Source: a virus
Taxonomy: Duplodnaviria > Caudoviricetes
Strand: one strand, 5' to 3'
Virus record (IMG/VR): IMGVR_UViG_3300027782_000107
Span: 1 to 56,171 of that record
DNA length: 56,171 bases
Every line of letters begins with the position of its first letter. The stretch's first letter is position 1. Of the stretch, positions 1-56,171 are shown piece after piece. A program made the translations under genes and the position numbers. Below the pieces are notes generated by a model, which saw nothing but the letters and a program-made list of their open reading frames with translations, ran no database searches and was not told the DNA's origin.

Positions 1-161
1 TCAACTTTAATAGCATCAGAAGATCCTTCAGGTTTTAATCCTTGCATCTTCTCCATCATCTGCTTCATTGAGCTGACATTTTCTAATGCGACTTTTTGTA
101 CATCTAGTAATGATTTAAAATCACTAGATGATACATGAACTTGAATTGGTGGTTTTGCCAT
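1..161 (-). CDS. Partial CDS running off the window edge; helical protein downstream of the gp51-like ORF, possibly tape measure/hub (gp29-like)
   Basis: ATG at 161-159 with GAGG upstream. Open to position 1, translated by hand: MAKPPIQVHVSSSDFKSLLDVQKVALENVSSMKQMMEKMQ... Not in the ORF track. Function inferred from position only. Confidence 0.55.
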   Translation of the reverse strand, partial: MAKPPIQVHVSSSDFKSLLDVQKVALENVSSMKQMMEKMQGLKPEGSSDAIKV

Positions 162-164
162 CTG

Positions 165-347
165 TTACATCCTCTTTTTGGATTCTATTCTTTTCTTTTC
201 TTCTTCAAGATACTGAATTAGCATAAAGACATACACTTCTCGTTCGAAGGGTATCATGTCTTCCAGCTCAGCCAAAGAGTATTTGTGGTACTGCATCATC
301 GCAAAATTCATTTTATAATAGTTCTCAAGCGATTCATGACTGAGCAA
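165..347 (-). CDS. gp51: Short baseplate hub assembly catalyst (gp51-like); probably the C-terminal extension of a frameshifted gp26-gp51 fusion
   Basis: Motif YYxMNFAMMQYHKYSLAELEDMIPFEREVY is typical of the short gp51 of environmental T4-like phages. The only upstream start is TTG with no SD at normal spacing. Confidence 0.8.
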   Translation of the reverse strand: MLSHESLENYYKMNFAMMQYHKYSLAELEDMIPFEREVYVFMLIQYLEEEKKRIESKKRM

Positions 348-349
348 TA

Positions 350-374
350 CTAAAAAAAACTTTGGAGTCCCTCC
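350..374 (-). promoter_or_regulatory. Putative -1 frameshift signal (internal SD, slippery U8 run, UAG)
   Basis: The minus strand reads CT GGAGG GACTCCAAAG TTTTTTTT AG TATTG. The -1 frame continues directly into the gp51-like ORF. Confidence 0.65.
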
Positions 375-1072
375 AGCATCTTAACATGGTGTCTATTACA
401 CACTGGACAATCGTATTGAATTTCTTTTCTAATCTTTGGCATAGTTTCAAAGAATTTTTGAACTCTTGCGAACTGCTCTGAAGATAGATTTTCAATAAAT
501 GCTAATAGTTCTTCTCTGGTACTTTCTTTAGCATAAAATAATTGTTCACCATCATAAATGTAATCAATAGATAAAGCCATAATATCAAAGACTGTATCTA
601 AGTCATTAACATCAAACCCTTCTAATTTTTTAATAACATCAACTGTAGGATACTTCATCACTACACCGACATTACCAAATAATTCGATCTTGTTGGTATG
701 ATCGTCACCTTTTTGAACTTGAATAGTAGACAAGTCAACAGTAACAGTGGCTTTAGCCTTTTCGTTCTGTTCACCATGATCCAAATCGCAAGCAAAAATT
801 AAATCAACAGTTTCACCAACAGATTTACCACGGATCTGAGTAAACATATACTCTAGATCGAATGTTGCTAGTTTTTCAACATCCAGTTTATCTTGTACGC
901 AAGACTTAACGACTTGCTTTAATGTTTCAATCATTGTTACAACATCTTCAGATTGCTGAGCAATCAAAAGTGCTTTTTCCTCTTTAACGAGGAATGGACG
1001 ATATTTTACTGTCGCTCCACTTGAAGGCACAACCAATGTATAGATTGGCGCATTCATCATAGGTAAAGCCAT
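350..1072 (-). CDS. gp26: Baseplate hub subunit/assembly protein (gp26-like)
   Basis: MALP...YRPFLVKEEKALLIA; FDLEYMFTQIRGKSVGE; C-terminal CPVC...LEGLQSFF; AAGGAG SD upstream. Confidence 0.88.
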   Translation of the reverse strand: MALPMMNAPIYTLVVPSSGATVKYRPFLVKEEKALLIAQQSEDVVTMIETLKQVVKSCVQDKLDVEKLATFDLEYMFTQIRGKSVGETVDLIFACDLDHGEQNEKAKATVTVDLSTIQVQKGDDHTNKIELFGNVGVVMKYPTVDVIKKLEGFDVNDLDTVFDIMALSIDYIYDGEQLFYAKESTREELLAFIENLSSEQFARVQKFFETMPKIRKEIQYDCPVCNRHHVKMLEGLQSFF

Positions 1073-1074
1073 AA

Positions 1075-1488
1075 TTATTCTCCTTTAGACATATTCTTAA
1101 TTAACTTATTCAACTCAGCAGTGCTACCTGTAAAGATAACATTGTTATTCGTCACTTCTTTTCTGGATCCCTCTTTAGGTGTATCTAGTTTTTGTTTCTG
1201 TTGGTGTAGATCTAATAACTGTTGGTTTATATCAGCCAACTGCTTCATTAGATTACCAACAACCTCAAATGCTCTTGGGTGTTCAGACTGCATAGCCACA
1301 TCAAGTGACTTCTGTAGTGCTTCCTGTCCCTGTTGCAATAATATACGAAGATTCCCTCGAGTGACATCGAAGTCATCTTGAATCTTATTTGTAGAGTCGT
1401 TAATAACTTCTCCCGTTTTTGTTATCACTTCAGTCTGCCCGATTGGTTGAATCCCAAATTCAGCAGATAATGTTTCATCAATTTTCAT
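1075..1488 (-). CDS. gp16: Terminase small subunit
   Basis: DFDVTRGNL...SEHPRAFEVVGNLMKQLAD...TNNNVIFTGSTAEL, the characteristic T4-like gp16 motifs. Confidence 0.9.
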   Translation of the reverse strand: MKIDETLSAEFGIQPIGQTEVITKTGEVINDSTNKIQDDFDVTRGNLRILLQQGQEALQKSLDVAMQSEHPRAFEVVGNLMKQLADINQQLLDLHQQKQKLDTPKEGSRKEVTNNNVIFTGSTAELNKLIKNMSKGE

Positions 1489-1502
1489 TATTTATCTCAT
1501 AG

Positions 1503-2258
1503 TTAGAATTTTAATAATCCTGGAAGTTTTGTGACTCCGTAAGATAAAGCAGAACCAGTCAAGAAGTTACCTGCTCTGGTACCAAGTGTATTGTTAAGAG
1601 TTTCTTGGAATCCGCTGAAATTCTGGGTCATTCTTTCCAGTAAATTAGTAGGAACTTTCTGACCATCAGCCAGCGGAGACTTAGGTGTTGCAATCCAATT
1701 TTTGTACTGCATACCAATGCTAATCTTCATAACATCTTTTGCGGCATAGTCCATCTGAATGGAACTAATAGTTTTAGGATAGCACTCAAACAAAGTTACG
1801 TCATAGCGAGTTTTATCATTGATATCTTGAACTTCAATACGCATATCAGCGATATATGTATTGTAATAGTTGTATGTTTTAGTCACTGGGTTTGAAATCA
1901 AATTGGACCAGTCATCAAACAACGATTTAACTTTCATATCTACGTCTACATAAAAAGACATGGTGATGTTGTCATATATCTTCTCATAAGGAACTTCACG
2001 GAACTCACCGAACATTCTATTTTGAGTAGTAGAGTAGTTTGTTCCTGGAATTTGAATTTGGTCACAGAACAATAAAATCTTTTGTAACTGTCCTGGATTG
2101 ATACCAGCTGGTGGAGTGAACATAACTGCATAGCGATTAGTTCTTGCCAGACCCCCAGATTTGATGTGAGAAATAAATTGGTTTATAGGTTTCTGCGCAC
2201 CAGTACCAGTGATTCTATCTGTTACATCTTTTGTGGAAAATGGTAAATTAAGTGCCAT
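1503..2258 (-). CDS. Tail tube-fold baseplate protein (gp54-like tube initiator, gp19 paralogue)
   Basis: GLARTNRYAV...LFCDQIQIPG...LFECYPKTISSIQMDY matches the gp19/gp54 family pattern; the true gp19 is at 55170. Confidence 0.72.
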   Translation of the reverse strand: MALNLPFSTKDVTDRITGTGAQKPINQFISHIKSGGLARTNRYAVMFTPPAGINPGQLQKILLFCDQIQIPGTNYSTTQNRMFGEFREVPYEKIYDNITMSFYVDVDMKVKSLFDDWSNLISNPVTKTYNYYNTYIADMRIEVQDINDKTRYDVTLFECYPKTISSIQMDYAAKDVMKISIGMQYKNWIATPKSPLADGQKVPTNLLERMTQNFSGFQETLNNTLGTRAGNFLTGSALSYGVTKLPGLLKF

Positions 2259-2259
2259 T

Positions 2260-2862
2260 TTATGCCCTTCTAATTATCTTGGTCGAGTCAGACCAGATTT
2301 CTTGTTTACTTGCTCCAACGAATCTTTCAACTGGGAGTAACATAGCTGTTGCCCAATCCGTTGAAGAAACTTGTCTAAATTGTGTTCTAACATGCCCAGT
2401 AAGATACTGTCTCACGCATGGTTGTGCTGCTGCGAATCTAGATACACCATCGATGAGTTGCCATGAGTACTTTAGTCTAGTGGTCTCATCCATCCTGCTA
2501 TTGCTTTTAAAAGCCATCAACTTATCAAGTAAACCGATTCTAAGTGGATACGGTAAATAATGCATATTTAAACCAATGAATCCATCTTCAGTTTTACCAA
2601 ATGGAAATACCAAAGGAAATCTATCGTAGTAAGGCAGTTCTTTCTTCATTTTTGGATCGTATACAAACATGTATAGTTTTCCAGGCATAATTCTAGTGAC
2701 TAATTGATCAGGATTACCATTCAACACTTTCGCTGGGGTGAGTTGTTGCTTAGTCAGCACAGTGACTTGTTGCTCGAACCAACCTTTAGACTTTCTGACT
2801 GCTGTCGTTAAGTCGTATTTATTGCGTTCAAATACATCGACCATTGATTGTGTTTTAGCCAT
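2260..2862 (-). CDS. gp2: DNA end protector protein
   Basis: PGKLYMFVYDPK.K..LPYYDRFPLVFP...GFIGLNMHYLP...W.TA..LPVERF; adjacent to gp4. Confidence 0.9.
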   Translation of the reverse strand: MAKTQSMVDVFERNKYDLTTAVRKSKGWFEQQVTVLTKQQLTPAKVLNGNPDQLVTRIMPGKLYMFVYDPKMKKELPYYDRFPLVFPFGKTEDGFIGLNMHYLPYPLRIGLLDKLMAFKSNSRMDETTRLKYSWQLIDGVSRFAAAQPCVRQYLTGHVRTQFRQVSSTDWATAMLLPVERFVGASKQEIWSDSTKIIRRA

Positions 2863-2866
2863 GTTA

Positions 2867-3298
2867 TTATTTAGGTGATAATCCTAACTCTTTCTCGGTA
2901 ATAATCTTAAATTCCCATCCTCGATCTCGAGCATATTCAATTGCAGCTTCCCACTTGGCTTGGTTTTTCATAAACGTAAGGGATTCTGTAATGTATCTTT
3001 GGGTTTGACGTCCTGGATAAATAGGAGGTTGGGTTTGCGCAGCTGGTTTTACTTCCACGATATAGGTTTTACCTGTGCTAACAGTTATCTTAAAGTCAAC
3101 AAAATAACGATGGATTCGGTTGTCAGTGGGACAACGATAAGGAATAACAGTTTCCTCCGAACTCCACTTCAGAACACTGGGGTTTTTATCGCACCAAGAG
3201 GCAAATCTAGTCTCCCAACTCGATCTCATGATGATGTTAGTTGGATCCCCTGTATACTTCTCAGGGAATATTGGGATAAACTTTCTCTTATGGAACAT
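2867..3298 (-). CDS. gp4: Head completion nuclease
   Basis: PEKYTGDPTNII.RSSWE...WCD.NP.V..WSSEE...HRYFVDF...EVKP...NQAKW; TnsA-like PD-(D/E)xK pattern. Confidence 0.93.
   Translation of the reverse strand: MFHKRKFIPIFPEKYTGDPTNIIMRSSWETRFASWCDKNPSVLKWSSEETVIPYRCPTDNRIHRYFVDFKITVSTGKTYIVEVKPAAQTQPPIYPGRQTQRYITESLTFMKNQAKWEAAIEYARDRGWEFKIITEKELGLSPK
2868..2875 (-). promoter_or_regulatory. T4-type late promoter (CCTAAATA) 5 nt before the gp2 ATG
   Basis: The minus strand reads CCTAAATA-ATAAC-ATG. Confidence 0.6.
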
Positions 3299-3332
3299 AA
3301 ATAACTAATTAGGATAATAACCACTATTTAGG
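3296..3332. promoter_or_regulatory. Face-to-face late promoters for the divergent gp4 and gp48 operons
   Basis: CATAAATA on + (3296-3303) and CCTAAATA on - (3332-3325). Confidence 0.6.
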
Positions 3333-3345
3333 TTAAAGGTACAAA

Positions 3346-4515
3346 ATGAGTATATTCACCGATGCTTATAACAAAGCTACAGACGCATTAAAAACTGCAG
3401 AAACTTTTGCAAAGAAACGGCTGGACGATTTAGGAAAGCCAGTTGGTTTAGATAATGTGAGCAGAAAAGGTGCAGGTTCTTTTAATACTGGACAATATCA
3501 AGTAAACAGCCATTCATATCCGACTGATCTTCTATCATCAGTGGGTAGTTATGGAGGTAACTATGTTATATTTTATATCAATGTGGCTGTTGATTCTAAA
3601 TTAAAAGGCAAACCTTATTCTGAAAATGACTTGGTAGCAGTTGCAGATGTACCACCAAGAGATCGTGGATCAATTGCAGCACTCAACTTAAATTCCACAC
3701 AACTTGCAGCAACTGTAACAGGTCTTGGCGCACTTCAAGGTGCTTTAGGTGGTGGTTTACTATCGGGTAATATAGCTGGTGCTGGTAAAGGTGCAGTTGT
3801 AGGTGGTGCAACAGGTGCTGTAGTTGGTACTGTAGTTGCCAACGAAGCAGCCACATCAAGTCGTGCTCAACGTAGATTAAAAACTGCCATTGCCATGCAT
3901 GTACCAAACCAGTTATCCATTCGTTATGGTGTAACATATGGTGAAGAAGATACTGGTAATTTTCAAATGGTTGCCTCTGTTGGTGGAGACATTATGAATG
4001 CTCTAAACAAAGGTGATATGAAGGGTCTTGGCGATAAAGCATCTGTTATCGCCACTAACTTAGCACTATCAAACGCACCAGGACAGATAGGTGCTGGTAT
4101 GTCTGCTGCGACTGGTCTAGCAGCAAATCCAAAGAAAGAACAATTGTTTAAGGGTGTTGATTTCAGAACATTTAGTTTTGATTATCAATTCTTTCCAAGA
4201 AGCCAAGACGAAGCTGCAAATGTACTAAAAATTATTAGAGAATTTAAATTTCACATGCATCCAGAGTTTAAAGACGCTGGTAATTTCTTATACATCTATC
4301 CTTCTGAGTTTGACATTTCTTACTATCAGAATGGTACAGAAAACTTAAATTTACATAAGCACACATCATGCGTTCTTCAAGAATTGAATGTAAACTATAC
4401 ACCAAATGGTTCTTTTACTACATTCCCGAATGGAATGCCTACACAGATTAATGTGACATTAGGATTTAAAGAACTTGCTCTACTCACCAAAGACAAAGTG
4501 GACGACGGACTATAA
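3346..4515 (+). CDS. gp48: Baseplate tail tube cap
   Basis: NPKKEQLFKGVDFRTFSFDYQFFPRS..EA..V..II..FKFHMHP...YPSEF...CVLQ...VNYTP...L.FKE. Confidence 0.9.
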   Translation: MSIFTDAYNKATDALKTAETFAKKRLDDLGKPVGLDNVSRKGAGSFNTGQYQVNSHSYPTDLLSSVGSYGGNYVIFYINVAVDSKLKGKPYSENDLVAVADVPPRDRGSIAALNLNSTQLAATVTGLGALQGALGGGLLSGNIAGAGKGAVVGGATGAVVGTVVANEAATSSRAQRRLKTAIAMHVPNQLSIRYGVTYGEEDTGNFQMVASVGGDIMNALNKGDMKGLGDKASVIATNLALSNAPGQIGAGMSAATGLAANPKKEQLFKGVDFRTFSFDYQFFPRSQDEAANVLKIIREFKFHMHPEFKDAGNFLYIYPSEFDISYYQNGTENLNLHKHTSCVLQELNVNYTPNGSFTTFPNGMPTQINVTLGFKELALLTKDKVDDGL

Positions 4516-5006
4516 TGTACTTCAAAGAATTCCCAAAATTTCAATACGACTTTGCATACGGAAATGATACAAAAGTTTCCGTTGTACAAGATATCACAAG
4601 AAATATTCGTTTCCGTAGAGACGTTCTTGCCAATGTATCACTTTACGATGAGTATGATATTATTGATGGAGAGACTCCAGAAATCATTGCTGAGAAAATT
4701 TACGGTAATCCTGAATACCATTGGGTCATTATGCTTGCCAATGAAAGACACGATTACATTACGGACTTTCCATTACCAGAATATGTATTAGAGAAATACA
4801 TTGTTGATAAGTATGGTGCAACTAGATATGCTATTCATCACTATGAGGACGTAAAGGGTTTTGTAGTTAATTCTGATGCAGCTGGAGCAACGTCTGTTTC
4901 TAATGATGATTACGAAAGAGATTTAAATGAAGCGAAAAGAAGAATCAAAATAATTTCTCCAGATTTGTTATCGATTATTTTAAAACAATATGAAGACTTG
5001 ATGTAA
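4515..5006 (+). CDS. gp53: Baseplate wedge subunit (LysM-like)
   Basis: MYFKEFP...YDIIDGETPE.IA.KIYG...YHWVIML.N...YE...NE.KR.IKI. Confidence 0.92.
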   Translation: MYFKEFPKFQYDFAYGNDTKVSVVQDITRNIRFRRDVLANVSLYDEYDIIDGETPEIIAEKIYGNPEYHWVIMLANERHDYITDFPLPEYVLEKYIVDKYGATRYAIHHYEDVKGFVVNSDAAGATSVSNDDYERDLNEAKRRIKIISPDLLSIILKQYEDLM

Positions 5007-6283
5007 TGAAAACCAGTACCCCGTTGAGATATGCTGGCGATGTCAGCATTAATAAAGTTCAGATAGTAACACCAATTGGATTTTATCAGGATATCACAGC
5101 ACAAGTTTTAACTATTCATTTTTACGAAGATCTTTTTGCTCCATTTATTACTGGAAGTATTGTTGTTAAAGAATCATTTGATTTAATTAATATGTTCCCA
5201 TTCGTTGGCGAAGAATATCTTGATTTAGATATAACAACTCCTACTTTAAAAGACTCTAAGATCAAAGGTAGATATTACATTTACAAACTAACTGATAGAG
5301 AACATCTTGGTGATAAGAATGTTGTTTACCAGATACATTTTATTTCAGCAGAATCTGTGGCTGATATGAATAAGAAAGTTAGTAAAACTTTCTCTGGAAA
5401 GATTTCAGATTTAGTTGAATCATTTATTAAAGATAAAAATTATGGTCTTGAAAGTGATAAAAAGATTGTTGTTGAACCAACAAACAATAGCGTAAAATAT
5501 ATTTCAAATTATTGGAGCCCAATAAAAAATCTTAACTATCTTACTGGCATTGCTGTCAATAAAAATAAAACTCCAAACTACGTATTTTTTGAAAACAGAG
5601 ATGGGTTTTACTTTGTTAGTTTAGAAAAATTATATCAAAATGTAGCCACATCTGAATTTGTTTATGACAAATATGTTCGTGATAAATTACCCGATGGTAG
5701 AGATGTCCGTAACGTAAATGAAGATTACAAACGTATTCTTGAGATAAGTGTTCCAGTTGCCCATGATTACATGGACAGACTTAGAAATGGTATGCTTGCG
5801 TCCAGACAGTTCTCTTACGATGTCACTAAGAAAACATACAATGTTAAAAACTACAATATGTTGGATCGTTTCAACGAGCAAAAACATCTAAACAAATTTC
5901 CGATAAATTCTAATAAAGTTATTTTTAGAAATAACTCTACAATGATCATTTATCCAAAAAACTATGGTAACTTTACTGGTTTCGGAGATGTCACTAATAC
6001 ACACTCAAATCAAGAAAGAATCTCTACATTAAAGCTGGCAGAAGCCAATAAGATTAACATTGTAGTTCCAGGTAGAACTGATTACACAGTTGGTCAAAAG
6101 ATTGGTATTGTTTTATACAGAGTTGAACCTGCAAGTAAGAAAGACCAAGACTTAACTGATAAAATGTTTTCTGGTTACTATCTAATTGGAGCAATCAACC
6201 ATGTTATTGATAAAGAGAAACATGAATGCCATATGGAATTGATTAAAGAATCATCACAGATGAATATGAATAGGAACAAATAA
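5006..6283 (+). CDS. Baseplate hub protein (gp27/gpD-like)
   Basis: Lies between gp53 and gp5. FYEDLFAPFITG; YVFFENRDGFYFVSLE; IVVPG...VGQ; SGYYLI.AINH are hub-fold signatures. Confidence 0.7.
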   Translation: MKTSTPLRYAGDVSINKVQIVTPIGFYQDITAQVLTIHFYEDLFAPFITGSIVVKESFDLINMFPFVGEEYLDLDITTPTLKDSKIKGRYYIYKLTDREHLGDKNVVYQIHFISAESVADMNKKVSKTFSGKISDLVESFIKDKNYGLESDKKIVVEPTNNSVKYISNYWSPIKNLNYLTGIAVNKNKTPNYVFFENRDGFYFVSLEKLYQNVATSEFVYDKYVRDKLPDGRDVRNVNEDYKRILEISVPVAHDYMDRLRNGMLASRQFSYDVTKKTYNVKNYNMLDRFNEQKHLNKFPINSNKVIFRNNSTMIIYPKNYGNFTGFGDVTNTHSNQERISTLKLAEANKINIVVPGRTDYTVGQKIGIVLYRVEPASKKDQDLTDKMFSGYYLIGAINHVIDKEKHECHMELIKESSQMNMNRNK

Positions 6284-9120
6284 TGAATTTTTACTATGGT
6301 GTTGTAGAAAATAGAGAAGATCCATTTAAACTTGGTCGTTGCCAAGTTCGTATCGTTGGTTTGCACACGCATGATAAAGGTTTACTACCAACAATAGATC
6401 TTCCATGGGCTACACCAATGCAGCCTGTGATTTCTGCTGCAATGAACGGTATTGGTTGGACTCCTGTTGGTCCAGTTCCAGGAACAACTGTAATTATTCT
6501 TTTTGCAGATGCTGATCAGCAACAACCAATCATAATTGGTACTGTTGGTGGTATACCACAAAGTAAACTATCAGAATCTTCAGTTGATATCGAACAGTCT
6601 GGTGCTATCGTTACTGATGGTGGAGTATTAGTTGATAATAGTGGTACTCCTATTAAATCTGGTGATGGTACACCTATTACTGTTGGTTCAACTGCAGCCA
6701 CTACTTCTGCAGCCACTCAACCAAACCTAACAGAACAAAAGATTCCGAACAAACCTTCTGATACTGCATTTAATGCATCTATCATAACAAAACCACCTGT
6801 TGGTTCTACAAGTAATCCTACTGTTGCTGAACAGAACATTAAGTATTTGATTGAGGCATGTGACAAAGTTGGATTGACCAGTAAGTATGCAAAGGCATCT
6901 ATTCTAGGTATTTGTGGTGGTGAATCTGGATGGTTATGTATTGAGGAAGGCTCTTACTATTCAAAGGCAAGTTCTCTTGCAGCAGTTTTTAAAAGATCTT
7001 TCCCAACAGCAGAATCTGCAGAGCCATTTGTTAAATGGCAAGGTACAAAGGCAGACTTTTTTAGAAAAGTTTACTCACCAGAAGGTAATGGTAAATTAGT
7101 CGGACATAAAGATCCAGAAGATGGAGCCAAGTATTATGGTCGTGGATTTAATCAAATTACTGGTAAATCATTGTATCAACAACTACAAAAGTTCTTGCTG
7201 GCAAAAGGTATTGCAGTAGACTTTGTTAATAATCCGCAATCATTGATTGATGATCCAAAGACCTCTGCGCTTGCCACTGCTGCTTTCTATTCATTAAATG
7301 TTAAACATGATATTAATGATCCAGGATATTTCCAGACAGCACTAAAGCGTACTGGCGCAGATGCCAATGGTTCTGGTTACGCAAAGAAACAAAAGTTTTA
7401 TGAATACTTTTTGGGTGCAACAGTAACTGTTGATTCTACAAATAAACCTGCAGCTGATGATCAGAAAGTATACACGAAAGAAGAAGTTAAAGATCTTCCA
7501 CCTGCTAAACAAGCAGCACTATTGGAAGATCGTTCAGATGCTAAGACAGTTGGTTTTAAAGATCCAAAGGGTAAGTATCCATTAAGACATTTATTGGATG
7601 AGCCAGATACTAATCGTCTTGCACGACAAGTACAAAAAGAAACTGCAATTGAGTTTAAAGACTCAACAAGAACAAAACAAATCTCAGCTGCAAACGATGG
7701 TGATTCATGGGAGCAACCACTTGCTCCATTCGGTGGATTATATCCATATAATAAAGTTTATGAGTCTGAATCAGGACACCTATTTGTTTTAGATGATACT
7801 CCAACAAATGAGAACGTAAGTCTTTATCATAAGGCTGGTTCATTTATTGACATTGATGCCAATGGTACTCAAGTTAATAAAATCGTTGGTGATGGTTACA
7901 CTATCATTGATAGAAATGGTGCAATCTATATCGGTGGTGCTTGTAATATAACAGTTGGTAATAGCGTAAACATCCTTGTACAAGGTGCAGCTGATATTCA
8001 AGTAGATGGACCATCAACAATCAATCTAAAAAACAATGCTGATATTGGTATCGGTGGTGACCTTAATATGGTGGTTGGTGGTGACTATAATCTACAAGTT
8101 GATGGCGACTTTACCATTAAGGGTAATAGTTCTATTGCCATGGAATCTGCAGCAGTAACTTCTATCAAAGCAGGTTCTGCTCTTGACATACAATCATTAC
8201 AAAGCACAAGTATTAAAGCAAACGCTGATATGTTCTTAGAAGCAGTTGGTGTACAAAACGTAAAAGCAGGTGGTAATGTTAATGTTGATGGTGCAGAGTT
8301 CCACGGACAAGAAGGATCTGCTGCAGGTGGTAATGATGTTGAAAATTCTACATTAGCACTCACTGCTCCAGATTTTACTGATGGACGTCCAGATCAATTT
8401 GGTACTTTATCTACTCCTGTTCGTCCAAGTCCACCAACAGATTTAAAGTACGCTCTCAATGAAGAGAATCAAAAGTTGGTTGACGACTATATTGCAAACC
8501 CAACTAAATATAAAAATACAGAAGCTGCTGCAGGTGGAGTTAAAGAAAACTACGCTGGAACACCTAAGACTGATGAGAGTGGAGCAAGTTTAATTGCTGG
8601 AGCAACTGCTTCTGACTTATATCAATTCCTCACTAAACAACTTCAGTTGGCAGAGTCTGGTTATTGGAGAGAAACAGGACAAGGTGGTCAACCAAGTAAT
8701 GCTAATATTACTCGCATCTGGGCAGACCTTGGATACTCCAAAACTAATCCATATTGGACCACAGATCAAACTGCTTGGTGTATGGGTTTTGTAAACTGGA
8801 CATTAAAACAGTGCGGATATCGTTATGTTCAAGAAGCTGGTGCCAGAGCAATTAAATCTAATCCAAATAGATGGAAAGCAACACCAATCACAGACTTTTC
8901 TCAGGCTGAACCTGGAGATATCGCTCTTTGGAATTATGGTCACGTAAACTTTGTTTACTCTAATAAAAATGGAGCACTATCTTTTGTTGGCGGTAATCAA
9001 ACACCAAAGGCTAAGACAAATAATCCATCTGATGGAGATGTTTCACTATCTTGGCCAGGAGGATACAGAACACCAGGAAATGGTTCTTTAGTTGGTCTTT
9101 GGAGACCAAGCAAGGAATAA
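6283..9120 (+). CDS. gp5: Baseplate spike/hub: OB fold, GH19-like lysozyme domain, beta-helix and C-terminal CHAP/NlpC-P60-like peptidase
   Basis: N-terminal GVVENREDP.KLGRCQVRIVGLH...LPWA; DGAKYYGRGFNQITG; YPYNKVYESESGH..LDDTP; V-x-G beta-helix repeats; AWCMGFVNW...GHVNFV...GGNQ. Confidence 0.92.
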   Translation: MNFYYGVVENREDPFKLGRCQVRIVGLHTHDKGLLPTIDLPWATPMQPVISAAMNGIGWTPVGPVPGTTVIILFADADQQQPIIIGTVGGIPQSKLSESSVDIEQSGAIVTDGGVLVDNSGTPIKSGDGTPITVGSTAATTSAATQPNLTEQKIPNKPSDTAFNASIITKPPVGSTSNPTVAEQNIKYLIEACDKVGLTSKYAKASILGICGGESGWLCIEEGSYYSKASSLAAVFKRSFPTAESAEPFVKWQGTKADFFRKVYSPEGNGKLVGHKDPEDGAKYYGRGFNQITGKSLYQQLQKFLLAKGIAVDFVNNPQSLIDDPKTSALATAAFYSLNVKHDINDPGYFQTALKRTGADANGSGYAKKQKFYEYFLGATVTVDSTNKPAADDQKVYTKEEVKDLPPAKQAALLEDRSDAKTVGFKDPKGKYPLRHLLDEPDTNRLARQVQKETAIEFKDSTRTKQISAANDGDSWEQPLAPFGGLYPYNKVYESESGHLFVLDDTPTNENVSLYHKAGSFIDIDANGTQVNKIVGDGYTIIDRNGAIYIGGACNITVGNSVNILVQGAADIQVDGPSTINLKNNADIGIGGDLNMVVGGDYNLQVDGDFTIKGNSSIAMESAAVTSIKAGSALDIQSLQSTSIKANADMFLEAVGVQNVKAGGNVNVDGAEFHGQEGSAAGGNDVENSTLALTAPDFTDGRPDQFGTLSTPVRPSPPTDLKYALNEENQKLVDDYIANPTKYKNTEAAAGGVKENYAGTPKTDESGASLIAGATASDLYQFLTKQLQLAESGYWRETGQGGQPSNANITRIWADLGYSKTNPYWTTDQTAWCMGFVNWTLKQCGYRYVQEAGARAIKSNPNRWKATPITDFSQAEPGDIALWNYGHVNFVYSNKNGALSFVGGNQTPKAKTNNPSDGDVSLSWPGGYRTPGNGSLVGLWRPSKE

Positions 9121-9121
9121 T

Positions 9122-9664
9122 ATGGCATGGAATCCAACAACAACTGAACTTGGACCATACACTGAATTACAATCATTCAGTCACAGTATTACATATATCA
9201 TTCCAGCAACTGAAGCAGATCCTTTGGCTACTCCTCCAACGGAAGCAACAGAAGAAATTCGTTATACTGTAAGAATAGTACCACAAGAAACAAATCCTGC
9301 CACTGTTTCGTTTACTGTGGGAGATCCAGGAATCATTGCTGGTTATTTTAAACGAGTTTTTAACGATACGATTCAGTACAAGACTTTTAATAAACAAATA
9401 AAAACTGCAGTGACTGATCCAGATAATGGAGCATGGGACAAGGTGACTAACTCAGAAGTCTATGAAACTTTGTCGTTTAAAGCTGATACATCTAGAAATA
9501 TTATTAGAAATTACATTGCTCAAGCTATCGATAATAATCCTGTAAGTCCGACTTACCTACAAGTAGTTTCTTCTAAAAGTTATACGATAAACATTCGAGA
9601 TTTAAACTGGTCAACAGGACAAAATCTATTAAAACAACTAGTAACTTTAACACAGAGTAGATAA
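9122..9664 (+). CDS. Hypothetical protein between gp5 and PAAR
   Basis: ATG at 9122 immediately after the gp5 stop with AAGGA upstream. The ORF-track start at 9092 overlaps gp5. Confidence 0.7.
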   Translation: MAWNPTTTELGPYTELQSFSHSITYIIPATEADPLATPPTEATEEIRYTVRIVPQETNPATVSFTVGDPGIIAGYFKRVFNDTIQYKTFNKQIKTAVTDPDNGAWDKVTNSEVYETLSFKADTSRNIIRNYIAQAIDNNPVSPTYLQVVSSKSYTINIRDLNWSTGQNLLKQLVTLTQSR

Positions 9665-9963
9665 TGCCAGCCATATCGCTAGAAGCCCAACAATCGACAG
9701 GACATGGATGTTTCCCTCCAACTGCTGCAGTTGGACCATACACGACCAAGTCTTTCTTTAACGGTAAACCAATTCAGTTACTTGGAACTACTCAGTATCA
9801 GGCACATACCTGCGGTAATACTACTCATCCGACTTCTGCTCGAAAAGTATCATCTTCTTCCTCCACTTTCTATTTTGAAGGCATAAAAGTCGCTCGAATC
9901 GGAGACGATATTGCCTGTGGAGACACAATAGCTGAAGGATCGCAAGATTCGTTTATTGGATAG
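9664..9963 (+). CDS. PAAR-like spike tip protein (gp5.4-like)
   Basis: STGHGCFPP...HTCG..TH...G.KVARIGDDIACG..IAEGS, with metal-binding His/Cys residues. Confidence 0.9.
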   Translation: MPAISLEAQQSTGHGCFPPTAAVGPYTTKSFFNGKPIQLLGTTQYQAHTCGNTTHPTSARKVSSSSSTFYFEGIKVARIGDDIACGDTIAEGSQDSFIG

Positions 9964-9971
9964 ACTAAATA
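9964..9971 (+). promoter_or_regulatory. Late promoter (ACTAAATA) 5 nt before the gp25 ATG
   Basis: ACTAAATA-ATAAT-ATG. Confidence 0.6.
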
Positions 9972-9976
9972 ATAAT

Positions 9977-10369
9977 ATGTCAAGAAATACAAGAACATTT
10001 TCGGATTTAGACTTAAATTTTACTGCTCACCCAGTGAATAAGGATATTGTACGTCGTTTCGATGAGAATGCCATTAAAACGTCGGTTAGAAACCTTCTTC
10101 TCACTCGAAATTTTGAGCGTCCATTTCATAGCGAGATAGGTTCTCCTATCAGAGCATTGATGTTTGAACTTCCTGGACCAATGTTTACAGTTATGTTGAA
10201 ACGAGCAATCGTTGACGTGATTAATAACTTTGAACCAAGAGTGAGCATTATAGACGTATTAGTAAACGACTCGCTAGACGAAAACGCAGTCTATATCACA
10301 TTAAACTTTAAAATAGTAAATACCGAGAGACCTATTACTCTCGATCTAGCACTAGAGAGAACACGATAA
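9977..10369 (+). CDS. gp25: Baseplate wedge subunit/sheath initiator
   Basis: FSDLDLNF..HP...AIK.SVRNL.LT...ERPF..EIGS...FEPRV. Start placed at MSRN (9977). Confidence 0.93.
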   Translation: MSRNTRTFSDLDLNFTAHPVNKDIVRRFDENAIKTSVRNLLLTRNFERPFHSEIGSPIRALMFELPGPMFTVMLKRAIVDVINNFEPRVSIIDVLVNDSLDENAVYITLNFKIVNTERPITLDLALERTR

Positions 10370-12219
10370 TGGCATCCAATAATAAAAGAATTAGTGTTTC
10401 AGAATTAGACTTTGACAACATTAAGGCTAATCTAAAAGAATATCTAAAAGGTCAGGCTGTGTTTTCTGACTATGATTTTGAAGGATCAGGACTATCCATT
10501 CTTCTAGATGTTCTGGCTTACAATACTCACTACAATGGTATCTATACTAACCTTGCTGTGAACGAGATGTTTCTTGATTCCGCAAGCAAAAGATCATCTG
10601 TAGTTTCCCTTGCTAAGTTACTTGGATATACTCCAAACTCAGCAAAGTGTGCAACTGCCACAGTAACTTTAAATATTACATCTTCATCTACTGGACCATC
10701 TGTTGTCACAGTTCCAGCGTTTACACAATTTAATACAACTGTTGATGGTAATTCTTATGCGTTTTACACTACGCAAGAATATACTGCAGTTGGTGCATCA
10801 ACAAACTATTCAATTCCCAATGTGACTCTTACTGAAGGGTCTCCATTAAACTTTAAATACACAGTGGCTGCTGGTGTAAGATATATCATTCCAAACGCAA
10901 ATATTGACTTGGCCACTGTTAAAGTTCGTATTCAAGAAAATGCAACCTCATCCAATTATACCACTTACACTATTTCTACTTCTGTTATAGAAGCAAATGC
11001 AATATCAAAAATATTTTTTGTTAAAGAGATTGATGATGGTTTATACGAATTAACATTTGGTGATGGCACTCTTGGTAAGGCATTGGAAAACGGCAACGTA
11101 GTTCATATAAGTTATTTTGTTTCTAGTTTAACTGCTGCAAATAAGGCATCACTATTTTCATACGATGGTTCCACTCTTTATAGTGGAGCAAATGTTTCAA
11201 TCACAACTACGTCACCAGCCACTGGCGGTGGAATAGTTGAGGATATCGCAAGTATAAGATTTAATGCGCCAAGAACATATGCTGCTCAAAATCGTGCAGT
11301 AACTCCAGATGATTATCGTGCTTTAATCTACGCTAATTTCCCAGAAGCTGCATCAGTTGCTGTTTGGGGTGGCGAAGATAATGATCCACCTATCTATGGT
11401 AAAACATTTATTTCAGTTAAACCAAAAACTGCAGGAAAGTTAACGCTTCAACAAAAATCTAATATTATAAACACAATTTTAGAAAAAAAGAATATTGTTT
11501 CCATCACACCAGAAATTGTTGATGCTGAGGAACTTAATATTGCACTAAATGTTACAGTGTATTACAACGACAGAGAAACAGGTTACACTTCAACTGACAT
11601 TGAATCTATCGTTCGTCAAGTTATTTTAGACTATAATGAATCTGATTTACAAAAATTTGAAAGTGTATTCCGTTACTCTAAATTAAGTCGTTTGATTGAT
11701 GCATCAGAACAGTCTATTACAAATAACATTACAACAGTAACATTGAGAAGAAACATATCACCAAGATATGGAATTTCTGCTGAGTATAACATCGATGTTA
11801 TTAATCCAATTTATAGTTCTGGTTCCGCTGAAGACTCTGTTACTTCCACTGGATTCTATATTCAAGGAAACGATAATATTCACTATCTAAGTGATGATGG
11901 TCTTGGTAATATGATTCTTTTCTATCGTTCAGTTGGAACAACAACTACAGAAGCACAAAATATTATCACCAACTATTCAATTGGAACTGTTGATTATGCA
12001 GCTGGTAAGATTAATATAAAGAATCTAAATATTACAGGGCTTGCTGACATTGACTTTGAGATTAGTATTAAACCATCTTCAAACGATGTGGTTTCTGCCT
12101 TTACTCAAATAGCACAAATCGCCACAGATCATTTAACTGTAACAGCAATCGTTGATAAAACTGCCAATGGCGATCTTCGTGCAGGTAAAAATTACACATT
12201 CACTACTAGTCGTTCATAA
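10369..12219 (+). CDS. gp6: Baseplate wedge subunit
   Basis: ELDFDNIK.NLK.YL..Q..FSDYDFEGSGLS.LLDVLAYNTHY; FGDG..G; QNRAVT..DY; WGGEDNDPP.YGK. Confidence 0.95.
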   Translation: MASNNKRISVSELDFDNIKANLKEYLKGQAVFSDYDFEGSGLSILLDVLAYNTHYNGIYTNLAVNEMFLDSASKRSSVVSLAKLLGYTPNSAKCATATVTLNITSSSTGPSVVTVPAFTQFNTTVDGNSYAFYTTQEYTAVGASTNYSIPNVTLTEGSPLNFKYTVAAGVRYIIPNANIDLATVKVRIQENATSSNYTTYTISTSVIEANAISKIFFVKEIDDGLYELTFGDGTLGKALENGNVVHISYFVSSLTAANKASLFSYDGSTLYSGANVSITTTSPATGGGIVEDIASIRFNAPRTYAAQNRAVTPDDYRALIYANFPEAASVAVWGGEDNDPPIYGKTFISVKPKTAGKLTLQQKSNIINTILEKKNIVSITPEIVDAEELNIALNVTVYYNDRETGYTSTDIESIVRQVILDYNESDLQKFESVFRYSKLSRLIDASEQSITNNITTVTLRRNISPRYGISAEYNIDVINPIYSSGSAEDSVTSTGFYIQGNDNIHYLSDDGLGNMILFYRSVGTTTTEAQNIITNYSIGTVDYAAGKINIKNLNITGLADIDFEISIKPSSNDVVSAFTQIAQIATDHLTVTAIVDKTANGDLRAGKNYTFTTSRS

Positions 12220-14339
12220 TGTCAATTAATCGTCGTACGTTATCATCATTAGTTTCTAGTCAACTCCCTGAGTTCGTCAGGGAGGATAATCAGACATTTG
12301 TTGCTTTCTTAGAAGCATACTATGAGTATCTAGAAAACACAAATGGTAATGATTTAAAAACAATTGGTGATATTGATACAACTTTAGAATCTTTTATTAA
12401 GCACTTTAGAAATGAAGTTGCTGTAAATTTTCCAAATCCTGTAATAGATGAAAGATTTTTATTACAACACATGAAAGACCATTACCTTGCTAAAGGTAGT
12501 GAGGCATCTTTTAAATTCTTATTCAGAGTTCTTTTTAATAAAGATGTAACATTAGAATATCCATCACGTCAGATGCTTCGTGCTTCTGATGGTCGATGGA
12601 ATCAAGACGTATCAATTTTTGCCAGAGTTAACGCTGGTAATCCAGATACTATTATTGGTAGAGTAGTTGATGTAGTTACACCAAACAGAACTATTAGACT
12701 TCAGATTGATAGAAGACAATATGTTGAAGTTGAGATTGATCGTATTGTTTTAATTGCAGATGGTATCTATGAATTTTTTATTGATCGTAAATTCTTTGGA
12801 GATATTTCTCCAGGAGATAGAATTCGTTATGAAGATACTTTTGATGCAACAATTTTATCAACTACCTCAAAAGTAACTATCCAGCAAAAGGGTAAACGCT
12901 TTAGGTTGGGTGATTTGTATGAGATTAAAAATGGTGATGGTGCTGGATCGATCTTAAAAGTCTCTGGTATAGATTCCGTTGGAGGAATCACAAGTATTGA
13001 ATTCGTTAAATACGGAATCAATTACGCAACAGATTTTACAGCAACTATATTACCACAGGCTGGACTTTCAGTAACATCTGCTGGGTCTACTGCATTAACT
13101 ATCGGTGGTGCTTCACCTAGTTATAATGTCGCACTCAATGAAACTACCAATGGTTTCTTTGAACAAGGTATTATTAATACAACAAATTATAATACTACTG
13201 ATTATTGGGATGGTACTTACGTTGGTGATGTCATTCGTGAATTCTTCGTTGATAACAAATATACAGTTTTAGATGCAGACGAGCCAGCGATTATTAAAAT
13301 CACTCTTGGTTCCCTTGCAAAATATCCAGGATATTATACAAGCAACTTAGGTTTCTTGGATGATGCTATTTACATTCAAGACAGTAGATTCTATCAAGCA
13401 TTCTCATATGTTGTTAAGATTGATGAAAAGTTAGAAACATATCGTTCTGCAGTTAAAACATTAATTCACCCAGCAGGCATGGCTTTGTTTGGTGAGTTTG
13501 ATGTAAGAAATGAATTTGATACTGGAACTAGCCTAACATCTATGCTGCGTTTCTTGGTACTACAATTCCAAGACGAAGCATTTTTATCAGACACTACACC
13601 AAATTTTGTAGTAACCAAACCACTGGCTACTCATTATCTGTTCGATGGAGTTACTGCGGATACAAGTTCAGTTACATTAGGAGACACACTTCCTCTTTTT
13701 GCTGTAACCAAACCTCTTGATACTCATTATCTAAACGATGGAACTACAGCTGATACAAGTTCTGTTACACTGGCAGATACAAGTAGAGTTAAAGATATTG
13801 GTAAAGCACTTTCTACACATTTTCTAAATGATGGTACTACGGCAGATACAAGTTCTGTTGCTCCAAGCGAGGCAACTATTTCTTATGGATACAGTTCATT
13901 AACTCGTTTAGGTATTAGCTTACTTGATACTACAAAGGTGTTTAATTCTCCAGTTTATACTCACTATTTAAATGATGGTACTACAGTAGATACAGATACA
14001 GTTTCTTTGGGTGATACAACACCAAATTTTGAAGTAGAAAAGGCATTAAATACGCATTATCTAAACGATGGAACTACAGCCGATACAAGTTCCGTCACAA
14101 TGAGTGATACTACAGGAACGAATAGTACTAGAACTGTTCCGTTCTTTGTCCTAAATAAAGAATTGGCTACCCATTACTTGTATGATGGGACAACGGCAGA
14201 TACAAGTTCGATTACAATAACTGGTAGTGGAGGAAGTTTATGGTTAAGTCCTTATACAGATCCTTATCCAACTAGCAGTTCTTATTTTGCAAACGATAGT
14301 GGAAACTATACAGAGGGTGAAGCATCTTTCACTGGATAA
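12219..14339 (+). CDS. gp7: Baseplate wedge initiator (gp7-like) with C-terminal tandem repeats
   Basis: QLPEFVRE....F..FLEAYYEY; Y.AKGSE.SFKFLFR.LF; IQDSRFYQAFSYV; HPAG..LFG; follows gp6. Confidence 0.8.
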   Translation: MSINRRTLSSLVSSQLPEFVREDNQTFVAFLEAYYEYLENTNGNDLKTIGDIDTTLESFIKHFRNEVAVNFPNPVIDERFLLQHMKDHYLAKGSEASFKFLFRVLFNKDVTLEYPSRQMLRASDGRWNQDVSIFARVNAGNPDTIIGRVVDVVTPNRTIRLQIDRRQYVEVEIDRIVLIADGIYEFFIDRKFFGDISPGDRIRYEDTFDATILSTTSKVTIQQKGKRFRLGDLYEIKNGDGAGSILKVSGIDSVGGITSIEFVKYGINYATDFTATILPQAGLSVTSAGSTALTIGGASPSYNVALNETTNGFFEQGIINTTNYNTTDYWDGTYVGDVIREFFVDNKYTVLDADEPAIIKITLGSLAKYPGYYTSNLGFLDDAIYIQDSRFYQAFSYVVKIDEKLETYRSAVKTLIHPAGMALFGEFDVRNEFDTGTSLTSMLRFLVLQFQDEAFLSDTTPNFVVTKPLATHYLFDGVTADTSSVTLGDTLPLFAVTKPLDTHYLNDGTTADTSSVTLADTSRVKDIGKALSTHFLNDGTTADTSSVAPSEATISYGYSSLTRLGISLLDTTKVFNSPVYTHYLNDGTTVDTDTVSLGDTTPNFEVEKALNTHYLNDGTTADTSSVTMSDTTGTNSTRTVPFFVLNKELATHYLYDGTTADTSSITITGSGGSLWLSPYTDPYPTSSSYFANDSGNYTEGEASFTG
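13628..14225 (+). repeat. Six imperfect coding repeats THYL(N/F/Y)DGTTADTSSV in the gp7 C-terminus
   Basis: Copies near 13628, 13721, 13814, 13958, 14051 and 14168; the DNA core GATACAAGTTC recurs in five of them. Confidence 0.9.
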
Positions 14340-14357
14340 TTAATAAAGGAGATTTCG

Positions 14358-14819
14358 ATGAAATTACAAGAAAATTTAAAAATGCTTGGTGAATTGACTA
14401 TTCAAGTTTTTAACGAGAATGGCGATTTAAAATCAGCAATTAAAGTACCTAACCTAGTTGTTACGGTTGGTAAGAATTATATCGCTAGCCGTATGGTTGG
14501 TACAGCAGCAACAGTAATGAGCCACATGGCTATCGGTACTGGCACTAGTACACCAATCGCTGGTGATGTAAACTTAGGTACTGAGGCATATCGTGCGTCA
14601 ATAACTATTGCTGCTTCTACTAATACTGTTACTTCAACTGCTACGTTTGCTGCAGGTAATGGTACTGGTGCTATTACTGAAGCTGGAATTTTTAACTACA
14701 GTACATATGCTGCTAGCCCAGGATCTGGACAATTTATGCTTTGCCGTACAACATTCCCAGCAGTGAATAAAGCAGCTGGTGACTCTATTGCGATCACTTG
14801 GGTTGTTACAGTAAGCTAA
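14358..14819 (+). CDS. Small structural protein resembling a stand-alone tail-collar/fibre attachment domain
   Basis: AAGGAG SD; NLVVTVG...HMAIGTG...L.TE..R...ITEAGIF...R..F..VNK...ITW. Confidence 0.6.
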   Translation: MKLQENLKMLGELTIQVFNENGDLKSAIKVPNLVVTVGKNYIASRMVGTAATVMSHMAIGTGTSTPIAGDVNLGTEAYRASITIAASTNTVTSTATFAAGNGTGAITEAGIFNYSTYAASPGSGQFMLCRTTFPAVNKAAGDSIAITWVVTVS

Positions 14820-14835
14820 TTAAAAGAAAACACAT

Positions 14836-17736
14836 ATGACTACATCTGCGTTAATGAAATCCATTCTGCATAATTCTATTGCAGATGGATTATACAACGA
14901 GGTTGTTACTAGAAATAGTAGATATTATTACTATTTGGGGAAAACAGTAACTTGGACAGACGATCTAACACCACCATATCCAACAGATAGTCTTTCATAT
15001 GAATTTTCTTCACGTAATGATATAATTACAATGAAAGAAATTAAACCAACAGATATAGCGTATGTTATCCCACGCTATAACTGGACCAGTGGTACAATTT
15101 ATGATCAATACGATGATCAATATTCTACAGAAGTTCAGGGTGTTAATTTAACAGCTGGTGGTACTGGTTATGGTTCTGATCCATTCGTTTACATTGGATC
15201 TCAAGGTTCAGTTAATTGGGCTGCATCTACTTCTTATGTTTTAGGTAAGTTGATTAAATCAGGTAATAATTATTATATTGTAACCACCACTGGTGTTACT
15301 GGAACTACTGCTCCCACGCATACTTCTGGTACTGTCACTAACGGTACTGCTCCACTTCAGTGGGTCAGTGTTAGCAATGGTGGTGGCACTGGCGCAACTG
15401 CCACAGCAACACGAGTTGAAGGAAGTGTTGCTGGTATTACACTAACTGCTAGAGGTTCAGGATACACCAGCATTCCAACTTGTATTATTGCTGGTGGTGG
15501 CACTGGTGCAGCAGCAAGTGCAGTAGTTACTATTTCTCCAAATGGATTCCAAAAATTAGAAAATGCACTATTTTATGTAGTGACAGATGAATTCAACGTA
15601 TACAAATGTTTAGATAATAATCGTAATGGTGTATCTACTATTAAACCAACTTCAGCAACAGTGGATCCTATTGTTTTGTCTGATGGTTATATGTGGAAGT
15701 TTATGTATAATGTTCCTATTGCCTTGCGCAATAAATTTTTGACAGACGATTATATTCCTGTTGTAACTGCGTTACGTAATCAATTTTATTCAAGTGGACA
15801 ACTCCAAACTATTCGTGTAGACGCTGGCGGATCTGGATATACTTCTGGAGCAATTACCGTACAAGGTGATGGAAATATTGAAGCAGACCCAATCTACTTA
15901 ACTGGCATAACTCTTACCAGTGGAGGTAGTGCATATGTTAGCCCAACTGTTTCAATTGACCCACCATTTACTGGTGTTGCTGCTTGGCAAGCCAGCACTT
16001 TAGTTTTAACTGGACAAAAGTTATCTAATAATAATAACATTTATGAAGTAGCAGTTTCTGGAACTACTACCACCACTGGTCCAGTTCATCGTTTTGGTAT
16101 TATTGCCAATGGTTCTGCTGCTTTAAAATATGTTGGAACACAAGCAACTGCCACTGCAACAATTAATGGCTCTGGAACTATTACAGCATTAACATTATAT
16201 GGACTGTTAAGAACTATTCAAGTACTAACTGGAGGTAGTGGTTATACTTCTGCCCCAACTATTACTGTGGGAACTTTGTGGACTGCATCAACTGCATTAA
16301 CATTAAATTCCCAAGTTTATTATGCAAATAATTTGTATACTGTAACTACAGCTGGAACCACTCATGCTTCGACTCCACCGAGTCATACAACTGGTGCAGT
16401 TGCTAACGGTACTGCCACCTTAACATGGGTTGGATATCCAGCGACAGCAAAAGCCCTGTTATCAGTAACTTCTATCATTCGATTTGATGTCACAGATCCA
16501 GGACTTGGATACACTTCTGCTCCAACTATTAACATTGGAACACAGTGGACTGCATCGACTGCAGTAACTATTGGACAACAGATTTATCTTTCAAATAGAC
16601 TTTATACTGTAACTGCAGCTGGTACTACACATGCTTCTGTTGGTCCAACTCATCTTTCTGGAGCAGCAACTAATGGAACTGCCACCTTAACATATGTTGG
16701 TGTTCAAGCAACTGCTACTTCAACTATTAAATTTGGTGCAGGTTATTCCTCAAAACCAACTGTTACTGTGGCTGGATCTCCAGGTACAGGTGCAAATATT
16801 ACTTTTACATCAGAAGATTCTACTGCCAGACTAATTCCAATTTTTGATAATGGACAATTAGCCACAGTACAGATTGATGACGCAGGTGTTGGATATACTT
16901 TTGCAAACTTAAACGTGACTGGTAATGGTACTGGCGCATTAATTTCTGCTGATCTATCTCCAGGTGATGTTAATACACTTCAAGCGACTATTGAATTACT
17001 CACTGTTGATGGTCGTATTATGAATATTCCAATCATCTCAGGTGGATGGGGATACGGTGGTACACCAACTGTTACTATTACTGGTGATGGTACAGGTGCT
17101 GTGGCAACAGCAACTGTTGTTAATGGTGCAGTCACTAAACTTAACATGACATCTTATGGTTCAGGATATCGATATGCAAATGTTGTTATTTCTGGATCTG
17201 GTTATGGAGCAAAGGCAAGAGCAATTATTTCTCCTTACGGTGGTCATGCTAAAGAAGCACTAAATAACTTTTATGCAAGAACATTAATGTTCTACAGTAA
17301 CATCAGCCAAGATAAAAATCAAGGATTTGATGTTAACAACGATTATCGTCAACTGGGTATTATTAAGAATCCTAGACAATATGGAAGTACCAACAGTTTA
17401 ACTTCTATTTTGGCTTCTGCTTGCTGGGTGGTTGCAGCGACTGCAAATACTACACTATTCACAAAAGACTCTATTATAACAAAAACAAGTGGTTCTACTC
17501 GTTTTAGAATTGTTACAAATACAGGTACTGCTATGTTGTTACAATCATTAGATAATGCAAGTATTTCTATCGGTAATAACTTTACCAATGCTGCTGGCGA
17601 TGTTTTTACTGCCACTGCGGTCACTGCTCCAACAGCAGATAAATACTCTGGAGACTTAATGTTTATCGACAATAGAGCAGCATTTACTCCAACTGCCGAT
17701 CAGACAATTACATTAAGAACAGTTATTCGTTTTTAA
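14836..17736 (+). CDS. gp8: Baseplate wedge subunit gp8-like, enlarged by inserted accessory domains
   Basis: VIPRYNWTSGTIYDQY; FYVVTDEFNVYKCLDN; DGYMWKFMY; P.GGH; DYRQLGIIKNP; SGDLMFIDNR. Confidence 0.88.
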   Translation: MTTSALMKSILHNSIADGLYNEVVTRNSRYYYYLGKTVTWTDDLTPPYPTDSLSYEFSSRNDIITMKEIKPTDIAYVIPRYNWTSGTIYDQYDDQYSTEVQGVNLTAGGTGYGSDPFVYIGSQGSVNWAASTSYVLGKLIKSGNNYYIVTTTGVTGTTAPTHTSGTVTNGTAPLQWVSVSNGGGTGATATATRVEGSVAGITLTARGSGYTSIPTCIIAGGGTGAAASAVVTISPNGFQKLENALFYVVTDEFNVYKCLDNNRNGVSTIKPTSATVDPIVLSDGYMWKFMYNVPIALRNKFLTDDYIPVVTALRNQFYSSGQLQTIRVDAGGSGYTSGAITVQGDGNIEADPIYLTGITLTSGGSAYVSPTVSIDPPFTGVAAWQASTLVLTGQKLSNNNNIYEVAVSGTTTTTGPVHRFGIIANGSAALKYVGTQATATATINGSGTITALTLYGLLRTIQVLTGGSGYTSAPTITVGTLWTASTALTLNSQVYYANNLYTVTTAGTTHASTPPSHTTGAVANGTATLTWVGYPATAKALLSVTSIIRFDVTDPGLGYTSAPTINIGTQWTASTAVTIGQQIYLSNRLYTVTAAGTTHASVGPTHLSGAATNGTATLTYVGVQATATSTIKFGAGYSSKPTVTVAGSPGTGANITFTSEDSTARLIPIFDNGQLATVQIDDAGVGYTFANLNVTGNGTGALISADLSPGDVNTLQATIELLTVDGRIMNIPIISGGWGYGGTPTVTITGDGTGAVATATVVNGAVTKLNMTSYGSGYRYANVVISGSGYGAKARAIISPYGGHAKEALNNFYARTLMFYSNISQDKNQGFDVNNDYRQLGIIKNPRQYGSTNSLTSILASACWVVAATANTTLFTKDSIITKTSGSTRFRIVTNTGTAMLLQSLDNASISIGNNFTNAAGDVFTATAVTAPTADKYSGDLMFIDNRAAFTPTADQTITLRTVIRF

Positions 17737-17765
17737 TAAATTATTCAACAGGATAAGATTAAACA

Positions 17766-20700
17766 ATGTTAGACTTCAATACCGAACCGTATAATGACGA
17801 TTTTGATGAGAACAATAAGTTCTATCGAATTTTATTCCGTCCATCTTTTGCTGTCCAAGCCAGAGAATTAACTCAACTTCAGAGTATTCTGCAGCAGCAA
17901 ATTGCTCGCACAGGGGACCATCTTTTTAAACAAGGTGCAATGGTTGTCCCTGGACAAATATTTTGCGACACTAATTATAATTATGTTAAATTGCAAACTT
18001 TTTATAATTCAGATGTTATTGAAACATATATTCAAAATTTTGCCGACAGAGAAATCATAGGTTCTTCTGGTGTTAAAGCCACAGTCTTAAAAGTTGTTCG
18101 TGAAGAAGGTAATGATGAAACTACTCTGTATGTTCGTTATTCATCAAGTGGAACAGATACTACAACTAAAACATTCTCAAATAATGAAGTAATTACAACT
18201 ACTAGCGGAACAGGTACATATACAGTTCAAGCAATTGCCTCTAATGCAACTGGTGTTGGTTCTGCTGCTATTATTCAACGTGGTGTATACTATGTTAATG
18301 GGTATTTTGTTCTTTGCGATGCTCAAACTATTATCCTTGACAAGTATACTAATACACCAACATATCGTGTTGGTCTAACTATTAATGAAGTTAAAACAAC
18401 TCCAGAAGATGACGAAACTCTACTAGACAATGCTCAGACTTCATTTAACTATGCTGCTCCAGGCGCACATCGTTATTATATCGATTTAGTTCTAACAAAA
18501 ATACCATTATTAAATAGTGCTTATACATGGACAGCAAATACTCCAGTCTTTAAAGGTGACGTAATTAAATCTGGTAATCTTTATTACCAAATAACTATTG
18601 CAGGCACAACTGGTTCAACTGCACCATCATTTACTTCTGGTGCAACTGCTAACGGCACAGCAACTCTACAATATATTCAAACATATATTCCATCTTTAGA
18701 TGTTGATTCTGATTCTAATTTTATTGAATTATTATCAACAAATACTGGGACTGTTTTAACGCAAGTAACTGAAACTGCATATTCTCAAATTGAAAAAACC
18801 TTTGCTCGTCGCACATTTGACGAATCTGGTAACTATACAGTTAGACCATTTAAGATTGATGTTCGTGAACATAGAAATAATAATCGTGGCGCATGGGTTA
18901 CTGATCGTGCATATTTAATCGGTGATGTTGTAGTTCATAATGGTATCACTTATGTAGCAACAGACAATGGAACTTCTAAAACTGTTCCTCCAGTTCATAC
19001 TACTGGAATCGTATCTGACAGTTCTACCACTGGTGGTGTTCTTTGGGAATATAATCAAACACCATTCTATAATCGTGGTATCTATAGCCCAACAGATGCA
19101 GCAAATCCAGGTAGTGATACTAAACTTGCTATTGGTTTAGAACCTGGAAAGGCATATATTCAGGGATATGAGGTTCAAAAGACTTCCACTGAATATATCA
19201 CAATTGACAAAGCACGTGATTCAGTACAAGTTAACAATAGTTACTTAACATCACCTGTTGGAAATTTTGTTTACGTTAAAAACATAAACTCTTTACCACC
19301 ATTTGATTCAACATCAGGAATGCCTACTGTAACTCTTTATAATAGATTTACATATGCAGTCGGCACGTCACCACTTGGTTCTGTAGCTGCTACTGTTGCT
19401 ATTTCTGGATCGGCAGGACAGTTTACATGTGGTAATTCTAATTTAGAAGTTGGAGATTTAATTACTATTACTGGTACAAAGGGTGGAACTTCTACTTTTA
19501 CTGGCTACACAACTGGCACAACATATAAAGTTTCTGCTGTTACTGGTGCGTCACCAAGTGTAACTGGATTCACTTTAACTACTACTGCTGATTCTGCATT
19601 ATCAACTTCAGCTGGTACACTAACTGGATTAACTTACACTGTTACAAGTGTAAATGCAAAGGCGATTGGTACTGCACGTGTTCGTGGTATTGAGTGGGAC
19701 AATGGAACCATCGGTACACAAACCGCAGTGTATAAACTTTATCTGTTTGATGTAAATTTAACAACAGGATTTGATTTTGCCAGAGATGTAAAATCATTCT
19801 TCTATAGCCGTTCAGACACAAACTTAAACTTTACCGCAGACATCAATGAAATCACTACGAATTTAATTGGTTCTGGTACAACATACAGTTCTTATCCAGG
19901 AACTCGTGGAGCATCAACTACCATTTATGGTGTTGGCACTGCATTTTCTGGTGGAACAAATAGACCAGTCTTTAGTCCTGCGTTAAAAATTGGTGATTTT
20001 ATTTACGTTGGTTCTACAGCTAATCGTCGTAGAGTTGTTACTATTACAAACAACGAACAAATTACAGTTGATACTGCAGTTACTGTTGATGGTGGAATTA
20101 TTAGTCTCATCCAAAGTGGTGTGCAAGAACCACAGAACGATTCTTTAATCTATCCTTTACCAAACTATGCAATTAAATCAGTTCGTGCAGCTGATAACGT
20201 AACCAAGAATATTATTTACTACGGTATGCAATATTTGACTGGATCAACTGGTTCTGGATCTGGTGGATCTTGTACTCTGCCACTAACAGCTTCGTCAGGT
20301 GTATTCGCTGATCCAGCTGAGACTGACAATTATATCCTTGTATATAATGATTCCACTGCAGGTGGTGTAATAGTTAACCCAACAGGATATACTTCTGGTG
20401 GAAGTTCTTCTATTACATTTACGTTACCAGACACATATGCCAGCAAAGACTTTATTGTTATGGCAACTATTAAGAAAGTTGGTATTGGAGAAAAGAGTAA
20501 AACTCTATCTTCTGCAACAGTAACTTTAACGACACAGGTAACTGCAACTAAATCTGTTCTATCATTGGGTAAAGCAGATATTCTTCGTATCAAATCTGTC
20601 ATGATGGATACTGGTACATTTGCATCACCAACTGGTAATTATACTGTTGATATATCAGATCGTTACGATCTTGATAATGGTCAAAGAGATACACATTATG

Positions 20701-23700
20701 ATATTGGAAAATTGTTACTAAAACAATCTTATGCTCCACCATCTGCACCAATTGTAATAACTTTTAGTTGGTTTGAACATGGTACTGGAGATTACTTCAC
20801 TAAAAATTCATATCCGATTGATACCACTATTAAAGCTGTAGACGTGCCATCATATGATGGTAACAACTTACGTGATGTTCTAGATTTCCGACCAAGAATT
20901 GGTGATGCTGGCGCAGTATTTACTGGTGGAAATGCATCATTCTCAATGACTCCAAAACGTGGTCAAGATATCACATTGGATTATTCATATTATCTTGGTC
21001 GTCAAGAAAAAATCGCCATAGATTTTACTGGAAGATTCTTTAACATTAAAGGTGTATCTGCATTAGTTCCAGTAGAACCAAATGATCCAGTTATTGGTAT
21101 GGTTCTGTATAAACTTAATCTTGAGCCATTTACCTTTGGCACAGCAAACACTAATGTTATTGTTAATCAAGTTGACAATAAGCGTTACACAATGCGTGAC
21201 ATTGGTAAACTAGAAAAACGTATTGATAATCTAGAATACTATACTTCTTTATCTTTACTAGAACAAGAAACTAAATCTCTTTCTATTACCGACTCTCAAG
21301 GATTAGAGAGATTTAAAAATGGATTTATTGTAGACTCATTCACAGGACATAATGTTGGTGATGTGACATCTCCAGATTACCTATGCTCTGTTGATATGGA
21401 GAAGGGTGAACTGCGTCCATTCTATTCAATGAACAACATAAATCTTGTAGAAAATAAAACAAACGATGGAGATCGTACAACAGCTGGATATAAACTTTAC
21501 GGTGATGTTATCACATTACCAGTTAAAGAAGATATTCCACTTATCACTCAAGCATATGCTTCTCGTTTAGAGAATGTTAATCCATTCGCTGTGTTTAACT
21601 TCCTTGGTGATATTCGTCTAAACCCATCTTCAGATGATTGGTTTGAAACAGTGAGGGCACCAGATATTGTAAGAAACGTAGAAGGTAATTATAACACTAT
21701 CGCTAATCTTGCTGAAAAAGCAGGTATTCTTGGTACAGTTTGGAACGCATGGCAAACCAGCTGGGTTGGTGGTACATATGTTGCTGCTCAATGGGCTCAA
21801 CAGGATGGTGCTTTCCGTAATACATATCAAACTGTTGCGAATCAAGTTGGGCTATCACGTACTGGAATTAGATCAACAATTAATGTTCAGATGGACAGAC
21901 AAGTTGTAGATGATAGAATAATTTCTACTGCTGTTATCCCATACATCCGCCAACGAAATGTATTAGTACAAGTTAAGGCATTAAAACCAAATACTCGTTT
22001 CTACCCGTACTTTGATAATATTTCTGTTGCTGAATATTGTACTCCGTCTTCTTATCTAACATATACATTGGCAAGTTCAACTGCTCCAGACTTTGAAACA
22101 GCAAAAAATGCTGGTGTTGATGCCACAGATACTGCACGTATTATTGATAATATCCCAACTGTTACCAACGCAGATAGTTATGGTAATATGTGTTTAAATA
22201 TTGGTGATAGAATCCAAGGTGGTTCATCAAATGCAACCGCAGTAGTTGTCGGTAAAGACCGTAATTCTGATACTGGAGTGCGTCGTTTACATATTGTAAA
22301 CATCAAGGGTACATTTACTACTGGTGAAACTATAACTGCTTATGGTACTGGATCTGGTGCGACTGCTACTATTAGTGGAACTATGCCAACTAATAAATTA
22401 CAGGGTGATGCATTAACAACAAACTCTGTCGGTGAATTAAACTTTATTTTCTGGATTCCAAATTATGATTCCATTAAATTCCGTACTGGTGTTCGTGAGT
22501 TTAAATTACTAGACGTTAGCACTTCTGATGGTCAATCAACATCGTCTTCAAAAGTTCAATACGAAGCAACTGGAACTCTTCAAACTAGACAACAAACTAT
22601 CAACTCTGTTCGTAATGCAGTTATTGCTCAAGAAAGTCTTGAAGACAGCACTGTAATTGTTAATGCGTCAAACCGTATTATTGATTCCGTGCAGACTGTG
22701 TTTGCAGCACCCAGCGGTACTGACCCATTGGCACAAACATTCTTGGTTCAATCTCCAGGTGGAGCATTCTTAAGTAAGGTTGATATCTTCTTTGCCACTA
22801 GAGATGCTGGAGTTCCAGTTACACTAGAAATTCGTGAAGTTGTAAATGGATATCCAGGAAAACGAATTCTTCCATTCTCTAAAGTAACTTTAAAAACAGA
22901 ACAAGTTAATGCTCCAATTTTTGGTACAACAATTGATACAACCCTGTATAACACTGTTACTCTTGATGGTGCGACTGTTGCCAAGTATGATAAACCAACA
23001 TCTTTTGTGTTCCCATCTCCTGTTTATGTTCAAGACGGAGAAGAATATGCAATAATTCTTTCTACTGATTGTATTAATTACAAAGTTTGGATTGCTCAGA
23101 TGGGCGATATAATTCCAGACTCTAATAGAGCCATCTCTGAACAACCATATAATGGTGTTCTATTCAAATCTCAAAACTCTTCTACTTGGACTGCAAATCA
23201 AGACCAAGATTTGAAGTTTACAATTTATCGTTGTAAGTTTAATACTGATGTTACAGGTAGCGTAGAATTTGTTAATGATGTATTATCCAATAATCTAATA
23301 GAAGCAGATCCATTCCAGACTACAAGTGGAACAAACAAACTTCGTGTATGGCATGAAAATCATGGTATGTTTGTTGATTCAAAAGTGGTATTCGATAATG
23401 TTAACAAAACAGTTTATCAAGGTACTACAGCTACAGGTACATTTACTTGTGCTGATAATGATCCAACTATCACAGGAGTAGGAACATCGTTTAATTCAAT
23501 ACTAAATCCTGTGGGCACTGCATTTATTCGTGCGTCAGATAATAAGGTTATAGGTATTATTGCTTCAATAACTAGTAATACAAGTTTAGAATTATCTTCT
23601 AATGCTTCTGTAACTGTTGCTTCTGCTGTTGCATTTAAATTGGCTCCATCAATAAATGGTATCCCTGTCACTGAGATCTATACAAGCGCAGCTGCAAATG

Positions 23701-24995
23701 CTCAAATTCAACATACAATTAGTGATGTTGATTTAGATTCTTATTGTATTACTGCTAGCACTAATGCAACTACCACAGGTTACTCTGGTGGAAGCAGAGT
23801 TCGTGCCAGCAGCAACATAGTATATGACATGGCGATTCCATCAATACAATCGCAGAACTTCTCAGATACAAATATTGATTTTACCATGAAGACTACTTCT
23901 GGCAAATCAGTGGATGGCGCAGAGACTCCATATACGTATGGATCATACAAAGGTATTGTTACAAACAATAATAATATGTTCTTTGCTCCACAGGTAGTTG
24001 CTTCTACAGTAAATCAATCTTCAGGTAAAACTGTTACACTTCAGGCAACTATTAGTTCTGATAATGATGCATTATCACCTATTATTGATAGTCATAGAAC
24101 TTCTCTAATTACGGTTTCTAACAAAATTAATAAGCCATCAGAAACTAATGTAAACGTGTCTTTAATAGACAATAGAACAGTATTCACTGGTGCCACTGGA
24201 GCGTTTAGTTTTGTAAATTTAGGTACTGCTTGGGCAGCAACTACTTCTAAAGCAGTTGGTGATCAAGTTAACTATCTTGGTAATCTGTATACAGTCACCA
24301 TCGCAGGAACTACCAGTACAGCTGGTCCAACCCACACAGCTGGTTTATCTGTAAATGGCACAGCTACTTTACTATTTTCTGGTAAATGTACTACTATTAC
24401 GACTTCAGTCGCTGGTGTAGCTGCATTAGTTCTAACTATTCAAGTTGGTAAATACATTACGGTTTCTGGCTCTACTACTGGTGGCAATGATGGAACTTAT
24501 CTTGTGACCAGTGTTGCTGGAGACGGATCAACCACAGGAACAATTACTGTTTCTAGAACGACTAATTTTACCAGTGAATCTGCTATTAGTGGAACTACAG
24601 TTAAATTGAGAACTCTGTTCGTTGATGAAATTGCTCCAGTGGGCAGTTCTTCAGTGAATAAATATGTAACGAAAGCGATTACTCTTTCCAATCCATCTAA
24701 CTTCTTTAGAATTAGATACGCAGGTAACATTCCACAAGAAGCCGATGTATTGGTTTACTATAAGACTTCTCCTGTTGGATCTACATTGGACTTTAATAGA
24801 ATAAACTGGACTTTATCTGACCCAGATGCTGCAATCGTTAAGGTTCAGAATGGAGATGATACCTTTATTGATGTGGATTACTCCGAAGAGGGTCTATCCC
24901 AGTTTGACGTAATTGCAGTTAAGATCGTTATGCAGTCTACAAATAGTTCTGCAATACCGAGAATTAAAGATCTACGAATTATAGCGTGTGCCTAA
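17766..24995 (+). CDS. Large virion structural protein, VrlC/DUF4815-like
   Basis: PYNDDFD...FYRILFRP..AVQARELTQLQSILQ.Q; APGAHR; ARRTFDESG.Y; KRYTMRDIGKLEKRI.NLEYYTSLSLLE; DPLAQTF; C-terminal PRIKDLRIIA. Confidence 0.88.
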   Translation: MLDFNTEPYNDDFDENNKFYRILFRPSFAVQARELTQLQSILQQQIARTGDHLFKQGAMVVPGQIFCDTNYNYVKLQTFYNSDVIETYIQNFADREIIGSSGVKATVLKVVREEGNDETTLYVRYSSSGTDTTTKTFSNNEVITTTSGTGTYTVQAIASNATGVGSAAIIQRGVYYVNGYFVLCDAQTIILDKYTNTPTYRVGLTINEVKTTPEDDETLLDNAQTSFNYAAPGAHRYYIDLVLTKIPLLNSAYTWTANTPVFKGDVIKSGNLYYQITIAGTTGSTAPSFTSGATANGTATLQYIQTYIPSLDVDSDSNFIELLSTNTGTVLTQVTETAYSQIEKTFARRTFDESGNYTVRPFKIDVREHRNNNRGAWVTDRAYLIGDVVVHNGITYVATDNGTSKTVPPVHTTGIVSDSSTTGGVLWEYNQTPFYNRGIYSPTDAANPGSDTKLAIGLEPGKAYIQGYEVQKTSTEYITIDKARDSVQVNNSYLTSPVGNFVYVKNINSLPPFDSTSGMPTVTLYNRFTYAVGTSPLGSVAATVAISGSAGQFTCGNSNLEVGDLITITGTKGGTSTFTGYTTGTTYKVSAVTGASPSVTGFTLTTTADSALSTSAGTLTGLTYTVTSVNAKAIGTARVRGIEWDNGTIGTQTAVYKLYLFDVNLTTGFDFARDVKSFFYSRSDTNLNFTADINEITTNLIGSGTTYSSYPGTRGASTTIYGVGTAFSGGTNRPVFSPALKIGDFIYVGSTANRRRVVTITNNEQITVDTAVTVDGGIISLIQSGVQEPQNDSLIYPLPNYAIKSVRAADNVTKNIIYYGMQYLTGSTGSGSGGSCTLPLTASSGVFADPAETDNYILVYNDSTAGGVIVNPTGYTSGGSSSITFTLPDTYASKDFIVMATIKKVGIGEKSKTLSSATVTLTTQVTATKSVLSLGKADILRIKSVMMDTGTFASPTGNYTVDISDRYDLDNGQRDTHYDIGKLLLKQSYAPPSAPIVITFSWFEHGTGDYFTKNSYPIDTTIKAVDVPSYDGNNLRDVLDFRPRIGDAGAVFTGGNASFSMTPKRGQDITLDYSYYLGRQEKIAIDFTGRFFNIKGVSALVPVEPNDPVIGMVLYKLNLEPFTFGTANTNVIVNQVDNKRYTMRDIGKLEKRIDNLEYYTSLSLLEQETKSLSITDSQGLERFKNGFIVDSFTGHNVGDVTSPDYLCSVDMEKGELRPFYSMNNINLVENKTNDGDRTTAGYKLYGDVITLPVKEDIPLITQAYASRLENVNPFAVFNFLGDIRLNPSSDDWFETVRAPDIVRNVEGNYNTIANLAEKAGILGTVWNAWQTSWVGGTYVAAQWAQQDGAFRNTYQTVANQVGLSRTGIRSTINVQMDRQVVDDRIISTAVIPYIRQRNVLVQVKALKPNTRFYPYFDNISVAEYCTPSSYLTYTLASSTAPDFETAKNAGVDATDTARIIDNIPTVTNADSYGNMCLNIGDRIQGGSSNATAVVVGKDRNSDTGVRRLHIVNIKGTFTTGETITAYGTGSGATATISGTMPTNKLQGDALTTNSVGELNFIFWIPNYDSIKFRTGVREFKLLDVSTSDGQSTSSSKVQYEATGTLQTRQQTINSVRNAVIAQESLEDSTVIVNASNRIIDSVQTVFAAPSGTDPLAQTFLVQSPGGAFLSKVDIFFATRDAGVPVTLEIREVVNGYPGKRILPFSKVTLKTEQVNAPIFGTTIDTTLYNTVTLDGATVAKYDKPTSFVFPSPVYVQDGEEYAIILSTDCINYKVWIAQMGDIIPDSNRAISEQPYNGVLFKSQNSSTWTANQDQDLKFTIYRCKFNTDVTGSVEFVNDVLSNNLIEADPFQTTSGTNKLRVWHENHGMFVDSKVVFDNVNKTVYQGTTATGTFTCADNDPTITGVGTSFNSILNPVGTAFIRASDNKVIGIIASITSNTSLELSSNASVTVASAVAFKLAPSINGIPVTEIYTSAAANAQIQHTISDVDLDSYCITASTNATTTGYSGGSRVRASSNIVYDMAIPSIQSQNFSDTNIDFTMKTTSGKSVDGAETPYTYGSYKGIVTNNNNMFFAPQVVASTVNQSSGKTVTLQATISSDNDALSPIIDSHRTSLITVSNKINKPSETNVNVSLIDNRTVFTGATGAFSFVNLGTAWAATTSKAVGDQVNYLGNLYTVTIAGTTSTAGPTHTAGLSVNGTATLLFSGKCTTITTSVAGVAALVLTIQVGKYITVSGSTTGGNDGTYLVTSVAGDGSTTGTITVSRTTNFTSESAISGTTVKLRTLFVDEIAPVGSSSVNKYVTKAITLSNPSNFFRIRYAGNIPQEADVLVYYKTSPVGSTLDFNRINWTLSDPDAAIVKVQNGDDTFIDVDYSEEGLSQFDVIAVKIVMQSTNSSAIPRIKDLRIIACA

Positions 24996-25227
24996 TATGT
25001 TACTAAAGGTACAAGGAGATCCTAGTTTAGTCAGAGATGCCAACACTATGGCTATCCTAAATACTAGTGGAACAGATTATCAGAACTATATTCGTAGAAG
25101 AGAGTCTTTAATGTCTGATAAAGAGCAGCTGACAATTCAGGCAAATGAAATAAATAACTTAAAACAAGATTTGAGTGAAATCAAACAAATGCTATCAGCA
25201 TTACTGCACGATCGTATAAAAGGATAA
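24988..25227 (+). CDS. Small coiled-coil protein following the VrlC-like gene
   Basis: KVQGDPSLVRD...AILN...EINNLKQDLSEIKQML. Start is GTG 24988 or ATG 24997. Confidence 0.75.
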   Translation: MPNMLLKVQGDPSLVRDANTMAILNTSGTDYQNYIRRRESLMSDKEQLTIQANEINNLKQDLSEIKQMLSALLHDRIKG

Positions 25228-25230
25228 TAA

Positions 25231-26226
25231 ATGTCAACAATAGTCTTAAGAGCGACTAAAGGTTCGCCTCTTACCAATACTGAAGTCGATACAAACTTTA
25301 GTAACTTAAACACAGATAAACTAGAAGCCACCTACGCAGGTGCGATGAACAGTTTAACTGGCGGTACTTCTATCGTCACTCTGGGAACAGTTACTACTGG
25401 TACGTGGTCTGCCACTGCTATCGGTGCGACTAAAGGTGGTACTGGTCAAACAACTTATGCAGCTGGCGATTTGCTTTACGCAAGTGCCACAAATACTTTA
25501 AGTAAACTAACTAAACCATCTACTGCTAGTTACCTAAAAATGGCTTCTGATGGTACTCCTTCTTGGGATACTCTTGGCTTAGATGACATTACTGCCACTG
25601 GTACTGTTACCACTGGTACTTGGAATGCATCTGTTATCGGTGCTGCATATGGTGGTACTGGTATCGCAAATAATGCAGCAAATACTATTGCTTTCACTGG
25701 TAACTTTTCGCTTGGTTTAACTCTATCTGCAAACACATCGCTGACTTTACCGTCTTCTGGTACAGTGGCTACTATTGCAGGTTCTCAGGCATTTACAAAT
25801 AAAACATACAATGGCTTAACAGTAACATCAAGCACTGGTACTTTAACCATTACTAATGCTAAAGTTCTATCAGTAAGCAATACACTAACATTTACTGGTA
25901 CAGATTCGTCTTCAGTAGCGTTCGGAGCAGGTGGTACAGTTGCTTATACAGACGTGGGTACTTTATCCAGTCTAGTATCAGTTGGCACTATCACTACTGG
26001 TACTTGGTCAGCCACTGCCATTGCAGCTACTAAAGGTGGAACTGGTTTAACGAGTTATGCTACTGGTGATATAGTTTACGCTTCTGCGACAAATACCCTA
26101 AGTAAATTAACAGCAGGTACAGATGGAAATGTTCTAACACTTGCCAGTGGTGTCCCATCATGGGCAGCACCAACTGGTGCTTCAACAGGTAAGGCTATTG
26201 CAATGGCATTAGTTTTTGGCTCATAA
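25231..26226 (+). CDS. Fibre-like structural protein
   Basis: N-terminal LR..KGSPLT..EVD.NF..LN anchor; GTW.ATAI...GGTG repeats; C-terminal [13 protein letters not shown]. Confidence 0.75.
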   Translation: MSTIVLRATKGSPLTNTEVDTNFSNLNTDKLEATYAGAMNSLTGGTSIVTLGTVTTGTWSATAIGATKGGTGQTTYAAGDLLYASATNTLSKLTKPSTASYLKMASDGTPSWDTLGLDDITATGTVTTGTWNASVIGAAYGGTGIANNAANTIAFTGNFSLGLTLSANTSLTLPSSGTVATIAGSQAFTNKTYNGLTVTSSTGTLTITNAKVLSVSNTLTFTGTDSSSVAFGAGGTVAYTDVGTLSSLVSVGTITTGTWSATAIAATKGGTGLTSYATGDIVYASATNTLSKLTAGTDGNVLTLASGVPSWAAPTGASTGKAIAMALVFGS

Positions 26227-26244
26227 TTTTAAGAGGAAATAGAA

Positions 26245-26649
26245 ATGGCAAATCCAAATATTGTAAACGTAGCAACTATTAATGGTTCTACTACATACCA
26301 ATCATTAACAAACACAAACGATAATGCTTTAGTCACCAATGCTTCATCTAGCGGAACTATTGTTAAAGTAAACAACATTTTTGTGTCAAACGTAAATGGT
26401 GTGTCAGCTGCGACTGTATCACTATCATTCCGTTCTGCTGCAAACACTGTTACTTCTGGTACATTAAGCACTGCTAGCAACGGTACTGCATATCGTTTAG
26501 TATATCAAATTTCGGTTCCTGCAAACACAACTTTAATGTTGTTGGATAAAGCTGGTGCAATTTACTTGACAGAAAATACATCAATTTCTATTCAAGCAGG
26601 AACAGCAAGTTACCTAGAAGTGGTTGCTTCATTCGAAACAATTTCTTAA
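26245..26649 (+). CDS. Small beta-rich adaptor-like virion protein
   Basis: GAGG SD; MANPNIVNV...KVNNIFVSNV.G...ISVPA..TL...IYL.E...SFE.IS. Confidence 0.7.
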   Translation: MANPNIVNVATINGSTTYQSLTNTNDNALVTNASSSGTIVKVNNIFVSNVNGVSAATVSLSFRSAANTVTSGTLSTASNGTAYRLVYQISVPANTTLMLLDKAGAIYLTENTSISIQAGTASYLEVVASFETIS

Positions 26650-26679
26650 TTTTAGTTTTTGAATACGAGATAGGACACC

Positions 26680-28284
26680 ATGTCTAAAAGATATCCAGGA
26701 AATTTTATCACTGGTAATCCAGTAGCATTATCACAAACATCAAATAATGGTATTTGGGATTTAAAGGATCAGTACCAAGCAACTGCCAATGGTACTTGGC
26801 AAGAAGCCGATGGTATCTATGAGATTCCTAAATCGCTAAGATTTAGAGGTTCAGCATTAGCGAATTTGACCAGAACTCCAACTGTCGATGGAAACCGCAA
26901 AAAATGGACATGGAGTGGATGGGTAAAACGAGGGCAGTTGGAATCTTCAGCTACTGATCGTATATTGTTTAGTTCTCCTTCTCAATCTGGAAATGACGGC
27001 ATTGCTGCAATATATTTCAATGGTGATCAACTTCATACCTATTACGATACTAGCGGTGCAAATCCTTATGGTGCTATTGGTCCAGCTTATTATCGTGACC
27101 CATCAGCTTGGTACCATATTGTTTGGGCTGTTGATGCAGTAAATACAATTCATAAAGTTTATGTAAATAATGTATTAGTTTCTACTGATACTTCTAAATA
27201 TCCACCTAATTACGATTATTCAATGAATCGTGCTGGATATACTCATACATTTGGGACTCAAGCATGGGGTCCAACTAATTATTTTGACGGCTACATGGCA
27301 GAAGTTAACTTTGTTGATGGACAGTTCTTAGATCCATCATACTTCGGTTATACTGATGCTATTACAGGCATCTGGCAACCAAAGCGTTACACTGGTGCAT
27401 ATGGAACAAATGGCTTTTATCTATCATTTAATGTAGATACAACTTTCTCCACAGACTTCTTAGTAGTTGCTGGTGGTGCTGGTGGTGGATCGAATCGTGG
27501 TGGTGGCGGTGGTGCTGGTGGTTTTAGGACTTCTGCTGGAACAAGTGGTGCCAACTCTGCTGCTGAAACTGCTCTTACTTTATCCACTGGAGTTGCTTAT
27601 ACAGTAACTGTCGGTGCTGGTGGTGGTAGTTATACCAACGGTAGCAATTCTGTATTCTCAACTGTTACTTCTCTTGGTGGTGGACGTGGCGGGGGCGCAT
27701 CAAATGGAGAACCAGCTTCTGGTGGATCTGGTGGCGGTGGTGCAGGTGACGACGGTGCTGGTTTTGCAGGAACTGCTGGACAAGGTTTTGCTGGTGGTAC
27801 TGGTGAAGATAATGGTGGATCTGGACGTAGCGGTGGTGGCGGTGGCGGTGCTGGGCAAGTTGGAGCGACTGCCGTTAATGGAACATTCACTGCTGGTAAT
27901 GGTGGTAATGGTCTTGCATCAACAATTTCTGGTTCTTCAGTAACATACGCTGCAGGTGGCGGTGGTGGACATTTAAATAACGGAACTGCTGGTACTGCTG
28001 GTACTGGTGGATCGGGTGGTCTTGGTGGTAATGGTGCATCTGGCTCTTCAGGTGGCACAGGTGGTTCTGCCTCAGCAAATACTGGTAGTGGCGGTGGTGG
28101 TTCTGCAGCTATTGCTTCTGGCGGTAGCGGTGGTTCTGGTATCGTTGTTATTAAAATCCCATCATCACGAACTGCATTCTTTAGTTCTGGAGTAACATTT
28201 ACTGGCGGTACAGCAAGCGGTGGATTTAGAATTTACACTGTAACTCAAACATCTACAACATCTGAAACGGTAACATTCGCATGA
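26680..28284 (+). CDS. LamG/ConA-like lectin plus glycine-rich domain adhesin (N-terminal part of a split gene)
   Basis: SLRF...WTWSGWVKR...RDPSAWYHIV...DGYMAEVNFVDGQ.L.P..FG...GTNGFYL, then LVVAGG...GGSGIVVI Gly-rich domain. Confidence 0.8.
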   Translation: MSKRYPGNFITGNPVALSQTSNNGIWDLKDQYQATANGTWQEADGIYEIPKSLRFRGSALANLTRTPTVDGNRKKWTWSGWVKRGQLESSATDRILFSSPSQSGNDGIAAIYFNGDQLHTYYDTSGANPYGAIGPAYYRDPSAWYHIVWAVDAVNTIHKVYVNNVLVSTDTSKYPPNYDYSMNRAGYTHTFGTQAWGPTNYFDGYMAEVNFVDGQFLDPSYFGYTDAITGIWQPKRYTGAYGTNGFYLSFNVDTTFSTDFLVVAGGAGGGSNRGGGGGAGGFRTSAGTSGANSAAETALTLSTGVAYTVTVGAGGGSYTNGSNSVFSTVTSLGGGRGGGASNGEPASGGSGGGGAGDDGAGFAGTAGQGFAGGTGEDNGGSGRSGGGGGGAGQVGATAVNGTFTAGNGGNGLASTISGSSVTYAAGGGGGHLNNGTAGTAGTGGSGGLGGNGASGSSGGTGGSASANTGSGGGGSAAIASGGSGGSGIVVIKIPSSRTAFFSSGVTFTGGTASGGFRIYTVTQTSTTSETVTFA

Positions 28285-28634
28285 GCCACTTTGCAAAATT
28301 AAACGAAAATAATATTGTTGTCTTTGTAACTGTCGGTAGACAAGAAGACGATGGTAAAGAAGCAGAATTAACTGCTCGCACAGGAGATGTTTATAAACAA
28401 ACATCTTACAATACATATGGTGGAGTCCACAAATTAGGTGGCACTCCATTTAGAAAAAATTATGCTGGAATTGGATATACTTACGATGAAACTCGTGATG
28501 CGTTTATTCCACCTAAAGAATTTAACTCTTGGGTTTTAAATGAACAAACCTGCTTATGGGAGGCACCAACTGCTATGCCACTAGATGGATTATATGATTG
28601 GGATGAATCTCAACAGAAATGGGTGGAGGCTTAA
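28281..28634 (+). CDS. Small protein accompanying Gly-rich domain genes (putative chaperone/cap)
   Basis: MSHFAKL...YKQTSYN...FRKNYAGIGYTYD..RDAFIPPK...W.L....W..P; ATGA overlap with the previous gene. Confidence 0.75.
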   Translation: MSHFAKLNENNIVVFVTVGRQEDDGKEAELTARTGDVYKQTSYNTYGGVHKLGGTPFRKNYAGIGYTYDETRDAFIPPKEFNSWVLNEQTCLWEAPTAMPLDGLYDWDESQQKWVEA

Positions 28635-30368
28635 ATGGCAATATATTTTGGCTCTGACGCATCAGGTAATGGTAATCACTGGCAAGCAATTAATTTTAGT
28701 ACCACTTCAACAAGCACAACATATGACTTAATGGTTGATTCACCAACCAACGTATTTACATCAGCAACAGATATTGGTGGTGTAGTTCCAGGAAATTATG
28801 CTACATTAAGTAATTTAGTTCCACAAACAAATTCATCTTTAACTGATGGTAATTTACAATGGTTTAACCAAAGTGGTGTGAGTACTAGTTATGCTAAACC
28901 AGCATCTTTTTGGGGTCCAGGAAAATGGTACTTTGAGGTGACAGTAACTAATGGTTCTGCCACTTCAGTCATGGATACTGGTGCTATTGGTGTGATGGTA
29001 TATGATCCAGCAACAACTTATGCAAGTCGTTCTATCGGTTATGGTAGTAATGATTTCGTATGGAGATATGATGGGAACAAAGTAAATAACGGTACTGCAA
29101 CTGCATACGGTACTGCAGTTAACTCTAATACTGACGTGGTTATGTGTGCATATGATACATCGAACAATACAGTTTGGTTCGGTAAAAATGGTACTTGGTT
29201 TGCTTCTAGTAATCCTGCAACAGCAACTAGCCCAGCGTTTACAGATAGTGCAAGATCTCAATTAGAATATTTGTTTAAACCAATCGTGCATTCAACTCAT
29301 GGTGGTGGTGGAACTGCAGTTAATGTAGTTAATTTTGGTCAGCGACCATTTGCTTATACTCCACCTACTGGATTTAAATCATTATGTACAACTAATTTAC
29401 AAGCAGTTGGCACATCTTCTGTTGCAACAGCTGCATTAACACCAAATAAGTGGTTTGACACTAATCTTTATGGTGGTTCCAATGGAGATATTCGTGTACA
29501 AAATGCTGGTTTCCAACCAGATTTTATTTGGATTAAATCCAGACAAATTCAAGGACATGTATTAGTTAATTCTATTGGTGGTGGGGGAGAAATACTTCAA
29601 TCAAATACTGCTAGTACACCTCTAACTGGGATAACAAAACCAATAATTTTTGATTCTAATGGGTTTACCTCAACAACTGATATTCATACAAATGGTTATG
29701 GTTATGCTGCATGGCAGTGGAAACAATCACCAACAGCTGGATTTAATATTGTTTCATATACTGGTGATGGTACAAACAATAGAGCAATTTCTCATAATCT
29801 TGGAGTCACCCCAGAATTTATTATAGTAAAAGATCGTACTATTGCATACAACTGGGATATCTATCATAGAGATTTAGGTATTAGTGCTACACTTATATTT
29901 ACTGATGCTGGCACAAGAAATTATAGTGCGTTTGGTAGCACAGCACCAAATAGCAGCAACTTCTTTACTCAAAATAGTTATACTAATACTAGTGGTAGTA
30001 GAATGATTGCTTATCTCTGGGCATCAGTTCCAGGATTTAGTAAAATGGGATCTTTTACTGGTAACGCATCTACAGATGGTCCATTTGTATATTGTGGATT
30101 TAGACCTCGATTTATTATAACTAAAAACTTAACTAATGGTGCATTCTGGGTTATTCATGATACTGCTCGTGATCCATCAAATGTTTCTGATAGATATGTA
30201 TATCCAAACAATAACCTTGCAGAAGGACAAACTTATTCTAAATTTGATATACTATCGAATGGATTTAAGTGTCGTAATACTAATGATAATGTTAACTATA
30301 CTGGAGTAACGACCATATTTGCTGCATTTGCAGAGTCGCCATTCGGACTAAATAACAGAGCAAGATAA
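28635..30368 (+). CDS. SPRY-like plus C-terminal repeat domain adhesin (C-terminal part of a split gene)
   Basis: GGAGG SD; begins GSDASGNGNHW; GKWYFE; WFGKNGTW; NFGQRPF.YTPPTGFK; ends FAESPF..NRAR. Confidence 0.8.
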   Translation: MAIYFGSDASGNGNHWQAINFSTTSTSTTYDLMVDSPTNVFTSATDIGGVVPGNYATLSNLVPQTNSSLTDGNLQWFNQSGVSTSYAKPASFWGPGKWYFEVTVTNGSATSVMDTGAIGVMVYDPATTYASRSIGYGSNDFVWRYDGNKVNNGTATAYGTAVNSNTDVVMCAYDTSNNTVWFGKNGTWFASSNPATATSPAFTDSARSQLEYLFKPIVHSTHGGGGTAVNVVNFGQRPFAYTPPTGFKSLCTTNLQAVGTSSVATAALTPNKWFDTNLYGGSNGDIRVQNAGFQPDFIWIKSRQIQGHVLVNSIGGGGEILQSNTASTPLTGITKPIIFDSNGFTSTTDIHTNGYGYAAWQWKQSPTAGFNIVSYTGDGTNNRAISHNLGVTPEFIIVKDRTIAYNWDIYHRDLGISATLIFTDAGTRNYSAFGSTAPNSSNFFTQNSYTNTSGSRMIAYLWASVPGFSKMGSFTGNASTDGPFVYCGFRPRFIITKNLTNGAFWVIHDTARDPSNVSDRYVYPNNNLAEGQTYSKFDILSNGFKCRNTNDNVNYTGVTTIFAAFAESPFGLNNRAR

Positions 30369-30380
30369 AAGAGATTAAAA

Positions 30381-30926
30381 ATGACAACTTACTACTTAAA
30401 TGGTTCACCAATTACTGAAAATTCAGATATTACTCTGAATGGAATGACATATCCGTATTCATGGTTAGAAGGAACTTCTCCTTCTGTTCGTGCATCACTG
30501 GGCATTGAAAAAGATGGTGACAATAATTTTGAAACCAAATACTACTGGGGTATTAATAATCCTAGAATTCTTGAGGATCGTGAAGAAGTAGATAAAGATG
30601 GTAATCCAATGTACGTTCAAGTATGGGATGAGACTGTTGGAGTAGATGGAGAGATGGTTGATACCACTAAGCGTTTGATTGCAAAAGGTTTAAAGACTAC
30701 ATGCACTGCAGAAGTCAAAGCCAAGACAAACGATCTACTAAAACCAACTGACTATCTAATTATTCGTAATGAAGTAGAATCCGTAGTGATTCCAACTGAT
30801 GTTGTGGCATATCGTGCTGCGATTGTTACAGAGTCAGACAGAGTGGTAACTGCAATTGCTGCAGTTGAAACTGTTGACGAGTTGATTGAAGTTATGACGT
30901 CAATCACATGGCCAAAAGCTGAATAA
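30381..30926 (+). CDS. Tail fibre assembly-like chaperone
   Basis: LLKPTDY.IIR..E....P.DV..YRAAI...W; paralogous to 36430-36963. Confidence 0.65.
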   Translation: MTTYYLNGSPITENSDITLNGMTYPYSWLEGTSPSVRASLGIEKDGDNNFETKYYWGINNPRILEDREEVDKDGNPMYVQVWDETVGVDGEMVDTTKRLIAKGLKTTCTAEVKAKTNDLLKPTDYLIIRNEVESVVIPTDVVAYRAAIVTESDRVVTAIAAVETVDELIEVMTSITWPKAE

Positions 30927-30963
30927 ATAATAGTATAGAACACAATACAATTAAGGTAAATAA

Positions 30964-33900
30964 ATGACTCGTCGCTATACTGGTGGATTTTTATCCGCAA
31001 CAGAACAAGTAACTGACGCTAACACAGCTAATGGTATTTTCTCAGTTCAAGATGCTGGCGCATTAACTGCAGCTGGATCATTTCCAACTGGTCGTTGGAC
31101 TCCACAGCGTTCAATAAGATTTAGAAGAGCTAATAAAGGTTATTTTAGTAGAACTCCTGGAACTGCTGGTAATCGTAGAACTTGGACTTGGTCTGCTTGG
31201 GTGAAACAAACAAATTTAACAAATGGTGCACAACCATATTTTACTGCTAGTAATGATTATGCTAATGGAACCTATTCAACAACAATATATTATAATGGTT
31301 CATCTTTTAAAACTAGAAGTTATGAGGCTTCCACAGAAGTTTTTGCACTAGAAACAACTGCGCAATATCGTGACCCTTCTGCTTGGTATCATTTAGTTAT
31401 TTCTGTTGACACCACTCATGCAATCGCATCAGAGCGAGTAAAAATGTATGTTAATGGTGTTCAACAAACAGCTTTTGATCAGGCAACCTACCCAAGTACT
31501 ATAAATTACGATACCTATGTAAATAGTACTGCTCCTCACAGAATTGGTAGTTATCCATATGGGGCTGGATTTGACGATCAATACTATATGGATGGTTATA
31601 TGACTGAGTATAATCTAATTGACGGACAAGCCCTAACTCCATATGCATTTGGTTTTACTGATCCAGAAACAGGAACATGGGTTCCAAAGCGTTATACTGG
31701 TTCATATGGTACAAATGGTTTCTATCTAGATTTCCGTGATAATTCTGCATCCACTGCTGCAGCAATTGGCGCAGATCGTTCAGGTAATGGTAACAACTGG
31801 ACACCAAACATTATCTCTCTAACTGCTGGTACAACATACGACTCATCGGTCGATGTTCCAGGAATTGCAGCAGTATCATCACAACCAGATATTGGTGGTG
31901 TGCAGCGTGGTAACTACCCTACATTTAATCCATTATCGAAAGGCTCGTCTATCACCCTTTCTGAAAGTAATAGTTATGCTTACAATAACTCTTCTGCGTC
32001 TTATCAAGTAGTTTGGACAACTCAAGCTATTCCTCCTTCTGGTAAATATTATTGGGAATTTACACTAGCTGGTGCTGGAGACGTGTTCTCTGCTGGTATT
32101 GCTCCAGTTTCAATGAGTAGCGTAGTATCTGGAAATATTGCTAACCAAGTTGGTAAATCTCCATCTGCGTATAGTAACTATTCTGGATCAGCTGGGTTAT
32201 ATTGTGGACCAGGTTATAGCAATGCTCTATCTGCAGCAGCAGATGATGTTCTTAACTTTGCATATGATGCTGATACTGGTAGAATCTGGATTGGTAAAAA
32301 TGGAACATTTTATGCACCAATAGGTGGCACCAATACTTCAACTGCACATGGTTCTACAATTGTTGGATCTGGAATACCATCTGATGTAGTTGATGCGCAA
32401 TGGCGCCAAGAAGGTATGATTCCATACATGATGGCATACAATGGTACAGGTACTGGCACACGTGGTGGACGTTATAATTTCGGTCAGCGTCAATTTGCAT
32501 ATACTCCACCAGCAGGGTTTAAATCTTTTTGCACAACTACAATACCTACCCCAGTCATCAAACGTCCAAGTGATCACTTTGATGTTAAGACATACACTGG
32601 TAATGGAACAAACTTAACAGTTGGTACAACTGCAAAAGAAGTTTCAACATTTTCTACTTCTAGTTTAGAATTTAAACCAGAACAATTTTCTTATGCGCTT
32701 AGAACTCCAGCAGTCACTGGAAGTCAAACAACTGCCACATATTCATTTTGGTTAAAGCGTGCTGTTATTTCAGCAAATCATCCTTTCCACACGACTAAAA
32801 TTGGTTCAGCTGGAACAAATGCAACTGTATTACAATTTAGAGATAATAATAAGTTAGACATTACTTTTGCCAGCACTGGTGATACCAATTATGGGAATCA
32901 AACTAGTAGACTTTTTACTGATACAACATCATGGTATCATGTCGTTGTTGCTGTTGATACAACACAAGTAAGTGATTTAAATAGATTAAAAGTTTATGTT
33001 AATGGAGTGCAAGTATTTTCATGGGATACATCAAGTATTCCTCCGCTAAATGCAACTTTAAGATTAAGTAATAGTTCTTTACCATTTAACATTGGTGCAG
33101 ATCCTCGTGATGGTACTTACTTTAACGGCTCTATTTCAGAAGCATACTTTATTGATGGTCAAGCACTAACAGCATCTAGTTTTGGTCAGTTTGATGCAAA
33201 TAATAACTGGATGCCACAGCGTTATACTGGTACATATGGAACAAATGGTTTCTATCTACCATTCTCTAAGCCAAGTAACGTAGACACTATGTCTTATGCT
33301 GGTTCATTTAACGGAAGTAACCAATATCTACAGGCTACTTTACCAGCAACATTGTCTGGCGCATTCACGATTGAAGCGTATGTTTATAGAAATTCCGCCA
33401 TCAATGGTGCGATCTTCACCATTGGGGATTCAAACACAAGCACTGGTCTTGAGTTGTACATTGGGACAACTGGAACTTTGTATCAAGTCTATTCTTCTGG
33501 CTCCCAGATAAGTTTAAGCAGCCCAACTGGTGCAGTACCAAATGTTGGTGGTTGGTCTCATGTTGCAGTTACTAGAGATTCAAGTAATGTTGTTAGAATG
33601 TTTGTTGATGGTAAACAAGCGGGATCAACATGGACAACAGCTGCAGCGTTTTCAACTGCAGTGAGAATTGGCGTTGAATATTATAATGCAACATTAAATT
33701 CCAACTATTTTAACGGATACATCTCTAACTTCCGAATTGTTAATGGCACAGCATTATACACATCAACTACTTACACACCACCAACTTCTGCATTAACTGC
33801 AGTCGCTAATACTGCATTGTTAACTCTACAAAGCGCAACAGTTGTAGATAATAGCACCAATGCTCTTTCAATCACAAATAATAATACAGTAACGATATCT

Positions 33901-36396
33901 GATGCATCACCATGGCAAAGAACTGTTGGATACGATGCATCTGGTTCTAATAATAACTTTAATACAGTTAACTTCGACTACTCAGTTCCACGATCAACTG
34001 TTCTAACATACGGAACTCCAGGAACATATACATGGGTTGCTCCAACAGGTGTGACATCTGTTAAAGCACTTGTTATTGCTGGCGGTGGTGCAGGTGGTAC
34101 TAACGGAGGTGGCGGTGGTGCTGGTGGTATGATATACAACGCAGCAGTTTCTGTCACTCCAGGATCTTCTTATACAGTTACTGTTGGTAGAGGTGGTTTT
34201 ACCAACAATAAAGGTAACGCAACTAATTCCGTATTCAGTTCACTAACTGCCATTGCTGGTGGTAATGGATGTACATATTCTGTTGTTGCTGCGCAAAGCG
34301 GTGGATCTGGTGGTGGTGGTATGCTTAACTCTAACGCTGGTGGTGCAGGTACGGCAGGACAAGGTTATGCTGGTGGTACTGGTAATAACGGTAACTCTGG
34401 TAATACTTACTATGGCGCAGGTGGTGGTGGCGCAGGTGGTGTTGGATATAATGGCGGTGACTCTCGTGGTGGTCCAGGTTTATTAAATTCAATTACTGGT
34501 GTTCCACTCTACTACGCAGGTGGTGGTGGTGGTAACTACTTTATCACAAATACTGCATATCGTGCAGCTGGTGGTATTGGCGGTGGTGGTTCAGGAGAAA
34601 ATGGAAAGCATGGTCCAGCTGCAGGTGGGCGACCAAATACTGGCGGTGGTGGTGGTGCAACAACTGTAGGACTTGGCGGTGGTCCAGGTGGTAGCGGTGT
34701 TGTCATTCTATCATATACCAATGCGTCATTATATGATGGTGTTGGAGCAAATTCAATAATTGCATCAGATATTTCTAAAGATGCTCCAACAGATTCTGAA
34801 GATTCCACAGGAGTTAGTGGTAATTATCCTATACTTAATTATGCAAATTATAATATTTCAAACTCAAATAGTGGAAACACATATAACATTACCAATGCTG
34901 GTTTGACTTTAGCATCAGATGACTCTGGTGCTCATAAAATTGTACCTGCCACAATGCCAATAAGTTCTGGTAAATGGTACTTTGAAATGATCATAGAACG
35001 TACAGCTAGTGATGCTTATGCATCAATGGGATTAATTCCATGGCCATTACCAAATCATACTTACTTAACAAATTTACCATCATCTGTATCTGGTACAAAT
35101 GGTTTCTCTTGGCAGAGTGGTACTGCAAATAATCTAACTTTGTGGACTAATTATGACAGCACGTATAGATATGTCACAATGAACCCAATCACGGCAAGCG
35201 CAATTGGTGATGTAATGCAAATTGCCATAGATATTGATAATAGTAAAATCTGGGCAGGTAGAAATAATACATGGTATGATGCCTCTGGTGGATCAACAGG
35301 TAATCCATCAACAGGAGCAAATCCAACTGCAACTAATGTAAACAGATATATTGGGGAATATGGTGCATTGATTCCTTTTGTTGCCGTTGGATCAAACAAT
35401 GTGGTTACTGCAAACTTCGGTCAAACTGGGTTTATGTACACACCTCCAACTGGCTTTAAGTCTATTAATAGTAAAAATCTAAAAGATGTTGGTTCGAATA
35501 ATTTGCCAGATTCTTTTGGTAACTTTGTAAATACTCCAGACTTAGTTTGGATGAAGTCAAGAACAAGTGCTTATAGACACCAATTGCTTGATACTGTTCG
35601 TGGTCCAAGAAATTGCTTATTTTCTAGCGATAATACTGCACAACAAACTTATGAATCAGTTCAATCATTTATTCCAAATGGTGTAGTACTTGGAACTGAA
35701 GCTGGTACAAATACTTCTGGTGATAAACATGTTGGTTGGTTCTGGAACAAAGGTAAAACTCCAGGATTTGATATTGTAAACTATGCTGCAAATGGTGCAA
35801 CACAATCCATCTCTCATAATCTTGGTGTTGCCCCTAAGTTTATGATTATTAAAGATACAACAAGTGCTGAAAATTGGCAAGTATACCATGATTCTATTGG
35901 TCCTCAGTACAATATATACCTAAATACAGTTGGTGGAACTGTAGGTCCATCTTCTACATATTGGGGTGGAACATCTCCAACTTCAACTCATTTTACTGTT
36001 GGATCATGGCAAACTGCTGACACTCATATAGCCTATCTCTGGGCAGAAGTTCCAGGATTTAGTAAGTTTGGTTCTTATACAGGTAATAATGCAAATGATG
36101 GTCCATTCGTTTATCTTGGATTTAGACCTAGATTTATTCTTTTAAAGAAGAGTGGAGAGGCATCTACAACTTACGGATGGCAAATTTATGATACTGCTAG
36201 ATCACCAATTAATGTAGCAAACTTACCTGGATTATGGGCTGATACAACTGCAGCAGAAGCACCCAATACATATGCTATTGACTTAGTATCCAATGGATTT
36301 AAACTAAAAACCAATAATCTTAATTTGAATAACACATCAACTTTCATATATGCTGCTTTCGCTGAAACTCCATTCAAGTATGCCAACGCACGATAA
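30964..36396 (+). CDS. 1810 aa multidomain adhesin (three LamG-like, two SPRY-like, one Gly-rich, C-terminal repeats)
   Basis: Repeated RDPSAWYH/WYHVV/WSHVAV, GTNGFYL (x2), GK(W/Y)Y.E (x2), NFGQ..F.YTPP.GFK (x2); ends FAETPFKYANAR. Confidence 0.82.
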   Translation: MTRRYTGGFLSATEQVTDANTANGIFSVQDAGALTAAGSFPTGRWTPQRSIRFRRANKGYFSRTPGTAGNRRTWTWSAWVKQTNLTNGAQPYFTASNDYANGTYSTTIYYNGSSFKTRSYEASTEVFALETTAQYRDPSAWYHLVISVDTTHAIASERVKMYVNGVQQTAFDQATYPSTINYDTYVNSTAPHRIGSYPYGAGFDDQYYMDGYMTEYNLIDGQALTPYAFGFTDPETGTWVPKRYTGSYGTNGFYLDFRDNSASTAAAIGADRSGNGNNWTPNIISLTAGTTYDSSVDVPGIAAVSSQPDIGGVQRGNYPTFNPLSKGSSITLSESNSYAYNNSSASYQVVWTTQAIPPSGKYYWEFTLAGAGDVFSAGIAPVSMSSVVSGNIANQVGKSPSAYSNYSGSAGLYCGPGYSNALSAAADDVLNFAYDADTGRIWIGKNGTFYAPIGGTNTSTAHGSTIVGSGIPSDVVDAQWRQEGMIPYMMAYNGTGTGTRGGRYNFGQRQFAYTPPAGFKSFCTTTIPTPVIKRPSDHFDVKTYTGNGTNLTVGTTAKEVSTFSTSSLEFKPEQFSYALRTPAVTGSQTTATYSFWLKRAVISANHPFHTTKIGSAGTNATVLQFRDNNKLDITFASTGDTNYGNQTSRLFTDTTSWYHVVVAVDTTQVSDLNRLKVYVNGVQVFSWDTSSIPPLNATLRLSNSSLPFNIGADPRDGTYFNGSISEAYFIDGQALTASSFGQFDANNNWMPQRYTGTYGTNGFYLPFSKPSNVDTMSYAGSFNGSNQYLQATLPATLSGAFTIEAYVYRNSAINGAIFTIGDSNTSTGLELYIGTTGTLYQVYSSGSQISLSSPTGAVPNVGGWSHVAVTRDSSNVVRMFVDGKQAGSTWTTAAAFSTAVRIGVEYYNATLNSNYFNGYISNFRIVNGTALYTSTTYTPPTSALTAVANTALLTLQSATVVDNSTNALSITNNNTVTISDASPWQRTVGYDASGSNNNFNTVNFDYSVPRSTVLTYGTPGTYTWVAPTGVTSVKALVIAGGGAGGTNGGGGGAGGMIYNAAVSVTPGSSYTVTVGRGGFTNNKGNATNSVFSSLTAIAGGNGCTYSVVAAQSGGSGGGGMLNSNAGGAGTAGQGYAGGTGNNGNSGNTYYGAGGGGAGGVGYNGGDSRGGPGLLNSITGVPLYYAGGGGGNYFITNTAYRAAGGIGGGGSGENGKHGPAAGGRPNTGGGGGATTVGLGGGPGGSGVVILSYTNASLYDGVGANSIIASDISKDAPTDSEDSTGVSGNYPILNYANYNISNSNSGNTYNITNAGLTLASDDSGAHKIVPATMPISSGKWYFEMIIERTASDAYASMGLIPWPLPNHTYLTNLPSSVSGTNGFSWQSGTANNLTLWTNYDSTYRYVTMNPITASAIGDVMQIAIDIDNSKIWAGRNNTWYDASGGSTGNPSTGANPTATNVNRYIGEYGALIPFVAVGSNNVVTANFGQTGFMYTPPTGFKSINSKNLKDVGSNNLPDSFGNFVNTPDLVWMKSRTSAYRHQLLDTVRGPRNCLFSSDNTAQQTYESVQSFIPNGVVLGTEAGTNTSGDKHVGWFWNKGKTPGFDIVNYAANGATQSISHNLGVAPKFMIIKDTTSAENWQVYHDSIGPQYNIYLNTVGGTVGPSSTYWGGTSPTSTHFTVGSWQTADTHIAYLWAEVPGFSKFGSYTGNNANDGPFVYLGFRPRFILLKKSGEASTTYGWQIYDTARSPINVANLPGLWADTTAAEAPNTYAIDLVSNGFKLKTNNLNLNNTSTFIYAAFAETPFKYANAR

Positions 36397-36429
36397 ATAA
36401 ATAATAGAATTCTTTAAGAGGAAACCCAA

Positions 36430-36963
36430 ATGTTCGCTTTAGTAAAAAATGATAACAGTATTAAACTGTTCGCCCCATATACGCTATGGGAAGACAAAAA
36501 TGGCACTCAATATGCTCCAGACACTCTTTTGTCTTTGACTGCCACGCAGAAACAAGATCTCGGTATCTATGATGTGGCTTATGCTCCACGTCCAGATGAT
36601 CGTTTCTTTTCAGTGACAGAGAATGCACCATCTTTTGATGAAACTCTTAAGGTTGTGAAAATTACCTTTACGTCTACTGCCAAAGAGTTAGAAGATGAAG
36701 GCACAGGAAACAATAAAGTTTCAGGACTAAAATCTCAGTGGATCGCACAGATTAAACAATCTGCCAATAGTCTTCTTTCTCAGACTGATTGGATGTTAGT
36801 TCGTAAGATTGAACGAACTGTTGCTATTCCTGCTGCTACGGTGACATATCGTGCAGCCGTTATTACTGAAGCGAATCGTTTAGAAACAGCTATTAATGCA
36901 GCCACTACAGTTGAATCTTTCCGAACAATAGTCACTACTCAAAACTGGCCAGTAGCGGAATAA
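36430..36963 (+). CDS. Tail fibre assembly-like chaperone
   Basis: GAGG SD; GLKSQWI..IK..A..LL..TDW..VRK.E...IP.....YRAAV...WP. Confidence 0.65.
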   Translation: MFALVKNDNSIKLFAPYTLWEDKNGTQYAPDTLLSLTATQKQDLGIYDVAYAPRPDDRFFSVTENAPSFDETLKVVKITFTSTAKELEDEGTGNNKVSGLKSQWIAQIKQSANSLLSQTDWMLVRKIERTVAIPAATVTYRAAVITEANRLETAINAATTVESFRTIVTTQNWPVAE

Positions 36964-36985
36964 GTCTCTTCTGAGATTTAATCGC

Positions 36986-37014
36986 AACCCCACACTCGTG
37001 GGGTTTTTGTTTTT
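36986..37014 (+). terminator. Rho-independent terminator
   Basis: AACCCCAC-ACTC-GTGGGGTT followed by TTTGTTTTT. Confidence 0.85.
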
Positions 37015-37028
37015 GCAGTCTAGAAAAC

Positions 37029-37036
37029 GATAAATA
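37029..37036 (+). promoter_or_regulatory. Late promoter GATAAATA just after the terminator
   Basis: Intergenic GATAAATA 24 nt before the next start codon. Confidence 0.65.
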
Positions 37037-37060
37037 AGAGAGTAGAATGGGAGACCTCCA

Positions 37061-37399
37061 GTGGCATCGATAGCAAATTTATACGTAGATTCGGGTTCGA
37101 CATACAGTAATATTATCACTGTAGCATCAGCCACAGGCACAGCCCTAGATTTATCTGGATATACCATCGCTTCTCAAATGAGAAAGTCTTATGGTTCTTC
37201 CACTTATTATACATTTACCGCAAGCATTTATGATGCTGCAACAGGTAAGGTTAGATTACAACTAACATCGACACAAACTTCTGCGATTCCAGCAGGTAGA
37301 TATCTTTATGACATAGAAATCACAAATACATCTACAACGGCAAAAACACGAATCTTGGAAGGTATTGTTATAGTAACCCCAGAAATAACACAGACTTAA
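37061..37399 (+). CDS. Small virion protein (BppU-like Ig-fold adaptor)
   Basis: GTG start with GGGAG; ANLYVD.G..Y...DLSGY...SQMRKSY.S...G...L.LT..QT..I.AGRYLYD.EI...RILEG...V.P. Confidence 0.7.
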   Translation: MASIANLYVDSGSTYSNIITVASATGTALDLSGYTIASQMRKSYGSSTYYTFTASIYDAATGKVRLQLTSTQTSAIPAGRYLYDIEITNTSTTAKTRILEGIVIVTPEITQT

Positions 37400-37401
37400 T
37401 C

Positions 37402-37656
37402 ATGGCAGAAATAATTGCAGTTGTAGATGATCCAACCCAATCAATAATCACTGCCACCACAAGTACAGGTGGCACGACTATTGTAACAGGTAGTTCTTTA
37501 TCTAATCCTCAATCAGTTGATTCTCTTTCGGCGATTGGTAATGTAGATACATCAACACTTAATAATGGGGCATTATTAGTATACAAAACAAACACTAACA
37601 AGTGGACTTCTACGACTACGCTAGATGCGCAGAACATGGAAGGCGGAGAATTTTAA
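37402..37656 (+). CDS. Small virion protein ending EGGEF
   Basis: L..IGNVD....NGALLVY.....KW...MEGGEF. Confidence 0.7.
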   Translation: MAEIIAVVDDPTQSIITATTSTGGTTIVTGSSLSNPQSVDSLSAIGNVDTSTLNNGALLVYKTNTNKWTSTTTLDAQNMEGGEF

Positions 37657-37668
37657 CGGAGATTAAAA

Positions 37669-40600
37669 ATGGCATCAATAATTAGAATAAAAAGATCGTC
37701 AGTATCTGGAAATCCAGCAACGCTTGGTGCTGGTGAATTAGCGTACTCAGCCTTAACCGATAATGGCTCAAATGGTGGTGATAGATTATACATTGGTATA
37801 GGATCAGAAACAGCAGGTAATGCTGTAAACCACTTTGTTATCGGTGGTAAGTATTTTACCGATATGCTGGATCATACTCCAGGTACGCTAACTGCGTCAT
37901 CTGCGATTGTTCTTGATGCCAGCAGTAAAATTAATAATCTTAATGTTGGTAATCTAACTCTTACTGGTAGCACTAATACTATCAGTTCAACAGATACCAA
38001 TGGTAACATTGTTTTAACTCCAAATGGTACTGGTAAAACAGTTCTTAACAATCCATACATTAATGGTACAACAGACACTCTTGCTGAGTATATCTACGAT
38101 ACAGTTGGTGGTGCGGTAACTGGTACTGCAAACCAAATTAGTGTTACCAACTCTGATGGTTCCAATACTTCTACCATTGCTCTAATTAATACTGCAGTCA
38201 CTGCAGGTAGTTACGGATCTGCCACTGCGATACCAACATTCACTGTTGATGCACAAGGTCGTTTGACTGCTGCAAGTACAGCAAGTATCTCAACAACTCT
38301 CGCTATCGCTGGCGACACTGGTACTGATTCTGTTGCTCTTGGTACAGATACAATTACTTTTGTTGGTGGCACTGGCATTACTTCTGCTGTTGCTGCAGTT
38401 GGTGCTGCAACTAGCGTAACTTTTGATATTGATTCAACTGTTGCCACATTAACTGGTTCACAGACTCTTACCAATAAAACTTTAACTCTACCAACTATCG
38501 GTGGAACAGGTGCTGTATTTAGTGGCTCAACTTCTGGAACAACTACTGTACTTGCCACTGCCACAGCTGGTACAACTACTTTAACTTTACCAGCAGCAAC
38601 TGATACATTGGTTGGTAAAGCAACAACAGATACTCTAACAAATAAAACAATCGCTGCTGGTTCAAATACTATCAGTGGATTAACTAATAGCAACCTTTCT
38701 GGTACTGCTGGTATTACTAATGCCAATTTGGCAAACAGTTCTGTTACTGTTGGTTCTACATCAATCAGTCTTGGTAGCACTTCTACTTCACTTGCTGGTT
38801 TAACAGCCATTACATTTGCTGGTTCTACTTCTGGAACTACTCAAGTTCTTTCTGGTGCAATTGCTGGTACTAGCGTACTAACATTACCAGTCGCTACAGA
38901 TACCTTAGTCGGTAAAGCAACTACAGATACTTTCACTAATAAGTCTATCTCTGGTTCTACCAATACTCTTTCAAATATTGCCAATGGGTCACTCACAAAT
39001 AGTTCTGTTACTATTGGTTCTACTTCAGTATCACTCGGTGCCACAGTAACTACGTTTGCTGGTTTAGCATCTGTTACATCTACAGCCTTCGTTGGTGCGC
39101 TGACTGGTAATGCTTCTACTGCCACCACTTTACAAACTGCTCGTGCAATCAACGGAGTGAACTTCGATGGTTCTGCTGCAATTACTGTTACTGCTGCAGC
39201 TGGTACGCTAACTGGTGCTACATTAAATTCTACTGTTACTGCTTCTAGTTTAACCAGCGTTGGTACTATCGCAACTGGTGTTTGGCAAGGTACTGATGTT
39301 GGTGTTCTTTATGGTGGTACTGGAACTTCTGATGGTTCTATCACTGGTACTGGCGCACTAACTTTCACTGCTGGTGGTTCAAATACAAACGTAAACCTAG
39401 TTCCAATTGGCACTGGTATTGTTGATGTTGGTGGTAAGCGTGTTGGTAATGCTGCAGATCCTACTCAGTCTACTGACTTGGCAACTAAGGCATATGTTGA
39501 TGGTCTTGCCAATGGTCTAGATGTTAAAGCATCTGTTAAGGCTGCATCTACAACTGCTCTTACTGTTACTTACTCAAATGGATCTTCTGGTGTTGGTGCT
39601 ACATTAACTAACGCTGGCACTCAGGCTGCATTAACTCTTGACTCTATCGCTCTTTCTGTTGCTGATCGTGTTCTTATTAAGAATCAAGCATCTGCTCTAC
39701 AGAATGGTGTTTATACTGTTACTACTGTTGGTACAGTTTCTACAAACTGGGTACTTACTCGTGCCACTGACTTTGATAATAGTCCAAGCACTGAAATTGG
39801 TCCAGGTTTGTTCTTCTTCGTTGAACAAGGTACAACACAGGCTGATAATGGTTATGTAATTACAACTGATACAGCAATCACTATTGGTACTACTGCGATT
39901 GATTTTGTTCAGTTCTCTGGTGCTGGTCAAATTACTGCTGGTGCTGGTTTAACTAAGTCTGGTAATACATTAGACGTTGTTGGTACTGCAAGCCGTATTA
40001 GCGTTGCATCTGATTCTATTGACATTGATGCTAACTATGTTGGTCAAACATCTATTACTACTCTTGGTACTATCGGTACTGGTGTATGGCAAGGAACTCT
40101 TGTTGCTGGTCAATACGGTGGTACTGGTGTAAACAACTCAGGTAAGACAATCACTCTTGGTGGTAGTTTTACACATACTGGTGCTCATACACTTGGCTTA
40201 ACAACTACTGCAAATACTTCTGTTACTCTACCAACGACTGGCACTCTTGCCACATTGGCTGGTTCAGAGACATTTACCAATAAGACTTTAACGAGTGCAA
40301 ATTTAACAACACCTGCTATTGGTTCTGCTGGTTACACAGTTGCTGGTTCTTCTTCAGGAACAACAACGATTGTTGCAACTGCAGCTGCATCTGGTACACT
40401 AACTTTACCTGCTGCAACTGATACATTAGTTGGTAAAGCAACTACTGACACTCTCACTAATAAGACTTTAACATCACCAACTATTAACGCTGGTGCGTTG
40501 TCTGGCACATTCACTGGAAGTTTTACTGCTTCTGGTGTACCTACATTCTCCAATACGACTGATGCATCTAGCACTACTGCTGCTGGTGTTATTATGTCTG

Positions 40601-40707
40601 GTGGTCTTGCTCTTGCAAAATCAATGTATGTTGGTATTAATATCACTGGTGCTGGTGCAGCAACTTCAACTCTCGATGGTTTCAACATCGATGGTGGTAC
40701 GTACTAA
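37669..40707 (+). CDS. Long tail-fibre-like protein (Thr/Gly-rich)
   Basis: N-terminal IRIKRS...GELAY; TDTLTNKT repeats; ATKAYVD...GLDVK...DRVLIKNQ...QNGVY...LTRATD; C-terminal IDGGTY. Confidence 0.8.
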   Translation: MASIIRIKRSSVSGNPATLGAGELAYSALTDNGSNGGDRLYIGIGSETAGNAVNHFVIGGKYFTDMLDHTPGTLTASSAIVLDASSKINNLNVGNLTLTGSTNTISSTDTNGNIVLTPNGTGKTVLNNPYINGTTDTLAEYIYDTVGGAVTGTANQISVTNSDGSNTSTIALINTAVTAGSYGSATAIPTFTVDAQGRLTAASTASISTTLAIAGDTGTDSVALGTDTITFVGGTGITSAVAAVGAATSVTFDIDSTVATLTGSQTLTNKTLTLPTIGGTGAVFSGSTSGTTTVLATATAGTTTLTLPAATDTLVGKATTDTLTNKTIAAGSNTISGLTNSNLSGTAGITNANLANSSVTVGSTSISLGSTSTSLAGLTAITFAGSTSGTTQVLSGAIAGTSVLTLPVATDTLVGKATTDTFTNKSISGSTNTLSNIANGSLTNSSVTIGSTSVSLGATVTTFAGLASVTSTAFVGALTGNASTATTLQTARAINGVNFDGSAAITVTAAAGTLTGATLNSTVTASSLTSVGTIATGVWQGTDVGVLYGGTGTSDGSITGTGALTFTAGGSNTNVNLVPIGTGIVDVGGKRVGNAADPTQSTDLATKAYVDGLANGLDVKASVKAASTTALTVTYSNGSSGVGATLTNAGTQAALTLDSIALSVADRVLIKNQASALQNGVYTVTTVGTVSTNWVLTRATDFDNSPSTEIGPGLFFFVEQGTTQADNGYVITTDTAITIGTTAIDFVQFSGAGQITAGAGLTKSGNTLDVVGTASRISVASDSIDIDANYVGQTSITTLGTIGTGVWQGTLVAGQYGGTGVNNSGKTITLGGSFTHTGAHTLGLTTTANTSVTLPTTGTLATLAGSETFTNKTLTSANLTTPAIGSAGYTVAGSSSGTTTIVATAAASGTLTLPAATDTLVGKATTDTLTNKTLTSPTINAGALSGTFTGSFTASGVPTFSNTTDASSTTAAGVIMSGGLALAKSMYVGINITGAGAATSTLDGFNIDGGTY

Positions 40708-40750
40708 ATAATTTTGTGCGGGGAGTTCTTACTCCCCTGTTTCCTTTTTT
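40703..40750 (+). promoter_or_regulatory. Late promoter ACTAAATA followed by a GC hairpin and an interrupted U-tract
   Basis: ACTAAATA at 40703-40710; GGGGAGT-TCTT-ACTCCCC at 40720-40737; then TGTTTCCTTTTTT. Confidence 0.6.
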
Positions 40751-40761
40751 AAGGTTAGAGA

Positions 40762-43700
40762 ATGGCGAATAAGGTTCTTCTTAAGAAGTCCTCAACTGTT
40801 GCGAAAGTGCCAGTTGTAGGGGACTTAGATTACGGTGAAATAGCATTAAACTATGCTGACGGTAAACTGTATTTTAAAAATTCCACAAACGTCGTTCAAC
40901 CACTTGGTATCGCATACACCAAGGTAATAGCAAACACAACTGCAAAAATCAATCAGGGATATATTGCCAACACTAGTGCTGGCTCGTTCACAATTACCCT
41001 TCCCTCTTCTCCTCAAACTGGTAACTATGTCATTATTGTAGATGACTCTAGTTTTGTTACAAATAATCTTTATGTTTCAGGTGGCGCAGAGCCAATAGTT
41101 GGAGCGTATGAAAATCTAACACTTGATATTGCTGGTGTTTCAGTAACACTGCTTTATGATGGTGGTCAATGGAATGTATATACCCAAGTCGGTGCGACTG
41201 GTGGTACTGGTGCTGGAACAGAAAGCACAATACATAACTATAATAGTTTTGCTTCAAGTTTAGTTCCTTCTCTTAATAATACTTACAAATTAGGCAATAC
41301 ATCTTACGGATGGATATCTTTGTATTATGGCGATGGTACTATTCAATCTACATCATCAAATGCTGATGGTTCTAGTATCACTAACAGTAGCGGAACTATT
41401 ACTGCTCAGGCTGGTGGTCTTGCAGGTAATACATTAAAATCTACTGTTCTTTATTCAAGTTTAACAACACTTGGTTCACAGGGACAAAGAATAGATTGGA
41501 CATCAGGAAGTGGTGTTGCCGCACCATCTTTTACTTCATCTAGTTCTGGGTCTAAGTTAATTCTTTATCCTGCTGTAACTTCAGTACAGGCTGATTATGC
41601 TATTGGTATTGATAGTGCCACTATTTGGAATAGTGTCCCAGTAAATTCGTCAAGTTTCTATTTTAAATGGTATGGTGGAACAACCAATGTGGCTACGCTA
41701 GATGGTACTGGCGCATTGACTCTTGCCAGCACTCTTGCTGTTAATAGTCCTACCATATCAACAACCAGCACAGGTACTGCTGCATTATTTAATACCAATG
41801 CCACTACCCTAAACATTGGTGGTGCAGCAACTACAGTTTCTATCGGTGCTGCGACTGGTACGCTAACAATCAATAATGCCAATACAGTTATCACTGGTAA
41901 CTTAACTGTAAATGGTACTACAGAAACAATTAATGCTACAACTGTTACTGTTGATGATAAAAACATTGAATTAGGTAGTGTAGCATCTCCTACTAACATT
42001 ACAGCTGATGGTGGTGGTATTACTCTTAAGGGTGCTACTGATAAAACATTTAACTGGGTCAGTGCTACTTCTGCGTGGACTTCTTCAGAACATTTAGACC
42101 TTGCATCTACTAAAGCATATTATATTGCTGGAACTTCAGTTCTAAATGCAACGACTCTTGGTTCTGCAGTTGTTACTTCTAGTTTGACAACAGTTGGTAC
42201 TATTGGAACAGGTGTATGGCAAGGAACTTTGGTTGCTGGCCAATATGGTGGAACTGGCGTAAATAATTCTGGTAAAACAATAACACTCGGTGGTAACTTA
42301 ACTACCTCTGGTGCATTTGCCACTACATTAACTGCAACTGCCACTACTAGCGTTACACTTCCAACTTCTGGAACTCTTGCTACATTAGCTGGTTCAGAAA
42401 CCTTTACTAATAAAACTCTTACTAGTCCAACTCTGACAACTCCAGCACTTGGTGTTGCCACTGCTACTAGTATTAATAAAGTTGCATTTACTGCACCTTT
42501 GACTGGCTCGACTTTAACTATTGCCGATGGTAAAACATTAACAGCAAGTAACTCGCTTACATTTACTGGTACTGATTCTACTTCTTTCGCATTTCCTGGA
42601 ACGAGCGACACTGTTGTAACTCTTACTGCTACTCAAACTTTAACAAATAAAACTTTGACTAGCCCAACTATGACAACACCTACATTGGGTGTTGCGAGTG
42701 CAACTTCAGTTAATAAAGTAGCGATTACTGCTCCAGCTACTTCAGCTACTCTTACTATCGCTGATGGTAAAACATTAACAGCGTCAAACACTCTTACATT
42801 TACAGGTACAGATGCATCATCAGTTGCCTTTGGTGCTGGTGGTACAGTTCTTTATTCAGGTGGTGCTCTTGGAACACCATCTTCAGCTACACTTACTAAC
42901 GCTACTGGTCTTCCTGTAAGTGGTATTACTGCTTCTACATCTACCGCACTTGGTGTTGGTAGTATTGAATTAGGTCATGCAACAGATACTACTATCGCTA
43001 GATCTTCGGCTGGAGTTATTTCTGTTGAGGGTGTAGTTGTTCCAACTGTATCGTCAACAAATACTTTAACAAATAAAACCCTTACTGCTCCAGTTATTGA
43101 TAATATCAAAATGGGTTATAGTACTACTGTAACTGCAGCTGGTACGACTACATTAACTGCTACTAGTAACTTTAGACAATTATTTACTGGAACAAGCACA
43201 CAAACAGTTGTGCTTCCAGTCACTAGCACTTTAGTTGCTGGTATGAGTTATGAAATTGAAAATAACTCAACTGGTAATGTGACTGTTCAATCTTCTGGTT
43301 TAAATACAATAGTTACAGTTCTTCCAGGAACTTGCGCACATCTGTTGTGCATCGGAACAACACTAACTACTGCAGCAGATTGGGATGCTGACTTTATCTC
43401 GTTTAGTGCAGTTACTGGTACTGGCTCTGCTGTATTGGCAACTAGCCCGACTCTAGTAACTCCAGCATTAGGAACTCCTTCTTCTGGTACATTAACTAAT
43501 TGTACTTTCCCAACGCTGAACCAGAACACAACTGGTTCAGCTGCAACTCTAACTACTCCAAGAGCAATCAACGGAGTAAACTTCGATGGTTCTGCTGCAA
43601 TTACTGTTACTGCTGCAGCTGGAACATTATCTGGAGCAACTCTTGCTTCTGGTGTTACTGCTTCTAGTTTAACTTCAGTGGGAACTATTGCTACTGGTGT

Positions 43701-44304
43701 CTGGAATGGCACTGCAATCACTGGACAATACGGTGGTACTGGTGTAAACAATTCTGGTAAAACAATAACTTTAGGTGGTAACTTAACCACTTCAGGTGCG
43801 TTCACTACAACACTAACTGCCACTGCTAACACGAATGTAACATTACCAACTAGTGGTACTTTAGCAATAAATGGACCAGCGTTTAGTGCTTATGCAAACG
43901 CTACTGGACAAACAATTACTAGCGGTTCACAGCAAAAAGTTTTATTCCAAACTGAAGAATTTGATACCAACAGCAATTATGCCAGTTCAACATTCACTCC
44001 TACAGTTGCAGGTTACTATCAACTAAATGCTGAAGTTCGTTTAGATGGAACATCTGGTACTGGTGAAATGATGATTGTTCTTTACAAAAATGGTGCAGAA
44101 TACAAGCGTGGCACAAACCAACAAGGCACACAAATTGCCGCAAATTTTTGGGCTATGCAAGTTAGTTCATTAGTATATGCTAACGGATCTACTGATTACT
44201 TTGAAATATATGTTCAACAAGGGTCTGGTGGAAGTGTGACTGTCACTGCTGTTAATAGTCCAGCTATCACTTGGTTTAATGGTTGCATGGTTAGAGGAGC
44301 ATAA
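40762..44304 (+). CDS. Long tail-fibre-like protein with C-terminal C1q/TNF-like head
   Basis: N-terminal LLKKS...GEIALNYADGKLYFK; [10 protein letters not shown] repeats; C-terminal PAFSAY...KVLF.TEEFDT...FTPTVAGYYQ...DYFEIY. Confidence 0.8.
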   Translation: MANKVLLKKSSTVAKVPVVGDLDYGEIALNYADGKLYFKNSTNVVQPLGIAYTKVIANTTAKINQGYIANTSAGSFTITLPSSPQTGNYVIIVDDSSFVTNNLYVSGGAEPIVGAYENLTLDIAGVSVTLLYDGGQWNVYTQVGATGGTGAGTESTIHNYNSFASSLVPSLNNTYKLGNTSYGWISLYYGDGTIQSTSSNADGSSITNSSGTITAQAGGLAGNTLKSTVLYSSLTTLGSQGQRIDWTSGSGVAAPSFTSSSSGSKLILYPAVTSVQADYAIGIDSATIWNSVPVNSSSFYFKWYGGTTNVATLDGTGALTLASTLAVNSPTISTTSTGTAALFNTNATTLNIGGAATTVSIGAATGTLTINNANTVITGNLTVNGTTETINATTVTVDDKNIELGSVASPTNITADGGGITLKGATDKTFNWVSATSAWTSSEHLDLASTKAYYIAGTSVLNATTLGSAVVTSSLTTVGTIGTGVWQGTLVAGQYGGTGVNNSGKTITLGGNLTTSGAFATTLTATATTSVTLPTSGTLATLAGSETFTNKTLTSPTLTTPALGVATATSINKVAFTAPLTGSTLTIADGKTLTASNSLTFTGTDSTSFAFPGTSDTVVTLTATQTLTNKTLTSPTMTTPTLGVASATSVNKVAITAPATSATLTIADGKTLTASNTLTFTGTDASSVAFGAGGTVLYSGGALGTPSSATLTNATGLPVSGITASTSTALGVGSIELGHATDTTIARSSAGVISVEGVVVPTVSSTNTLTNKTLTAPVIDNIKMGYSTTVTAAGTTTLTATSNFRQLFTGTSTQTVVLPVTSTLVAGMSYEIENNSTGNVTVQSSGLNTIVTVLPGTCAHLLCIGTTLTTAADWDADFISFSAVTGTGSAVLATSPTLVTPALGTPSSGTLTNCTFPTLNQNTTGSAATLTTPRAINGVNFDGSAAITVTAAAGTLSGATLASGVTASSLTSVGTIATGVWNGTAITGQYGGTGVNNSGKTITLGGNLTTSGAFTTTLTATANTNVTLPTSGTLAINGPAFSAYANATGQTITSGSQQKVLFQTEEFDTNSNYASSTFTPTVAGYYQLNAEVRLDGTSGTGEMMIVLYKNGAEYKRGTNQQGTQIAANFWAMQVSSLVYANGSTDYFEIYVQQGSGGSVTVTAVNSPAITWFNGCMVRGA

Positions 44305-44699
44305 TGGCTAATACTTTACTAACAAACCTTGTCGCACCAGCTGCATCTGGATTGGTTACAGTATCTGGGACTCAAACACTTACCAATAAAACTCTTTCAT
44401 CTGTAGTTTTAACTGGCACTGTAGCTGCTGGTGGTGGAACAGGATCATCAGGACAAGTTCTTTCTTCTACTGGTAGTGGTGTTCAATGGGTAGATCAAAC
44501 TGGTGGTAGTGGTGGTGCTTCTGGATATAATAATTCATCGTTAACATCATTTCCATCTGGTAATTACAACGGAACAGATACTTATATTGGTGAGAGCGGT
44601 GCTGCTTTTGATGCGTTTGGAGTATCACTTTTAGCAACATTTACGTGTATGGATCCAGTGGGATCTACACAAACAACTGATCTTGGTGTATTAACATAA
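44304..44699 (+). CDS. Small fibre-associated protein
   Basis: TAATG coupling; QTLTNKTL; [13 protein letters not shown]; ends TDLGVLT. Confidence 0.7.
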   Translation: MANTLLTNLVAPAASGLVTVSGTQTLTNKTLSSVVLTGTVAAGGGTGSSGQVLSSTGSGVQWVDQTGGSGGASGYNNSSLTSFPSGNYNGTDTYIGESGAAFDAFGVSLLATFTCMDPVGSTQTTDLGVLT

Positions 44700-44700
44700 A

Positions 44701-44708
44701 GATAAATA
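44701..44708 (+). promoter_or_regulatory. Late promoter GATAAATA
   Basis: Intergenic, upstream of the GAGG SD and ATG 44727. Confidence 0.65.
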
Positions 44709-44726
44709 GATTCGAGGAAAAATTAA

Positions 44727-46721
44727 ATGCCAACACAAGTACAATTTAGAAGAGGAACGACTGCCCAGAATAATGCATTTACTGGTGCAGCTGGAGAACT
44801 CTCAGTCGATACAACACTTAATACGCTAAGAGTTCATGATGGCTCTACAGCAGGCGGAACTGCACTTGTTAATTTAACTGGTACTCAGACTCTTACCAAT
44901 AAAACTCTTACTAGTCCTACATTAACTACCCCAGCACTTGGAACTCCAGCGTCGGGTGTTTTAACCAATGCCACAGGACTTCCAATATCCACTGGTGTTT
45001 CTGGTCTTGGCACTGGTGTTGCTACTTTCCTTGCCACACCATCTTCTGCCAATTTAATCTCTGCTATTACAGATGAAACAGGCTCTGGTCTTTTAGTTTT
45101 TGCCACTAGCCCAACACTAACAACTCCAACATTAGGTGTTGCTTCTGCCACTAGCATTAATAAAGTTGCTATTACTGCACCTGCTACTGGTTCGACTTTA
45201 ACTATTGCTGAGGGTAAAACTCTTACTGCTTCTAATACATTAACATTTACTGGCACTGATACTTCTTCTGTAGCATTTGGTACTGGTGGTACTGTTGTTT
45301 ATACATCTAATAAATTATCTGTTCATGCAGCTACTACTTCTTCTGAATTAGCAGGAGTTATTTCTGATGAAACAGGTTCTGGTGTTCTAGTATTTGGTAC
45401 TAGCCCTGCGATCACAACATCTTTAACTACACCAAGTGCTTCGTTTGATCTTATCAATACGACTGCCACTACTGTAAATTTTGCTGGTGCAGCAACTACT
45501 CTTTCTATCGGTGCAGCAACTGGTACGGCTACTATTAATAATGCTAACGTAATTATTACTGGTAACTTAACTGTAAACGGAACAACTACTACTGTTAATT
45601 CGACTACTCTAACAGTTGATGATATTAATATTGAACTAGGCTCTGTGGCATCTCCAACTGATGTTACTGCAGTTGGAGGTGGTATTACACTGAAAGGTGC
45701 TACTGATAAAACAATCTCTTGGGGTTCAACTAATGGTTGGACTTCATCAGAAGATCTTAATGTCGCTTCTGGTAAAATTTACAGAATTAATGGAACATCA
45801 GTTCTTTCTGCAACAACATTAGGTTCTGGTGTTACTGGTTCTTCATTAACATCTGTTGGAACTATTGGTACTGGTGTTTGGCAAGGCACATTAGTTGGTG
45901 CTACTTATGGTGGAACTGGTGTTAATAATGGATCTAATACATTAACTCTAGCAGGTAACGTATCACACGCTGGTTCGTTTACTCAAACCTTTACCGCTAC
46001 TGCTAATACTTCATTAACATTACCAACAACTGGTACTCTTGCTACTTTAGCAGGTTCAGAAACATTTACCAATAAGACTTTAACTTCTCCAGTTATTGCT
46101 ACTATTAGTAACACAGGCACTTTAACTCTACCAACCTCTACTGATACATTAGTTGGTCGTGCCACTACTGACACCTTAACCAATAAGACTTTAACTCAAC
46201 CAACAATTGATAACATTAAAATGGGTTATACCACTACTGCTACTGCAGCTGGTACAACTACATTAACTGCGTCAAGTAATTATCGTCAGTTCTTTACTGG
46301 AACAACTACACAAACTATTGTTCTTCCAGTCACTAGCACTTTAGTTGCTGGTATAGCATGGGAAATTGAAAACAATTCTACTGGTCTTGTTACAGTAAAT
46401 TCTTCAGGTGGTAACTTAGTCGGAACTATTCCTGCAGGTGTATGTGTTCATGTGGTTTGCGTGGGAACAACATTAACTACTGCTGCAGATTGGGATTGGG
46501 ATTACATCTCTACCACTACTATAACTGGTACTGGATCAAATGTTTTAGGAACTGCTCCAACTATTAGTAACTTAACACTATCTGGAACTTTAACAGCAAG
46601 TTCATCTGCTGGTACTAATGGTCAGCTTTTATCGTCCACTGGATCTGGTGTCCAGTGGACTACACCATCATACGCAAGTACTGGTAAAGCCATTGCGATG
46701 GCAATGGTATTCGGAGGATAA
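44727..46721 (+). CDS. Fibre protein with Mtd-N/hyaluronidase-N-like anchor domain
   Basis: [12 protein letters not shown].....FTGA.GE..VDT....[11 protein letters not shown]; DETGSG.LVF repeats; C-terminal [14 protein letters not shown]. Confidence 0.8.
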
Positions 46722-46722
46722 T

Positions 46723-47679
46723 ATGGCGGTTAGCACAAGAGAAGGTTTAAAACAATATGCTCTACGAGATCTCGGTGCACCTGTACTTGAGATTAACGTG
46801 GATGACGACCAATTAGAAGATCGTCTTGATGAAGCATTAGATTACTGGAGACTATACCATTACGAAGGTATTGAACAGATTTATCTTAAACAACAAATTC
46901 GTGCTTCTGAGATTGTTTTAACTACTTCAGTCGCTGCAAATTTTAATTTAGCAGAAATAATTACTGGGGCATCCTCTGGTGCGACTGCAGAAGTTTGTCG
47001 TGAATCCAGCAGAGTTTCCACTGGTACTCTGCTATTAGTTAGAAATATCTCTGGCACGTTTACTGCTGGTGAAGCCATTACTGGTTCTGCAGGACATAAT
47101 GCAACTACAGTTTCTATCACACTTCGTGAATATGATAATCGTTACATTGATATTCCAGATTATGTTTGGGGTGTTACAAAGATTCTATCTGCTGGTCAAG
47201 CATCTTCTTCAAAGAACATTTTTGACTTACAATATCAATTACGCTTAAATGACTTGTATGATTTAACCTCTACATCTTTAATCTACTACAAAACAGTTAT
47301 GTCGCACTTGGCTCTGTTAGATTTAGAGTTAAATGGACATCAAGGATATAGATTTAATCGTTTGAATGGTCGTTTATATCTAGACGCAAACTGGGCAACT
47401 GACTTTATTCTTGGTGATTATATTATCGTTCAGGCATATCGTGCAATGGATCCAACAACATGGACTAAAGTTTACAACGAGCCATGGTTAAAACATTACG
47501 TATCAGCATTGTTTAAAAAACAATGGGGAACTAACCTAAAGAAATTCTCTGGTATTCAACTTCCAGGTGGTGTTACATTAGATGGTGATAAACTATACTC
47601 AGAAGCCATTGATGAAATTGAAAAACTAGAACAAGATTTAATGACCAAGTCTGCTCCGCTAGACTTCTTCATGGGATAA
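46723..47679 (+). CDS. gp13: Neck protein
   Basis: Start moved to ATG 46723 (GGAGG SD). LKQYALR.LGAPVLEINVDDDQ..DR.DEAL; WLK.Y..AL.K.QWG.NL.KF.G.QLPGGVTL.G. Confidence 0.93.
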   Translation: MAVSTREGLKQYALRDLGAPVLEINVDDDQLEDRLDEALDYWRLYHYEGIEQIYLKQQIRASEIVLTTSVAANFNLAEIITGASSGATAEVCRESSRVSTGTLLLVRNISGTFTAGEAITGSAGHNATTVSITLREYDNRYIDIPDYVWGVTKILSAGQASSSKNIFDLQYQLRLNDLYDLTSTSLIYYKTVMSHLALLDLELNGHQGYRFNRLNGRLYLDANWATDFILGDYIIVQAYRAMDPTTWTKVYNEPWLKHYVSALFKKQWGTNLKKFSGIQLPGGVTLDGDKLYSEAIDEIEKLEQDLMTKSAPLDFFMG

Positions 47680-47682
47680 TTA

Positions 47683-48684
47683 ATGCCGACCAATGTTTAT
47701 TTCACACAAGGCACTAAAAACGAACAGTTCCTTGTAGAAGATCTTATCATAGAATCTCTTAAGATTTATGGTCAGGACTTCTTTTACATTCCAAGAACAT
47801 TAGTATCAAAAGACGAGATTCTAGGTGAAGATCGTCTAAGCAAATTTACATCATCATTTCCAATTGAAATGTATTTTGAGAATGTAGACTCTTTCGAGGG
47901 TCAAGGTGCATTCATTCAAAAGTTTGGTTTAATGATGGAACAGTCTGCAACTATGGTAGTTGCACGTAGACGTTGGGAACAGATGGTTGGTCGCTTCGGT
48001 GCTACCATTATTCCTAGTCGTCCATGTGAAGGTGATTTGATTTATTTCCCTTTGACTAAGGGTATGTTTGAGATTAAATTCGTCAAGCATCAAGATCCAT
48101 TCTATCAACTTGGTAAACTATATGTTTACAAACTACAAGTTGAATTGTTCCAGTACTCTTCCGAGAAGATTGATACTGGTGTTCCTTCTATTGATGCATT
48201 TGAAACCCTTAAAACTTTCAGCACCAATACAACAAGAACACCTTATGGCGAAGTTATTAGTGTGACACTTACAAACGCTGGTGCTGGATATACTTCTGCT
48301 CCAACAGTATCATTTAGTGGAACAGGTTCTGGTGCAACTGCCACAGCATATCTTGGTAATGGAATAAATACAGGTAAGGTAACAAAGGTTATCGTCACAA
48401 ATCCAGGAGTTGGTTATACAACTGCACCAACTGTGGTGTTTACTGGTGGAGGATTTAGTACTACTGCAGTGGCAACTTCAACTATTGAAGCCAATGTGGA
48501 CAGAGTAGAATCTTTTGGTGATAACAATAAATTTAAGGTTCAGGCTGCAGACGTATTATTCAATGTGGCTAACCCATTCGGAGAAGTTGATATTACTTCT
48601 CCAGTGACAGTTCAATATGCAACATCGGCAGATATCACAACAATATTTGCAGACTCCACTACAATTACAGCAGATGCAGCTTAA
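47683..48684 (+). CDS. gp14: Neck protein with inserted accessory domain
   Basis: EQ.LVEDLIIES.KIYG.D..YIPR...RP.EGDLIYFP....FEIKFV.H..PFYQLGK...ELF.YS.E; NPFGE. Confidence 0.93.
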   Translation: MPTNVYFTQGTKNEQFLVEDLIIESLKIYGQDFFYIPRTLVSKDEILGEDRLSKFTSSFPIEMYFENVDSFEGQGAFIQKFGLMMEQSATMVVARRRWEQMVGRFGATIIPSRPCEGDLIYFPLTKGMFEIKFVKHQDPFYQLGKLYVYKLQVELFQYSSEKIDTGVPSIDAFETLKTFSTNTTRTPYGEVISVTLTNAGAGYTSAPTVSFSGTGSGATATAYLGNGINTGKVTKVIVTNPGVGYTTAPTVVFTGGGFSTTAVATSTIEANVDRVESFGDNNKFKVQAADVLFNVANPFGEVDITSPVTVQYATSADITTIFADSTTITADAA

Positions 48685-48693
48685 AGGTTAAAA

Positions 48694-49776
48694 ATGGCAA
48701 AGCAAACAATTTCATTAGGCACAGCAGCAAATGACGGAACAGGTGATCCGTTACGTACAGCATTTACTAAAACAAATGCTAACTTTACTGAACTGTATAC
48801 CTCTGTTGCTGCACTTCAATCCTCAGACGCTGACTTAACTGCGATTGCAGCATTGACTGGCACTAGTGGTTTCTTAAAGAAAACCTCAACAAATACATGG
48901 ACGCTAGATACAAGCACATATCTAACTGCAATCACTTCCAATCAAATTACCACTGCTCTTGGATATACTCCATACAATGGTGCAACTAACTCTAGTGCTT
49001 TCTTAACAGGTATTACTTCTGCTCAGATTATTTCTGCTCTTGGATATACTCCATATAGTGCAGCAAACCCAACTGGATATGTGACCTCTGTTCAAGCAGC
49101 TGTGGCTGATCAAACAGGTAATAGTGGAAAGTTTTTAACAACTGATGGTACTGCAACAAGTTGGGCAGCAACTAGCACTATAACTTCTCTTGGCACTATT
49201 GCCACTGGTGTTTGGAATGGCACTGTAATCACTGGTCAATACGGTGGAACTGGTGTAGCAAATACTGGAAAGACTATTACTCTTGGTGGTAACCTTACTA
49301 CCTCTGGCGCATTTGCCACTACACTAACTGCAACAGCAACTACTAGTGTTACTCTTCCTACAACTGGAACATTGGCAACTCTTGCTGGTACTGAAACTTT
49401 AACCAATAAAACAGCTGGAACTGCCACTACTTCAAGCACTGCTTCTAGTCTTGGTTATCTTGGTATCCCACAAAGCGCAACTGCCACTACTGCTACTCTA
49501 GCAATCGGTGATGCTGGTAAGCACATTTATGTTACAACAAATAGTCAAACAATAACTATTCCTGCCAATGCTTCAGTGGCTTATCCAATCGGAACTACCA
49601 TCGGATTTATCGCTGGACCAAGTGCCACTACTGTTACTATCGCAATTACTAGTGACACTATGTATCTTGGTGGAACAGGAACTACTGGTTCTAGAACTCT
49701 TGCTGCACACGGAATGGCAACTGCTGTTAAAGTTGCTGCCACTACTTGGTATATTAGCGGAAACGGATTGACATAA
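48694..49776 (+). CDS. Fibre protein with gp9/gp10-like N-terminal anchor
   Basis: MAKQTI.LGTAANDGTGDPLRTAF.K.N.NF.ELY; ALGYTPY repeats; C-terminal D.GKHIY...TIPANASVAYPIGT...WYISGNGLT. Confidence 0.78.
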   Translation: MAKQTISLGTAANDGTGDPLRTAFTKTNANFTELYTSVAALQSSDADLTAIAALTGTSGFLKKTSTNTWTLDTSTYLTAITSNQITTALGYTPYNGATNSSAFLTGITSAQIISALGYTPYSAANPTGYVTSVQAAVADQTGNSGKFLTTDGTATSWAATSTITSLGTIATGVWNGTVITGQYGGTGVANTGKTITLGGNLTTSGAFATTLTATATTSVTLPTTGTLATLAGTETLTNKTAGTATTSSTASSLGYLGIPQSATATTATLAIGDAGKHIYVTTNSQTITIPANASVAYPIGTTIGFIAGPSATTVTIAITSDTMYLGGTGTTGSRTLAAHGMATAVKVAATTWYISGNGLT

Positions 49777-50498
49777 TGAGTGGTGCTTTAGCATTAGCAA
49801 CGCTGGGGTCTTATAAGACTGCTGGAATCGTAACTTCAGGTTTGCAATTCAATTTACAAACTGCACCAACATCTGGAACTACATGGACTGATTCTAGTGG
49901 CAATAGTCGTAATGCGACACTTCAAGGTTCTCCATCGTATGTGTCAAACAATGGTGGTGGCATAAGACTAAACAATGCGGATGTAAATAGTACGGATTAT
50001 ATTAGTGTCCCTTACAATATTGCTTCAAATACTGTAACAGTTGAAGTGGTTGCTTCATTTAATCCAACATCATTTTGGGGAACTATTTGGGGTAATGAAA
50101 TTTATGATACTAACGGGGGATACCTAGCATACGTAGATTCTTCAGCAAGTATAAGTTATGGTATCCCTAATAGTGAAACCGCAGAAACCATAACTAATAG
50201 TAATGCTATAAGACATTGGATTTTTGTTATCAATGGAACACAAGCTAGTCTATTTTTAAATGGTTCACAAGTTGGAACAACTGATACTATTAGTAATCAA
50301 ACAATCTTTGCGACAAATGATTTTTATTTTGGGGCAAGGCATAATAATAACGGTATAGGTTTTGGAGGAGATACGCTGAACAACTCAAATTCAGCTAATT
50401 ATCCAGTTTTTTATCAGATGCGAGTGTATAACAAAGCATTATCTGGTGCTGAAATAACTCAGAATTACAATGCAGTTAAAGGCACTTACGGAATTTAA
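49776..50498 (+). CDS. LamG/ConA-like lectin domain protein
   Basis: IVTSGL...SGTTWTDSSGN..NATL.GSP...LFLNG...RVYNKALS..EI.QNYNA....YGI. Confidence 0.78.
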   Translation: MSGALALATLGSYKTAGIVTSGLQFNLQTAPTSGTTWTDSSGNSRNATLQGSPSYVSNNGGGIRLNNADVNSTDYISVPYNIASNTVTVEVVASFNPTSFWGTIWGNEIYDTNGGYLAYVDSSASISYGIPNSETAETITNSNAIRHWIFVINGTQASLFLNGSQVGTTDTISNQTIFATNDFYFGARHNNNGIGFGGDTLNNSNSANYPVFYQMRVYNKALSGAEITQNYNAVKGTYGI

Positions 50499-50527
50499 AT
50501 GTTTTATTATAAAAGGTTCAGTCGCTA

Positions 50528-51274
50528 ATGTTAAACAATAACGTATACTACCACGGAATAATCCGCAAGTGCATCGTAGGATTCGGCACTTTATTCAGTG
50601 ACATCTATATCGATCGTCGTGAAGGTGATTCCGTAACTGGTAATGTTATTCAACGATTACAAGTACCTCTTGCTTATGCTCCAAAAGAAAAATGGTTAGT
50701 TCGTTTGGACCAAGATCCAAACTTAGAAAATAATACTTACGTTTCACTACCAAGAATGTCCTTTGAGATTATTGGTTACAACTACGATCCACAACGTAAA
50801 GTGAATCGCATGCAACAGATAAAATGTGGTGATGGTTCAGGTTCTGTTTCTACAATGTATACTCCTGTTCCTTATAACATTGATGTATCACTATACATTC
50901 TAACTAAAACTCAAGAAGATGGTTTACAGATCCTTGAGCAAATCCTTCCAACATTTACACCTGAATATACATTAACTGTTAATGTCGTGCCAGATATGAA
51001 TGTAAAGGTAGATGTTCCTATTGTTCTAAATAGTGTATCAGTATCAGATGAGTACGATGGTGATTTTCAAACTCGTAGATTTGTTACTCATACTTTATCG
51101 TTTCAAATGAAGGCAAACTTGTTTGGACCAATTGCTGGACAAGGTGTTATTCAAGAAGTTATTGCCAATGTTGGCGACAATGAAGATTTCAGTAATCCAA
51201 ACAGACTTTATACTGCAACAGGCGATGTCGCCACTGCAATCGTTTCTTCGGAGAATTGGTTAGACGGATTTTAA
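50528..51274 (+). CDS. gp15: Tail sheath stabiliser/terminator
   Basis: YH..IRK..V.FGTLF..I; VPLAYAPKEKW; LPRMSFE; PVPYN; QILEQILP.F.P. Confidence 0.94.
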   Translation: MLNNNVYYHGIIRKCIVGFGTLFSDIYIDRREGDSVTGNVIQRLQVPLAYAPKEKWLVRLDQDPNLENNTYVSLPRMSFEIIGYNYDPQRKVNRMQQIKCGDGSGSVSTMYTPVPYNIDVSLYILTKTQEDGLQILEQILPTFTPEYTLTVNVVPDMNVKVDVPIVLNSVSVSDEYDGDFQTRRFVTHTLSFQMKANLFGPIAGQGVIQEVIANVGDNEDFSNPNRLYTATGDVATAIVSSENWLDGF

Positions 51275-51277
51275 ATA

Positions 51278-52855
51278 ATGGCTGAAATTTATAATTCAAA
51301 CTCCAACTTAAAAGCAGCTGGAGTTACTGTTGACTTTACACCTGAAGATGTAAAAGAATATATGAAGTGTTCGGCAGATCCGATATACTTTATTGAAACT
51401 TACTGCTACATTGTTACTCTAGATCATGGTCTACAATTGTTTAAATTGTATGATTGCCAGAAGAACAAATTAAATATTATACATAATAATCGTAGGGTTA
51501 TCCTTATGGAAGGTCGCCAGCAAGGTAAGACGACCACCTCTGCAGCTTACATTCTTTGGTATACGATTTTTCAAGCCAACAAAACTGTGGCTATCCTTGC
51601 AAACAAAGCAACTGCTGCACGTGAGGTTTTAGATCGTTATCAAACAATGTATGAGTTGCTACCAAAGTGGATGCAACAAGGTGTCACTACTTGGAACAAA
51701 GGTGACATTGAATTAGAGAATGGTTCAAAGGTATTTACTGCTGCAACAGGTAAGTCTGGTATTCGTGGTAAATCTGTAAACTTGTTGTATGTTGACGAAG
51801 CAGCGATTATTCCAAACAACGTGGCAGAAGAATTTTTTACGTCAGTTTATCCTACTATTTCTGCTGGACAGACTACTAAGATTCTGTTGTCATCTACTCC
51901 GTTGGGTTATAACCATTTCTGGAAGTTTTGGACAGATGCTGAAAAAGGTAGAAATGGATTCGTTAATCTATTCATACCATACTGGGAAATTCCAGGTCGT
52001 GATGAAGTATGGGCTGCAGAACAAAAAGCCCAACTTGGTGAACTTAAATTTACACAAGAGGTTCTTTGTAACTTCTTAGGTTCTTCTCTCACTTTAGTTC
52101 GTGCTGATACGATTTCTAAAATGAGTCCAGATACTATCGTCCACCAGAAAGATGGCTTGGATGTATATGTAAACCCACAGGCTGGTCATACTTATTGTAT
52201 GGTTTGTGATGTGGCAAAAGGTGTTGGTGGGGATTATTCAGCATTCCAAGTTATTGATATTACAGAGGTTCCCTACAGAATCGTTGCAAAGTATCGTAAT
52301 AATGAAATTAGTCCGTTGCTCTATCCAAATGTGATTTACAAAATTGGAAAAGAGTATAACCAAGCATGGGTATTATTGGAAATAAACATCTCAGAACAGG
52401 TTGCTCACATCCTATATTCTGAGATGGAATATGAAAACATATTGATGGTTACAAGACACGCTATGGGACAAACTGTCTCAGGTGGTTTTGGTGGCGGTAA
52501 GACACAATTGGGTGTCAACACCGATAAAAAGATTAAACGAATTGGGTGTCATAATTTTAAGGCACTCGTTGAAGAAAACAAACTTATTATAAATGACGCT
52601 GATACGATTTCTGAGATCTCGACCTTTATCGAGAAAAAAGGATCTTATGAAGCCGATGAAGGGTATCACGATGATTTGGTAATGCCTCTGGTTTTGTTCG
52701 GCTGGCTAACTACTAACTCGTATTTCAAAGACCTAAATAATGTTAATCTACGAAATATAATGTACGCTAAACAAATGTTGGCGATCGAAGAAGAATTAAC
52801 ACCATTCGGGTTCTATGACGATGGGCAACCTGAAAAGGCTCCATTGAACTTCTAG
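51278..52855 (+). CDS. gp17: Terminase large subunit
   Basis: RQQGKTT Walker A; ILANK; LLYVDEAA Walker B; STP.G.NHF; DVAKG.G.DYS; HDDLVM nuclease motif; no intein. Confidence 0.97.
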   Translation: MAEIYNSNSNLKAAGVTVDFTPEDVKEYMKCSADPIYFIETYCYIVTLDHGLQLFKLYDCQKNKLNIIHNNRRVILMEGRQQGKTTTSAAYILWYTIFQANKTVAILANKATAAREVLDRYQTMYELLPKWMQQGVTTWNKGDIELENGSKVFTAATGKSGIRGKSVNLLYVDEAAIIPNNVAEEFFTSVYPTISAGQTTKILLSSTPLGYNHFWKFWTDAEKGRNGFVNLFIPYWEIPGRDEVWAAEQKAQLGELKFTQEVLCNFLGSSLTLVRADTISKMSPDTIVHQKDGLDVYVNPQAGHTYCMVCDVAKGVGGDYSAFQVIDITEVPYRIVAKYRNNEISPLLYPNVIYKIGKEYNQAWVLLEINISEQVAHILYSEMEYENILMVTRHAMGQTVSGGFGGGKTQLGVNTDKKIKRIGCHNFKALVEENKLIINDADTISEISTFIEKKGSYEADEGYHDDLVMPLVLFGWLTTNSYFKDLNNVNLRNIMYAKQMLAIEEELTPFGFYDDGQPEKAPLNF

Positions 52856-52868
52856 AAATCGTGTAAAA

Positions 52869-52900
52869 ACTAAATAAACATGTAGACATACAATTGTCTA
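52869..52900 (+). promoter_or_regulatory. Late promoter ACTAAATA with a small 5' hairpin upstream of gp18
   Basis: ACTAAATA at 52869-52876; TAGACA-TACAAT-TGTCTA at 52883-52900; AAGGAG SD. Confidence 0.65.
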
Positions 52901-52928
52901 GGTAAACTTATTAACAAGGAGAAATACA

Positions 52929-55133
52929 ATGCCGTTTCAACTATCTCCAGGCGTTGCAGTCGTAGAAAAAGATTTCACTTCTATCGTTCCAGCCGTATCA
53001 TCATCTATTGGTGCTTTTGCTGGAGCATTCCCATGGGGTCCAACTTTGGAGCCTGTTACCGTTAGTTCGGAAAACGATTTAGTTCGTCGCTTCGGTAAAC
53101 CAAATGATAGCAATTTCCAATCTTTTTTCACAGCTGCAAACTTCCTATCTTATACAAACAACTTATTGCTAGTTCGTGCTGACGCTGGATCTTTGAATGC
53201 GGTTGGTGTCAAAACTGGTGGTATTTCTTCGTTCACAGTCGGTACTGCTGGCTCTGGATATACTTCTACTGCTGCTGCACCTGCTGTAACTATCGGTGCT
53301 CCGAATGATGCTGGTGGTATCCAAGCCGTTGGTACTGCAGTTCTTTCTGGTGGCGCAATTACTGCTGTTGCAGTTTCTGCTGGTGGTACTGGTTATTCTG
53401 GTACACCAACTGTAACTATCACTGCTGCTTCTGGTGGTTCAGGTGCTACATTTAGCGTAACAACTTCTGGTGGTGTAATTACTGCCGTTACAGTTCTTAC
53501 TGGTGGTACTGGATACAAAGGTACAGTTACTGCATCATTCTCTGGTGGTGGTGGTTCTGGTGCTTCTGCTGGTACAGTTACTGTTGCTTCTTCAAGCATT
53601 ACTGGAATTACTGTTGCTACTGCTGGTACTGGTTATACTTCTGCACCAAGCGTAACAGTTGCTGCTCCTCCATCTGGTGTTACTGCTGTTGCAACATCAA
53701 CAGTTACTACTGCTGGTTTAAAAATCATCAATGGTGAAACATACAACACTACTTTTGTTAATGGTGCTGGTGTGGTTGGATCGTTTGCTGCAAAATATCC
53801 AGGTGCTGCAGGTAACTCTTTAAAAGTTTCTATGGCTGACTCTGCAACTTGGTCTGCATGGGCTACTGAATATAAGAGCGAATTTGATTCTGCCCCAGGA
53901 ACTTCAACTTATGCTGCTGCAGAAAATCCATCAACTCCAACAACTCCAGTTGATGAACTACACATTATCGTTATTGACGAAGATGGTGTATTTACTGGTA
54001 CTCCAGGAACTGTATTAGAAAAATTTGCCTTTGTTTCTAAAGCAAGTGATGCTAAGAAATCTGATGGTACAAATAACTACTACAAAAACGTAATTAATTC
54101 TCGTTCTGAATACATTTGGTGGATGGATCATCCTACTGCTGTAACAGGTACAACTACTTGGGGATCTGTTGCAGCTGGCGCAACATTCCAAGCATTAACT
54201 TCTGCATTAACAGTTTCTCTATCTGGTGGTACTGATGATTTCAGCGTAACAGATGGTGAGTTACAAACTGCATATGCATTGTTTAATAATGCAGAACTCT
54301 ATGACATTAGCCTAGTATTGGCTGGTAAAGCATCTACTACTGTTGCAAATTATATCATCGGTAATGTTTGCGAAACTCGTTTAGATTGTGTAGCATTTAT
54401 CTCTCCACAAAATATTTCTTCTGGTGACCCAATCATTGGTTCTACATCTACTCAGGCAGATGATATCGTTGATTACCGTGACGCACTTCCAAGCACTTCA
54501 TATGCTGTTCTTGATTCTGGTTACAAATATCAATACGATCGCTATAGTGACTTATATCGTTGGGTTCCATTGAATGGTGACGTGGCTGGTTTATGTGCAC
54601 GTACTGACTACACTAACGATCCATGGTTCTCTCCAGGTGGTTTAAATCGTGGTCAAATCAAGAACGTAGTTCGTTTGGCATTCAATCCAAATAAAACAAG
54701 CAGAGATACTCTTTATAAGTCTGGTGTTAACCCAGTGGTTACATTCCCAGGAGAAGGTACTGTCTTGTTTGGTGATAAAACTCTATTGGCTAAGCCAAGT
54801 GCGTTTGATCGTATCAATGTGCGTCGTCTATTCATCGTTATGGAAAAAGCAATTGCAACTGCTGCTAAATTCCAGTTGTTCGAATTCAACGATGGATTTA
54901 CTCGTGCACAGTTCAAGAACTTAGTTGAACCATTCCTACGTGACGTACAAGGTCGTCGTGGTATTACTGATTTCGTTGTTAAGTGCGATGAGTCTAACAA
55001 CACAGGTGAAGTTATCGATCGTAACGAATTCGTTGCTGATATCTTCGTTAAGCCAAATCGTTCTATCAACTTTATCACTCTCAATTTCGTTGCTGCTCGT
55101 TCTGCGATTAACTTCTCAGAAATCGGTGCGTAA
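52929..55133 (+). CDS. gp18: Tail sheath protein with inserted accessory domains
   Basis: LSPGV.V.EKD; F.WGP; DSGYKYQYDRY; PWFSPGG.NRG; FGDKT; SAFDRINVRRLF; KP.RSINFITLNFVA. Confidence 0.97.
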   Translation: MPFQLSPGVAVVEKDFTSIVPAVSSSIGAFAGAFPWGPTLEPVTVSSENDLVRRFGKPNDSNFQSFFTAANFLSYTNNLLLVRADAGSLNAVGVKTGGISSFTVGTAGSGYTSTAAAPAVTIGAPNDAGGIQAVGTAVLSGGAITAVAVSAGGTGYSGTPTVTITAASGGSGATFSVTTSGGVITAVTVLTGGTGYKGTVTASFSGGGGSGASAGTVTVASSSITGITVATAGTGYTSAPSVTVAAPPSGVTAVATSTVTTAGLKIINGETYNTTFVNGAGVVGSFAAKYPGAAGNSLKVSMADSATWSAWATEYKSEFDSAPGTSTYAAAENPSTPTTPVDELHIIVIDEDGVFTGTPGTVLEKFAFVSKASDAKKSDGTNNYYKNVINSRSEYIWWMDHPTAVTGTTTWGSVAAGATFQALTSALTVSLSGGTDDFSVTDGELQTAYALFNNAELYDISLVLAGKASTTVANYIIGNVCETRLDCVAFISPQNISSGDPIIGSTSTQADDIVDYRDALPSTSYAVLDSGYKYQYDRYSDLYRWVPLNGDVAGLCARTDYTNDPWFSPGGLNRGQIKNVVRLAFNPNKTSRDTLYKSGVNPVVTFPGEGTVLFGDKTLLAKPSAFDRINVRRLFIVMEKAIATAAKFQLFEFNDGFTRAQFKNLVEPFLRDVQGRRGITDFVVKCDESNNTGEVIDRNEFVADIFVKPNRSINFITLNFVAARSAINFSEIGA

Positions 55134-55138
55134 TTCAA

Positions 55139-55146
55139 GATAAATA
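55139..55146 (+). promoter_or_regulatory. Late promoter GATAAATA for gp19
   Basis: Intergenic GATAAATA upstream of the AAGGAG SD. Confidence 0.68.
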
Positions 55147-55169
55147 GATAAGAACATAAGGAGAATTAA

Positions 55170-55757
55170 ATGGCAAATATTGCTGATTTCAAAGCGCAGA
55201 TGATCGGTGGCGGTGCTCGCCCAAATCAATTCCGTGTTGAATTAACATTCCCATCATATGTTACACTAGGTGTAGTTGCAGGACAAAGAGCGCAGTTTTT
55301 ATGTAAAGCTGCTCAATTACCTGCTTCCACTATCGAGACTCTACCAGTCTTGTATCGTGGTCGCCCAGTTAACTTTGCTGGTGAACGAACATTCCAACCA
55401 TGGACTGTGACAGTTTACAATGATACTACTTTTGGTATCCGTAATGCACTAGAGCAATGGCAATCTGGTATCCAGAATTACAATACAACTAATGGTCGTA
55501 CTAATCCTACTGATTACCAAGTTGACTTGTCTGTTCACCAATTAGATCGCAATGGTGCAATTATTAAGAGTTATAAGTTTGTTGATGCATTCCCAACAAC
55601 AATTTCCGCAATCGGTTTAGATTACGAGCAACAAAATGCAATTGAACAGTTTGATGTAGAGTTCCAATACAACTTCTTCACATCAGCTACTGGTGCAGCT
55701 GCTGGCTTTGGTGTCAATGTTTCTATTGATACTCCAGTTGGTAGTTTCCCACTTTAA
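55170..55757 (+). CDS. gp19: Tail tube protein
   Basis: GGGARPNQFRV; FLCKAAQLPAS; RGR...AGERTF.PWTVTV.ND..F.IR...E.W; V.QLDR.G; FPT.IS.I.L. Confidence 0.97.
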   Translation: MANIADFKAQMIGGGARPNQFRVELTFPSYVTLGVVAGQRAQFLCKAAQLPASTIETLPVLYRGRPVNFAGERTFQPWTVTVYNDTTFGIRNALEQWQSGIQNYNTTNGRTNPTDYQVDLSVHQLDRNGAIIKSYKFVDAFPTTISAIGLDYEQQNAIEQFDVEFQYNFFTSATGAAAGFGVNVSIDTPVGSFPL

Positions 55758-55781
55758 TAATTAACTGAAGGTTATTACATA

Positions 55782-56171
55782 ATGCAGATTTTTGGGTTTG
55801 AGATAAAGCGTAAGGATGGAGAGCAACTACCGAGTGTAGTTCCTCCAAGTCCGAATGAGACAGGCGCAACCGTAGTAAACACTGGTGTAAATGCTGGTGG
55901 CTACTACGGTATGGTCATGGATCTTGAAGGTGTTATTAAGAACGAAAATGATTTGATCCGTCGCTACCGTGAAGTAGCACAATATAGTGATTGTGATGGT
56001 GCGATTGAAGATATTGTTAATGAAGCGATTGTGGCTGATGAAACTCACAAATCCGTTGAGATTGTTCTTGATGAATTGAAAGTTTCAGAAAATATTAAAA
56101 CTAGAATTCGTGAAGAATTTCATAATGTACTCCGTATATTAAAGTTTGACGAAAGAGCACATGAAACTTTC
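55782..56171 (+). CDS. gp20: Portal vertex protein (partial, runs off the window edge)
   Basis: Not in the ORF track. Translated by hand from ATG 55782: MQIFGFEIKRK...LI.RYRE.A...CD.AIEDIVNEAIV; follows gp19. Confidence 0.92.
   Translation, partial: MQIFGFEIKRKDGEQLPSVVPPSPNETGATVVNTGVNAGGYYGMVMDLEGVIKNENDLIRRYREVAQYSDCDGAIEDIVNEAIVADETHKSVEIVLDELKVSENIKTRIREEFHNVLRILKFDERAHETF

What the first reader, a model, noticed from the sequence alone, without database searches (positions are those of the whole stretch)
165..380. Candidate -1 frameshift fusing the gp26-like and gp51-like ORFs: a lambda G/GT-style tail chaperone switch in a T4-like phage
Seen: gp26 ends CTG GAG GGA CTC CAA AGT TTT TTT TAG. 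This contains a U8 run (359-352), i.e. a perfect X XXY YYZ heptamer U UUU UUU, directly before UAG. The -1 frame reads TTT TTA GTA TTG CTC AGT CAT GAA (FLVLLSHE...) straight into the gp51-like ORF, giving a fusion of about 302 aa beside the 240 aa product. gp51 has only a TTG start with no SD at initiation distance. GGAGG (374-370) lies exactly 10 nt 5' of the heptamer, written with CTG/GAG/CTC codons that look atypical for this AT-rich genome; TGGAG/CTCCA can also pair. Known: an internal SD about 10 nt upstream stimulates -1 shifting in E. coli dnaX. Lambda G/GT and P2 E/E' use frameshifts just upstream of the tape measure gene. Inferred: these two ORFs are the short and long forms of a tape-measure chaperone, and the next gene (161 leftwards) is the tape measure. 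I am not aware of this being described for T4-like phages. Polymerase slippage on T8 would give the same product.
Basis: partly seen in the sequence, partly recalled or inferred. Interest (0 to 1): 0.88.

Follow-up and report, generated by a model that had tools for sequence, protein, structure and literature searches.

The report
Frameshift joining phage gp26 and gp51
One tail-assembly gene of this uncultured freshwater T4-like phage very probably makes a short and a long protein because some ribosomes slip back one base on a run of T's, a real and strongly conserved feature that was already described for T4-like phages in 2022.

Summary
On the minus strand the gp26-like ORF (350-1072, 240 aa) ends ...CTG GAG GGA CTC CAA AGT TTT TTT TAG. 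The 60-codon gp51-like ORF lies in the -1 frame, and GGAGG lies 10 nt upstream of the T_TTT_TTT heptamer.

The -1 offset holds in 79 of 80 related viral contigs and in the 6 GenBank phages scored with them. A T_TTT_TTN heptamer stands there in all 80 contigs and in 7 distant T4-like lineages. Homology of the -1 peptide starts at the heptamer, upstream of any usable start codon.

T4 gp51 aligns colinearly with the conceptual 302-aa fusion. T4 gp26 ends at the junction. A 100%-complete relative has only one gene of this family. In a 97%-identical relative the next gene is a 651-aa tape-measure-like protein.

Synonymous sites are frozen over G-GAG-G and AGT-TTT-TTY. No conserved downstream RNA structure was found. 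Contigs from four sequencing runs keep T8.

Vladimirov, Gautam and Davidson (Virology 2022) identified gp26/gp51 as the tail assembly chaperones of T4-like phages. I saw only the title and two citing passages. This scan has also noted the same thing 606 times on other DNA. It is a new member of a known kind, and interest is low.

The parts
350..1072 (-). gp26-like ORF, the short form of the tail/baseplate-hub assembly chaperone (TAC-N), 240 aa, stop TAG at 352-350
   Evidence: ORF. PF12322 T4_baseplate, 5.5e-60, 203 bits against a cut-off of 24.5; phrog_150, 1.9e-66. AlphaFold2 model, mean pLDDT 95.3.
353..359 (-). Slippery heptamer T_TTT_TTT (X_XXY_YYZ). Together with the T of the stop codon it forms the T8 run 352-359.
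   Evidence: T_TTT_TTY is present in 80 of 80 related contigs. In 59 unique genes the first Phe codon is TTT in 59 of 59 and the second is TTT in 53 and TTC in 6.
350..352 (-). UAG stop directly 3' of the heptamer (a possible 'shifty stop')
   Evidence: TAG, TAA or TGA directly follows the heptamer in the window and in all 80 related contigs.
369..374 (-). Shine-Dalgarno-like GGAGGG inside the ORF; GGAGG (374-370) ends 10 nt before the heptamer
   Evidence: the Leu codon is NTG in 57 of 59 unique genes and the Glu codon is GAG in 57 of 59, while the third base of the Gly codon varies freely. Window-wide use is GAG 22% and CTG+TTG 18%.
165..359 (-). -1 frame extension read from the heptamer (FFLVLLSHESLENYYK...KKRM, stop TAA 167-165), the gp51-like C-terminal domain
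   Evidence: phrog_634 'baseplate hub assembly catalyst' 3e-25, and phrog_150 positions 237-276 of 282; aligns to T4 gp51 residues 200-245, E 2e-5; 31 invariant columns in 22 relatives, including F1, F2, L3 and L6.
165..1072 (-). Conceptual transframe product (TAC-NC), 302 aa, the equivalent of T4 gp51
   Evidence: colinear MAFFT alignment of 9 conceptual fusions with T4 gp51; T4 gp26 ends at the junction.
3..161 (-). First 53 codons of the next gene, cut by the end of the record; probable tail tape measure protein. AGAGGA lies upstream of its ATG at 161.
   Evidence: In relative L012 (97% identical gp26) the same gene is 651 aa and matches phrog_4372 'tail length tape measure protein' at 4.1e-15.
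1503..2258 (-). Tube-family protein upstream; its positional counterparts in named phages are annotated gp54 baseplate tail tube initiator
   Evidence: phrog_45, 2e-37. PF23849; annotations of the gene at this position in relatives.

Best explanation
The gp26-like ORF and the small gp51-like ORF are one recoded gene for the assembly chaperone of the tail tape measure and baseplate hub.

Most ribosomes terminate at UAG (352-350) and give the 240-aa short form, the counterpart of T4 gp26. A minority slip back one base on U_UUU_UUU (359-353). They then read UUA GUA UUG... and add 62 residues, giving a 302-aa long form, the counterpart of T4 gp51.

The slip is probably helped by pairing of the internal GGAGG, 10 nt upstream, with the anti-Shine-Dalgarno end of 16S rRNA, as in E. 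coli dnaX. It is probably also helped by slow decoding of the stop codon that directly follows the run. By analogy with lambda G/GT, the shared N-domain would coat the tape measure protein encoded by the next gene, and the rarer C-domain would link that complex to another tail or hub component.

Shown here: the sequence anatomy, its conservation, the synonymous-site constraint and the homology to T4 gp26 and gp51. Inferred: that the shift occurs, its rate, the role of GGAGG and of the stop, and every binding partner.
For: - Frame offset: the -1 offset is seen in the window, in 79 of 80 IMG/VR relatives (59-97% identical gp26) and in 6 of 6 GenBank phages scored in that call.
- Heptamer in distant lineages: TTTTTTC stands in Stenotrophomonas DLP_6, Delftia PhiW-14, Aeromonas Aeh1, Vibrio phi-ST2, Pelagibacter Mosig and cyanophage S-RIM44. 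Rhizobium RHph_I1_9 has TTTTTTG, where the protein reads F-L, so the bases are kept although the residue changed.
- Protein ends: of the best 150 of 4242 cluster representatives, 137 have FF in the last 12 residues and 132 of these have at most 2 residues after it. A further 10 have F-L at that place.
- Homology starts at the heptamer. In Mosig the zero frame runs 8 codons further, yet the conserved peptide is in the -1 frame from the heptamer.
- No initiation signal: in 52 unique junctions the first ATG/GTG/TTG of the -1 ORF lies at codon -16, 4, 5, 11, 17 or 22. None of the 52 has an SD-like 4-mer upstream of it. The extension is always 63-66 codons.
- T4 comparison: gp51 residues 1-201 match PF12322 (3.9e-52), as gp26 does (8.8e-64). 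gp51 covers phrog_150 positions 13-280 and gp26 covers 14-235. The gp51 tail aligns to the window's -1 peptide and the whole protein aligns to the fusions. T4 gp26, which needs no shift, codes its FF as TTC TTT.
- Copy number: only one PF12322 gene is found in a 100%-complete 163.6-kb relative.
- Synonymous constraint over the GGAGG and the heptamer.
- The downstream gene is tape-measure-like.
- T8 is kept, without indel, in contigs of 2 DNA and 2 RNA-library runs.
Against: - No protein or reporter data were available. The transframe product is not shown for this phage, nor, in anything I could read, for any T4-like phage.
- GGAGG overlaps a conserved [E/R/K]-G dipeptide, so part of its conservation is protein-level. 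It is weak or absent in Rhizobium RHph_I1_9 (GTAGGT), and two close relatives have GAAGG.
- No conserved downstream hairpin or pseudoknot was found. The consensus energy is -1.77 kcal/mol and the window's own fold has z = -0.08.
- Ackermannviridae relatives keep the C-domain in the -1 frame but lack a canonical heptamer.
- One of the 80 relatives, L022, has an 82-nt deletion that puts the rest of the C-domain in the +1 frame.
- The fold match to a solved tail assembly chaperone is weak: HK97 2ob9, probability 0.72-0.75, E 0.6-1.0.
Confidence: 0.82

Rival explanations
1. The long form is made by transcriptional slippage. RNA polymerase adds one extra U on the T8 run, so a subset of mRNAs carries the two ORFs in one frame and the ribosome does not shift.
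For: The run is T8 in the window and in 53 of 59 unique genes of this clade. It is the only such run in the window. An inserted U gives the same 302-aa protein. That runs of about 8-9 A or T support polymerase slippage in bacteria is recalled knowledge, not from a call.
Against: Six of the 59 unique genes in this clade, and all the distant lineages examined except the Ackermannviridae, have only T6 followed by C or G. Six T's are short for polymerase slippage (recalled) but form a classical ribosomal heptamer. The frozen in-frame register (X_XXY_YYZ) and the SD-like element 10 nt upstream make sense only for the ribosome. RNA-library contigs show U8, but contigs cannot show a minority form.
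Confidence: 0.1
2. There is no recoding. The small ORF is translated on its own, from TTG at 347 or by termination-reinitiation after the gp26 stop, as a free 60-aa gp51-like protein. This is how most database records annotate it.
For: Records annotate a separate 'baseplate hub assembly catalyst'. Some lineages have an ATG close to the stop, for example TAATG in Vibrio phi-ST2.
Against: There is no conserved start codon, and 0 of 52 junctions have an SD-like 4-mer before the first start. Invariant residues F1, F2, L3 and L6 lie upstream of every candidate start. The conserved peptide overlaps the end of gp26 in Mosig. In T4 the homologous segment is covalently continuous with a gp26-like domain. 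This reading does not explain the frozen T-run or the constant -1 offset.
Confidence: 0.06
3. It is an artefact or decay: a homopolymer miscall (true T9, a single 302-aa gene) or a recently broken gene.
For: Homopolymers are error-prone in sequencing. One relative (L022) is disrupted.
Against: T8 or T6C with the same -1 offset recurs in 79 of 80 independent contigs at 59-97% protein identity and in contigs of four runs from four studies. None of the best 150 family representatives is about 300 aa; they range from 212 to 277 aa.
Confidence: 0.01

Closest known systems
Phage T4 gp26 (208 aa) and gp51 (249 aa). They are listed as hub assembly chaperones in Leiman et al. 2010 (PMC3004832, passages read). 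[quoted passage not shown] That paper is not held; I saw its title and two citing passages.
   Same: Same protein family (PF12322) and the same two products: a short form ending ...G-L-x-x-F-F, and a long form with a roughly 45-60 residue C-domain. The citing passages say that some T4-like phages carry a short gene plus a fused long gene instead of frameshifting, and that poly-T slippery sequences are known -1 signals in TAC-N genes of T4-like phages.
   Different: T4 encodes the two forms as separate, divergently transcribed genes and has lost the T-run, coding FF as TTC TTT. Here there is a single gene and the long form needs recoding. I could not check whether the 2022 paper treats the upstream GGAGG, the adjacent stop or this freshwater clade.
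Lambda G/GT, P2 E/E+E' and the conserved -1 frameshift of tail assembly chaperone genes in long-tailed phages (Levin et al. 1993; Xu, Hendrix and Duda 2004). Both are recalled; the 2004 reference was seen only in reference lists.
   Same: Two overlapping ORFs directly upstream of the tape measure gene, a -1 offset, an X_XXY_YYZ heptamer near the end of the first ORF, and a short product plus a C-terminally extended one.
   Different: No sequence similarity was detected. The N-domain is about twice as long (240 aa), with a Cys-x2-Cys pair near its end. The fold match to a solved chaperone (HK97, 2ob9) is only weak. The genes lie in a baseplate-hub context, not directly after the major tube gene.
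E. coli dnaX -1 frameshift (A_AAA_AAG with an upstream Shine-Dalgarno-like stimulator and a downstream hairpin; Larsen et al. 1994). Recalled, from no call.
   Same: An internal SD-like element about 10 nt 5' of the heptamer, kept at synonymous sites.
   Different: No conserved downstream hairpin. The heptamer is U-rich. A stop codon directly follows the site. The shifted product is the longer one, whereas in dnaX the shift gives the shorter one.

Membership tests
T4 gp26/gp51 family (Pfam PF12322 T4_baseplate; phrog_150) | The N-domain matches the family profile above the curated cut-off | tested here: met
   203.2 bits against a cut-off of 24.5, covering profile positions 2-218 of 219; phrog_150, 1.9e-66.
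T4 gp26/gp51 family (Pfam PF12322 T4_baseplate; phrog_150) | A gp51-type C-terminal domain is present and lies in the same order as in T4 gp51 | tested here: met
   phrog_634, 3e-25; aligns to T4 gp51 residues 200-245, E 2e-5; colinear alignment across the junction.
Tail assembly chaperone with programmed -1 frameshift (lambda G/GT type) | Two ORFs, the second in the -1 frame and overlapping or abutting the end of the first; the offset is conserved among relatives | tested here: met
   window, 79 of 80 contigs and 6 of 6 GenBank phages; all 9 loci printed there, including the 2 Ackermannviridae.
Tail assembly chaperone with programmed -1 frameshift (lambda G/GT type) | A conserved X_XXY_YYZ slippery heptamer in the zero frame | tested here: met
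   T_TTT_TTN everywhere examined except the 2 Ackermannviridae records.
Tail assembly chaperone with programmed -1 frameshift (lambda G/GT type) | Lies immediately upstream of the tape measure gene | tested here: met
   The window holds only 53 codons of the next gene. In L012 the same gene is 651 aa and matches phrog_4372 tape measure at 4.1e-15. This rests on the relative.
Tail assembly chaperone with programmed -1 frameshift (lambda G/GT type) | Both products are made, the long one as a small fixed fraction | not testable with these tools
   Needs a reporter assay or proteomics. The runs available here are kept only as contigs.
Tail assembly chaperone with programmed -1 frameshift (lambda G/GT type) | The N-domain has the fold of solved tail assembly chaperones | tested here: inconclusive
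   no PDB match at E <= 0.001. The only two hits with probability above 0.1 are chains A and B of HK97 tail assembly chaperone 2ob9 (probability 0.72-0.75, TM-score on the target 0.43-0.52, 86-92 aligned columns); no match by sequence.
dnaX-type stimulated -1 frameshift | An SD-like element about 10 nt upstream of the heptamer | tested here: met
   This is met at the sequence level only; its function was not tested.
dnaX-type stimulated -1 frameshift | A stable downstream stem-loop | tested here: not met
   consensus energy -1.77 kcal/mol over 23 sequences; z = -0.08.

The most novel reading that the evidence does not exclude
The shift in this freshwater clade is driven by a minimal two-part stimulator, with no downstream RNA structure. 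One part is a dnaX-like contact between the internal GGAGG, 10 nt upstream, and 16S rRNA. The other is a stop codon placed directly after the heptamer. Both are held at synonymous sites. The merging of heptamer and stop into a T8 run adds RNA-polymerase slippage as a second route to the same long form. I could not read the 2022 paper, so I cannot say whether any of this is already in print.
Probability: 0.35. Interest if true: 0.4.

Novelty: new member of a known kind. Interest (0 to 1): 0.2.

Why it matters
The feature explains how a single gene supplies both forms of the chaperone that T4 encodes as genes 26 and 51. It also shows that the many database records naming a free 60-aa 'baseplate hub assembly catalyst' are probably mis-annotated; the ORF should be joined to gp26 by a -1 shift. 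The idea itself is published, so the value here is corrective and confirmatory. The report adds a freshwater clade, a quantified synonymous-site constraint on the slip site and on an upstream SD-like element, and evidence against independent initiation.

Tried and rejected
- Near-identity DNA search of the phage collection with 1-3300 found nothing.
- Complex prediction of the -1 extension (alignment A3) with the window's gp19-like tube protein (55170-55757, alignment A2) returned 'no answer', score 0.00. It says nothing either way about binding.
- Sequence searches of PDB chains with the protein and with a 145-sequence profile gave only chance-level hits.
- Pfam has no family for the 64-residue extension, even at E <= 10.
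- A downstream stimulatory structure was sought by RNAalifold on 23 junctions and by single-sequence folding. None was found.
- The Vladimirov 2022 paper could not be read. Five of its citing papers were opened and carried no informative passage.
- Literature searches for 'gp26, gp51, frameshift' and 'gp51, tail assembly chaperone, gp26' found no open paper on T4-like phages.
- Sequencing runs are served as contigs only, so minority U9 transcripts could not be sought.
- Depth in the RNA-library runs is not evidence of expression.

Full report
**What is in the sequence.**
On the minus strand the 240-aa ORF 350..1072 ends CTG GAG GGA CTC CAA AGT TTT TTT TAG. The T8 run is 359-352 and the stop is 352-350. 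GGAGG is 374-370, and 10 nt (369-360) separate it from the heptamer T_TTT_TTT (359-353).

A 60-codon ORF (165..347, TTG start) lies in the -1 frame. Read from the heptamer it gives FFLVLLSHESLENYYK... and a conceptual fusion of 240 + 62 = 302 aa. The next gene starts at ATG 161 behind AGAGGA and runs off the record. The window is the whole record, a fragment estimated 35% complete.

The site is unusual within the window:
- It is the only T>=8 or A>=8 run.
- It is the only in-frame T_TTT_TTN among 27 Phe-Phe dipeptides of the 31 longest ORFs.
- CTG, GAG and CTC are minority codons (5%, 22% and 3% of their amino acid).

**What the two ORFs are.**
The long ORF matches PF12322 T4_baseplate (5.5e-60) and phrog_150 'baseplate hub'. 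The small ORF matches phrog_634 'baseplate hub assembly catalyst' (gp51) at 3e-25. It also matches positions 237-276 of the 282-position phrog_150 profile, so some members of the gp26 family carry this segment fused.

In T4, genes 26 and 51 are separate and divergent.
- T4 gp51 residues 1-201 match the same Pfam family as gp26 (3.9e-52 and 8.8e-64).
- gp51 covers phrog_150 positions 13-280, while gp26 covers 14-235.
- gp51 residues 200-245 align to the window's -1 peptide (31% identity, E 2e-5).

A MAFFT alignment of nine conceptual fusions with T4 gp51 is colinear through the junction. T4 gp26 stops there, with ...RGLKEFFELL. T4 gp26 is therefore the short form and gp51 the long form of one protein. 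The window encodes both in one recoded gene.

**Conservation.**
tblastn found the gp26-like protein in 974 phage records, the nearest being cyanomyoviruses at 40-45% identity. The small peptide was found in 565 records.

In 80 IMG/VR contigs with 59-97% identical gp26, 79 have the gp51-like peptide in the -1 frame. All 80 have T_TTT_TTT or T_TTT_TTC followed directly by a stop. The exception, L022, has an 82-nt deletion just after the run.

Six GenBank phages scored in the same call all show the -1 offset: four cyanophages, Pelagibacter phage Mosig and Vibrio phi-ST2.

Distant lineages keep the heptamer as well. It reads TTTTTTC in Stenotrophomonas DLP_6, Delftia PhiW-14 and Aeromonas Aeh1. 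It reads TTTTTTG in Rhizobium RHph_I1_9, where the protein reads F-L instead of F-F.

A scan of all 1.84 billion representatives found 4242 relatives at E <= 0.001. Among the best 150:
- 137 have FF in the last 12 residues, and 132 of these have at most two residues after it.
- 10 have F-L at that place, 1 has L-F and 2 end otherwise.
- None is about 300 aa; the range is 212-277 aa.

Two Ackermannviridae records keep the C-domain in the -1 frame but have no canonical heptamer.

**Against separate initiation.**
In 52 unique junctions, taken from the 75 loci with enough flanking sequence, the first ATG/GTG/TTG of the -1 ORF lies at codon -16, 4, 5, 11, 17 or 22. None of the 52 has an SD-like 4-mer 5-16 nt upstream of it. 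The extension is always 63-66 codons.

Residues F1, F2, L3 and L6 of the shifted frame are invariant in 22 relatives, and they lie upstream of those candidate starts. In Mosig the zero frame runs on for 8 codons, yet the conserved peptide is the -1 reading from the heptamer.

A 100%-complete 163.6-kb relative has a single PF12322 gene. There is therefore no separate long-form gene of the T4 kind.

**Selection at the nucleotide level.**
This was measured in 59 unique genes of the clade.
- The Leu codon before GAG is CTG or TTG in 57. The first base varies but the third does not.
- Glu is GAG in 57, whereas other conserved Glu columns use mostly GAA and the window uses GAG 22% of the time.
- The third base of the Gly codon varies freely.
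- Ser is AGT in 56 of 56, against 18% of Ser codons window-wide.
- The first Phe is TTT in 59 of 59. The second is TTT in 53 and TTC in 6.

So the GGAGG core and the heptamer are held beyond what the protein needs. These sequences are related, so the counts are not independent events. T4, which needs no shift, codes its FF as TTC TTT.

In distant lineages an SD-like core stands at a similar distance in most cases (GAGGA in Aeh1, GAGG in phi-ST2, AAGGGAG in Mosig). It is absent in the Rhizobium phage. It overlaps a conserved [E/R/K]-G dipeptide, which explains part of its conservation.

The phage's own genes use SD-like motifs: 21 of 36 long ORFs have one on a crude count. Internal GGAGG is rare, 15 in 52.8 kb.

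**Other stimulators.**
No conserved downstream structure was found. The RNAalifold consensus energy is -1.77 kcal/mol over 23 junctions, and the window's own fold is no better than shuffles (z = -0.08). In this clade the stop codon directly follows the heptamer in all 81 sequences. That it acts as a 'shifty stop' is inference from general knowledge of recoding.

**Context.**
The gene order on the minus strand is:
1. a head-completion (gp4-like) gene
2. a DNA end protector (gp2-like) gene
3. a tube-family gene of the gp54 kind
4. a 137-aa small-terminase-like gene
5. the gp26-like ORF
6. the gp51-like ORF
7. the next, cut gene

In L012 that next gene is 651 aa, with a Gly/Ala-rich hydrophobic middle. 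It matches phrog_4372 'tail length tape measure protein' at 4.1e-15. The genes at this position in cyanophage S-RIM44 and Vibrio phi-ST2 also give tape-measure hits, while the one in Mosig gives none.

**Fold.**
An AlphaFold2 model of the 240-aa form, built on 145 sequences, has mean pLDDT 95.3. Against the PDB nothing reaches E <= 0.001. The only hits with probability above 0.1 are the two chains of the HK97 tail assembly chaperone 2ob9 (probability 0.72-0.75). This is a hint, not a demonstration. Against predicted viral structures, 75 matches at E <= 0.001 are gp26-family proteins of many myophages.

**Is T8 real?**
Contigs of two DNA runs and two RNA-library runs, from four studies of fresh water, span 352-359 without any indel. 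One of the DNA runs may be the source sample. Contigs cannot show a minority U9, so ribosomal and transcriptional slippage cannot be told apart here.

I favour the ribosome for two reasons. Most lineages have only six T's, and the frozen register and the upstream SD-like element make sense only for translation. Polymerase slippage may contribute on T8.

**What is known.**
Leiman et al. 2010 list gp26 and gp51 as hub assembly chaperones (passages read).

[quoted passage not shown] I saw its title and two informative citing passages.
- One says some T4-like phages carry a short gene plus a fused long gene instead of frameshifting (PMC10885494).
- The other says poly-T slippery sequences are known -1 signals in TAC-N genes of T4-like phages (PMC12846349).

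The core idea is therefore in print. My searches found no open paper with experimental proof of the shift in a T4-like phage. This scan's own notes hold 606 earlier findings of the same thing in at least 533 genomes. Some of those state that no publication exists, which I contradict.

**Verdict.**
It is a new member of a known kind. Interest is low, at 0.2. The only possibly new elements are the constrained upstream SD-like motif and the adjacent stop, which would act as stimulators without a downstream structure.

Noticed in passing
window 1075-1488 (-): A 137-aa ORF matching terminase small subunit families (phrog_445 6.9e-36; PF11053 7.2e-10) sits between the gp54-like tube gene and the gp26-like gene. 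The same ORF is present in relative L012. This is an odd place for a packaging gene.
   Followed up: no
L022 about 4713-4830: One of 80 related contigs has an 82-nt deletion starting right after the T8 run. It removes the first half of the gp51-like domain and puts the rest in the +1 frame. The downstream gene also begins differently (MAKRRSRN...). It may be a defective variant or a chimeric assembly.
   Followed up: partly
L008 (phage T4) 3803-3870 (-): T4 gene 26 keeps the C-terminal G-L-x-x-F-F motif but codes FF as TTC TTT, so it has no slippery run. This is consistent with loss of the slip site once the long form became a separate gene.
   Followed up: partly
L093 about 3290-3330; L094 about 3225-3270: Ackermannviridae (Klebsiella UPM 2146, Salmonella ST2) end gp26 with ...E-I-F-I* (ATT TTC ATT TAA). 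They keep a gp51-like domain in the -1 frame that is unannotated or annotated as a short hypothetical ORF. They have no canonical X_XXY_YYZ heptamer, so the recoding site, if any, is non-canonical.
   Followed up: partly
L091 (Aeromonas phage Aeh1) 3205-3385: Aeh1 has the TTTTTTC site and a 60-codon -1 extension, but no gp51 is annotated in the record; the stretch is shown as intergenic.
   Followed up: no
proteins P0001-P0150: Ten of the 150 family representatives end in F-L-x instead of F-F-x. The one case seen at DNA level, the Rhizobium phage with TTT TTG, fits conservation of the T6 run rather than of the residue. The DNA of these ten was not available.
   Followed up: partly
window 2867-3298 (-): The gp4-like head completion protein (phrog_218, 3.2e-56) also matches the TnsA-like endonuclease N-terminal domain PF08722 (5.5e-22).
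   Followed up: no
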